From NCBI RefSeq assembly GCF_018977255.1, contig NW_024704742.1, forward strand, positions 127,722,001-127,786,000: a DNA stretch of 64,000 bases, given 5' to 3'. Below, piece after piece: positions 1 through 64,000 of the stretch (its first letter is position 1; each line of letters starts with the position of its first letter). The position numbers and the translations under genes are program-made. The notes below the pieces were generated by a model. The model made no database searches and was not told where the DNA came from. It was given only the letters and a program-made list of their open reading frames with translations. The stretch comes from Callorhinchus milii (lineage: Eukaryota).

Positions 1-559
1 TGCCACTGATCCATTCACATTGTTATTTTTCGCCCACAAAATACACAGTGAATTCACTGTACAGTATATTCTGTGAAGCGCTTTGAGACTTATCAAAGAT
101 GTGATAGGGCAAAATATAAGTGTCTGTTGCACGCTTGTTTTTAGAAGTGCAACTTCATGTTCCATACTGTCTGGTTTACCGTCATGCGGTGCCTTGTAAT
201 TGCCAACACATCCACACTGCTTGATGTGATGTTTCAAGGAGATGGATTGGCAGAACTAGGAAATAGTGTAGGATACAGTTCCTGAAGCTACCTCAACAAT
301 GCCTGTGGTTACCTGACATCTTGTGATAATTTGAGTAGGAAGCTCCCTATGGTACGTGGAGGAGACTGTCAAAGAGGAGGTGAGTCAGTCAGGAGGATGG
401 CATCTGATCCAACCATCTTGGCCAATTTTCTCCAGCTGCAGTAGAATGCATGCGTTGAAGGTGTAGACTATCTATTTGAAACCAAGATAATATTCACTAT
501 CTCTTCCATTGCTACAGTGAGCTGGGGGATGCCCTGGCTATCTATGGGTAATGCTGCTG

Positions 560-890
560 AACCAACATCAACAACAAATTACATTTGTATAGGGCCTTTC
601 ACATCAGGCAGATGTCCCAAGTCACTTGACAGTCAGGAATCCGCACCGAAGCTCATGGATCAGATCATTCAAGAGAGGTGGAGGACTGGAAGGGTAGGGG
701 TAGGAGTATGGTTGAAGGCACAGTCGAAGAGGAGGGTCTTGAAGAAGGCAAGGGACGGGGCAAGGCAGAGGGGCTGTGGGATGGCATTCCAGAGGGCGGA
801 GGCAGAGAGGCTGAAGGCCTGCCCATCAATGGTGGGGCAGGCAAGGCGGCGAACATGAAACAGGCCAGAACCCACTGAGCGGACAGGTTG
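560..890 (-). mobile_element. L2 3' fragment
   Basis: Translates to the L2 C-terminus (GSGLFHV...AFSLSA..LWN..P...FKTLLFD) and has the degenerate stem-loop and (GTT)n tail. Confidence 0.85.
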
Positions 891-1419
891 GTAACCAAGA
901 CCACTGTTGAAAAAGCATACTACTTCCTTTAGCTCCTTGGTACATTGCTTACATTTGACCTGGTTTACTTGCAGAGCATCTCTGCTCTATTTTGCCCACA
1001 TAGTGGCAGGTAACAATGCTAAACCATTCACTGGAGAGCATCTTTTTTTTTACTTGAATTAAGTTATTAGGGTATCACCTGCAGGTCAATCACTCATTTT
1101 GTAGACCTATCAGATAATATATTATGAATCGTTCCCTAGACCACTGCTAAAACCTTTACTTCCTCTTATTCATTTGCCACGATGATGAATTTCCCATGTG
1201 TTACCGATAACCCAAGAGGTCTGCCTCTATGTTTATGGTAACTAAGGACAACTGTCAGCAAGTGACAGCGAACTCTTAGTGAACATGGTTTCACATGAAA
1301 GAGGACTTTAAAAAAAACAGAGAAAAATGTGACTTTACATAACAGAGTTCAATCTATCATGAAATGCCCCATATATGTGATTTATATATATTGTGGTGAA
1401 CACATTTTGAAAAAGATGA

Positions 1420-1835
1420 AGGATTTCTTATGAACTTTACATTTGGTACAGTGCCTTTCACATGAGAAGGACAAATCATTTCCCAGGATATACTGTAATG
1501 TGCATTGAGTGTGTCATTTGTTGGTGAATGCGGCAGCCAAATTGCACATAGCAATGTCCCACAAACTGCCGTGGAGTGAATGACTAATTTTATTTGGGGG
1601 ATTGTTGGCTAAAATACCGGAGAAACTCCCTTCTCATTTTGAATAATACCATGGTATCTTTAAGGTCCATCTAAACAGGCAGATGGGACCTCCGTGTAAT
1701 GTCCCATCCAAAGGACTACGACTCCAACAATGCAGAACAACCCAAGCACTGCATTGGAGTGTTAGACTAATGTCAGGCTTGAACCCACAACATTCTGACT
1801 CAGAGGTAAGAGTGCTACCAATTGAGCCAGGCTGA
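1420..1835 (-). mobile_element. Deu-domain tRNA-derived SINE (SacSINE1/AmnSINE1-like)
   Basis: Reverse complement of a tRNA-like head (CAGCCTGGCTCAATTGGTAGCACTC...) plus the Deu core and the shared SINE tail. Confidence 0.75.
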
Positions 1836-2169
1836 AACTCAACACTTTTTGGGGGCAGATTTATGCTACCAGGTTCACTCTGACCCTTTCTCCAGGTTTA
1901 GATGGGCTAAAGGTGGCATTTGTCTAAAAGAATAGGCCAGACACTTTAGTGTAACGATTCTCTGAAGCAGTTCAGCAGATTATATATTCCCCAAATCACA
2001 GGATTATAAATGTCAGTTCTCGTTGAATTGCTGAACACTATATTCCTCACCCAGTGGAACACATTTCCTTTGCTTTTTGCAAGTGGCTGCTATATTTGCC
2101 TACAAATACACAGACACATCTCTTGGTCAGTAATGTGCACATTCCATAAATGTCATATTCATATTTGCT

Positions 2170-2345
2170 TATTGTTAACACTCACTTCTGGGTCAGATAG
2201 TTGTGAGTTTAAGCTGTGAGTTCCAAGTACAAGCTAACATTCCAGTGCAGTATTGGGGGAAAACTGCATTGATGGATGTGCTGTCCTTTGGATGAGACAT
2301 TAAACTTTGGTCCCATCTGCCTGTTCAGGTGGATGATAATGAACC
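2170..2345 (+). mobile_element. DeuSINE fragment
   Basis: GATGAGACATTAAAC...TCTGCCTGTTCAGGTGGATG Deu core. Confidence 0.7.
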
Positions 2346-2511
2346 CCCAAAAATCACAACTCTTCATTATCAGTAGGGTTTTCTATCATCCATTTTACTC
2401 CAATCAGAATTGTTTCTTATCAAGTTTTTCCTTGAACTTCCTCACTTGAATTGTACCTCATTTTACTGAGGTACAATTCCACAGGTGCCAGTCACTTTCC
2501 ATCCCTGCTTC

Positions 2512-2910
2512 AACAACAACAACAAAATTACATTTATAGAGCGCCTTGCACATCGTGAGGACGTCCCAAAGCGCTGAACAGTCAGGTGTCAGGGGCCGAG
2601 CATGGGGGAGGGGTGGTGTAGGGGTAAGGGAAGACAGAGAGGTAGGAGGGAGACCAAAGGCACGGTCAAAGAGAAGAGTCTTGAGACCGGCCTTGAAGGA
2701 GGCAAGGGAGGAAGCGAGGCGAAGGGACCGCGGGATGGAATTCCAGAATGTGGAGGCAGAGAGGCTGAAAGCCCGGCCACCGATGGTAGGGCGGGTCGGG
2801 CGGGAGACCTGGAGCAGACCGGAGCCTGATGAACGGAGGGAGCGGGCAGGTTGGTAGGGAGTCAGCAGGTCAGAGAGGTAGGAGGGGGCAAGGCCATGGA
2901 TGGCCTTAAA
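2512..2910 (-). mobile_element. L2 3' fragment (same subfamily as 44262-47295)
   Basis: Highly similar to 44262-44660; (CAA)n on +. Confidence 0.9.
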
Positions 2911-2931
2911 GTTGCTTCCTTGTCTAAGTAC

Positions 2932-3247
2932 AATAATAATCCTTACATTTGATTTAATGTCTCTACATCAAAGACATCAGGAAGATGTCTCAAAGATTTC
3001 CATGGGATTCACTGTAATGTGTAGTGACTGTGTATTTTGTAGAACCTGGCATACAATTTATGCACAGCAATGTCTCACAAATAGCCTTGAAGTGATTGAC
3101 CAATTTTATCTGGAGGATTGTTGGCCAGGACACTGGGAGAAACTCTTTCTCTTTTCGAGTAGTGCCATGGGATCTTGAACGTCCACCTGAATCAGCACAG
3201 ACTGGACCTCAGTTTAACATCTCATCCAAAGGACAGCACCTCTTACA
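2932..3247 (-). mobile_element. DeuSINE (partial)
   Basis: (AAT)n tail and Deu core in reverse orientation. Confidence 0.75.
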
Positions 3248-3690
3248 ATGTCCTGTAGCGTTGTGGTTAGCCGGCTCACCTCACAAGCGAGAGAACCTGG
3301 GCTCGATGGCTGGGTGGGCAGAACAGCAACAACAACAAAATTTAATTTGTATAGCGCCTTTCACGTCAGGAGGATGTTCCAAGGCACTGAAAACCTCAGG
3401 CAAGTTTCCTTATTCCACACACCTCTGTTTACCTAGCAGTATGTAGGAACCCAATTGCTGGTCAATTGGCAGATCGCTTTCCGAGGATAATAATCCCTTC
3501 CAAAAAGGGACTCTTGAGTGTCACTCAAACCATGACTGTTTGTGGGACACTGCTGTGCGCAATTGGCTGCCGTATTTTGCCCACAAAATACACAGCAAAT
3601 CCATTTGACAGTATATTCTGTGAAGTGCTTTGAGATGTCTCAACGATGTGATAAGGCAGTATATCAAATGCAAGGATTATTATTATTAAT
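3248..3690 (+). mobile_element. tRNA-derived SINE family A, interrupted by a short L2 tail insert (3325-3390)
   Basis: Head TCCTGTAGCG.TGTGGTTAG, body GCAAGTTTCCTTA.TCCACAC.CCTCTGTTTACCTAGCAG, tail ATCAAATGCAAGG(ATT)n. Confidence 0.85.
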
Positions 3691-5000
3691 GCAGTGCATC
3701 CTCAGCACTTAATTGGAATTTCAATCTAGTATATATGAGTTCAAAGTCCCGACTTGGGTCTTGAACTTACAACCTTCTAGCTCAAGAGTCGAGAGTACTA
3801 CCACAGAGTCAGGTTAGTAGCCATTTATTTGTGTATGATTCTCAACAGTGAGTGTTGGCAGTCTAGCTGAGCAGGTGTGTTGTAGCAGAGCCTTGCCTGT
3901 GGCCTGAAATTACTAATGATCTTAACCTTTGCATCGGTTTGTTTCAAAATGTAAAATCATGCAGAATTTTGGAAAATAGTTACTCCATTGACACTTCCCA
4001 CAATTAAGTTAAATACAAGTTTGTTGCAATATCACATGAACTGTTTGCCTACAAAATACACAATCACCACATCTTGTATAGTATATTCTGTACTTAGCCT
4101 GTAAAGTGATTTGTTATGTCTTCCTGACGTGGAAGTCATTATATCAAATGTAAGGATTATTATTTATTAAAATTATATTCACAGCTACACTCCAACAGCA
4201 TATTGATTACATGAGATAACAGCCATTAATGGTAAATTATTCTACAGGTCGCGACTTATTTACTTTATTAAAGTTGGCAGAAGATGCCTTCCTTCTGAAA
4301 TACATTACAGCCATGGTTTGATCTTCACTGATGTGCAATTTGTTTTTTTTCTTGTGGTGGTTTGACTAATAATGATGGGAGTGATGTAGTGGAAGTGCTG
4401 AGAGGAAGGTGTAGGTGGTCGTTATGGAGTGTGTGGGTGGCATCAATTTCAAGTCTCAGAGGAAAAACAAAATCAGTATGAAGAGCTTCTCGGGAAGTAG
4501 CAATCTCAAACATAGCTACAGGAGAGACAACAAGAGAGTCTTAAGAGTATGCAGTAATGACAGCAACTGTGGAAGTGATAGTAGCAACACAAATGGAGTT
4601 TAATGCCTTTCCGTTCTGTTTTAAGCTTATAATCAATGATTCAAGCAAATGGTCTCATGGCAAGGGTTTATCTAATATGATGCTGAACTTTATTAATCTG
4701 TAAGAGAACGTTTTGGATGTAGGAGCATATTTGACGTGGTCTTAACCTTGTCGTACAGAAGGTGGAGGAGGAATGGAGTTAATAGCGAAAAACGTTGCAC
4801 CTTCTAGATATAGGGCAAACATATTCCATCTGGTTCCCTGCAAAATGTAGTGATGGTACAAACTGAAGCAGCATCACTTCTAATTCTACTGCTGTTCTTA
4901 AAGATTCTTTCCTGCTTTGTGCTCATTTCTCACTATTTCGAAGATCTATCGACAATATTAATCCCACAAATAGTTCTGAAAGCCACGGTTATCTAGCTTG

Positions 5001-5165
5001 ACAAACACACTATATATTTAACTGGAAAGAATTCAAACCCCATGGGTCATGAATTCAGGCCAACACACTTTGTTTTCCTGGAAAGAATTCAAAGCCTGTC
5101 ATTCATGCACTCAGACTAACACACTGTGTGATATATATATTTTCCTGAATATATTTAAACTTGTC
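5001..5165. repeat. Degenerate ~56-bp tandem repeat, about 3 copies
   Basis: AACACACT....CTGGAAAGAATTCAAA recurs at about 5004 and 5061, with a looser third copy at about 5117. Confidence 0.7.
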
Positions 5166-6324
5166 GTAGTATCAGTCCCATGCTTTGTGCTCTTGGTAGA
5201 ATAGTGGTATTTCGGGATGCATTGATGACATTAATTCCAGATCTATATTTTACACCTCTGCATTTATTTTACCCCAAACTCTAAAGTATGGACTTCCCAC
5301 AGTCAACCTTACAGAGTAGACAAAACAAATACTCTTCCATTTATACAGCCAGAAAAATGCACTCCATACATTTTTGAGCAAAAGATCAAAAGACTAACTT
5401 CACAATGTTATGCTAACATACTTAATACACTTCTAAAAGAAAAAAAGTTACAAGTTTAATAATTCTACTCTTGTATGTTATATACATAATATATATTTTA
5501 AAACATCTTCTCATGACAAAAATCCAAATTTGTACTTAACGCACAAAGATAATTATCCAAAATGTTTATTTCCTCCTGGGTTATCCCCTTCAAACCATGA
5601 TGAATGCGGCTAAACATGGGTTTAATATTTAACTATTTACAGATAATTCAGTTTTTTTTCAACTGAATAGTTTAGCTACTGACAGAACAATTCTAATATC
5701 AAACTTTTTTTTGGCTCTTGTTTTCCCCTGTACTGCTGACATTTATTGAACCTGGAGTTGATATACTGTGTTAAAACATCTTGCTTTTTTGGGTAGAAAA
5801 TCTTTTGTTTCTTCATAGTACCAAATGCACAGTTCAATTAAAATCAAAGTCAAAAGTAAATCTAAGATTTCCTCAGACCTATCTGAAAAAATATAGGGCC
5901 TTATCACGTGGTTTTGCACACAAAATACATAGTCAATTCACTTTATGATATATTCTGTGAAGTGCTTTGAAACTCTTTAAGAAGTGCTTTCAGCAGCTTG
6001 GGACTTCCTCCCGATGTAAACGGCGCTGAACAAATGTAATTTGTTCCTGTTCTTATTGTTGTCTCAACGATCTGATAAGGCACCATATCAAATGCAAGAA
6101 TTATTATTATTATAAAGGCTTTTGGCTCATTCAGATTAAAGTGACCAAACTCAGTATAACTTGGATATGTCCCCTATCATTCTACATTCATTCTTTCTCT
6201 TTTTGATATCCAATTCGATGCCTAGAAAGCCTTGGCTCACTCTGCCAACGAGCTACAACAAGGATAATATTCCCACCAAGGGAATTGTTGGCACACTTCA
6301 ACAATTCAATTCTGTAATTTTAGG

Positions 6325-6730
6325 GTCAGCCTATCTTAATTGGTAGCACTCTCGCCTCAGAGTCAGAAGCTTCTGGGTTTTTGCCTGAAGTGGAGACTAT
6401 GAACCCACTGTCTATTAGCTGACACTATCAGTGCAGTACTAGAGGTGGCTGCATTGTTGGAGGTGCTACCCTTCCGTTGAGACATTACAAGTCTGCCTGT
6501 TTCATCCCATTTGAAAAGAGAAGTAAGTTTCCCTCAGTGTCCTGGCTAACAGCCCTCCAGATAAGATTGGTTATTAACATTGTGGCTGTTTCTACGACAC
6601 TGCTGTGTGCATTTGGTTGCTGCATTCACCTTCAAAATCACACAGTCACCACACCACAGTGAAATCCTGTGATGCACTTTGAGATGTTTTGATGATGTGG
6701 TCGACGATATATCAAATGCAAGGATTATTG
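6325..6730 (+). mobile_element. DeuSINE, near full length
   Basis: tRNA head, Deu core and shared (ATT)n tail. Confidence 0.8.
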
Positions 6731-6829
6731 TATAAATCAAAGTTTTTGCACTAATCGTTGACATTCTTAGCTGTTGGCACTTATCTATAAGATAAATTTA
6801 TTCTAAAACAAAGATTCCTTTATACAAGT

Positions 6830-9055
6830 ATAAAGATTAAGTCATCCAGAGATGTCTGGCAACATTCTTGGCTTGTACTTTGGTATATAGGCTTTAATTA
6901 TAGTATAGTTCACAAATACATACATGCCAATACGCCCTACTTTGTGCCTGCACTTGCAGTTCTTTCACACTTGTAATGTTTCTCATACTTTCTATGCATA
7001 AATAATAAATCCTTGCAATTTTTAAAAACAATCCTTGCATTTGATGTAGCACGTTTCACGGCAGGAGGATGGCTTTGCATACTGTAAAGTGTAGTGACCA
7101 TGTATTTGAAGGTGCATGTGGCAGCCAATTTACGCACAGCAAAATCCCATAAACAACCATAACAACAACTTGCACTTATATAGTGCCCTCCAAGCAGGGT
7201 AGCGTTTTAGACCGCTTAACAGTGGCGAAGCCTAACTCCGAGTTGGGGGGGGCAGGTGGTGGGAGGTAGCCATCAGCATGGTTGAAGAGAAAGGTTTTCA
7301 GTTGGGATTATGGGGTTAATGATCAATTTAACTGGGGTGGACTGGGGGTAATTGTTGGCCAGGGCAACTTGGCCAATAATGTGCTCTGTACCTTTCATTT
7401 TATGAATGATTCATCTATAATTAATTGTCACTGTAACATCATTAAACAGTGGGAAATGCACACTTCTAGAGTTTTATTCATGAAAAAGGTTGAAATATCT
7501 TCAATGTAATTAAAAGAAACCTCTTTTTATTAGTGACTTTTGCCAAGAGCTGTCTCATCTGATAAGATATACCAAACATTATGGGCTGGATAAATTATAG
7601 TTTCCATGATAATCACAGTGAAAAATGATTCACATGGACAAATAACAAAAAAAACTCTGAAACAATATGATAACAGTAGTTTACCTGTATTAAAAAGTAT
7701 AACAACTGTTTTGCTGTTGTCAAACTATATTTTTAGCTGTAATGTAAACCATGTTATAATAATAATAATCCTTGCATTTGATATAGCGTTTTTCACGTCG
7801 GGAAGACGTCCCAAAGCGCTTTACAGAACACACTGTAAAGTGAATTGACTATATATTTGTGGGCGAACGCGGCAGCCAATTGCGCACAGCAATGTCCCAC
7901 AAACAGTCGTAGATTGAAAATGACCAATTTATTATTGTTTTTGGTTTGGAGGGATTATTATTAGGCGTGTGGAGTAAGGAAACTTGCCCAAGGTTTCGCC
8001 CTGCCTGGAATTGAACTCAGATCTCTCACTTGCCAAGCGAGTGCTCTAATCACTGAGCTACAGGACTCCATGAGTCCATGTTGTGAGCTCCAGCCGGTAA
8101 AATTGCGAAACAATTTTCCAGTTTATGTTGAGGGTTACTGTGGGATATTGAACATTCTATAAGNTTTTTTGTATCTCGACTGTGCAAATATACAATCTCT
8201 ACAATTTACAATAAATCCTCTGAAGCGCATGAATCATGAGACAACGACAATAACAAATGTACATTTATACTGTATAACACCTTTCACATCGCCAAGGCAC
8301 TGGACAGTCCAGGGTTTGCACCCGAGTTGGCAAGATGTCCTCATCTCTACACTCGGGATATAGACTGGGACACGACATGTCAAGTGACTGCCAGGATGGT
8401 GGAAGGAGAATTAGATGGACCTTGGTCTTCTTTCGCCTAGCAAATTCTTATGTTCTTATGTTCTCATGTCATGAAAGGCACCGTATCAAATGTAAGGATT
8501 ATTACATTATTCTCTCCTATTTGCTGTCCTAGAAATTCTGAACCACCTGAAAATAAGTATTTTATTGTGGTGAAAGTGACAAGAAAACAGTGATTGAAAT
8601 AACTATTTGCTGTTGCAATTTGCAATAGACATCTGCTGAATATCCACAGGCAAAACATTGCTGATTCTTATCAGATGAGACATCTATTGGCAAAAAGTCA
8701 CTCTTAAAAATGTTTTGTTTTAATTACATTGAAAACATTTCAAACTTTTTATGAGTGAATGCTTGAAACACACATTTCCCACTGTTTAATGATGTTATGC
8801 TGATGATTAACTAAAGATAAATAATTTATGTAGTGCAAAGTACAGATCAAGTAATGACATTATTAGTTGTACTACAATCCAATTTTCTGACCCTGATTCA
8901 CAATAAACCTGACATTGGAACATTCTCACTGCTGCATAAAGTAGAGTATAAGAACCTTAGTTCTTCTCTACATTGTCTGTAAACCACTATTAGCTTCTAT
9001 GCATTAGAACATCTAAACCTAATGTCTGAGACATCCATAGATGGCTGAAGCATCT
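6830..9055. repeat. Old imperfect long inverted repeat (arms ~6830-7570 and ~8660-9055), interrupted by younger SINEs
   Basis: 7385-7566 is the diverged reverse complement of 8666-8848 (e.g. AACATCATTAAACAGTGGGAAATG / CATTTCCCACTGTTTAATGATGTT; TGTCTCATCTGATAAGA / TCTTATCAGATGAGACA). Confidence 0.8.
7756..8069 (-). mobile_element. SINE family A, full length, short-body subfamily
   Basis: Head GGAGTCCTGTAGCTCAGTG with B-box-like GAGTTCAATTCC. Lacks the CTCTGTTTACCTAGCAG block. Tail GGGACGTCTTCCCGACGTG plus (ATT)n. Confidence 0.9.
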
Positions 9056-9127
9056 CTATAAACAATCCTCCTTTGAATTATAACTCTACTCCCATTAAAT
9101 GTTTTTCATTTTGGCCTTGTAATGGGT

Positions 9128-9478
9128 GATATAATAATTCTTGCATTTGATATAGGGCCTTATCACCTGGTTGAGATGTTTCAAAAATTTTACACAATAT
9201 ACTGTATGATGATTTGATTGTATATTTTGTGGGCGAAACGTGGCAGCTAATTGCACCCAGTAATGTCCCACAAACAGTTGTGGATTGAGAGACCAAATCA
9301 TGTAATTCTTTATTTATTTGAAGCGATGATTATTCCCAGAAAGTAATCCGCCAATTGACTAACGACCAAGTTCCTACTTACTGCTTCATAAACGGATGCA
9401 TGTGGATTAAAGAAACCTGCCTAAGGTTTTACCCCAACCGGAAATTGAATCCGGGTCCTCTCATTTGTGAAGCGAGTG
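9128..9478 (-). mobile_element. SINE family A, head split by an L2 insertion (remainder at 10326-10352)
   Basis: Family A body; the head resumes after the L2 as ...GCTACAGGATTCC. Confidence 0.8.
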
Positions 9479-10325
9479 AGCAAGACCGAGGCCCTCCTGA
9501 TTGGCTCGCGCCAGCGCCTCCACACCTCGGGCGTTGGCAGCATCAGCATCCATGGCTGCACACTCAAACTCACTAAGCAGGTCAGGATCCTGTTTGTCCC
9601 TGAACTGTCCTTTCTCCCCCACATCCGCGCCATGACCAGTGCTGCCTACCACCACCTCCGCAACATTGCCAGACTCCGCCACTGCCTCACCCCTCAGGCT
9701 GCCGAAACCCTCACCCACGCATTCGTCATATCAAGGCTCGATTATGGAAATTCCCTCCTTATCAGCCTATCCGACTCTTCCCTTCACAAGCTGCAGATCA
9801 TCCAAAACTTTGCAGCTTGTGTACTCTCTCGCACCAGGCTCCGTGACCCCATCATTCCCACCCTCACCTGACTCCACTGGCTCCCGATCCCTCAGAGGAT
9901 CGAATTCAAGATCCTCGTCCTCACTTTCAAGGCCATCCATGGCCTTGCCCGCTCCTATCTCTCTAACCTGCTGACTCCCTACCAACCTGCCCGCTCCCTC
10001 TGTTCAGCAGGCTCTGGTCTGCTCCATATCTCCCACCCAACTTGTCCTAGCGTCAGTGTGGCCCAGCTTTCAGCCTCTCAGCCCCACACACACTGGAACT
10101 GCATCTCACAGTCCCTTTGCCTCACTTCCTCCCTTGCCTCTTCAAGGTCGGTCTCAAGACCCTCCTCTTCGATCATTCCTTTGGTCACCCTCCCACCTCT
10201 CTGCCTTCCCTTACCCCTCCCCACCCCTCCCCCATGCTCGGGTCCTGACCCCTGACTGTCCAGCGCCTTGGAATGTCCTCCAGACATGAAAGGCGCTCTA
10301 TAAATGTAATTTTGTTGTTGTTGTT
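9479..10325 (+). mobile_element. 5'-truncated L2 with GAGTG target-site duplication
   Basis: [13 protein letters not shown]...SRLDYGNS peptide, stem-loop, (GTT)n. GAGTG at 9474-9478 and 10326-10330. Confidence 0.92.
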
Positions 10326-10480
10326 GAGTGTTCCATGATGCTACAGGATTCCATGATGCATAATGGTGCTACATGATGCATTTCTGAGCCATACCAACCA
10401 AGTTCCAGGTTCAATCTTTGGTCTTTATTGATTTAGCTGAGCTTACATGGAGTTTCAGTGGGGTAAATGGAATTGAACTC

Positions 10481-10544
10481 TGCGCCTTGGGACGTCCTCC
10501 CGACGTGAAAGGCGCTATACGAATGTAATCTTGTTGTTGTTGTT
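10481..10544 (+). mobile_element. Minimal L2 insert consisting of the 3' stem-loop and (GTT)n only
   Basis: GCGCCTTGGGACGTCCTCCCGACGTGAAAGGCGCT...(GTT)n with no upstream L2 sequence. Confidence 0.85.
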
Positions 10545-10597
10545 GAATTCAGTGCTCCTAGGCTCTTGGTAAGGTTAAAATCAGCTAGGTTCCTGAT

Positions 10598-10780
10598 AAA
10601 TTGGTCATTTTCAATCTACGACTGTTTGTGGGACATTGCTGTGCACAATTGGCTGCCGCGTTCGCCCACAAATATACAGTCAATTCACTTTACAGTGTGT
10701 TCTGTGAAGCGCTTTGGGACGTCCTCCCGACGTGAAAAGCGCTATATCAAATGCAAGGATTATTATTATTATTATTATTT
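10598..10780 (+). mobile_element. SINE 3' half (short-body subfamily tail)
   Basis: Near-identical to the reverse complement of 7756-7930. Confidence 0.85.
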
Positions 10781-10985
10781 GAAAAGAAAAGGGAGTTCCT
10801 CTTGTTATCCTGGTCAACAATCCCCCAAATAATGGCTATTTGTAGGACATTGCTGTGCGCAATTGGTCTGCTGCATTCATCTATAAATACACAGTTACTC
10901 CACTTCACAGTGGAGCTTTGAGACGTCCTCCCGATGTGAAAGGCGCTATTATACCAAATGCAAGGAATATTATCAAAAAAAACTT

Positions 10986-11570
10986 AAAATACTGCAGATG
11001 CTGGAAATCTGAAACAAAAACAGAAGTCGCTTGGAACACTCAGCATGTCAGGCAGCATCTATAGAGAAAGGAAAGTGAGTCAACTTTTCAGGTCCATGAC
11101 CCTTCATCAGAACTGGGGAATGTTGGGAGGGAGAGGCTTTTAAGGGATAACAGAAAGGGGGGAGGCAGGGCAAGTAAGACAAAGGAGAAAATGGGGTAGA
11201 GGACAGGAAATGATGGGTTAAGGAGGTGTTAATGATGCAAAACAAAGGGGGGATTGCAACAAACCAGGGGAATACAGGTGTTAATAATGCAGAACAAAGG
11301 CGGGGGGGTGGAATTGCAATAAAATAGGCAGACCAGAGAGAGAAAAGGTGTGTTTGGGATCCAGATGATGTGGTAATGGTCACAGAAGAGGGGGAGGGGG
11401 AAGATGAGCTGTTATAGTCTGAAATTGTTGAAATCAATATTGAGGCCAGAGGGCTGTAAGGTCCTGAGCAGATAAATGAGGTGCTGTTTCTCGAGCTTGC
11501 GCTGTGGCTCATTGGAACAATGTAGGAGACTGTGGATGGAGAACTCAGAGTGGGAGGGAGAGTTGAAGTG
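10986..11570 (-). mobile_element. Penelope-like element 3' fragment (GIY-YIG endonuclease C-terminus plus terminal repeat region)
   Basis: Peptide HFNSPSHS...LLHC.NE.QRKLEKQHLIY.L.TLQPSGLNIDF* at 11412-11570 is typical of PLE endonuclease ends. It is followed by CTGATGA..GAAA and ATAGATGCTGCCTGAC..GCTGAG...CCAGCATCTGCAG. GCAAGGA(A/T)TATTAT flanks both sides (10960, 11571). Confidence 0.82.
11080..11116 (-). ncRNA. Degenerate hammerhead-ribozyme-like core in the Penelope fragment
   Basis: CUGAUGA-A-GGGUC-AUG-GACCU-GAAA: both core boxes and stem II are present, but the base after GAAA is A rather than the usual C. Confidence 0.5.
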
Positions 11571-11635
11571 GCAAGGATTATTATTGTTTACTAAGTGAAT
11601 ATTCAGGACATAACCCACAACACAGCCAGTTTTTT

Positions 11636-11940
11636 TCCTTGCATTTGATATAGTGCTTTTCACGTCGGGAAGACGCCCCAAAGCGCTTCACAGAACACAT
11701 TGTAAAGTGAATTGACTGTATATTTGTAGGCGAACACGGCAGCCAATTGCGCACAGCAATGTCCCACAGTTGTAGATTGAAAATGACCAATTTATTATTG
11801 TTTTTGTTGGTTTTTGGAGGGATTATTATTAGGCTCTGTGTGGAGTAAGGAAACTTGCCCAAGGTTTCGCCCTGCCTGGAATTGAACTCAGGTCTCTCAC
11901 TTGCAAAGCGAGTGCTCTCACCACTGAGCTACAGGACTCC
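11636..11940 (-). mobile_element. SINE family A, short-body subfamily
   Basis: Closely matches 7756-8069. Confidence 0.9.
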
Positions 11941-11959
11941 ACAGTTGTCCGAAACATAT

Positions 11960-12125
11960 TGAAACCCATGACCATATTTGAGAGTATCCAAACCATTAAG
12001 AATTCCACATATGTATGGGATAGTGTGGAATGTAGTGTGCAATGTTTTCCCAGAGGGACTCACCTCTACTCATGCAACCCTGAAATGTATTAGGTACAGG
12101 ATGGCAAGAGCCAAGGCTTGTGCTG
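11960..12125 (-). repeat. Unclassified interspersed repeat family X
   Basis: Shares GAAACCCAT.ACCAT, GAGAGTATCCAAACCA and TGGCAAGAGCCAAGGCTTG with 30172, 54125 and other copies. Strand is inferred. Confidence 0.65.
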
Positions 12126-13394
12126 GTTTTAAATAGCTAAAATTGCACAACTTTGTTTTTAAAACATTGACTGGCAAGCTTTCTGCATATTGTCCATACC
12201 GCAAAACTGAGGACATTATGTAGACCCACAGGACATGATTTATATCTTGCTCAGGCACCGCCCACAGCAGTAGCCTTTAACCCAAGTCAATGGGAGAATG
12301 GATGATATTAAGGATAAACATTTTTAATGATGTGGTGAGATGTAAAAAGGCAGGCTTGTTTTCACTAGTACAGAGAAAGTTATGGGGGGAATATAATGGA
12401 GGCTTTCAAAGTTATGAATCCTTTTGTTGGATCATGTATTCAATGATCAGTTGGTCAATAATAAGAGGGAATAAATTAAGATTTATCAGAGAGGAGAAAA
12501 GATTCTGTGATTCTTTGAGTGGGACCGGATGTTTGAGAAGACGATAGCTACTGTCACCCTCTGAAAAGGAGAAAGGGAGAAACATGGAACACATAGCATG
12601 AGAAAACATATGCATTCCTTTGACTAAACACAAATAATATTATCAGAAGAAATTGTTCATATTGAGGTTGAAAATGTGTGATTTGCAATGGGATTCTCTA
12701 ATATCAACCATTAAGCCATCCTGAGTATATTGTTGTCAACTTATGGAAATCCCACAATCTTTTCAACTTCATCAAAAATTCTAGAAAGCTACATTTTGCA
12801 AGTAGGAAGTTAAGGAGGAGGCACAGCTTATGACATTACAAGTCTCTGTTTTATGTAGGATGTAGGTAAAAGTAGCAAATTAGGATCATCACATGTTTTG
12901 TGTCATTAGGAATCGAGGATCCCGACACAATGAGTTGAAATATGTTTCACAGAGTCACTTATTATTAAAAAGATTTTGCAGAAACTCAGCAGTGGAGACT
13001 CCCAGCTCAGCTTTTGTAACCCATCCAAATGTTTCAGACATAAGAGCTAAGAGCTGGGCACTTCTCCATTCAGCTGCTCTTAATTCTCTCTACTCCTCTT
13101 CAGATCTGGCATGTTGAACATAATCTTTCTTTGATAGTTTTCTTGATATCACTGAAGCATTCGCTGAACTCATGCCATGTTCTTTCAATCTTCCAGCTTG
13201 CATCCAACCATCAAGATCCCTTCTCTGCGGCTTTCCTCTTGGTTTGGGGAGATTTATTCCCTTTCCAAATATCATAGACTTTCCCTCTAACATAACCTCC
13301 CACTCACAAAATGCAGCTTGCTAGAATTTTCCCCTCCAGTCACCATTTTCAACTCTGTCCTCGCAAAGCATTCTGAGATGTTATCCTAGATATT

Positions 13395-13522
13395 GTTGGA
13401 ATGGAATGCACACCCTTTCCCTGGAGGGATGCATCCGCTTACCTAATTCTGGAACGTATTAGGCACAGGTTGGCAAGAGCCAAGACTTGGGGATCCCAGA
13501 CTGTGCATTGGGGTACTACTGG
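13395..13522 (-). repeat. Family X fragment
   Basis: TGGAATGGAATGCACAC...TGGCAAGAGCCAAGACTTGGGG. Confidence 0.7.
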
Positions 13523-14669
13523 AATCTAACAAAATGCTGTATCAAATGCAAGGATTATTATTGGCCCACAATCCATGTTAAGGCAATTTGGGTGGGGAAA
13601 AGGGTTAGTGTCAAGTCTAATCCTGTCCTCATGCTGGTCTGATCTTGTCATGCACACTGAACAGTGATTGGATGGGATAAACCCTAGTTAATTTCACCTT
13701 CTCTTACCTGAGGGCATGTTGGCCAACTTTGACAGCCCACATTATTGCCCTGAGACTGAGATTAGGTCATTCATGCCACTTTTTGCCCACAAAAATATAC
13801 AGTTAACTCACTTCACAGTATATTCTGTGAAGTGCTTTGAGGCGTCTCGAAGCCGTGATAAGGCGCTATATCAAATGCAAGGATTATTATTATTCAGCAT
13901 TGCCCAAAGAACAAACTGGAAACCCTCCTAAATTACATGAGTTCCAGAATCATGGAATTCATAGATTTCTAGAATTTGCTTAACCACAGAAAAAGGCGTG
14001 TGAATACATCAGCGCTTTGGAAGAGCTCTACATTTAGTTCCATTTCTCTGTCTTTCCCTGTTCCCTTTTACATTCTTCTTTTTGAAATATTTGGCTGATT
14101 CCCTTTTTTAAAGCTATTAAAGATTTTGTTTCAAACATTATTGTGATAGAGGAGAGCTACTTGTGGCCACAGGTTCTGGTTCTGTGTCTCACTGGTTAAT
14201 ACTGGACATCTGAAATATGGCATCTCCAACAATGCAACTCAACCCATAGCACTGCATTGGAGTGTCAGGCTAGCCTACACTCTCAGAGGCAAGAGTGCTA
14301 CCAACTGAGCCAGACACAATCTTTGAATGAAGTGAATAGTTCAGAGTCAGTTTATAAGTAGGAATCTGACATGCCCAATAAGTTTACATTGAGCAGTACA
14401 AGGATTCAGCAAAACTTTGTTAAAAATAGGCAGTAATAAATGAGACCAGCCTCTGGAAATTATAGACCCCGTTAGTCAAACATCTGGGATATATTATACA
14501 CTTGAGAACATATACATATTCTATAAACACTCAAATGAAGACGCCAGATGTTGTAAGGTGTAGTCAACATTTCCTTCTAGAAGCAATAGTAAGGACATGT
14601 AAGGAAATAAATAAATTAGTAGATTATGGCTATCTGATTGATAAGTTTACTTGAATTTTCAGAAGATGT

Positions 14670-15080
14670 ATCAGTGTATCAGTCCACCTTAGTTGGTCAC
14701 ATTGTTGCCTCTGAGTCAGAAAATTATTCATTCCTTACAACTTTGAATTTCTAGAGTAGGCTGAAACTCCAGTGCAGTGCTGGGGTGTGCTGTGTTGTTG
14801 GAGGTGCCCTTCTTCTGATGAGACATTAAACTGCATTCCCGTCTGGCTGTTCAGGTGGACATTAGAGATCCCAAGGTACTGTTTGAAAAACGAAAGGAGT
14901 TTTTCCCGATGTCTTGGCTAACAATCCCCAAATAAAATTGAAAATGCACTTCATGGTTGTTTGTGGGACATTGCAGTGCACAATTGGCTGCAACGTTCAG
15001 CCATAAAATGCACAGTCACGACATAGAAAATCATGTGAAGTGCTTTGAAATGTGCTTCTGATGTGAAAGTAAGGATTTTT
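14670..15080 (+). mobile_element. DeuSINE
   Basis: Head, Deu core and shared tail. Confidence 0.78.
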
Positions 15081-16014
15081 TTAAAAAATGTTAAAGTTCA
15101 ATGAATTCTGTCTCAAAGCAAATGTTGGTGTACTCCAAGTCAGTGCATCAACCCTTTTAGCTGTAGCTCAGTATTTTCTTTGACCACAGCTTCGCCCACC
15201 CTCCCACCCCTCTGCCCTCCACCCCTCCTGACCCCAACTCCCAGCTCGGATCTAAAGACCCCTGATTGTCCAGCACCCTGAGATGTCCGACATGAAGGGT
15301 GCCATACAGGTGTAATTTGTTGTTGCTGTTGTTGTTATTCTGATTAGCACATTTTGATTAATGATGAGTTTGTTTCCTATGGGTTTTAAGGGTTTAATTT
15401 CCTACTTGTTAAATGGTTTAGTTACTGAAGCTTCCTGATGCTTGTTCAGCTGGAAGCACCCTATCTGATAGGGCTTTGGCTTACAGGGTTAACAAGAGCT
15501 GAGTGGGAAGAAGCCCTGCCCCCAGTGACTATTCAAGCCCATTAGAAACTGAGTGAAAATTACCAACATGTTGCCGATGTTATCCTTCTAACCAGTGGAA
15601 ACATTTCAGTCTTGACTAGGTTCAAATCCAGGTCCAGAAGTAGAAAACAGTGTTCCAACTCCACTCCCACACACACATTTAAAAATATACATTTCTTGTT
15701 TCCTTTTATATGCTGAACAAATGAACAAATTGATAAGCCAACCTCTGAAATGGAATTCTATTCATGAAAAGCTTCAGGAATCTCTTACAAATATTACTTA
15801 ATAATACACTTCAAAACCATAACGTACATTTCACACTGCCAATCCCAGCGTGCAAGAAAACATTTGTCTTGACTCAAGATGTTTCTATGACAACATGATA
15901 ACATGCGCTATTTATGTGTTACAACTTCAGATAAACAGCTTGAGGAACTGACATTTCTGGGACAGAAAAGTTCTACACAATAAGGAATGGACACAATTGA
16001 AATGTCACCAATAA

Positions 16015-16435
16015 TAGCCTGGCTCAGTTAATAGCACCTCTTGCCTCTGAGTCACAAGATTGTTGACTCAATCCACACTGCAACAACAACAGCAACAACA
16101 CATATTCTCACATATTCTATCGGCTGACATTCCAGTGCAGTCCTGGGGAATGCTGCATTGTTGAAGATGCTACCCATCGGATGAGATGTTAACCTGAGGC
16201 CCTGTCTGCCTGTTCAGGTGGATGTTAAAGATCCAATGGCTCCAATCCAATCCAATCCAATTCAAAAAGAGAAAGACGTTCCTCCCGGTATCCTAGCCAA
16301 CAATATCCTCAGATACAATTGACCACTCACTCTACTCACTGTTTGTGGGACATTGCTGTGCAATAAATCTATGAAGGTCTTTTGAGATATTTTCTTGTCA
16401 TGAAAAGTCAATATCAAATTCAAGGATCATTATTA
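16015..16435 (+). mobile_element. DeuSINE with internal (CAA)n and (TCCAA)n expansions
   Basis: AGCCTGGCTCAGTTAATAGCAC head and Deu core; TCCAA x4 at ~16240-16260. Confidence 0.8.
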
Positions 16436-16807
16436 CATGCAATTTGTGATAACACTGCAACAGCCACTGGGGTAAATTTAACTTCAATGTTACAAAGCAC
16501 ATTAGTATAATAGCAAATGAGAGAGGTTACAATTAGTAGGATTATCTTTAAAGTAAATGTTATCTAAATGCTTACTCCCTTTTCATTGTATTTGATCATA
16601 GCAGAATGACACATACAAGATAAAGAATGTTCCAATAATCTACTGCGAAAAAAGTAATCCTGCAGCTTCCATTATAACATAGCTTCAGGTCCACAATGTA
16701 ACAGGGATAATTCCTTTTCTGTCATGTGGCAATATTTTCCAATTTAAATGCCATCAGGAAATTGTCACAGCAAAAAAATAATCCATTGTAATGTTAAAAT
16801 CTATGTT

Positions 16808-17000
16808 AGGGGATTGGATAGCACAGTAGGTTCCGTCTATCATTTCATCTTCAGGACCCGGGGTTAAATTCTGCCCAGGTTGATAAGAAAATAATCTTCT
16901 CTACCTGAACTTGGTCCTAGATTAAACAATGTGGTCAGTTTAGTTCCGTTCCGGGGGGGTTTGAATCCACAGCACAAAAGTAAGGTTCAGCACTAAACTC
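16808..17000 (+). mobile_element. Ancient tRNA SINE resembling LF-SINE (5' part)
   Basis: TTTCATCTTCAGG...AATTCTGCCCAGGT...GTGGTCAG...GTTCC...TCCACAGCACAAAA resembles the LF-SINE consensus as recalled; not aligned. Confidence 0.4.
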
Positions 17001-17369
17001 GGAGTCCTGTAGCATAGTGGTTAGAAAACTTGCCTCATAAGCAAGAGGATCCAAGTTTGATTCCCGGGCAGGGTGAAACCTTAGATAAGTTTCTTTACTC
17101 CACACGCCTCTGTTTACCTAGCAGTAAGTAGGAAAAGGTTGTTAGATGATTGGTGGATCACTTTCCGGGAATAATAATAATAATAATAAGGCCTCCAAAA
17201 ATAGTAAAACTTTAGCCACTCAATCCCCGACTGTTGTGCGCAATTGTTTGCCGTGTTTCGCCCACAAAATATACAGTCAATTCGCTTTACAGTATATTCT
17301 GTGAAGGGCTTTGAGATGTCTCAAGGACGTGACAAGGTGAAATATCAAATGCTAGGATTATTATTATTA
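17001..17369 (+). mobile_element. SINE family A, full length
   Basis: GGAGTCCTGTAGC head through to the (ATT)n tail. Confidence 0.9.
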
Positions 17370-18177
17370 AACTGCCACCACCATTTAGAGAGGCAATGGG
17401 AAAGATCAAAGTAATGCAATAATAACAATAATAATCCTTGCATTTCATGTAGCGCCTTATCACGTCTTCGAAATGTCGCAACGCGCTTCACAGAATATAC
17501 TGTAAAGACAATTGACTGTATATATTGTGGGTGAAATGCAGCAGCCAATTGCGCACAGCAGTAGAAAGTGCTCCTGTGGAGAGAGGAGCTGCAGTTGAGG
17601 CAGCGAAACAGAGCTTGAACCTGATACCAAAGTGCAGTATCTTGAGCACTTGAGAGTGGTGTGTGTTTATTTACTGTAACAGTGGCCTCTTGAAACATGC
17701 AACATTTCTATAAAGTTAGTCAGCACTTTTCTAACTTTTCTAGTTAAAGTTAAATACTTGACCAAAGTGCATCATAAACTACTCAGTTAGAAATTTTAGA
17801 AAATAGCTAATGGGACAATTATCTCTTTTTGTGAAGTTCAGAGCATGAGAGATTTTACCTAAAAGAAAAGATGAATAATTGGGGCTGTTTCTTTTACAAA
17901 AGAAAAAGGTTGAGAGGAAACCCGAGAGAGGTTTTTAAAATTGTGAAGCATTTTGGTATTGTAAACAGAGAAAATATTTCTACTGGTTGAATAGTCAATA
18001 ACTGAGAGTATAGATTTAAAGTAAGCAAAGGGAGGGGTTAGGAGAATTTGTTTTACACAAAGCAATGTTAGGACATCTGAGTAATATTTAAGATAAAGAC
18101 AGTACCTCACACTATTTGAGACCTTTAGGCAGTACAGCAGACTGCCTATATATTTTGTAATTTGTTTTAAATCGAGT

Positions 18178-18540
18178 GGACTCCTGTATCGCAATGGTTA
18201 GTGCACTCACCTAGCAAGCGAGAGGACCCGTGTGCAATTCCCGGGCAGGGCGAAACCTTAGGCAAGTTTCCTTAATGCACACACCTCTGTTTAGCTAGCA
18301 GTAAGTAGGAAACCAGTCGATTGGCAGATCATTTTATGAGGGTAAATAATCCTTTCAAAAAATACTAATTAAAATCCATGACTGTTTGTGGGACACTGCT
18401 GTGCGCAGTTGCCTGACGCGTTTCACCCACAAAATATACAGTCAATTCACTTTACAGTATATTCTGTGAAGTGACTTGAGACATCTCAATGACATGATAA
18501 GGCGCTATATCAAATGCAAGGACTCTTATCATCATTATTA
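18178..18540 (+). mobile_element. SINE family A, full length
   Basis: Head, body and tail present. Confidence 0.9.
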
Positions 18541-18974
18541 TACTTATCCAGGCTGACATTATACTGCAACAAATGCAACAAATAGTCATTGGTCGTTTCT
18601 TGAAGGTAGTCTCACTGCAGGTACCGATCTGAATGCAATTGGCAATATACTGATGTCTGGTTTTGGTCTTATGCAAATGGGACATTTACACCAAAGGACA
18701 TTTTTCATTGCCCTACATTATGCAATATGCAAATAAGCCGACACATAAAGCCGAATACCACATGGCACATCATCTACACAAATTACAAATTACTGAAGGC
18801 GACCTGAATTTAAAGAGCCAATTACCCCCTATTTATCCTTTAATGTGTTCCAGCAATGACCACACTAATCATGCACTCACCTCCCATTTCAGATTGTGCT
18901 GCAGCACAGTAGAACTTTAGTCAAGACCAACAAATGATAGTTATCCTTGAACATCGCAAACTCTGCATTCCATC

Positions 18975-19385
18975 ACCCCAGTCCTTGCCAGGCTTCTCTG
19001 ACTCCCTGTTGCAGAATGGTTCAATTTTAGTATCCTCACACTCACCTATAAATAGATCATTTTATGCCTCCCTGCCTCTCAAACCTGTTCACACCCCATT
19101 CCTCCACTCAAACTTTTCGCTCAACTGACTATGGTCTCTGCACATCCCTCAACCCCTCCCCTCCACCATTGGAGGACATGCTGACAGCCACTATGCCCTG
19201 GAACTCTGGAACTTCCTGCCTCAATCCCCCATCTTTGCCCATCTAAAGATCACACCTTTATCTTTAACCGTGTCTATGGTCACCTCCCCTTTCTCCCTGG
19301 CTCAGCATCAAGTTCCACCATTGTTAAACACTCCGAGATGCTACCTGGTCTAGTACGCTATATAAATGCAAGATGTTGTTGTTGT
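18975..19385 (+). mobile_element. Old L2 3' fragment
   Basis: Degenerate L2 C-terminal region ending TATAAATGCAAGAT(GTT)n. Confidence 0.65.
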
Positions 19386-19504
19386 CAGTTTGTACATTCA
19401 GGTGTGGTAGGGGTTGCATCATCACAAGAACCACCTTCAGCACTCTGGGTCATACCCTGCGTGAGGGACGCTAGATAAGTGCAAGTTATTGTATTGTTGT
19501 TGAA

Positions 19505-19790
19505 ATGTAAAACCGAGGTTCCTCCTGCCTGTTCAGACGTACATTAAAGATCCCATGGCACTATTTGAAAAGAGAAGGGAATTTCTCCTGGGGTCCCAGC
19601 CAACAATCTCCCATATAAAATTGAGCATTCACTTCATGGCTATTTAGTCAAGACCTTGATGTGCAAATTGGCTGCTGCATTCACCTACCAATACACACAG
19701 CCACCAAACTTCACAGGAAAATTCTGTGAGGCACTTTGAGATGTTCTGACAATGTGAGAGGGCGCTATATCAAATGCAAGAATTGTTATC
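19505..19790 (+). mobile_element. DeuSINE 3' part
   Basis: AAAGATCCCATGGCACTATTTGAAAAGAG Deu core and tail. Confidence 0.8.
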
Positions 19791-20158
19791 GCATTAATTA
19801 TTATTCTGCATTCAAATCAATTAAATGAAGGCATGTTTAGTACCAGTCCATGCTTCAGCAAAAGAATCTTAAAACCTCTTAATTTTCATTCCAAAATAAT
19901 AATACTAATAATATTCCAAAAGCTGCGTTCGACATATTTTTTCTTTGTGCAACTGAGGGAATCTCATTCCTATTTAGATTAGATTTTTTTCACGTGGGCA
20001 ACATTGCAAAAGAAAAACCCCACACAAATGCAACAAATCGTAAACGCCAGGACCTGGTGAATGTTGCTGGTCAGTGTCAGATTAGAGATGCAAATCACTG
20101 AGTTCTAACACTCTCCTCGTGAGAAGGTTCAACCCAAACATCACCAGCTCCTCGTTCT

Positions 20159-20171
20159 GTTGCTTAGCAAC
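20159..20171. promoter_or_regulatory. RFX X-box motif
   Basis: Perfect palindrome GTTGCT-T-AGCAAC in non-repeat sequence. Confidence 0.5.
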
Positions 20172-21379
20172 CCTGGGAAACTGTTTCATTCACTTTGGGT
20201 TAATTCCGTTCCCCTCCCCCCACCCTACAATATATGTCTGGATCATCACGACTGACGGTGCAGAGGATAACATGTTTTTTTAATATATTCACTTGACTGA
20301 GGAGGTAGGGAGTTTCACCCATTTTTTTTCCAAAGGAAACAAAACGAATCAATTTGCAGAACCTTTGCAGCATTCACAGTGAACCAGCCTTCTGTTGCTT
20401 GACAGCACAGTCTCTCGTCTCCCTCAAAATGCTAAGACCTGCTTGGCTAACGCCACCCAGCCCTGAAGTGTGTGGGGGAGTCCTGACGCCCTTAACAGCG
20501 GAGGACTCCCCAAGCAAAATCTATTTATTTTGTGTGCAATTGGCTGCCGCGTTTCACCCACAAAGTATAGTCAATTCACTTTACAGTGTATCCTGTGAAG
20601 CGCTTTGAGATGTCTCAGTGATGTGATGAGACAGTATGCCAAATGCAAGGATTATTATTATTATTATATCACATTCGGTGAGAGAGTCGCAGCACAAATC
20701 CACAGATGACGTATCGCAACAAGGCTCCAGCAGGCATTTTTCACATCCTTTCAATCACCTTACACACTTAAAAGGAAATGTGTTTTCGTTCTTTGTTACA
20801 AAATCCTTACAATTATAAACTGGGTTATAAACTTCACGCCCCAGGACCCCATCTCCTGTTCGCTGTCTGACACCATCTTTGTTAAACACTCCCAAGATTT
20901 ATTTCTACGTGAAGCGAGATATAAAATGCAAGTTGTTGTTGTTGCTTTGTTGAAAGCTGATCTTAAGTCCTATCTTTTCAATCGCATCTTTGGTCACCTT
21001 TCCCTCCCCCCTTCTCACCTCCCCCAACCAAAGGCGCGCAGTCAACTGTGTGAAGCACTTTGTGTCCTCCCGACACGAAAGGTGTTATAAAAATATAAAT
21101 TGCTGTTGTTGTTCTCCCGATGTCCAGACCAACAATCCCACAGATACAATTGGTCATTTATTGTGAAATTTGGCTGCTGGATCCACCTACAAAATACACA
21201 ATCTCTACATTTTACAGTATATCCTGTGAAGCACCTTAGGACATCTTCCTGATGTGAAAGGCAATATATCCACCTTTCCCCTCCTTTCTTCATCCTCTCC
21301 GCCACTTCACGCAGGCTCCCAGTCAACTGCACTGTGAAGCACTTTGAGACAAGCTCCTGAAAGGTGCTATATAAATGTA

Positions 21380-21690
21380 ATTAGAATAATAGAAATTTAC
21401 AGTGCAGATAGAGGCTTTTCAGCCCATTGAGTCTGCACTGACTCTCAGAACAAGTTGTAAGTTCAACCCCACTGCCCTGCCTGCCTTTCAAGCCTCTATT
21501 TTTCATGTACTTCTCTCTTGAAATGGATTGTGCCTCTACCACAATACTTGGCAGGGTATTCCACATCCCAACAACTCTCTGTGTGAAAACAAGCTCTCCT
21601 TCCACTCTTCTTAAATCTATGATCTCTAGTCAGTGATTCCCCTACCAGTGGAAATAGTTCTCCCTATTCATCCAGTCAAAAATCCTCATA
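21380..21690 (-). mobile_element. CR1 LINE 3' end
   Basis: FTQRVVGMWNTLP..VVEA peptide and CR1-type 3'UTR. Confidence 0.8.
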
Positions 21691-22776
21691 AACTGCTGTT
21701 GTTATCAACGTATGTTACAATGGCTGTGAGGATCACAGTGAAGCAGATTTGATCACTAACTAGGAACATTGGACTGTGGGATTAACACGACATACCCAAG
21801 ATTAGGAATACCAAACTGGCAAAGACCAACAAACAGTCGACTTGCAATTCGTGATTCACCATTTCGCGAAACTCATGATCTGATATTCCCAAAGCATTGT
21901 TTGCAATTAAACAATTGAATCCGGTTTGTGAATATCGGAATTCAAACCCTCCATAAAGGAAACTTTTCAGGGTCACTCTGTACTTCATTAGATTTAAGAT
22001 TCAGTACTGCTTTGGTCTCGAACATTTATTTGAAAAGAAATTCCCGTTCCACTGCACAGACTAACTATAATCAGACACAGCTAAGGCAGTACTTTATTAC
22101 TTCCATGATGTCAGGGCCTCAGTACATTGTATAAATTTATACCACATGTTGCCAACACTTATTTAGTAACTGACTTTCTGCATTAAATTTGCTTCACGAG
22201 TGTATATTGCACTCCTGATTAATACTGTATGTTGCTTTGTTGCGCTGCCAAGGTTTCATATTTCATCTTGTCAATTCTTCTCTAAACACGGCACATAAAG
22301 GGGGAATTAACTTGTTTTTATTTAGTGTAAATGAATAGTTTTCCTTCTTTGAACCAAACAGGAAACAACGCATCATGGTTAAGTGCGAATGGGCTGGGAA
22401 GACCTTGCTTTCTTGGATGTTGTTCCTAATATATTAAGAGGCTGCTGGCATGGAACAGTCCAGTGGGAATTAATCTGGGAGGATCTGTTATCTGTGAAAC
22501 AACTTGGAAAAGTGTCCCTGTGAGAAACCAGCATGAGACCTTGCCTGGCGGTTATAGAACAGTGTGCCAGGCATTGAGAACATGAACATCTTCCTTTGGC
22601 TGTCATCGTAAACTTATTTCCTCACTTACACTTCTCTTGAACAAAGTGACAACCGAGTCTAAGATGTGAGAGTTATACAACAACAACAAGATTCCATTTA
22701 TAGAGCGCCTTTCACGTCAGGAGGACGTCCCAAGGCGCTGCACAGTTGGGTCATGACCCGAGCAGGGGGGAAATGG

Positions 22777-25700
22777 TCAGGGTGAGGGGAGGGAAGGGAG
22801 GGAGAGAGGAGGGGGAAATGGTGAGGGGAGGGAAGGGAGGGAGCGAGGAGGAGGAAGAGAGTCGAGAGGGGAGCTGAAGGCACGGTCAAAGAGAAAGGTT
22901 TTGAGACCGGCCTTGAAGGAGGAAAGGGAGGAAGCAAGGCGAAGGCACTGGGGGATGGAGTTCCAGAGCCTCGGGGCTGAGAGGCTGAAGGCCCGACCAC
23001 CGATAGTAGGGCGGTTGGGGCGGGGGACGTGGAGCAGACCGGAGCCAGAGGAACGGAGGGTACGGGCAGGTAGGTAGGGGGATAGTAGGTTGGAGAGGTA
23101 GGAGGGAGCAAGGCCGTGAATGGCCTTGTAGGTGAGGATGAGGATCTTGAAATCAATCCTCTGGGGGATGGGGAGCCAGTGGAGGCGAGCGAGGGTGGGA
23201 GTGATGTGGTCCCGAAGCCTGGTGCGGGACAGTACACGAGCTGCAGAGTTCTGAATGACCTGCAGCTTGTGGAGGGAGGTGGCGGGAAGGCCGGCGAGGA
23301 GAGAGTTCCCATAGTCCAGCCTTGAGGTGACAAAGGCGTGAACCAGGGTTTCAGCAGCGTGAGGGGTGAGGTAGTGCCGTAATCTGGCGATATTCCGGAG
23401 GTGATGGAAGGCGGTGCCAGTTGTGGTGCGGATGTGAGGGAGAAAGGACAGCTCAGGGTCGAACAAAACGCCGAGGTTCCTGACTGGCTTTGAGAGGTGG
23501 AGAGTGCAGCCTTGGATGCTGATGGTGTCAGCGCCTGAGGTGCGGAGGCGCTGACGTGAGCCAATCAGGAGGGCCTCGGTTTTTTGCACGTTGAGCTGAA
23601 GAAAGTTGTCTCTCGTCCAGGACTCGATGTCGGACAGGCAGGCTGTCAGGACATCGGTGGTCGTGGAGTTGAGAGTAGAGGAGGAAAGGTAGAGTTGGGT
23701 GTCATCCGCATACATGTGGAAGTTAACCCCATGTTTGCGGATGATGTCACCAAGGGGGAGCATATAGAGGGTGAAGAGGAGGGGACCGAGGACAGAGCCC
23801 TGAGGGACACCACATGAGACAGTACGGGGGGTGGAGGAGAAGCCATTCGTTGAGACGAAGTGAAGACGGTGGGAAAGGTAAGAGCTAAACCATTCAAGGA
23901 CAGTGCCTTGAAGGTTGAGGTGGGAGGACAAGCGGTGGAGTAGGATAGCGTGGTCGACCGTATCGAATGCTGCCGATAGGTCGAGGAGGACGAGGAGACA
24001 GAGGGAGCCCTGGTCACAGATGGTCAGGATATCATTGGTGACCTTGACCAGGGCAGTTTCTGTGCTATGAGCAGCACGGAAACCTGACTGAAGGGGTTCA
24101 AAAAGAGAATGGGTGGAGAGGAAAGAGCGCAGTTGGGAGGCGACAACTCTTTCCAAGACCTTGGAGAGAAAGGGGAGGTTGGAGATGGGCCGGTAGCTTG
24201 ATAGCTGCGACGCATCAAGGGAGGGTTTTTTCAGGGTGGGCGTGATGATGGCAGTTTTTAATGGAATGGGGACAGAGCCAGAGGAGAGGGACAGGTTTAT
24301 GATGTCAGTGATGTGTGGGGCAAGAAAATGGAGCTGGGAGATAAGGAGTGGAGTGGGGATGGGGTCAAGGGAGCAGGTGGTTGGTTTTAGGGATAGGATG
24401 AGTTCAGTGACAGAGGGTGGGGAAACGGGTACGAAGGTGTGTAGGGGAGGATGGGTAGGAGTCGGAGTGTGGGAGGGAAGGGGTGGGTGGTGGGTGGAAG
24501 TTGGAGGGGAAGTGACCGCGGAGCGGATTCCCTTGATCTTGGATTCAAGGAAATCCAGCATCTCCTCGCAGTGAAGGTTGGAGGAGATGACCTGCGCGGG
24601 GTGGCGGGGGGGACGGAGGAGTCGGGATGTGGTGGAAAACAGTAGCCTGGGGTTGTTCTTCGCCTCCAGGATTATCCTGGAGTAGAAGGACGACTTGGCC
24701 GAGGCTAGAGTGGAGCGGTAAATTTTGAGGAGGTCCAGCCAGATTTGTCGGTGGACCGTTAAGCCGGATTTGACAAAGGTGCGCTCAGCAGCCCGCACCT
24801 GGCATTTCAGTGAGCGGAGGTGGGTGGTGTACCAGGGGGAGGAGCGGGAGTAGGAGACAGTGCGGGAAGTGATGGGGGCAAGAGTATCGAGTGTGGAGGA
24901 GAGGATATTGTGGAGGAGGGAGAGAGGAGAAGAGGGGTCGGTGAGGGTTGAAGGCCAGAGGGAGAGGAGTTCAGAGGACTCCAAGGCATCGGTTAGGGAT
25001 TGTGGGGGTAACTTCTTCCAAGGGCGGTAGAAGATGGTGGTGGGTCTGGTGGAGGTGGGGAGGGGGGTGGAGGTGGTGAAGGAGATGAAGTAGTGGTCGG
25101 AGATGGCCTTGTCGGTAATAGTGACATCCGAGACACTGAGGCCCCGGGTGATCACCAAATCGAGTGGGTGGCCGTGACTGTGAGTGGGGGAGTTTATGTG
25201 TAGGGAAAGGTTGAGTGAGGAGAGCAGGGAAGAGAAGTCTGTGGAGATGGAGCAGGAGGGGGTGAAGTGTAGGTTAAAGTCGCCCAGGATGATGAGGCGA
25301 TCAGAGCAGAGGCAAAGAGATGTGAGGAGTGTTGAAATGTCAGAGATGAAGGTGGGAGAGGTTTTAGGGGGCCGGTAGAGGAGGAGGATTTTAAGGGAGA
25401 GGAATGAGGGGTGGGAGAGGGTGAGGTGCTCGAAGGAGGGGAAAGAGCCAGTGGAGTAGGGGGATAGGGCAAGTGGTGTCCTTGAGATAAGGGCAACACC
25501 ACCGCCACGGCGGTTGGGGCGGGGGATGTGGTGGGAGGTGTAGCCGGGTGGCGTGGCCTCCGTGAGGGGGAAGGTGTCGCCTGGGGTGAGCCACGTTTCT
25601 GTCAAGGCCATGATATCAACGTTCTCATCAAGGATGAGATCGTTGATGACCAGGGCCTTGTTGCAGAGGGAGCGGACATTTTGCAGTCCGATGTGGAGGG

Positions 25701-26076
25701 AGCGGTTGACAGAAGGGTGTGTGGGAGGGGAGGGGGGTCCAGGTTGTGAGGCAGGGGTGGGGGAGATGGGGATGAGGGAGGAGAGGTTGACTCCCCGGGT
25801 CTGTGTCCGGGGTGGCTGGCGAGAGTGGTGGGGAATGGGGCAGTCGGTGTGGCTGCTGCTGGACAGCCAACGCCGAGTGCCACGGTGAGCCCGGCGGAGG
25901 ATTCCCAGACTGGAACAGAGGGAGGTTGTGGGAGGGTCAAGTGGGGATAGAAGACGAGAGGGACGGAGAGAGAGGAGGAGAGAGCGGGAGAGATGCAGAG
26001 GGGGGAGGGTTTGGGGGGAGAGAGGAGGGGGGAGGGAGGGAGGGGGTGAGGGGGCTCGGGTCAAAGCGGCAGCCAT
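22777..26076 (-). CDS. L2 ORF2-type polyprotein: apurinic-like endonuclease plus reverse transcriptase (~1099 aa from the first ATG)
   Basis: APE motifs: [42 protein letters not shown] motifs: [51 protein letters not shown]2-type C-terminus LHWLPI. The ATG at 26076 has a good Kozak context (ACTATGG); the ORF track starts at an upstream GTG (26085). Confidence 0.95.
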
Positions 26077-26179
26077 AGTGCGCACGCGGGGACCGGGAGC
26101 GAGCGGTCAGGTGGATGGCATTATCCCGCAGATTGGGGCATCGAACCCAACAGGACCATAGTGGGCTCTGATGTGAGCC

Positions 26180-26201
26180 CTGGGGGGGGAGGGGGGCGCA
26201 G

Positions 26202-26238
<37 letters not shown>

Positions 26239-26318
26239 TGCGCGCGCACTCACCTGAAAACTAATCTATGACGTCGCAGTTCCCCCGCTCCGCCCCCACC
26301 CCTCCCTCCACTGCCGAG
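26180..26318 (-). promoter_or_regulatory. L2 5'UTR: GC box, CRE-like TGACGTC, consensus splice donor CAG|GTGAGT, A33 run, candidate acceptor
   Basis: Motifs read directly: CCGCCCCC at ~26290, TGACGTC at 26269-26275, donor at 26254/26253, T33 on + at 26205-26237, pyrimidine tract plus CAG ending at 26180. Confidence 0.5.
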
Positions 26319-26845
26319 CTGCACTCGCTCCGGCGTCGAGTTTAAGTACCTGGGTCAGTAGGCCCAGGCTCCTCCCCGCGCTGTCCTGCCGCCGCTCCCC
26401 GACTGGCTGCACTCGCTCCGGCGTCGAGTTTAAGTACCTGGGTCAGTAGGCCCAGGCTCCTCCCCGCGCTCTCCTGCCGCCGCTCCCCGACTGGCTGCAC
26501 TCGCTCCGGCGTCGAGTTTAAGTACCTGGGTCAGTAGGCCCAGGCTCCTCCCCGCGCTCTCCTGCCGCCGCTCCCCGACTGGCTGCACTCGCTCCGGCGT
26601 CGAGTTTAAGTACCTGGGTCAGTAGGCCCAGGCTCCTCCCCGCGCTCTCCTGCCGCCGCTCCCCGACTGGCTGCACTCGCTCCGGCGTCGAGTTTAAGTA
26701 CCTGGGTCAGTAGGCCCAGGCTCCTCCCCGCGCTGTCCTGCTGCCGCTCCCCGACTGGCTGCACTCGCTCCGGCGTCGAGTTTAAGTACCTGGGTCAGTA
26801 GGCCCAGGCTCCTCCCCGCGCTCTCCTGCCGCCGCTCCCCGACTG
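26319..26845 (-). repeat. Six tandem 88-bp GC/CpG-rich monomers at the L2 5' end
   Basis: Unit starts at 26319, 26407, 26495, 26583, 26671 and 26759. Only about 2 variable positions between units. Confidence 0.97.
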
Positions 26846-26879
26846 CAATAACAAGAATCTTTATAACAAGATTTATCAT

Positions 26880-27300
26880 CATAATAATAATCCTTGCATG
26901 ATATAGCACCTTATCACCACATTGAGACATCGCAAAATGCTTCACAGCACTTATTGTAAAGTGTAGTGACTGTGTATTTTGTAGGTGCACATGGCAGCCA
27001 ACTTGCTCACAGCAATGCCCCACAAATAGCTATGCAGTGACTGACCAATTATATCTTGTGGATCGGTGGCCTGGAAACCAAGAGAAACTCCTTTCTCTTT
27101 TCCAGTTGTCCCACAAAATCTTTAAAGTCGTCATGAACAGTCAGGGTGGAACTGTAGTTTAATGTCTCATCCGAAGGACGACACCTCCAACAATACAGCC
27201 CATTCCTTCACAGCACTGGAGTGCCAACAGAGCTTGTGAGCTCAAAGTCCTGAGTGAATGCGGCTTGAACCCACAACCTTTTGACCAACTGAGCAGTTGG
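26880..27300 (-). mobile_element. DeuSINE
   Basis: Reverse Deu core, head and (ATT)n tail. Confidence 0.8.
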
Positions 27301-27689
27301 ACTAAAACCAGATTAAAACTGATATGCAGTGGATTTGTAAGTATTGAAGTCTACAGATGAAAACCACCCAACCTGTGGGAACTGCTCTAAACTCCCAGAA
27401 GGAGATTGCACTGCATTGAACTTTGCACAACCAATCAGCTTTGTATTAAATATTGATGAGGACTTTGAGAACATCGAAACTGGGTTCGACACCTTCAGAC
27501 CCAAATATCCACAATTCATATCTATTGAAATTGTTCATTTACAAAGATCTTGAAGATTAAGCATTTCATGTAGAAAAAACACATGGTTTGTTGTTTTTTC
27601 CTTTTTTTAAGTGTTCAGAATCTGGGATTACAATACCTAACAGCACTAACAAGGCAAATAACAAGGTTAATAAGGCCATAAAAAGGCAG

Positions 27690-28140
27690 AACTGAGAGGT
27701 TATACCTATCAGGAACATGCTTGGACTCTCTTCTCTTTAAAAAAGGGGAGGGTAAAGGGGTGACCTGATACAGGTCTTTAACATGATGAAAGGTTTTGAT
27801 AGGGTAGACATAGAGAAGATGTTTCCACTTGTGGGGGAGACCAAAACCAGGGGCCATCAATATAAAATAGTCACAAATAGATCAAATAGGGAAGTTAGAA
27901 GAAATTTCTACAGACAGTAGCGGGAATGTGGAACATGATACCACAAGGAGTTGTTGAGGCAAATAGCATAGATGTATTTAAGGGAAAGCTAGATAGGTAC
28001 ATGAGGGAGAAAGGAATTGAAGGTTATGCTTGAAGGCTTAGTTGAGGAAGGGCAGGAGGAGGGTCATGTGGAATATAAACACCAGCATAGACCAGTTGGG
28101 CCGAATGGCTTGTTTCTGTATTATATATTCTCATGTATTC
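27690..28140 (+). mobile_element. CR1 LINE 3' end
   Basis: GDLIQVF.MMKGFDRVD.EKMFPLVGETKTRGHQYK peptide; 3'UTR TTGGGCCGAATGGC.TGTTTCTG. Confidence 0.88.
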
Positions 28141-28327
28141 TAAGGTAAATAACAGTTGCGTAGGAATAGAGGAACATTCAGTTTGTTTAGTCTGTTCCAC
28201 CAGTTTATTTGGATCATGGCAGATTCTTTCATCCTATTTCCCCTAATCCCTGGAATTCCCTACCTCAATCCTTCCAGCTCCTCCACCTTTAAATCCTACC
28301 TGAAAACCTACCTCTTCAACCGTATCT

Positions 28328-28698
28328 ATAATAAGAATCCTTGCATTTGATATAGCGCCTTATCACATCTTTGAGATATCTCAAAGCACTTCACAGAATA
28401 TACTGTAAAGTGAATTGACTATATTTTGTAGGTGAAATGCAGCAGCCAAGTGCGCACAGCAGTATCCCACAAACAGTCGTGGATTGAGTGACCAAATTCT
28501 TATTTTTATTTTGAAGTAATTATTACCCCCAGAAAAGCGATCCGCCCATTTATTAACAACTGGGCTCCTACTTACTGCTAGGTAAACAGAGGCGTGTGGA
28601 GTAAGGAAACTTGCCTAACGATTCGCTCTGCCGGGAATCAAACCCAGGTCTTCTCTCTTGCGAGGCAAGTGCTCTAAACCACTAAGCTATGGAACTCC
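28328..28698 (-). mobile_element. SINE family A, full length
   Basis: Complete reverse-complement copy. Confidence 0.9.
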
Positions 28699-30171
28699 AC
28701 ACCTCCCCCTTCTCCCTTGCTCGACAGCTAACCCTGCCGCTGTGCAGCGCTCTGAGACATGATGCTGGGTGAAGGGTACAATACAAATGCAAGCTGTTGT
28801 TTTCCTAAACCCCCCAACACCCTTCAATTCCCTAGTTACCTGTTTTGAACATTGCAATTGACTCTGCCTCCATGGTCTTCTGAAGTAGTGGGTTCCTCAT
28901 TCTCACAAAACTTTGATTTAATTTCTAGCAGCCTCCTAGCTCTAATTGTAGAACAATGCCCCTTTGTTTCAGATAATAAGAATAATAATCCTTGCATTTG
29001 ATATAGCGCCTTATCGTGTCTTTGAGACATCGCAAAGTTCTTCAGAGAATATACTGTAAATTGAATTGACTGTATTTTTGTGGGTGAAACAAGCTTCCCT
29101 CTAAAAGCATTCTATTCCATTATTATACAGTTATTTTGTCTTAAATTACCATTTCACATTTCTGTACCAGTTGGATGAAAATGCCCCACAAATTCTCGCC
29201 AACATTTGTTTCCAGTCAATTTGACATCCTTTGTTCATTGAAGGAACAAATGGCTTTGGTGAAACAACCCCAACAGAGGAGGGCTTGCTCGTTGCTGAGT
29301 GATGTTTAAACTCTCATTTGTCGCTTCATTAATGCAATCTTTTGAGTGCCATTTTGTTCATTGATGGTAAAAGTATGTTTCATTTATGTCATCATGTTAC
29401 AGTTAGAAGCTGGTAAAATTGTGATAGCGTAAAAACAAGAGTACATTTGGGATTTAATTAAAAATGTAATGCATGATCACTCCCCCTCTGTTAATATGAA
29501 TCTGCTTTATATAAAATAAAACAAGAGAGCAATTATCATTTAATTAAGAATGTAATGCATGATAAGTTACGGATAATCTCTTCTCATCTACTTTGGATCA
29601 GAGAATATGTTTTTTGGAAAATAATTCATAAAGTAAAAATAATCGAAAAAGTCCCAGTCTAAACGTAAAATAGACACCGTCCCTCCTTTGTAATTTAGGT
29701 GGAAGACATGACATTTCTTCCTTGGCTCCCATGACACCTCCTTGCTTCAGGCTCTGAATTTCTCTCCAACTCACTGAACCACTGCTGAACCTTGATGGTC
29801 CGTTGAAGTCTCAGCACTCTCCTTACATCCTGACCATTTTTCTACATCTTTGCCACATTGTTTGTGGGACACTGCTGTGCGCAATTGGCTGCCATGTTTT
29901 GCTCACAATTAATACAGTCAATTCACTTTACAATATATTCTGTGAAGCGCTTTGAGACATCTCGATGCGTGATAAGGCGCAATATCAAATGTAGGGATTA
30001 TGATCATTATTATTATTACACTGCACACTCCATCCCTATGTTATGTCTAAGGCCTTTCCAAATCCTCACTCACATCTTGGTTGTGTTGAATTGTTGAATT
30101 AAACACAACCAAGTTGTGAATAGAACTTGAATAGAACGTCCCTATGAAATTACAACACCATCCTATCTTAT

Positions 30172-30310
30172 TTTTGGTCAGCCGGGTATCTGACTCATGT
30201 GGAAACCCATCACCATGCTTGAGAGTATCCAAACCAAACTGAGAATTCCATGCATCCCACCTACACATAGAAATTCCACAGATAGATTGGTAAAAAGGAA
30301 TGCCCACTCT
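30172..30310 (-). repeat. Family X terminal fragment
   Basis: TTTGGTCAGCCGGGT.TCTGAC.C.TGTGGAAACCCATCACCATGC, shared with 54125. Confidence 0.75.
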
Positions 30311-31031
30311 GAGGTAGTATCTCGCAGCGCTGAACATGGCGGACTTTGATGCTAAGACAAGGAGAAAGAGGTGCCATGGGCACAGTCGAAGAGGAAAGTC
30401 TTCAGGCATGATTTGAAGACAGGTAAAGAGAGAGGCAAAGCAGGATTCAGACAGGGAGTTCCAATTAAGGAAGAAACACTGAGGTTCTACCCCACTTGAA
30501 GAGCGCCATGCAGATATACAACTTGAACGTATGTCTTTCAAGTAGGCTGAACATCTGAGAAGCACTGGATTCTATCTGTCATGAGTTCTTTGACAAACCT
30601 GCTGATACTGGAATAGCTCCCACCTTCCACCCCACACCACTGCTTTCAAAACAGCTCTGGTGACCTTCTGCTGGCACACCAACACTTGTCCATTAATCCC
30701 GCCCTCTTACTTCAATGGTAGACAAGGTTAAAACAAATAGAAAATGAAATAACACAAAGATCCCCGTGAACTAAACTTTCTGGTTGGTGCAAAAGCAATT
30801 TTAAAAAGGTTGTCTTTCTTTTAAAAGAAGAAATGCACATTTACATAGAATAATTCATAAGATACAACCATTCATAGACAAACTTTCAGAACTGATTCAT
30901 CAATCCACAAATTCTGACTAAATGCCTTTACATTTATTGAAAGTACTTGACTGGTTGTTAATTAATGCCATGTATGCATAAACCAGTTAGCAGATGATAT
31001 CTGCTTTAAACAATGACTTGATTGATAACAT

Positions 31032-31385
31032 GGAGTCCCATAGAAGAATGGTTAGTGGTTAGACCACTTGCCTCACAAGCGAGAGGACCTGGGCTCGATT
31101 CCTGGGCAGGGTGAAACCTTAGGCAAGTTTCCTTACTCCACATGCCTTTGTTTACCTGTTTACCTAATAAGTAGGACCCTGGTTCTTAGTCAATTGGTGG
31201 GATGATAACCCCTTTAAAAAAATGTGGTCACTTAATCCATGATTGTTTGTGTAACATTGTTGTGCACAATTGGCTGCCAAGTTTCGCAAAATACAGTTAA
31301 TTCACTTTACAGTATATCCTGTGGGTGCTTTGAGACATCTTAACAACTTGATAAAGGCATTATATCAAATGCAAATATTATTATA
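31032..31385 (+). mobile_element. SINE family A
   Basis: Head, body and tail present. Confidence 0.85.
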
Positions 31386-32066
31386 ACAGATAGCCAATAT
31401 TTAAGTACTAAAATATCCGAATAATCAAATATTGGAGCTCGATGTCTAACAAACTCAGGAGAATGGAATAGATTAGATTGGAATACTACAGAACAGATTC
31501 TTTGCTGGTGAGCTGTGGGCTGGATCTATGTTGTACTAATTGCATGTTACGTGTTTAATTCACCATGTGCAAACATTGCGTGATTTATGTTAAATGGCAG
31601 ATTTCCATCCACCTCCTCAGCGGTGTCTGGGGCATGTGACATATCTAAAGCATGTAACACAATAACACTACAATATTTCTCTTCATTCCCATTGTGTATT
31701 CATTGTGCACATATAATACGTTCCCTGACTTAAGTCAACCGTCTTACACATTTATAATTTTTCTCTTCTACTGAAGTAAAGTAACAATTGTGTTACTACA
31801 AACGTCAGATGACCTTTCAAAGGAAATATACATCTATCTTCAAAAAAACAACTCAAACTAATTCACTGTAGCAGCTAATACAAAGTAAAAGGTTGGGCTA
31901 CTACTATTTGATGACAAATAAAGAGCTGCCAAGAAGGCGCAGTGACTGTAACTGATGTACAAATCCTAATTAAAATGTTGGTCGGTGTATGAGTGAACTT
32001 AATTAACATTCAGCCATTTGAGAAGTATTTTTGCCTCAGTCAACAATACCTGGAGTTGAATCTCCT

Positions 32067-32375
32067 AATAATGATAATAATCCTTGCAATTGATATAGCG
32101 CCTTATCACACCTTCAAGACACCTCAAAACGCTTCACAGAATATACTGTAAAGTGAATTGACTGTTTTTTTTTGTGGGCAAAACACGGCAGCCAATTGCG
32201 CACAGCAGTGTCCCATAAACAGTCGTGGATTGAAGTGACCAATTTTTTTTTTTTGGGGGGGAGGGATTATTATTAGGCGTGTGGAGTAAGGAAACTTGCC
32301 CAACGTTTCGCCCTGCCAGGAGTTGAACCTAGGTCCTCTTGCTTGCGAAGCGAGTGCTCTAACGACTAACCTAGG
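32067..32375 (-). mobile_element. SINE family A, short-body subfamily
   Basis: GGATTATTATTAGGCGTGTGGAG junction as at 7952-7975. Confidence 0.88.
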
Positions 32376-32899
32376 GAATCGTCTCAGAAATAATTATCTA
32401 TTATTTTTACCAGCAACAAGGGGTAGGTTGTTGTTGTTATTTCTTCCTCTTTCAGATTTTGAGTGACATTGCTGCACATTTTCACCATGTTATGCCTTCA
32501 TTTTATGATTTAATGCAACTTAAATATGTCAGGACGTGATCCTACTGACCACTCCATCTAGTCAGAGGAGCACCACATTGTGGGTGTTTTTATTGTTTGG
32601 ATAAGATGTCAGAGCAAAGCCGCAATATTTCAGGTGGATGTTAATGGAATTCAGCAATCTAATTCAAAAGGAGAAGGGAAATTTCTCAGTGACCTAGCCA
32701 ACAAACCTCCAAATAAATCAGCCATTCACTTCATAGCTCATTGTGGGAATATTTGGCTCAAATACCATGTTTGCCTACAAAAAAATACACTCTACCTGAC
32801 AGTAATTTCTTCCAAAGTTCTGTGAGAGCTTTTGACTTGATAAGGTATTATTAAAAAGTGATTTCTTTTTTATATCTCAAAGTATAAGCAACAACAACA

Positions 32900-33240
32900 A
32901 GCCAGTGGAGCTGTGTGAGGGTGGGCCTGATAGAGTCACGGAGTCTGGTGCAAGAGAGGACACAAGCTGCAGAGGGAAGAGTTGAGAAGGCCGACAAGCA
33001 GGGAGTTGGCATAGTCGAGCCTAGATGTAATAACTGTGGGACGATGATTTAGGCGGCCTGAGGGGAGACCCAATGGCAGAGCCGGGTGATGTTGCGGAGG
33101 TGGGGCAAGGCAGAGCAGGTCATGGCACGGATGTGGGATAGAAAGGACAGTTGAGGGTCAAAAAAGACACCAAGATTCCGACTGGCTCAGTGAGGTGGAA
33201 TGTGCATTCTTGGATGATGATGCTGTCAGTGCCTGCCGCA
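32900..33240 (-). mobile_element. L2 internal fragment
   Basis: Similar to 23175-23540 of the full-length element. Confidence 0.75.
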
Positions 33241-34479
33241 AAGGTTTGTAAAGGATTTTCATAAAAAATCAATATGTCAGACAAGAGCTGAAGCTAAGGT
33301 TTGGGTTTGAAAAATGGGATTGAAAAAGTGGAACAGAGGATGTGGGTTTAGTTTTGTAAAGCACAATTTCAGGAGAGATACTAGCAAGTTTGTCTTTAAT
33401 CAATGATTGGAACAGATTCACAGGAACTGGACTCATTTAAAAGTAGCTTAATATGTAATGGGGGAATGGTGGGTGGGTGTAGTGGGAGGTGAGATTGGAT
33501 AGACTGAGAAAGGTCTTCTTCATCCAATCCAATCTTGTGTTCTTATGACCTTGTGAGTCTTCTGGATCATAAAGGATATTGACCAGCTAAGGTTCAAATC
33601 CTATCTCTAACTTAGTAGGGGAAGAGAAAGTTGAGAGTTCAGTAGGAAGCGTGTGAAACAAAATGGGCGAAGTGATGTGGTGCTGTTATCATTGTTGATA
33701 ATTGTTACATGGTGGAGCAATCACTCTTGGAGATATCCTTGTCAATAATTGCCACAGATAGGGTGTGGGGGGGGGGAAGGGGGAGGAAGTGGGGGGTGAG
33801 GGGGCTGGTGGGGGTGTTGGGGGCGAAGATCGGGAGAACATCCTCCAACTTTATTCAAATGGTTTTGCCCAAAAAGCTAGTTGCAACCACTGATCCAGTG
33901 ATTAGAATTAGAATAAACCTTAATAGGTACGGCCCACAGCTTGTTTATATGCTTTACGCACTAATACTATTCCAGTGTATTGGAGACTTAACTGATTCTA
34001 ATCAGATGGGTGACTGGCTTTTGACAATATTAACCATCAAGATCTGGCAGTGAGAACTTAATTATAAATTGGATCAGTGATATTTTTAGTGTGAACTCCA
34101 TTGTACCTGTGAAAAGAGACCATAAGCAACTCAAACAATTCAGAATCAACTCTTTAAGTGGAAGTTAAGCAGACCAGAGAGCAATTATCTGATAACGCAG
34201 TGAGCTTTTCTATTCAGAGAGGTGTGGTTGAGTGGATGGCTATGATATTTATTTTCTTGAAAACCACAACGTTCATATCTCGGTGCTTACCTTTGTTGGT
34301 TTACCAAACATGATGAAAGCCAGCCAATGTCGAGAGTGGTGCTTCTATACAATGTGATTGCTTTAGAGCTGGATTAGCCATGGATGTCTTTTTTGTTACC
34401 GCTAACTCTTCCTTCAATCAGATAGGTTAGATAAATTGGCTTAATGTAAAACTGATGTCAGTACAGTTAGAATGATTAA

Positions 34480-34700
34480 GGTGGTCCTTGCTGGACAAGC
34501 AGTGGGAAGCTTGCCAGACAGTGCTTTCATTGGCAAGCAATGTAGTTTTAGCTGCTTGAACTCCTGCAGTACCCTAGCGCACACTCTGGGGTCCCCAAGC
34601 CTTGGCTCTTGCCAACCTGCGCCTAATACTATCTGGAATTAGGTAAGCAAGGTGTGGCGCTCCGGGAAGAGAGTTCGCATTTCAATCCAGATACACAGAA
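34480..34700 (+). repeat. Family X fragment (opposite orientation)
   Basis: GGGTCCCCAAGCCTTGGCTCTTGCCA.CCTGCGC.TAATACT is the reverse complement of ~54300-54341. Confidence 0.75.
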
Positions 34701-36450
34701 ATTTCAGTGCTTAGGTGCCAATGTAGATGTGCAGCTTTCAGTCTGATTTGAATATTCTTAAGCATGATGATTGGTTTCTGCATGTTTTAAGCACCTGGTT
34801 AACCACATTAAAAACTGTTAGATCAAGCATTAAAACTTCTGATTTTAAAACAATGTCTTGATGGATTAAAAGAAATACTCAGTTATAGTGTATCATTACA
34901 AGAAAAGCATTTCCATGATTCGACCAGTGTCAGCTTAATTCAGTTGGAGGTATTCTTGCTTCTGGGTCAGAAGGTTGTGAAATGAGGACACATTGTGGGA
35001 CACTGCTGTGCGCAATTGGCTGCCATGTTTTGCCTACAAATATACAGTCAATTTACTTTACAGCATATTCTGTCAAGCGCTTTGAGACGTCTCGAAAACG
35101 TGATAAGTGACTATCAAATGCAAGGATTATTATTATTATTAGACTTCATGCTTTCAGGTGAATAATTGCATTTTGGATGATTATGCATTAATATCTGGGA
35201 ACATTTATCATTGGGAATAAAAGTGTTAGCAACATAATCCAAACATAGGAGGAAGTATTTGTCTTGCGTTGTGGTCATTGGTTGTAGACAGTCTTGTAAT
35301 GGGCAATAAATAGTTGCTTGTTCAGCATTTCCAGACCAGTGAGCCAGTCTTAAGTCGGATGTTCAATAAGATCTAAATTGACCCGAGTCCATAACACTCA
35401 GAGGCAAAATTGATCCATTAAAATCATCACAGAATTTCTTGTTAGAAATCAACATCAAAGTGCAACTTTATGGATTCCATCACTTTAAAATATGTATTTG
35501 AATCTTATTATATTGAAACCAAAACATCCCTATTTTCTCACCCACATTCAATTCTCCTTTTAACGGGCTATCCACATCAATTACAAGGAAGGGCATCTCC
35601 ATATCGTTCATCAATGCTCCAACCTGGTGACCTCTAAGTCTTCATAGTTGGAAATTCTTGAAATTGCTTGAAATTCCTTCCAGCCCCAGACTGTAATTGT
35701 AAAAATTCTTGATCTGGAATCCAAACTTGAAGACTGATTTTGAAGATTCACAGCTCTTAAAAATGCAAACCTCTCCAAATATGCAATTCTCCTCAACATT
35801 TTAAATGTAATGGTTTTACAGGCTGGGACAAAGTGAAATTTCAGGCCAGTGACCGGGATTACGGGTTTAAAACTTGCATTGGGGTTTTTGAGCTCATGGT
35901 GGAATTTCAGGCTACGATTAGGTGAAATTTCAGTCTTCAGGATAGATTCAGAAGCGGTAAAGTAAGGGATTCTGAACATTTCACTCTCTCCCAGAACAAA
36001 CTATCTTTTGATGGAATCCTGATCACATGAAAGCTCTATTTTCAAAGAAATGCCAATTATTTGTGAGTAAACCAAATGCTCAACATTTGGATCGACCCAA
36101 TCGACTACAACACAATTTTGCCCACAAATATAGTCAATTAACTGTACAGTCTATTCTGTGAAGTGCTTTGAGGCATCTGGAAGACGTGAAAAGCGCTATA
36201 TCAAATGCAAGGATTATTATTATTATTAATTCAGTGTGTTATTTTGCATGTTGATTACAATGAGCTATTTAACATATTCTACACACTCAGTACTAAGTGG
36301 CTTTATAATATTCCTCACAATAGGAGCATAGGAATACAAGTAGGCCATTCAGCCTTTCCAACCAGTTTCACCATTTCATTAGATCATGGCAGATTTCTAA
36401 TCCCTTTTTCCCCTGCCTCTTCTCTAAATATTAATAATCTTTGAAAGGCA

Positions 36451-36746
36451 TCTTTATGGTGAAGCTCTGCAAGGTTATATGCAGGGAAACAGCTGTCACA
36501 ACAATGGGAATACCTCATAGTAATGATTTACGGAAATGTGTGGTGACTATGTATTTCGTACCAAAGGTGGCATTGCGAAATTTGCCAATAAAACTCTTAA
36601 ATTAAGGCTTACTGCAAATAATCCCCATGAGTAAATGAACAGAAAGTGACATGACATGCAGAGTAAGTTCATTTACGTTACTATGCCATTGTGGTGATAA
36701 CTGTTCGTTCATCTGCATATAACTTTACAGAGCTTCACCATAAAGA
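36451..36746. mobile_element. MITE-like hairpin element with ~55-bp terminal inverted repeats
   Basis: TCTTTATGGTGAAGCTCTGCAAGGTTATATGCAG ... CTGCATATAACTTTACAGAGCTTCACCATAAAGA. Confidence 0.8.
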
Positions 36747-36819
36747 AAGCTAATGCTTCAGCTCCAGCTTCATCAGGTTTTCTAACTGATATGTGTTAAA
36801 TACTATAAAACTTTTCACA

Positions 36820-37145
36820 CCTTAGCTCCTCTCTGTCTCTTTGATCTCCTACCTTACTCCTCTGCTCACCCCTCCACTCGGCTAACTCAGGTTTGCTGCA
36901 TGTTCCCTGCCCTAAACATCATCAGTGGCTGAGCTTTTCGATTCCACGTCCCTCAAACTATCTGTCTCACCGCCCACCGCCCTTTCTTTGTCCAGGTTCC
37001 CCCTTAAAACCTACCTCTTCAACTGCATCCCTGATCACCCCCCCACCATCCATTCCTCTGCTCAGTGTCCGTCACTGCCACTGTACATCATTCTGAGACA
37101 TATTCTACATGAAAGGCGCGATATAAATGTAAGTTGTTGTTGTTG
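36820..37145 (+). mobile_element. Old L2 3' fragment
   Basis: LKTYLFN peptide and (GTT)n tail. Confidence 0.7.
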
Positions 37146-37774
37146 ATCATGAGCCTTCTGCAATAACCTTGATGGGCCTTCTGCAGTAGACTTAGCCAGT
37201 CTCATCCAGATAAGGCAATTATTGGAATGTATGTCCTCCACTTGATTCAGCCAAGTTTAACAAATGTTCTTGTGACCCTGTAATCCCTGTTGGCAATGGT
37301 TTGCCTCTCTTCAGATCTGGATCGCAATGGACGTTCAATTTGATTCAGTGCTCCCTTCAGATTCCCCTTTGTTAATACCTAACCTCAATAACTGTGATCC
37401 TTTATCTGCTCTGAGCTGTGTCAGCCTTCTGTCATTTATCATTTGCTCCTGCTGTATTGAGCATCTGCTATGTTTCTTATAGCTCTGCAGAACTTATGCT
37501 AACCTTGCCTTGCACTGCATGGGCCAAGCCTTGTGGAGCATTATTTCATCCTGGATAAAGCCTGTGCTGTTTATGCAGCCATTGACTTTGAAATTGTTAC
37601 TCATTCTGTCAAGTAAGTCACAGGTCTGGACTCTACTTCTATTGTCATGGTTAACAGGTGGTCTTGGGCACGAACTTGCTAGAATTTCTCTTGAAGGTCT
37701 ATTGTAGGTAACAGGCTGCTCTGCTAAGGCAATTGTCACCAAGCTTTGTGACCCTATCACCCCCATCCTTCCCT

Positions 37775-38192
37775 GACCCCATCCCCCAGAGGATGGAGTT
37801 CAAAATCCTCATCCTTGCCTTCAAAGCCCTCCACGGACTTGCTGCTCCCTACCTTATATATCCTGTCCATTCCCTCCACTCAGTGGGCTCCAGCCTGCTC
37901 CATGTCCCCCACCATGGGTAGCTGTCCTTCAGCTTCTTTGCCCTCACCCTTTGGTACTCCACCCCACAGTCCTTTTGCCTTGCTGCCACCCTTGCCTCCT
38001 TCAAGACACATCTCAAGATCCTCCTCTTCGACTGCACCTTCAGACACCCTCCTACCACTAGCCTCCATACTCTCCCTACTCTTTACCCCTCCTGAACCCA
38101 CAGCTCGGGTCCAAATCCTTGATTGTCGAGCACCTTGGTACGTCCTCCCGACCTGAAAGACGCTATACAAATGTCATTTGTTGTTGTTGTTG
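37775..38192 (+). mobile_element. L2 3' fragment
   Basis: PIPQRMEFKILILAFKALHGLA peptide, stem-loop and (GTT)n. Confidence 0.88.
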
Positions 38193-38551
38193 TCATCCCA
38201 TATAAAATAATAAAAATAGCATTTCCATAACAAAAAATGTGCATTTACATAGCATCTTTTACATCAGGATGGTTACAAAGTACTTCATAGAATCAATTGT
38301 GAGCCCAAGCAGGGAGTGGTGAGCTGAGGAAGGTGAGTGGAAAAGGTGATAAAAGTAATTTGACATGGAATCTAAAGGAGAACTAAAATTTTCTGTAAAT
38401 TAATAAAATGATCCCTCTTAAGATGTTTTAGCGAGATGACTATTTTCCCCTCAGAGCTTCGGAAGTGAAATCATACAAAGTTACATGTATTACAGAGCTT
38501 TTCTGTGGTCATGTGAGGTTCGTGCTTGGATTTGATGCACTTGTTTTCATG

Positions 38552-38643
38552 TCAGCCTGGCTGACTTGGTAGCATTCTAGCCTCTGGGTAAGAAAGATGT
38601 GAGTTCAAGCCCAACATCGGGACTTTGAGCTCATGATCTAGGC
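38552..38643 (+). mobile_element. DeuSINE 5' part (continues at 39486-39910)
   Basis: tRNA head split by the hAT insertion; the Deu core resumes after 39493. Confidence 0.75.
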
Positions 38644-39485
38644 TAGGGTGGTCCCACCTTTTGGCTCCTGAGAGCTGGATGCCGGATTTGAGAAACATCT
38701 GTGGGTTGCATAAGCACTATTTTTTGTGTTTCCATTCCAGAAAATATAGTCAATTCATTTTACAGAATTCATATTCTGTGAAGTGTTTTGAGATGTCTGA
38801 CATGAACCAAAGTGGAGTTCTGTAACTCAGTGGTTAGGGCACTTGTCTTACAAGCGAGACACCCGGGTAGGGCAAAACGTTGGGCAAGTTTCCTTACTCC
38901 ACATGCCTTTGTTTACCTAGCAGTAAGTAGGAACCCAGTTGTTAGTCAATTGGCGGATCGTTTTTCTGGGGATAATAATCCCTTCAAATTTTTTTAAAAA
39001 TGTGGTTACTCAATCCACGACTGTTTATGGGACACTGCTGTGCGCAATTGGCTGCCGGTTTTGCCCACAAAAAATATAGTCAATTCACTTTACAGTATAT
39101 TCTGTGAAGCGTTTTGAGACGTCTCGAAGATGTGATAAGGCGCTATATCAAATGCAAGAATTATTATTATTATTAAAGCCCTCTATTTTCACATCTACCT
39201 TGTGCTTCTTATTGAGACTAATAGCTCTGCAGTTTTAGAATTGCAAAGTATGCAACAAGACCTTATTAAAATCCTTCTGCTGCTCCTTCCTCTCTTCTGG
39301 TTGTACGAGGCTCTAGGCCGTGAGGAGAGTGACGGGAAGAGGGGTGGGGCAGGAGGTATGACTGACCGGAAGAGAATCGCATCCGGGAGGTAAAACAATG
39401 AACTCAGAAATGATTTGTGGGCTGGATAAAATCATCCCCTCCCTGAGCCGGATGTGGCCCGTGTGCTGCCAGTTGAACCACTCTG
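38644..39485. mobile_element. Non-autonomous hAT DNA transposon (Charlie-type MITE) with 8-bp TSD ATCTAGGC
   Basis: TSD at 38636-38643 and 39486-39493. Ends TAGGGTGGTCCCAC / GTTGAACCACTCTG are imperfect TIRs. Subterminal GCCGGAT/TGGCCCG motifs. Confidence 0.8.
38813..39174 (+). mobile_element. SINE family A inside the hAT element
   Basis: Head, body and (ATT)n tail. Confidence 0.9.
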
Positions 39486-41107
39486 ATCTAGGCTGATGCA
39501 CCACTGTAGTCTAGGGGAGCACTGCATTACATGAGATGCTAAACCGCTCAGGATATTAAAGATCCCATGGTAATATTTGAAAAGAGGAAGGAGATTCTCC
39601 CAATGTCTTGATCAGCAATACACCAGGTTGAAAAAATCACTTCAATGGTTGTTTTTTGAGCCATTGCTGTGTGCAAATTGGTAACTGCATTTGTTAGGAA
39701 CATACAGTTACTACACTTTAAACAATAATAATCCTTACATTTGATATAGTAGCTTTCACATCAGGAGGATGTCTTGACTGTGCATTTTGTAGGCAAATGT
39801 GGCAGCCAATTTGCACGCAGTAATATTCCACAAACAGCTATGAAAGCTCTGTGAAGACCTTTGAGATATTTTGATGTGATAAGGTACTATATCAAATACG
39901 GAGATTTATATTATTATAGAGCCCCACTTTATGTCTCTTTGTGCAGGGAGAGCTAATCTACATCAGGGTAAATAAAGACATTTCTGACAATGATCCATCA
40001 AACTGTGCTTTAGACTTAAGTCAATCCTCCCGTCTTTGAATTGCCCAGTTTGACGTGATATGCAGTGTTCCCGCTGTTTGTTATTATCACTTTCACAGAG
40101 TCGTTTGTTCCCTTGAATAAATACAGACAATCTTCATCTTTTGTTTTCCCCTTTGACACAGTTCTCTGATCTTTCTGAGAATCCTTGGGCTTGCACGGCT
40201 AGTCAGGCTTTCAAGTGTTAGTCAGCTGTCACTTCAATTTACAGGGTGCTCCATGATCTTACATCTGACAGGTCGGTGCCAGATATCTTGATACATAATG
40301 CAAGCACCAGTTGATTGCCCAATCGACACAAAATGCTTATTGAGGGATTTCACTGAGAAATTACTTTACAAATTTATGGCAAAACCCCTTGTGTGTTTTG
40401 GCCTTTTCAGTGCTTCATAATTTATTTTTAAGTGTGATGAATTATTTTAAAATAGCAGCTGCTTTTAAACTCTACCAATCTGGTTTAAAATCCAGCAATT
40501 TATTGCTTTACACTAATGAAAGACGGAAGCTTCCGTTATTGAACAGCAACATTCCTAAATCTAGGGCAAAGAATTAATTTGGCAGAAGTATTGATGTTAC
40601 ACCTTAATAAATAAATTAAAGCAAAATTCATCTGTTCACTGGATAAAAATAGATCTCATTCAAGCATTAAGAAAGATCTTGGAGGAAAAAAAACAAACCC
40701 TCCAGGTTATACTTTGCAAGGAAAGACATTGCCAAACGCAGCCTTCACATTTTTTATTATGGGTCAGCACGTATTATGGGAGCTATCTGAGCACCATTGG
40801 GAGGGGCAGCAATCAGCACACTGCTTGTGGAAATAGCAGCTCTAGTCACCCTCACAGCAGCTTAAAACAAGTGCATTTTCCCTTGTCGGTATTCAGACTA
40901 CAGCAAAAGCTTACGAGACCAAGGAATTCAAAGCACCGACAGTAGGCTTGAACCCTGACTCAGAGGCGAGAATGCTACCAACCAATATGATTCATAATGT
41001 TGGGATATTGTATTTTTTATATCGATCCAATTAATATTGCTGCTGCTTAATTTTTGTTTTCTTTATATCTTGGTTCTGCTCCTTGTTTTAATCTGTTTTG
41101 GCTGCTA

Positions 41108-41350
41108 TTCATAGGATCATACAGCACACAAGGAGGCCATTTGACTCATCATGTCTGTGCCGGTTCTTTGAAAAGTGCTACCCAAATCAATCCCATTCCC
41201 CGCTCTCTCCCCTGCAAACATGTCCTCCCCAAATAATTATCTACTTCTCTCTTAAAAGTAGTTATTGAATTGGCTTCCACCACCCTTTCAGGCAATGCAT
41301 TCCATATCCGAACAACTCGCTGTGTGAAAAAATTTCTCCTCACCTCCCCT
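41108..41350 (-). mobile_element. CR1 LINE 3' end
   Basis: RRNFFTQRVVRIWNALPERVVEANSITTFKREVDNYL peptide. Confidence 0.88.
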
Positions 41351-43302
41351 CTGTGGACAAATGTCTTGAATGGAGTACTACTCACTGAGTAAAGACTCTA
41401 ACAATAAAGGAAGCAATTAACGCTGGTTGTAATACTAATAATAATTCTTACATTTGATATAGCATCTTGCCCATCGGGCGGACATCTCAAAGTGCTTCAC
41501 AGAATGTACTGTAAGTGTAGGATGGTGTGTTTCATGAGCTGTAGCAATATAAGGGCAAGTCTGAGTTGTCCTTATCAAGGTTCCAGGTCTAATATTGAAA
41601 GAAATTGGCCTGCTGCAATGAACATAATCTAACCCTGGGAAAAGTGCGCCATTTACTATCAACAAAATATAATGTACTGGTGGAGGATGAGTACTTCCGT
41701 CCAAGCTAGCGAGTGACAAAGACACGGTCAACCGGAAAATAACCCAATAATTGTGGCTGCCTTGCTAATAGAGCATCTGAGCACCGAGGAGCAAGGCAGA
41801 TCCTTGCTGTTCTAGCGAGCAGATGTCTGGTATTTAATAGCGGTATTGCAGTAAAAAAGAATTCCAATTAAGTCTCTGCAGGCTTGTCTTCCCTCTCTCT
41901 GCTCGGGGCACAATGACACAGAAATATAGTACACAATGTATACTGAATAAAATGTAAAGGAAATAGGGTGAAAGAACATTTAAAGGGATGGGCTTTTTTT
42001 TAACACAGCTGATTGTATTTCAATTCATGTAGTTTTGTTCTAGCTCTGCAGAAATTTAACCAGGGACGCACTTAACCTCAGGGCAAAGCTTCACTGCAAA
42101 CTCCTCAGCCCACTGTCTGGAGCCACAAACCCTCTCATAATAGAAATGATCAAAGTGTATTTTGCAGGAAACTAGCCTTTGAAAATTAAATATTCCAGTG
42201 GTGAATTTCATCTTCATTATAAACGGGATACATCAAGGGTAAATGTGAGCGAAGTTTAGATTAACCCTTCAAGTATCAAAGATGTCTGAAGCATTTGAAA
42301 GATCCACACTGATGTAACTCCAAAACTGTACAATTTTAATTATAATAATAATCCTTATATTTGATATAGCACCTTTCAAATAGTGAAATGGGATCTTTAA
42401 CGTTCACATGAACAGGTAGATAGGAACTTGATTTTATGTTTTGTCCGATGTGGCGCTTGTACACACAATCTTCTGACTCAGAGACGAGAGTGCTACCACC
42501 TGAGCCAGGCTGTCACTTACAAGCAGAGGTACAGAAATATATTGAACCTTAAATCTTTTTTTGGTATTCTAGCAATGCTCCTGAAATTCTCTGGGTTTAT
42601 TAAAACATTCAGGTGCTGAACCACTCTTCCGAGCTGGTCTGACATGTGGCCACATGTAAAGCTTTCATGAACTTCTCGCTTATGGCTTGTCAGGTTAAAG
42701 CACTCGTAATATAAACATTGCAATCCTCTGTCTTAAATGATGTATTTCTGTTTATATCAAGGGTCAACTTTCCTTCTGTAACACAGATGCTTTTTTGAAA
42801 GTTTCCTTGGCCCATGCATACCATTCATCAGATGTTAATACAGGCAAGATTTCCAAAGGTACAGACTTTATTACATTCTTGTTGAATTAGCGGCATGTTG
42901 GGAAAACAATTTAAACATTAGATTACAGTGTTTTTATTCTACTGGCTTTTTCAAGTCAACCAAACCATTATGCAATTGAAATTTAACCGGGCAATGGGGC
43001 AAAAATGGAATTAATTGTGCAGTGGAGAAAGAAAAATGCAGCATTATGACAAAAAATAATAAGAATTCCTTGATTTTGATATATCACCTCAATACATTAT
43101 CAAGATGTCTCACTTCACAAAGTGTATTTATAACAATAATAATCATAATTATAATAATCCTTGCATTTAATGTAGACCTTTTCACATCAGAAGGATGTCT
43201 TAAAGCGCTTGGCAGGATTTATTGTAAAGTGTAGTGATGGTATTTGTAGGCAAATTAAATTAAAAGGTACAGGATCTTCATAGTCACGTTATTTCTCTCA
43301 AT

Positions 43303-43560
43303 TTGGCTCAGTTGTTAGCACTCTTGTCTCTGAGTCAGAAGGTTGCAGGGTCAAGCCCCACTCACATAGTCTGGGCTAACACTCCAATGTGGCCCTGGGT
43401 GTGCGCTGCATTGTTGGAGGTGAGATGGATTAGACGTGAAGCCGAGGTCCTCTCTGCCTGTTCAGGCAGATGTTAAAGATCCTGTGGCACTGTTCGAAAA
43501 TGGGCTGGGAGTTTCTCCTGGTGTCCTGGCTACTAATCTTCAAAATAAAATGATCCATTC
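43303..43560 (+). mobile_element. DeuSINE 5' part
   Basis: TGGCTCAGTTGTTAGCACTC head and Deu core. Confidence 0.8.
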
Positions 43561-44261
43561 ACACATGAGAAAATGCCTCTTGGTCTGTTTGTCAAGTGGT
43601 GTCAACTAAGAGTCCATTTCTTTGGGGAAAAAAGAGGATACATTTGGGAGAATATTATTAAAACTTATATAGGATCAGCCTCACAGAAGGAGGAAACTGG
43701 AGAGTTGAGCCAGTTTAAGTTGCTTTCACGTACTTCTTAACAACATGGATAGAATCCTGGGCGTCAATCTGTCTGTCTCCCTGCTCCATATCAGATGGAA
43801 TACTAAAGGAGAGCTGAAATAGTGAAATGAAGAATTTTTTTTGATGAAATCTGGTCAATATGAAACTTCTGGATGGAAGCTTTCTTCTGTTAGAACATTA
43901 ACAGAGACTTTATTTTTAAATCACGAAGCATTGCAACTTTAAGCCCCAACTGGTACAACATGACACCTGCTCCAGGGATTACAAAGTTCAGCTTGATCCT
44001 TTGCAGCATATCACATGTCAGAAATACACATGAGAAGCATTAAGCTACAAATGGATCCCGTGAGAAACGAAATGACACTTCAAATGTATAAGTTCCGAAA
44101 ATATGAAATAACTACATAGCTGTTGTTTGATGAAATAGATCACACATAAGATACCAGTCTACAAATTGTGGCATGTGAGGTTGAATAAATACTTGCTCTG
44201 AAGTTCTTGCAATAGATCAAGGGAATCCTTATATTGGTTATAATGTACAATATTACTACTT

Positions 44262-47200
44262 AAACAACAACAACAAAATTACATTTATAGAGTGCCTTTC
44301 ACGTCGGGAGGACGTTCCAAAGCGCTGAACAGTCAGGTGTCGGGGCCCGAGCATGGGGGAGGGGTGGTATAGGGGTGAGGGAAGGCAGAGAGGTGGGAGG
44401 GAGACCAAAGGCACAGTCGAAGAGAAGAGTCTTGAGACCGGCCTTGAAGGATGTGAGGGAGGAAGTGAGACGAAGGCACTGTGGATGGAGTTCCAGAGTG
44501 TGGGGGCAGAGCGGCTGAAAACCCGGCCACCGATGATAGGGCGGGTCGGGTGGGAGACATGGAGCAGACCGGAGACTGATGAACGGAGGGAACGGGCAGT
44601 TTGGTATGGAGTCAGCAGATCAGAGAAGTAGGAGGGGGCAAGGCAGTGGATGGCCTTAAAGGTGAGGACGAGGATCTTGAACTCGATCCTCTGGGGGTTG
44701 GGGAGACAGTGGAGTCAGGCGAGGGTGGGAGTGGTGGGTTTGCGGAGCCTGGTGCGTGAAAGTACACGAGCTGCAGAGTTTTGGATGATCTGCAGTTTGT
44801 GAAGGGAAGAGTTGAGAAGGCCGATAAGGAGGGAGTTCCCGTAATCAAGCCTTGATGTGACGAATGCATGAGTGAGGGTTTTGGCAGCCTGAGGGGTGAG
44901 GCAGTGGCGGAGTCTGGTAATGTTACAGGGGTGGCGGTAGGCAGTGCCGGTCATGGTGCGGATTTGGGGGAGAAAGGACAGTTCAGGGTCAAACAAGACC
45001 CAGGTTCCTGACTGGCTTAGTGAGGTTGAGTGTGCAGCCATGGAGGCTGATACTGCCAGTGCCTGAGGTGCAGAGGCGCTGGAGCGAGCCAATCAGGAGG
45101 GCCTCGGTCTTGTTGACTTTGAGTTGGAGAAAGTTGGCCCTCGTCCAGGACTTGATGTCGGACAGGACCTCAGTAGTCCTGGAGTTCAGGGTGGAGGCAG
45201 AGAAGTAGAGTTGGGTGTCATCCGCATACTTGTGGAAATTTACCCCATGTCTGCAAATTACGTCACCAAGGGGGAGCATATAGAGGGTGAAGAGGAGGGG
45301 ACAGAGCCCTGAGGAACACCGCACGAGAGAGTGCGGGGGCTGGAGGAGAAACCGTTTGCCGCAACAAAGTGGAGGCGGTGTAAAAGGTAAGAACTGAACC
45401 AGTCAAGGACAGAACCTTGAAGGTTGAAGTGGGAGGAGAGGCGGTGGAGGAGGATTGGTCCACTGTGTCAAAGCTGGCGGTGAGGTTGAAGAGGACGAGG
45501 AGGCAGAGGGAGCCCTGGTCACACCTGGTCAGGATATCGTTTGTGACCTTGACCAGAGCAGTTTCCAATTGGAGGGGCTCATAAAGGGAGTGAGAGGAGA
45601 CGAAAGAGCGAAGCTGGGAGGCAACAGCTCTCTCTTGGGTAGGAAGGGGAGATTTGAGATGGGCCGGTAGCTAGATAGCTGTGATGGGTCGAGGGAAGGT
45701 TTTTTCAAGGTGGCAGTGATAGTGGCCGTTTTGAGGGAGAAGGAACAGTGCCAGATGACAGGGAGAGGTTAATGATATTGGCGAGTAGTGGGGCATGGAG
45801 GTGGAGCTGGGATTTAAGGAGAGGGGTTGGGATAGGATCGAGGGAGCAGGTGGTGGACTTCATGGAGGTTACTGTGTTGAAGATAGAGGAGGGGGTGACA
45901 GGTTCAAAGGTGTGGAAGGAAGGATGGGTAATTGTCGGATAGGTAATTCTGTGGGGTGGGGGTAGGGAGGGGTTGGAAGTTGGGGGGGCAGTGACAGCTG
46001 TGAGAATTGGAGGTGTGTCGGGGAGGGCGGAGGACCCGGTTAGTGGTGGAGAACAGGAGCCTGGGATTGCCATTTGCCTCCAGGATTAACCTGGAGTAGA
46101 AGGATGATTTGGCTGAGGGAGAGCAGAGCAGTAGGTTTTGATGAGGTCCAGCCAGATGTGGTGGTGGACTGTTCATTCAGAACTCTGCAGCTCGTGTACT
46201 GTCCCGCACCAGGCTTCGGGACCACATCACTCCCACCCTCGTTCACCTCCACTGGCTCCCCATCCCCCAGAGGATCGATTTCAAGATCCTCATCCTCACC
46301 TACAGGGCCATTCACGGCCTTGCTCCCTCCTACCTCTCCGACCTACTATCCCCCTACCTACCTGCCCGTACCCTCCGTTCCTCTGGCTCCGGTCTACTCC
46401 ACATCCCCCACCCCAACCGCCCTACCATTGGTGGCCGGACCTTCAGCCTCTCAGCCCCTAGGCTCTGGAACTCTATCCCCCAGTGCCTTCGCCTTGCCTC
46501 CTCCCTTTCCTCCTTCAAGGCCGGTCTCAAGACCTTTCTCTTTGACCGTGTTTTCAGCTCCCCTCTCGACTCTCTACCCCCTCCTCGCTCCCTCCCTTCC
46601 CTCCCCTCACCCTGACCATTTCCCCCTTGCTTGGGTCCTGACTCAACTGTACAGCGCCTTGGGACATCCTCCCGATGTGAAAGGCGCTCTATAACTGGAA
46701 TCTTGTTGTTGTTGTTGTTAGGCCGGATTTGACCCAAGTGCGTTTGACAGACCGCACCTGGCCCTTAAGCAAGTGAAGGTGGCTGGAGAACTAGGGTGAG
46801 GAACGGGAATAGGAGGCAATTCGGGAGGTGAGTGGGGCAAGGATGTCGAGTGTGGTGGAGAGGGTGCTGTGGAGAAGAGTGAGTGCTGTGAGTGGATTGT
46901 TGTGAGAGGTGTGCCAGAGGGGAAGGAGATCAGAGGACTCCAGGGCAGCAGAGAGGGATTGCGGGGAGATCTTCTTCCACAGGCGGTATCAAATGGTGGT
47001 AGGTTTGGAGGCAGCGGGGAGAGGGATATGGGAGTTGAGGGAGATGAAATGGTGGTCAGAGATGGCCTTGTCAGTGATGGTGACATCCAAGACACTGAGG
47101 CCTCGGTGATCACTAGGTCGAGCGGGTGACCGTGGGTGTGGGTAGCAGAGTGGATGTGGAAGGAGAGGTTGAGAGAGGAGAGGAGAGAGGAGAAGTTTGA

Positions 47201-47295
47201 GGAGATGGAGCAGGAGGGGGTGAATTGGAGGTTGAAGTCGCCTAGGATGATGAGGTGGTCAGAGCAGAGGTTGAGGGAAGCAAAGAGAGTGGAGG
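44262..47295 (-). mobile_element. Long degenerate L2 copy (APE to RT to tail, frameshifted), interrupted by a younger L2
   Basis: Broken ORFs with [19 protein letters not shown] and [13 protein letters not shown] region at 46720-47295; (CAA)n at ~44262. Confidence 0.93.
46174..46719 (+). mobile_element. Young 5'-truncated L2 inserted antisense into the older L2
   Basis: Highly similar to the 3' end of the full-length element; the host sequence rejoins as GTGGACTGTT|AGGCCGGATTTGAC. Confidence 0.93.
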
Positions 47296-47539
47296 TTAGG
47301 TTTCCCCACCAATAACACCAAGTTACTACAGTACTGTCTTAGTGAATCTTGTTGTGAACAAGATGCTTAACCTCTCTCCAAATAGCATTCGAGGAAAGCT
47401 AGATGCTAACTTTAAAGATAAACTTACACTGGAGTGTTAGCGCTCTATCCCATTCTGGAATTTTGCAGAAAATACAATGACATTAAGTATTATCTTGAAA
47501 TCTCTGACTGATAATGGGCATTTGCCACCAGCGTTTGCC

Positions 47540-47820
47540 ACAGGGTGAAAACTTAGGCAAGTTTCCTTAACACACGGCACTGTTTACCTAGCAGTAAATA
47601 GGAACCCGCCTGTTAGTCAATTGGCGGATTGCTTTCCAGGGGTAATAATCCCTCCAAAAAAAAATAATAATTTGGTCACTCAACCCATGACTGCTTGTGG
47701 GACACTGCTATGTTCAAACGGTTGCCATGTTTTGCCCACAAAATGCACAGTCACTACACTTTACAGTATATTCTGTGAAGCTCTTTAAGACGCCTCGAAG
47801 ATGTGATCAGGTGCTATATT
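47540..47820 (+). mobile_element. SINE family A (headless)
   Basis: Body and tail present. Confidence 0.8.
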
Positions 47821-47921
47821 AGAATGAATTGATTATTTGATGATATGTTGGTAGCAGAAGAAATGGTCAACAGAACTTGGGAGAATACAGCACTCCCACT
47901 AAGGTAACAATGTTTTTTTGA

Positions 47922-48778
47922 GACGTCCTCCTGATGTGAAAAGTGCTATATCAAATGCAATGATTATTTATTATTAAGTGTAGAAAATGATCAATTTCAG
48001 ACTGACACTGTTGCCTTTCAGTTTGGTCAATGACACATGAGGAAACACATCCTATTGTGTGGTAATTTCCCTGTGTCTGGAATGGAATGCACACTCTCTT
48101 CCTGGAGGGAGGTACCCCCCTTATCTAATCCCAGAAACATTAGGTGCAGGTCATTAAGAGCTAAGCCTTGGGGACCCCAAAGTGTGCAACCAACTAAAAT
48201 TGTGCAATTTGGGAACACTGTCTAGCAAGCTTCCCACTTCCTGTCCAGCTTAATTCACCTGACCCATTCAAGGCTTTGATTTGCAGGGTTAACAGGAGTG
48301 GAATGGAAAGATGTTCTTAATGACTGATCTGCCCCCACAAGACCTGTCAATGAGCCAGAGTATCTGGATTTTAGAGCAGTGTGGATCCACCTGGCTCAGG
48401 AAGCAGACACCCACGACCACCACTGAGAATGGACTTGATTCCAATATCCCATTGCCACGCATGTCACGTTGTCCCAAAGAGACCCGCTTACTTATCTCCC
48501 ATGAAAGATAACAGTAAAGTCCTATTCTTCATCGATTACTTTTTTAGTTTTGCTGGATAATTTGTTTTATATATGAAGGAGACAAAAGGTTTGAAACTAC
48601 TTTTAAGTGGCTGCCGCATTTGCCTACATTTTACACAATCATTACACCTTACAGTAATTCCTGTGAATACGATTTGCGACATCCTCCTGATGTGAAAGGT
48701 ACTATATCAAATGCAATGAGTATTTATTATTAAGTGTAGAAAATGATCAATTTCAGACTGACACTGTTGCCTTTCAGT
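47922..48778 (+). repeat. ~100-bp direct duplication (47922-48022 and 48678-48778)
   Basis: SINE tail plus 46 bp of identical unique flank, offset 756 bp. Confidence 0.9.
48023..48320 (-). repeat. Family X copy
   Basis: TGGAATGGAATGCACACTCTCTTCCTGGAGGGA...AAGCCTTGGGGACCCC. Confidence 0.7.
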
Positions 48779-49457
48779 GTTGCTTTTCACCGAAAGACAT
48801 TTCTTCAAGCTTGCCAGATTTGAAATGAACAGCTAAGGGCATGTCTTAATCCCAGTCCTCTGCACTCTCACAGACTAAATATACTCGCTCATTGTTTGAG
48901 AGAATGTTTCTCATCTGGAGAAGCAAATGCACATTTCCAGAGTGCTGACCTCGATTATACCCCAACCCATGGCAAAAACTACTAATTAATAGGGATCTCA
49001 GCAGTGAGACTCAAAACCCATTAATCATCCATCAGATTGCTTGTGATATGTTCATTACCCACTAACCCATATGCTATAACTAGTCAATTAATTCACAATA
49101 GGCAATATTATTCTTGGGCTGTGAATTTAATTAATAAATTGCTGTCAGTTAACACAGTGTCATGAAATTAATGAAAATATTTGCTAGATATCATTAGAGC
49201 CTTTTATCAGTAAATCATTCAGTAATGCAAAAAAAACTTTCAAAAAGCATTCTGAAAATTCTCACTGATAAACGGGCAAATAGAGCTCAATTATTCAACT
49301 TAGAATTCCTTTTGAGTTTGGTCCTGTGAAAGCTTATGGAACAAAAGGGAAAAGAGTATTTGTATTGAAAGGTTTTATTTGGCATTCAAGAATGGAGCAT
49401 AGTCTATCATCAATAAGACAAAGGTAAGGGTGAATTTTTGCAGTTTTCTCAATGAGA

Positions 49458-49765
49458 TTTCCGGGCAGGGTGAAACCTTAGGCAAGTTTCCTTAATCCAC
49501 ATGCTTCTGTTTGTCTAGCAGCAAGTAGGAACCCGGTTGTTAATCGATTGGCAGATCGATTTCCTTCGGGTATTAATCCCTCCAAACAAAAAAATTGGTA
49601 ACTCAATCCGTTACTGTTTGTGGAACACTGCTGTGTGTAATTGGTTGTTGCAGTTCCCCCACAAAATACACAGTCAACCCACTTTACAATATATCCTGTG
49701 AAGTGGTTTGAAGTATCTCAATGACATGTTAAGGTGCTATGTCAAATGCAAGGATTATTATTATA
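49458..49765 (+). mobile_element. SINE family A (partial head)
   Basis: Body and tail present. Confidence 0.85.
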
Positions 49766-50424
49766 TGATGTGCTTATGGTTACCAGAAGGTGTTCCCATT
49801 TTCACTTAACAAATGCTAAAACAACTTTGACTTATCACATTGGGGATAACATCTCAAAGTACTTCACAGCAATGGAATAGAAATCCAAGGAGAGAGGTGG
49901 GTGGAATTGAGTTGACTGAAGCCAAGACTGAAAAGGTAGATTTTCAGATGGGTTTTGAAAACAGGGTGAATTTTTGGAGGAAGTTGCAGAGATTAGAGCA
50001 TCGTGGTTGAAAGCTCAATGCCAATGACAGGGAAAATGGGTCAAAGAGCCGAATGTCTCAGAATTGACTGTATGTACAATATTTCAGAAGCAGGAATTAT
50101 CACCCACTTCTGGGTCTGATCTGAAATTGAAATTGTAAGGGGAAAACAAGAAACTTTATTCATGAATCTTGCCTATAAAGACATTTTCAGCAGATTTGTA
50201 GTAATAACGAGGCACACTTCTAATCAATTTGATCGCAACCCTACTTTGGCTCCACCAGACTTTAATTCACCACCAGTGGAAAGTCATAAAATCGAATGTT
50301 AAATTGATACTATTCAAATATACCCTTGACTTGTGTATGATTGAGACACTTGACCTTATAAATCAAATAACCTATTACATATTGCAGTGATAAGACCCAT
50401 TAAATCATATCACAGATGAACATA

Positions 50425-50795
50425 CAGATCTTTAAAGTTATGAACAGTTTTATCAGAGTAAATAGGGAGAAATTATTTCCACTGGTTAGTGAGTCAGTAA
50501 CTAGAGGGCACAATTTAAAATACTTAGTGAAGTTAGTCAGCAAACGGAAGTTTAAAAGAAAAAATTCTTGCACAGAGTAATTAGGAATGGAATACCCTGC
50601 TGGGAGTAGTGGTTGAGGTCAAATCCATATTGACCTTCAAGAGGGAACTAGAGAGATATTTTGAAAAGAGTCAGCTACAGGATATGTAGCAAAGCCAGGG
50701 AAATGGGACTGAAAGGATTGCTCTTGAGGGAGCAGGCACAGATACAATGGGCCGAATAGCCTTCTTCTGTGCCATAACTTTTGATGGTTCTATGT
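50425..50795 (+). mobile_element. CR1 LINE 3' end
   Basis: EKLFPLV.ES.TRGH coding remnant and ATGGGCCGAAT.GCCT.CTTCTGTGC tail. Confidence 0.8.
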
Positions 50796-50814
50796 TTCAA
50801 TGATATGGAACTGT

Positions 50815-51286
50815 ACCCTATTACCCCCACCCTCCCCCGGTTCCACTGGCTCCCCATTCCCCGGAAGATAGAATTTAAAATCCTCAATCTCGCCTTCAAA
50901 GCCCTCCACGGCCTTGCTCCTTCCTACCTTTGTGAGATGCTAACACCATATCAGCCTGTCTGCTCCCTCCGCTCAGCAGGTTCTGACCTGCCCGCCCGCT
51001 CCACCATCAGTGATCGGGCCTTCAGCCACTCTGCTCCCACCCTTTGGAACTCCATCTCACAGTCCCTTCACCCCACTTCCTCCCTTTCCTCCTTCAAGGC
51101 CCGTCTCAAGACCTTCCTCTTCGACCGCGCCCTCCTACCACAACCCTCCCTGCCCTCCACCCCTCCTGATCCCAATTACCACCCTCCCCACCATTTGGGT
51201 CCACATCCCTTACAGTCCAGTGCCTTGGGACGTCTTCCCGACGTGAAAATCGCTATCCAAATGTAATTCATTGTTATTGTTGTTGT
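50815..51286 (+). mobile_element. L2 3' fragment
   Basis: PITPTLPRFHWLPIPRKIEFKIL...[13 protein letters not shown]; stem-loop and tail. Confidence 0.9.
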
Positions 51287-51773
51287 AGTATGTATCAGCC
51301 ACAGAGCACTAACTGTTGTGTTCTTCGGAATGTTTGGCTGAAAGTTGGGAGGTGATGCATTGAAAATTGAATTAGAGGCCACCAGTTGATGTTTGTTGAT
51401 AGGCTGAGTGTGGGACCCACAACCTGTGACTTCAGCACATTGGTTGGTCCTAAGATGGTCGCCATTGGTATTGGTGGCAGTAGAGCGCAGCAGCTGAGTG
51501 ACAAATCAAAGGGTCACACTTCAATTGGATACTTTGTTAAATCAGGCAAAGAACTCCAGAAGCTGACGTTCCTCAGCAAGCAATTCCAACAACAGCTGTC
51601 GGTCAATTAAGTAACCAATGTAACCCCATTGAAGGGTGTGATAATTATCATTGTTTAAAAAAAATAAACAGGCTCAAACAATGCACAGAGTTGTAGAGAA
51701 GTGTGGACAAAAGACCAACTGTGGTAAAATGCTTCACTTTCCAAGTAGAGTTTCTGCGGGCGGGCATAAGGCG

Positions 51774-51792
51774 TGACCAGCAGGTGTCGCCG
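51774..51792 (+). promoter_or_regulatory. CTCF-like binding motif
   Basis: TGACCAGCAGGTGTCGCCG matches the CCASYAGRKGGCRS core at all but one position and sits in a small CpG-retaining patch. Confidence 0.5.
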
Positions 51793-51829
51793 TTTGAGTA
51801 TCTGACACCCAAACATTTACATCTTTTTA

Positions 51830-52140
51830 GATCATAGAGTTATAGAATGTTACAGCACAGAAGGAGGCCATTCGGCCCATCATGCCTGTAACAGCTCTTT
51901 GGAAGAGCCACTCCCCTGTTCTTCTGCAAATTTTTCCTTTTCAAATACCTATCCAATTTTCTTTTGAAAGCTACCATCTAATCTGCTTCCACCACCCTTT
52001 CAGGCAGTGCATTCCAGCTCGTAACGACTCTCTGGGTAAAAAAAAATTCTCCTCATCTTCCCGGTGTTTTTTTTTCAAATTATCTTAAATCTGTGTCCTC
52101 TGGTTACCGACCCAACCACCAGTGGAAACAGTTTCTCCCT
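51830..52140 (-). mobile_element. CR1 LINE 3' end
   Basis: ACAGCACAGAAGGAGGCCATTCGGCCCAT tail and reverse ORF2 C-terminus remnant. Confidence 0.82.
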
Positions 52141-53029
52141 CTTTCAATAACAGATCATTGTCTTTGATCCTGAGATTTCGGGGGACTTTGAAAAACAGTC
52201 TTAAATTTAGCTGGAGAGGATGATTTCTGTTTGGGTGGAAAAATGGCTTCTGAATTAAGTTTAGTTAGAAAAACACAAATACACCTAATTAGTTCCAGAT
52301 ATGATCATATGCTGTGGAGCCTTTAATTGTTGGTGACCTTACCTTAATGTCCTTACCTTATTTTAACTGCTTTGAGACACTAGCCTGCATGAAGGGCACT
52401 ATATAAATGCAAGTTATTGTTGTAATGTACTACACTTTACAGTTTATCCTGTGAAGCAGGATATCCTCCCAAAATGAAAGGCGCTGCATCAAATGTACGT
52501 ACTATATTATTATTATTAATTGACTTGGCGAAGGATACTCAGCCTGGTGATAATTACTGAATAGTAGGAAATCTAATAATAATAATAAAAATAATCCTTA
52601 CATTTCATATAGCACCTTATCATGTCTTTGGGACATCTCAAAGCGCTTCACAGGATATACCATGAAGTGGATTGACTGTATTTTGTGGGTGAAATTTGTA
52701 GGGTTTCATAATTTGTTTGATGCAATAACTCAAATGTGATAATAAATGACCCTCAAGCTTTTTTGCTCTGACTCTTTCACTAACACTTAAAGGCACCACA
52801 GCAAATGTTCAGATCTGGAAAGAATTAGGTGTAATTGTGTTTTTCTGACTAAAGCAGGAAATTGGTGTTTTAACTCAGACTAAGTCTCTCGAGTCAGTGA
52901 AGTTATCATGAAATGGACAAATGTTGCAAGTCTGTCTGACAAGACCACGTTACAGTGAGTGAAAAATCTGTTAAGAAACATGAGAATTTCAGATACTAAT
53001 TGTCAGATTATTTTGTATCAGTTCTTCTG

Positions 53030-53225
53030 TGTTCTGCGTTCTGTCAAGATGGAGCTGAGAAGAGAGGCAGCGAAGAAGAATAGAGTAGTCAACAGTGTCA
53101 AAGCTAACAGTAGAGAGATGGAGAAGGCCAAGGAGGCAGAGAGAGCCCCGGTCACAGATCGACAGAATTTTATTTGTAGCTTTGACCAAGGCTGTCTGTG
53201 TACAGTGAGCTGCACGGAAACAGAT
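53030..53225 (-). mobile_element. L2 RT internal fragment
   Basis: LVKATNKILSICDRGSLCLLGLL.LS..FDTVD peptide. Confidence 0.75.
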
Positions 53226-53229
53226 TGGA

Positions 53230-53466
53230 GTCAGATAGGACCTTGGTTTAGTGTCTCATCCGAAGGACAGCACCTCTGACAATGCAGCACGCCCCCAACG
53301 CTGGATTGGAGTGACAGCCTGGGCTATATGAATTCTAGATCTCGACGTAGGGCTTGATCCCACAACTTCCTGACTCAACAACAACAACCACTTGGATTTA
53401 TATAGCGCCCTCCACGCCGGACGGCGTCTCAGAGGCGAGAGTGCTACCAACTGAGCCAGACTGACA
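53230..53466 (-). mobile_element. DeuSINE 5' part containing a ~55-bp L2-type tail insert (53378-53432)
   Basis: Head ...GAGAGTGCTACCAACTGAGCC split at GACTC|AGAGG by a (CAA)n/stem-loop segment. Confidence 0.75.
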
Positions 53467-54124
53467 CGTCATCTCTTCTTGAAACGCTGTTTAAAAATCA
53501 CGATTTCAACTCATATTTAGAAACAAAAAGACAGCAGTCATTCAGGAAGAAAGTTTTTTTTAGCAATCTCACCAACTGAGTCAAAAATAGCACCACTTAA
53601 AATTCTGCTCAGCCTGAAGGGAGAAAACATTCTCCCAGAGTCATTTGGGGTGGAAACTTGTTCAGTCCCAAACCTGTCATTAGGGCGTGTTGTTAGGGTG
53701 ACAAAAGAATCACGTATTATGTGTCCTTTTTTATCCACAGCACATTCTGCCCTTCCCTTCGTGTTTTATACTACAATGTGTGAGAAGCAACTAAGAAACA
53801 TTTGATGGATTGAATAATTTAGGTCTCTGGTGCAGTCAGAATATATGAAGTGTTACTGGACAAGTGGTTAAAGTATGAGAATTTCATATGTTGTGCTGGC
53901 TTGAATGTCACTCGTCTAGACACACAGAGCCCTCCTTCTAATCAGCCTACTCCTTGCAGCTGTTCACTTGGCACAGTTTGAATGTTTAGGTTTGCACAGG
54001 TCATTGTGCACATGTGGATGTGATCTATGAGAGTGTCAACCAATCTGTGCTGATACTGGGGATGGGACATGTCACTATTGTTGTCTGACTTCGGGAATGA
54101 TGATTGCTTTTCAATGTGATTTTG

Positions 54125-54620
54125 TTTGGTCAGCCGGGTGTCTGACACGTGTGGAAACCCATCACCATGCTTATCCAAGAGTGTCCAAACCAAACTGAGA
54201 GTTCCATGTAACCCACCTACACATTGAAAATCCAGTATATTGGAATGGAATGTACACTCTTTCCCTGGAGGGACGTGTCCTGCTTTCCTAATTCCAGAGA
54301 GTATTATGCGCAGGCTGGCAAGAGCCAAGGCTTGGGGACCCAGGGTGTGTGTTGGGGTACTGCGAAAGTTTAATTAGCTGAATCACGCATAGCTTGCCAT
54401 TGAAATTTTTTTTTTGTCCAGCTAGGACCATCTTAGCCATTAGGGCTTTGGCTTGGAGGATTAATTTAATGGGAGCTGCGTAGGAAGAATTCCTGACCCC
54501 AGTGACTTGTCTGCCCCTCCAAACCCTGGCGATAAACCAGGCTGGCTGTGCTGTCATCAGCAGTGCCCTGGAATACGGCAGACCCTCCTGGTTCAGGATT
54601 CGGACCACCAAGACCGCCAC
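54125..54620 (-). repeat. Longest family X copy
   Basis: Contains all of the blocks seen in the other copies. Confidence 0.7.
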
Positions 54621-56309
54621 AGAAAGTTGGCTCGATTCCAACATTCTATTCCATCAATGTGATGGGTAATAGAGTTTGCTCTGCTAGTTTATTATAGGTT
54701 GAATGTGGTGAGTGATTACTTTTAACAGGTGAGACACTTGCTCGCTGCGGGGTGATAGAAAGGGCTTAGAAAAGCTCTCTGGATCTGTGAGTCACTGTAA
54801 ATCACAATCACTCCAGGAAAAAGAAATCACTGGATTGATTCAAAGCACCATCTTTGCCTGCCAGTCCATTAACTTTCATTGCCTCCCCTACTAGATCATA
54901 TTGCAGGTGGGGCTGCTGCCATTTTATAGATTCAGCATCAATAAAACCAAAGCCTTAAGCATTCATTTGATTGGAACAAACAACTACAATTGATAATGCC
55001 GACACAAATAGATTATTTTTCCTGCCAAAGGGATAAACGCCCTGACATGTGAATCCTTTGGATAAAGAACAGCTGATTCCTGAAAGCATTTGATCATTAT
55101 TGAGATTTTCTCTTTTTTTAAAAACAGTCTATCTGTAAAAGTGAAATGCACTAAAAGAGACTGTGGCTGAAAATGACGTATTGAAGCATTCTGTGAAATA
55201 AAGGCTCTTGATTATACTGTAATATGGGTAAGATGAGCATTTGGACTTTCTTGTTTGAGAACTCAAATCAAAATGATGTCTTCATAGCTAAAATGTCAAA
55301 GAAACAGCCAACGTGATAGAAACACAGATGTAGCCAAGAAAATGACAGTAACTGTTCCACTAAATTTGTCAGAGGAAGAGCAAATGCCTCACAGTGACGT
55401 GCTGTTTTGTTAAGTGAAGTCCAGCCTCACGTTGTCAGTGATTCACAGGGATGTACTTAGCAAGGGTCATCTCGAATGAAGATCAACATCACGAAGCATA
55501 TTGTAAATTTTCTGTACAGTTACCCTGACATTTACAGCTCCCTGTAGGTCATTGCTTAGGGTTGAAGCAGTAATAAGATGACTTTGCCTGTTAATTTCAG
55601 GAACATGATGATTTTGACACAGTGCTATGAACTCAGCTCTGCATGTGCTAGACCTTCAAGCAGTATTCCTGGTAGGGGTTCATTGAGACTTCCTTTGGCT
55701 GAAACCTTAACTGGCAAACCACATTCCCTGTGCCAAATTCTAAAACTGGAACATTATTTGTGTGTGTACGTGGGTAAAGATCTCTGGAAAGCTCTAAAAT
55801 CATGAATGTTCCCAATATAAAAAGCTGTCTGAAACATGCCTAATGAGACTATGTTTTTGAATGGCTTCAATGAGAGCAGTGTATCGAATAAGCATTGTTT
55901 TAGCTTTTAAATGCAGGGTGAAGATCAATGGTCCAAGCAATGCTCCTCAGAAGATAAATCCCACTGCAACAGTAATGACATGCTCCAGCAATCTGGGATT
56001 ACCTGAGCAGCGAAGATTTGGATATTTTTAAACATGGTGATTTACAAAGATTTACAAAGAATATACAGCATGGGCACAATACAAAATTACATTTGTATAG
56101 TGCTTTTCACATTGGGAGGATCTCCCAAGGCACTGGACAGTGGTGGGGAGGAGGTGGGGTTGGGATAAAAGGCAAGGGAGGGAGCGAGACAAAGGGAATG
56201 TTGGCTAGAGGGAGCAGAGAGACTAAGGCCCGACCCCCAAAGGTGGATGGGCCGGGCGAAGGACGTAGAACAAGCCGGAGCCTGCTGAGTGGAGGGAGTG
56301 GACGGGTTG

Positions 56310-57262
56310 ATATGGGCCACTCTGCCCAGCCAATCCATGACGGTGTTTATACTCAGCATGAATCTCCATCCACTCCTTACTCCCTCCCATATCCTTCTAT
56401 TCCCCTCTTCCTCATGTGAAGATCTTGCTTCCTCTTGAATGCATCTGTACTATCTGATTCGATCACCACTTTAGGCAGCAAGTTCCACAATCTCACTATT
56501 TTCTGTATGAAGTAGTTCCTCCTAAACTCTCTTTTAACAACAAGATTACATTTGTATAGTGCCTTTCACGTCGGGAGGACGTCCCAAGGCACTGAAATAG
56601 ATCCCCTAGCTGCTATCTTATATTTGTGTCCCTGGTTATGGACTCTGCACCTAGTGGAAACTGTCAATTTATGCTAACCTTATTGAACCCTTTTCATAAT
56701 TTTAAACACTTCTATTAGGCCCCCTCCTAAACGTCACTTCTCCAGTGGAGTCCTGTAGCTCAGTGATTAGAGAACTCGCCTCGCAAGTAAGAATACTGGG
56801 TTCAATTCCCAGGCAAGGTGAAATGTTGGGCAAATTTCCTTACTACACATGCTTCTGTTTACCTAGCAGTAAATAGGAGCCCGGTTGTAAGTCAATTGGT
56901 AGATTGCTTTTCCAGGGATAATAATCCTTTCCAAAAAAAAAAATTGGTCACTCGATGCACGACTGGGACACTGCTGGGACAATTGGCTGCTGAGTTTCAC
57001 CAACAAAATATACAGTCAATTTACTTTATAGTATATTCTGTGAAGTGTTTTGAGACGTCTTGATGACATGATAAGACACTATATCAAATGCAAGGATTAT
57101 TATGAAAACAAGGCCTAACGTGTCCAATCTATTCTGATAGCATTAACCTGCCAGCCCTGGTATCATCCTAATAAACCTACGCTGTATTCTTTCCATGCAC
57201 TGCCATATCCTACTTTTAGTGTGGAGACCAGAATTGGATACACTACACAAATCTAGGGAGGT
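56310..57262 (-). mobile_element. CR1 3' fragment interrupted by a mini L2 tail (56537-56593) and a SINE (56747-57102)
   Basis: MERIQRRFIRMIPGL peptide (57143-57200) and collinear CR1 C-terminal remnant. Confidence 0.75.
56747..57102 (+). mobile_element. SINE family A, full length
   Basis: GGAGTCCTGTAGCTCAGTG...GGTTCAATTCC (A and B boxes) through to the (ATT)n tail. Confidence 0.92.
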
Positions 57263-58598
57263 TGAATGTGTCATAATAATAATCATTTTGATATAGTGCC
57301 TTATCACATCGTTGAGATGTCTCAAAGCACTTCACAGAATATATTGTTAAGTAGAGTGACTGTATATTATGGGTGAGATACGGTTACCTTCCTCCTGTCA
57401 AGGACAACACATCCTCTTCAATTCTGCTTCAAACCACGTGTTTGTTACTTTAAATTACTTCCAATAATGCAGTCGTAAAACCAATGATGAGCTGCTGAGT
57501 GACTGATCCAGTGTTCGGTTGGTGTAATATTAACAATTTAAGACCAAAGTTCTACGATTAGGCATTGCTGGGATATCTACTGTTTCTTACCTGTAACTCT
57601 GTATGTACTTTATTTGGTGGAGGTGGTGCGTTAGCAGGTCTGACCAATCTATTGTAATCTTTTCAAAAAACAATGAAGTGGATTTACTTGTTGCTCCACT
57701 GATTGATCGCTCTGGGGATCAGAACCTTGAGTCTTTGACCTTCAATCAGCTCCTCCTCAGACACTTCCAGTGATACTATGGCATGTGTCTGTGTGTTTGA
57801 TGAGGGGGGACGGGGGAACAGAGTCAATGTAATTTATTACCAACAACATTGGTGTCAAAACAACTACACTGACCTCAGGGAGAGCTTCATGTCCTTATTC
57901 TCCCAACTTACAAATTGAACGGCTGCAAGAATTATGACTAGCATGTGTTTTATTGATCCACAGCTATTGGTGTTGATACTTTTATTGTTTAAAGAGTGAG
58001 TCCTGCTGACATCATCAGGTATACCAACCTGGAGCATTCTCCTTACAGACATTGTGTAAGGGAAGTGAGATCCATTGACACTATCATTAACCCAGCTTGC
58101 TCCAGTTAAGTATATTCATTCAAAGTACTCCAAAGGTAAATTAGAAAGCAACACAGCATCTAGTAATTGAGATGAGCACCAGAACATGCTGTAGATTCAG
58201 CCATTACTCTGAGGAATTTTGTCAATTGATGTTGATGTTGTGCTGAAAGACTCAGCTGCAGATTTCGATTAACTGAGAGACAAGAGAAAATATATCAGAC
58301 CTCTTACCATAGCCAATGGGAATTCTCAGACTACCACTGAATGTACAAGTGTGTCCATCTCTACCTGGGATCAGTAGAGTTACAGCGTGTCAAAGAGTAC
58401 ATTGTAACAGCTTTTAATGTCTGTTGATCACTGAGAACACAAAATAGATTCAACAAGGAATGACATTCGACCAGGAACTGCCATCAGATATAATATAATT
58501 TACATTTATATAGCGTCTTTCATATTGAGAGGACACCTGAAAGTGATTCGGGGTGTTATCTGGGCAGCTAAACCTGGGTTGGGAGCTGTAAACTGTAA

Positions 58599-59950
58599 AC
58601 AGAAACTGCCCTGGTCAAGGTCACCAATGACATCCTGACCACCTGTGACCAGGGCTCCCTCTGCCTCCTCGTCCTCCTCGACCTATCGGCAGCATTCGAT
58701 ACGGTCGACCATGCTATCCTCCTGCACCGCTTGTCCTCCCACCTAAACCTTCAAGGCCCTGTCCTTGAGTGGTTTAGGTCGTACCTCTCCCACCGTCTTC
58801 ACTTTGTCTCCACAAATGGTTTTTCCTCCGGCCCCCGCACTGTCTCGTGCGGTGTCCCTCAAGGCTCTGTCCTCGGTCCCCTCCTCTTCACCCTCTATAT
58901 GCTCCCCCTTGGTGACATCATCCGCAGACATGGGGTTAACTTCCACATGTATGCGGATGACACCCAACTCTACCTTTCCTCCTCTACCCTCAACTCCACG
59001 ACCACCGATGTCCTGACAGCCTGCCTGTCCGACATCGAGTCCTGGACGAGAGATAACATTCTCCAGCTCAACGTGCGCAAAACTGAGGCCCTCCTGATTG
59101 GCTCGCGTCAGCGCCTCCGCACCTCAGGCGCTGACAGCATCAGCATCCAAGGCTGCACCCTCCACCTCTCAAAGCCAGTCAGGAACCTCGGGGTTCTGTT
59201 CGACCCTGAGCTGTCCTTTCTCCCCATATCCGCGCCACAACTGGCACTGCCTTCCATCACCTCCGGAATGTCGCCAGACTACGGCACTACCTCACCCCTC
59301 ACGCTGCTGAAACTCTGGTCCACGCCTTTATCACCTCAAGGCTGGACTACGGGAACTCTCTCGTCGCCGGCCTTCCCGGCACCTCCCTCCACAAGCTGCA
59401 GGTCATTCAGAACTCTGCAGCTCGTGTACTGTCCCGCACCAGGCTTCGGGAACACATCACTCCCACCCTCGCTCGCCTCCACTGGCTCCCCATCCCCCAG
59501 AGGATCGAATTCAAGATCCTCACCCTCACCTACAAGGCCATTCACGGCCTTGCTCCCTCCTACCTCTCCGACCTACTATCCCTCTACCTACCCGCCCGTA
59601 CCCTCCGTTCCTCTGGCTCCGGTCTGCTCCACATCCCCCGCCCCAACCGCCCTACTATCGGTGGCCGGGCCTTCAGCCTTTCAGCCCCTAGGCTCTGGAA
59701 CTCCATCCACCAGTGCCTTTGCCTTGCCTCCTCCCTTTCCTCCTTCAAGGCCGGTCTCAAGACCTTTCTCTTTGACCGTGCCTTCAGCTCCCCTCTCTAC
59801 TCTCTACCCCCTCCTCGCTCCCTCCCTTCCCTCCCCTCACCCTGACCATTTCCCCCCTGCTCGGGTCCTGACCCAACTGTACAGTGCCATGGGACGTCCT
59901 CCTGACGTGAAAGGCGCTCAATAAATGGAATCTTGTTGTTGTTGTTGTTG
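58599..59950 (+). mobile_element. Young 5'-truncated L2 (RT to tail), one frameshift near 59225, possible TSD TGTAAA
   Basis: Highly similar to 22677-24062; YADD intact. TGTAAA precedes the 5' junction and follows the tail. Inserted antisense in an older L2 3' end (58495-58590 and 59950-60015). Confidence 0.95.
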
Positions 59951-60563
59951 TAAAGGATGGGAAGGGGAAAATGACCAAAAGGACAATCAAAGAGATAAGT
60001 CTTGAGATGAGCTTAGACTCTAGACTTATCTCTTAATGTAAAGCAGTCTGTCTGGTGCTCAATTGATTTTGTTACAGAATTATTCGAGATGGATTAATTT
60101 AGACATGTGACTTCCTCAAAGGACGAAATATGAAGATATGATGAATGGATATTTTTACCAATAACTTGCATTTTATCAAAATCATCTTTGCATCTTTGAT
60201 CATCACACTCCAATAAAAATGTGAACAACTTGCATTTATATAGTGCCCTTCATGTAAGGCAGCATCCTGAACCATAGTGTTAATATGGTTAGCGCTACAT
60301 CCAGAAGACAAGTGGTGACTGAATCACTTCAGTTACCAAAGATGGAATTGGACAGTGGGTTGACAAATAGTGTGTTGTCTTCAGAATGGTGGAGAACAAA
60401 TCAATAACTGTGACAGAGCCTCTTTTATAAAGGCAGCAAGTTCTCCTCAGTCAAAACCATTCAGTGCCATGGCTGATAATCACTGGGACAAACAAGTGAT
60501 GACAAAGACCAAGTAACCTGGCAGAGGAGTGGGAATTCTCTGCAAACCTCAGCCTTACTTGTC

Positions 60564-61165
60564 ACAACAACAACAACAAGATTACATTTTCATGTTGGGA
60601 GGACATCCCAAGGTGCTGGACAGTGGACAGCATTTCAGACCTGAGCTGGGGTCAGGGGGGAGAAGGGATGGGAGGGGAAGGGGGGTGGCCGATGGCATGG
60701 TCGAAGAGGAGGGTTTTGAGGCGGGACTTGAAGGAGGCTAAGGAGGGGGCGAGGCGGAGTGATTGGGGGATAGAATTCCAGAAGTTGGGGGCAGAATGGC
60801 TGAAGGCTCTCCTGCCAATGGTGGGATGGGTGGGTTGGGGGACGTGGAGCAGGCTGGGATCGGCTGAGCAGAGGGAGCGGGCGGGTTGGTAGGGGGTTAA
60901 GAGGTCGCAGAGGTAGGGTGCGGCGAGGCCATGGAGGGCTTTGTAGGTGAGGACCAGGATCTTGAACTGGATCCTCTGAAGAACAGGGAGCCAATGGAGT
61001 CGGGCGAGAGTGGGGGAGATGGGGTCATGGAGTTTGGTGCGGGAGAGGACACGGGCTGCAGAGTTCTGGATTATCTGCAGCCTGTGGAGGGAGGAGTCGG
61101 GAAGGCCGACAAGCAGGGCGTTTGCATAGTCAAGCCTGGAGGTGATGAAGGCATGAACAAGTGTC
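60564..61165 (-). mobile_element. L2 3' fragment, divergent subfamily
   Basis: [18 protein letters not shown]...[15 protein letters not shown]...[11 protein letters not shown]. Confidence 0.92.
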
Positions 61166-62389
61166 ACAATTGGCAATGCTAGTGAATAATAATCCTTGTA
61201 TTTGATATAAACACCTTTCAATCTTAATTTGGAAGCCATTTTTCTACATTCTTAAATTTGTTTTCCCAAATTCTGCTTGATGTTAAATTTAAAGACAATG
61301 ATCTTAATGTAATAATAATCCTTGCATTTGTTGTAGTGTCTTATCACTTCATTGAGACATCTCAAAGCGCTTCAAAGAATATACTGCAAAGTAAATTGAC
61401 TGTATATTTTGTGGGCAAAACACGGCAGCCGATTGTGCACAGAAGTGTCCCACAAACAGTCGTGGATCTTAAAGGTAAAATAATGAGAAATAGTAGGCCA
61501 TGGGTTATCTCAATAAAATATTTAATTTCCATTGTGATTCCTTTGTCAACACTGCCCCTGCTTGCTTGGATTGGATAGTATGGGGGTAAATGTGGTAAGA
61601 TGTCAAGTGACGGCTGATCAAACAGAAGAATTTCTATGTCTTACAATTAGTTCTCTTTTTGAAACCAATGCATTTTTGGATAGGTCACAGGTATATTAGA
61701 GTTGGTAAGGGAAGATTAAGCTAACTATATTTTACCATGATGTGGGCTTGTTCCCATACAATACAATTTACAATGCACTTTACATTGATTTAGTGTCTTT
61801 CATGTCAAGAAGACATCTCATCTCACAGCTTTCCACAGTTCCAGACTTCTGACAAATAAAGTGGCTATATTAAATAGAATAGGCTATTCAGCATTGGGTG
61901 GGTAATCTTCAACTGACTGTGGGATGAAAGTTTGGTACATAATGTGTAGTTATCACTGACAATAATTATCATATCACACACAATATGATTTTGTCCCCTT
62001 AGAGATATTTTGTATGCAAGACCAAGGGCACAAAACAAACCTCTGAAATACAACTCAAACAAAACAGTAAGCATTATTTTATGAAACGTTAGATGTTTCT
62101 ATGTCTCCAAAGCAGCTTCAGCTGTTTGGACAGTTGGTCTGGGAATTAACATTAACACTCCCAGCTACTGTCATAAAAGGGTCAAATTTAATGCAAGACT
62201 ATAATTAATGCAGTCGAAACAGATTTTACTTCATGTCTAGCTTCCTAGAGGGGATTGAGGTAATCTCGAAATGTTCATGCTGGATACAGTTATCTTATTG
62301 ATCCATACGCCATGGGATTGTCTGTGGTTTGTCAGACATGAAAGTGGGATAGTATGTTATTATACCTCATCTATTAATTAATTAATCAA

Positions 62390-62812
62390 CCCATTCTTAC
62401 ATTTGTTATGGTGCCTTTCACATTGGGAGGAGATATCACAGGACTTAACAGGATATACTGGAAAGTGTTATGACTGTGTATTTTTGGGGGCAAACCAGCA
62501 GCCAATTTGTGTACAGCAATGTCCCACAAACAGCCATGAAGTGAATGACCAATTTTATTTGGGGGATTGTTGGGAGAAACTCCCTTCTCTTTTTGAATGT
62601 GTCATGGGATCTTTATGGTCCATCTGAACAGGCCAACAGGGTCTCGGTTTAATGTCTTTAAAGGATGACACCTCTGACATTACAGCCCATCCCCAGTGTT
62701 TTATTGAAGTGTCAGTTTAGATTATATGAGTTCCAAATCCTGATGTGGGGCTTGAACCAAAAATCTTCTGACTTGGAGATGAGAGGGCTACCGACTGAGC
62801 CAAGCTGACACA
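62390..62812 (-). mobile_element. DeuSINE, near full length
   Basis: Reverse head, Deu core and tail. Confidence 0.8.
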
Positions 62813-64000
62813 TCTAGATACAGAGTGGAATTGGATAATGGTGTGATCTATACTCACAAATACATAAAATCATTATCATACAGCCTAAATTGAATGTAAA
62901 GTGATATATCAGGGCAGCACTGGGTCCAGAACTCCGTACAGCAGATTTTATCTGAAAATGAAGATGTGCGATGAAATTTGTGGAAGCTTTTAAATAATTA
63001 CATTTGTACGTCCAATCCCCCCATCACCCACCCCCCACCCTGAAGATGAAGATGTTTATTTTAACACCTTAGTTATTTTAATTGGTGCTTTAAATCCTGT
63101 AAACATGGGTAGAAAGTCATATACAAGTGTCAGTTTTTGGAAATCAATTAAATTTGCTATCCTGCATCATTAATTCCAATTGTTACAGTTTCACTGGCCA
63201 TAACGTTTTGCCTTCTCAAATAAAACACTGTAATAGTTTATCTGTACACTGCAACTATTGAGAAATACAGAGCTGAAACTTGCACCCAATATCAAATGTC
63301 AAACTCAGACAAGAATGTGACGATGTCTTGCTTTCACTGCCTCAATATTCTATTGTATGCTTTAGGCAAGTTGGAGTCAAAAAGACTTGGAGAAGATTTC
63401 TAATCGCCTTGTACATGTTTCACAAACGTCTGGAGCCTGTGCCACCTGTAACGGATGCAAAGGTAGAGAAATGTCCTCATCCAACTTTGGCCACAAGAGT
63501 CTTGGCAGTGAGGAGAAAGCCATCCACTTTTCATTTCCATACATCGATGCCAAGCATTGAAGTTTATGTTCCACTTTAACTTGACTTGTCAGAAGTATGC
63601 ATTCCTTGTCTGCAGGTGGGAGTTTCTCAAGTTGTGATTGACCTTCCTTAATAAAAACATGGAGAAAAGGAACATTGAAAATACTTTTGTTCTATCTCTG
63701 CAACTTGGAATGAGACATCAGTCTTTATCCTTAATCATTTTGTTCTGTTGAGACATGCAGAACAGTTGACATGAAAATAGACATAAGCACTAGCTTTTAA
63801 ACAAATGGACTGTCGTTATAAGGTGGAATGTGTAACATCAGCCATGATTCTAACGCTTTGAGCTTCATATTGTGTAGTTCTATTATTTGTAGTCTTAATG
63901 CTTTTTCTTTTAATTGCTAAGGCATATCAAAGCCCCATATTAAGTCATGTTAAAAAAATATTTATTTTGTGGTTATAAATGCTCAATGATCAATTCCTCG

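Follow-up and report, generated by a model that had tools for sequence, protein, structure and literature searches.

An internal promoter is generally considered necessary for a LINE, since sequence upstream of the transcription start is lost on copying. In the stretch of Callorhinchus milii DNA analyzed here (64,000 nt, hereafter the window), a LINE opens with a tandem array of CpG-rich units, which raises the question of where its transcription starts and how a promoter built from repeated units could outlast repeated copying.

The LINE and its 88-bp units

The element lies on the minus strand, and its parts are as follows.

22678..26845, minus strand: full-length single-ORF L2-type LINE, about 4.17 kb; ends set by comparison with 100 genomic copies
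26318..26845, minus strand: array of six CpG-rich 88-bp units, delimited by TRF
26845, 26757, 26669, 26581, 26493 and 26405, minus strand: unit starts, each CAGTC
26841..26845, minus strand: initiator-like CAGTC of the outermost unit; putative start at either 26844 (the A) or 26845 (the C), as suggested by copy ends
26781..26788, minus strand: the outermost unit's TATA-like box TACTTAAA, at −32 to −25 relative to the next unit's A
26341..26348, minus strand: innermost copy of TACTTAAA, which recurs at 88-bp spacing, one box per unit
26789..26808, minus strand: 6-bp hairpin CCTGGG-N8-CCCAGG of the outermost unit
26269..26317, minus strand: non-repeated G-rich linker with a GC box (26287..26297) and a CRE-like octamer (26269..26276)
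26205..26237, minus strand: internal 5' UTR poly(A) tract, with a poly(C) tract following it (both within 26181..26237)
26121..26159, minus strand: upstream ORF of 12 codons, common to the subfamilies, with length changes in frame
22777..26076, minus strand: ORF2-type protein of 1099 aa with APE endonuclease and reverse transcriptase, uninterrupted
22678..22750, minus strand: 3' stem-loop, supported by folding against shuffles, and (TTG)4 tail

The array (TRF period 88, 6.0 copies, 98% matches, and zero indels over 26318-26845) and the uninterrupted 1099-aa ORF behind it bear out the first-pass annotation, which had placed six near-identical units at the head of an intact LINE. As described there, CAGTC is seen at the start of all six units on the minus strand, and the 5' boundary falls exactly on a CAGTC at 26845, with G as the adjoining base (26846). 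The TACTTAAA box, placed about 30 nt upstream of the next CAGTC, has its first T 31 nt upstream of the next unit's C and 32 nt upstream of its A. The hairpin, present in each unit, does form, but the folding of two units does not exceed that of shuffled sequence (z = +1.12).

ORF2 carries PF03372 at residues 133-328 and PF00078 at 616-869. No ORF of at least 150 aa was found 5' of it (ORF1 is absent), and the gap from the array to the ATG is just 242 nt. The upstream ORF, 83 nt 5' of the ORF2 start, has a good Kozak-like context; its 12-codon frame is open in 98 of the 100 sampled copies, with the ATG missing in 2 of them, and in older subfamilies its length shifts mostly by whole codons. This small frame may replace ORF1 in coupling ORF2 translation. 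The poly(A) and poly(C) tracts occur in all subfamilies and vary in length between copies. The linker motifs, a GC box and a CRE-like octamer, are candidate activator sites kept by every full-length copy; a perfect TGACGTCA stands at the octamer position in many older copies.

A perfect splice-donor-like GTGAGT follows TTTTCAG at window positions 26248-26253 (minus strand), in the young subfamily only; older copies have GTGCGT or GAGTGT there. Such a donor might allow transcripts from the promoter to be joined to host exons. No splice joint from GTGAGT was present among the matches listed from the assembled contigs of four presumed RNA runs, and because the motif is confined to young copies, it was set aside and is not treated as functional. 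Further L2-type fragments, mostly 5'-truncated and from the same or older subfamilies, lie in the window at 2458-2967, 11048-11587, 44256-44714, 46044-47338, 50778-51266, 58599-59924, and 60652-61251.

The proteins nearest to ORF2 are mostly teleost LINE reverse transcriptases (52-56% identity), none labelled L2. The L2 label is provisional, resting on general features of the clade, and it fits the architecture of the element. Members of the L2 clade end in a 3' stem-loop followed by a short tandem-repeat tail and have no poly(A). This trait is matched by the stem-loop here (z = −2.36, with equal folding in 2 of 200 shuffles) and by the (TTG)n tails found across the sampled copies. The ORF1-less architecture, present in this LINE, is reported for several vertebrate L2 lineages in PMC13343379. 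According to PMC4245944, L2-clade insertions have short target-site duplications and extra bases or microhomology at the 5' junction; more than half of 74 copies examined here show candidate duplications, mostly of 4-9 nt, together with extra bases or microhomology; the shortest duplications are perhaps due to chance.

A 21-mer taken from the unique 5' UTR has 229 exact matches genome-wide. The copy sample consists of the first 100 of these matches in contig order, taken blind to the upstream sequence. At least 3400 of the 3596 body bases are covered in 93 of the 100, and an open frame of at least 1090 codons is kept in 25. The LINE family is young and active. On contig C1, all 29 clusters of the unit core sit on an L2 5' UTR (25 adjoin the exact 21-mer anchor, two adjoin the endonuclease motif, and two were read directly), and 90 of the 100 sampled copies extend into the 88-bp unit, the other 10 ending in the linker. 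The 88-bp unit belongs to the LINE family, and the refuting case named in the first-pass annotation, a monomer unlinked to other L2 copies, does not apply. Unit number ranges from 1 to 14 in the sample, with 24 and 27 units elsewhere. Although such VNTR-like variation, from 1 to 27 units, would suit a local minisatellite abutting the LINE by chance, the linkage of both the C1 clusters and the anchor-selected copies to the L2 5' UTR refutes this idea, to which we give almost no credence.

Among distant relatives, a comparable GC-rich array was found in none of the 36 that have an N-terminus and upstream DNA (of 160 loci, many on short contigs with less than 1 kb upstream). One locus (L219, G000:C1:45838278-45839178) belongs to a different LINE, whose upstream sequence resembles, by eye, the esterase-type ORF1 of a CR1 element.

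Phased 5' ends and the A/T box

The 5' ends of the genomic copies are in phase with the units, as expected from the first-pass annotation. The array is reached by 90 of the sampled copies, and 71 of these have their 5' end at a unit start, compared with about 8 by chance (p ~1e-56 against a uniform distribution). Unit start was defined as offsets 0 to 4 with chance extensions curated away, and the 71 include L104 and L105, which represent one duplicated insertion. The phased end probably marks where transcription begins.

The base preceding the A was tabulated for the 58 copies that retain this A, and it was C in 33, G in 17, T in 5, and A in 3. G thus makes up 17 of the 25 non-C bases (p 7e-6 at a null of 0.25; flank background ~0.27). 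L147 has a clean junction composed of the target duplication, G, and AGTC. The G excess fits a copied cap, though some of these G's may come from TTG-like extra bases. Copies starting at C are preceded by G in 9 of 33 cases (counted by eye), a clear excess being absent, and GTC starts are mostly accounted for by target microhomology. At the locus in the window (L101), the G at 26846 had been suggested to be cap-derived; it turned out to be the last letter of a TTG-like flank stretch, and no target-site duplication was found, so that the suggestion does not stand for this copy.

Other 5' ends cluster elsewhere. The 3' foot of the hairpin, a likely stall site of the reverse transcriptase, accounts for five of the 19 within-unit truncations, and truncation directly 3' of the G-rich linker occurs in 8 of 100 copies; stalling is also expected at the 3' side of this linker. 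The main phased cluster lies 5' of the G-tracts, away from such 3' feet. At several 5' junctions (L082, L089, L096, L131, L154, L158, and others), the extra bases duplicate a short piece of the element's own 5' end, which suggests abortive priming and re-annealing.

The TACTTAAA box holds the unit's sole A/T run of at least 4 bases, and a 5-base A/T run falls in the box window in 0.9% of base shuffles. Older subfamilies were collected by pattern searches and by walking up from the endonuclease motif (20 of the 100 listed motif matches were fetched). The box is found in these subfamilies at an unchanged position, as TTTAAA, TTTAAG, or TATAAA; TATAAAG is present in 15 of the 16 pattern matches, and the remaining one (L229) is a chance match and was dropped. 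As judged from CpG retention (0.70 for TATAAA, 0.83 for TTTAA, and 0.96 for CTTAA), the TATAAA subfamily is the oldest, TTTAA intermediate, and CTTAA the youngest. The distance from the box start to the unit end is 29 nt in all 261 CTTAAA units, in all four TTTAAG units, and in 27 of the 28 TTTAAA matches (the odd one being a flank match), and the 14 TATAAA units all have 30 nt, placing TATAAA at −31 relative to the A that follows. An A/T box is thus fixed at −30/−31 in three subfamilies. In L222, the oldest box type is joined to a following unit. The distance from a unit's own start to its box varies (52-55 in the TATAAA class; 46, 53, and 54 in the CTTAAA class), and several positions between the box and the unit end differ between classes. 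Two points leave the fixed spacing supportive and short of decisive: the units of one array do not count independently, and the segment downstream of the box is shorter than the one upstream. Over time the box weakened: the TATAAA of the oldest subfamily is CTTAAA in the most active one.

The usual position of a TATA box is −31. From its sequence and placement, the box would bind TBP and be required for transcription. Mouse oocyte promoters, according to PMC7755920, use TBPL2 and a TATA-like W-box at −31 to −24. By analogy, we speculate that the TATA-like grammar of the unit could target oocyte transcription.

Unit number and probable array growth

Multi-unit copies are concentrated among the youngest insertions. 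Of the copies no more than 3 substitutions from their nearest neighbour, 14 of 17 are multi-unit, compared with 13 of 60 older ones (Spearman −0.45, p 4e-5, 77 copies; 11 of the 100 fell outside the tree and 12 more had no countable unit). Selection against active multi-unit insertions, or recently lengthened source arrays, could account for part of this trend. All age classes include copies with arrays or upstream part-units (L222, L175, L185, L188, L191, L145, L139, L167), indicating that the sources have been multi-unit for a long time. Among complete copies, 48 of 71 have a single unit.

Truncation is unevenly distributed along the array. It affects 18 of 120 passages through units 1-2, whereas from unit 3 onward a single one of 74 passages is cut (Fisher p 0.001; p 0.004 without L105). 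In the 19 youngest copies, the corresponding values are 3 of 19 and 0 of 57 passages (p 0.014). Long arrays that had been reverse transcribed should often be cut in their outer units, and the rarity of such cuts therefore points to growth in place. L104 (G000:C1:137631046-137637545) and L105 (137745493-137751992) form an inverted duplicate about 113 kb apart and are the same insertion. Their flanks are 98.7% alike over 1.5 kb, and they carry 2 and 14 units, respectively. The pair could be a segmental duplication, two alleles, or could involve assembly error. Together, the truncation rates and L104/L105 indicate that long arrays grow in place, in line with the array expansion that the first-pass annotation had invoked for regrowth. 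We infer that long arrays arise at the DNA level, and the data fit a random walk of unit number in DNA with a dead end at one unit.

Regrowth alone could also be explained by units added during insertion, the reverse transcriptase or the second-strand primer slipping back one unit at the 5' end of the RNA. We regard this as improbable. It is favored by the short re-copies of the 5' end at the six named junctions, by the long arrays already present in the youngest copies, and by the fact that expansion through second-strand priming is one of two models put forward for mouse L1 in PMC6454616. However, re-copying of RNA should be truncated equally along the array, yet units 3 and beyond show the single cut in 74 passages given above, and one insertion holds 2 and 14 units in its two copies.

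An additional observation concerns sequence quality. L006 and L237 (G000:C13:8444652-8456300) represent one array start assembled twice over an N gap, and they show a systematic one-base difference in nine units, an assembly artefact. Because of this mismatch, base-level patterns within arrays are not trusted, and the use of unit haplotype order as a record of parentage was dropped.

A proposed relay promoter, its rivals, and known systems

We propose, with a probability of about 0.6, that the array works as a relay in which the TATA-type box of each unit drives a start at the next unit. The 88-bp unit would be a complete small Pol II promoter spanning the unit junction, with GC-rich sites and the TATA-type box upstream and the CAGT initiator and first bases downstream, together giving a sharp start at the A, or the preceding C, of the next unit. 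The capped RNA would open with a whole unit and would lack the upstream unit that gave the TATA box; since that unit is absent from the RNA, a daughter would be shorter than its parent by one unit or more. If inserted with at least two units, a copy would be an unstable GC-rich minisatellite that expands and contracts in place, and expanded copies would become new sources. One-unit copies would have no means of regrowth and would be weak or dead, so that single-unit copies are predicted to be silent. The relay is supported by the family linkage, the phased ends, the G excess, the fixed A/T box, and the variable unit number, which differs even within the duplicated insertion L104/L105.

The junction behind the last unit bears on how much the box can do by itself. 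The last unit also has a box, and a pyrimidine-purine step lies at the right distance behind it in 58 of 91 copies (TA in 54, TG in 2, and CA in 2); one copy of 100 (L074) starts there. Since this junction is nearly unused, the box alone is insufficient for a start, and either the CAGT initiator and probably the following bases are needed or an internal promoter is at work. The relay reading of the first-pass annotation is partly supported, its TATA element being strengthened by the canonical TATAAA at −31 in the oldest subfamily. Against the relay are also the decay of the box in the most active subfamily, the preponderance of C (33) over G (17) before the A, and the single-unit majority, which self-sufficient single-unit sources would give as well.

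The main rival reading gives every unit an internal promoter of the mouse L1 kind, so that sequence downstream of +1 (the unit together with the GC box and CRE of the linker) would set the start. All units including the outermost would then fire, single-unit copies would be active, extra units would add strength, and the A/T box would be a relic or helper. This reading accounts for the single-unit majority and the box decay in the youngest subfamily, explains without extra assumption why unit-less copies are nearly absent (1 of 100), and agrees with activator-like sites that lie downstream and are never lost. It also has a parallel in mouse L1, for which PMC10620060 describes clustered ends, monomer loss, and a YY1 site with the start lying 15 bp upstream of it. 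We nevertheless consider it unlikely. It leaves unexplained the canonical TATAAA at exactly −31 from the next start and the constant spacing from box to start, the youngest copies are mostly multi-unit, and arrays last through three subfamilies even though one unit is a dead end for expansion. Moreover, the YY1 core (GCCATCTT) was not found in the 88-bp unit, from which CCAT and ATGG are absent. Far less probable still is that the phased ends result from RNA cutting or a reverse-transcription stop at the unit boundary, through self-cleavage, splice-like processing, or structure. The other end clusters (at the hairpin foot and just 3' of the G-rich linker) are real, and C is the commonest base before the A, both points in favor of this reading. 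However, the phased end lies 5' of the G-tracts and away from any 3' foot, the G excess fits a cap, and a TATA box is found at −31. A self-cleaving ribozyme or structured RNA was rejected, as the Rfam scan of 22000-28000 matched no ribozyme or other family (the lone chance match, E 0.44, lies elsewhere), and there is no excess folding in two units or in the UTR before the ATG (z = −0.29 against shuffles).

If the relay holds, repetition is apparently how this LINE family retains a TATA box upstream of its start. On a broader reading, which we hold tentatively and at slightly under even odds, a vertebrate LINE has swapped its internal promoter for an upstream TATA promoter and offsets the resulting loss by means of a hypermutable minisatellite: each jump would spend a unit, chromosomal expansion would recharge some copies, and collapse to one unit would silence the copy, much as solo-LTR formation does. 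Unit number would then act as a mutable switch that turns a currently active element on or off and tunes its strength, it would predict source copies, and activity would be set by repeat-length mutation. The family also provides a natural test for an open question in mouse L1, namely how monomer arrays regenerate, with the advantages of a short unit, a sharp start, hundreds of young copies, and dated subfamilies; the truncation statistics already favor growth in place.

The closest known system is the monomeric 5' UTR promoter of mouse L1 (L1Md A, Tf, and Gf), as described in PMC6454616, PMC10620060, PMC9022269, and PMC5381506. Both have tandem CpG-rich units in variable number, a non-repeated tether, and ends clustered within the unit. 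In those sources, mouse L1 daughters lose 0.6-1.8 units (five mouse pairs), two monomers are the reported minimum for L1spa, and regrowth is discussed as unequal crossing-over or second-strand priming (the latter in PMC6454616). In contrast, the unit here is 88 bp rather than about 200, ends are sharp to 1-3 bases rather than spread over windows of 30-40 nt, and the element is of L2 type with a single ORF and a (TTG)n tail, whereas mouse L1, of the L1 clade, has both ORF1 and ORF2. For mouse Tf, start sites are most frequent 15 bp upstream of a YY1 site, and the promoters are called internal; here a TATA-type box stands at −31 in the upstream unit. The word TATA is absent from the text of PMC6454616 and PMC9022269, and the literature search, with Repbase, Dfam, most subscription papers, and the supplements of PMC13343379 lying outside it, found no paper on a TATA box in an upstream LINE monomer.

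The relay also resembles Drosophila HeT-A and Penelope, in which upstream sequence in a tandem repeat drives a downstream copy. PMC2377424 identifies the donor in those elements as an entire upstream element's 3' UTR (a pseudo-LTR), which tandem insertion renews, and describes a TATA-less, internal core for Penelope. The LINE studied here differs in having a dedicated 5' unit renewed by array expansion. The 88-bp unit was not found in the 3' UTR of the element, the matches listed in the window being the six array units. From the box at −31, essential promoter sequence would lie outside the transcript. In Dictyostelium, A-modules can be repeated. TRE5-A has a 200-bp 5' A-module with promoter activity in a non-LTR element, likewise at the 5' end; neither tandem copies nor a TATA box are described for it in the accessible part of PMC3159450.

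Finally, the Fig. 4 legend of PMC13343379 (2026), and likewise that of the preprint, reports in one sentence that ORF1(-) CR1-group elements have a species-specific repeating subunit near the 5' UTR, with 1-5 subunits of 100-500 bp per element. In view of these arrays, the remark in the first-pass annotation that such an architecture was not familiar for L2 holds only in part; the word promoter occurs 0 times in the text, which gives no phase, TATA box, age trend, or mechanism. The array described here differs from these in its 88-bp unit and in reaching 27 units. The LINE family may be among the ORF1(-) CR1-group elements of that paper, and, by analogy, the subunit arrays of other ORF1-less elements of the group may work alike.
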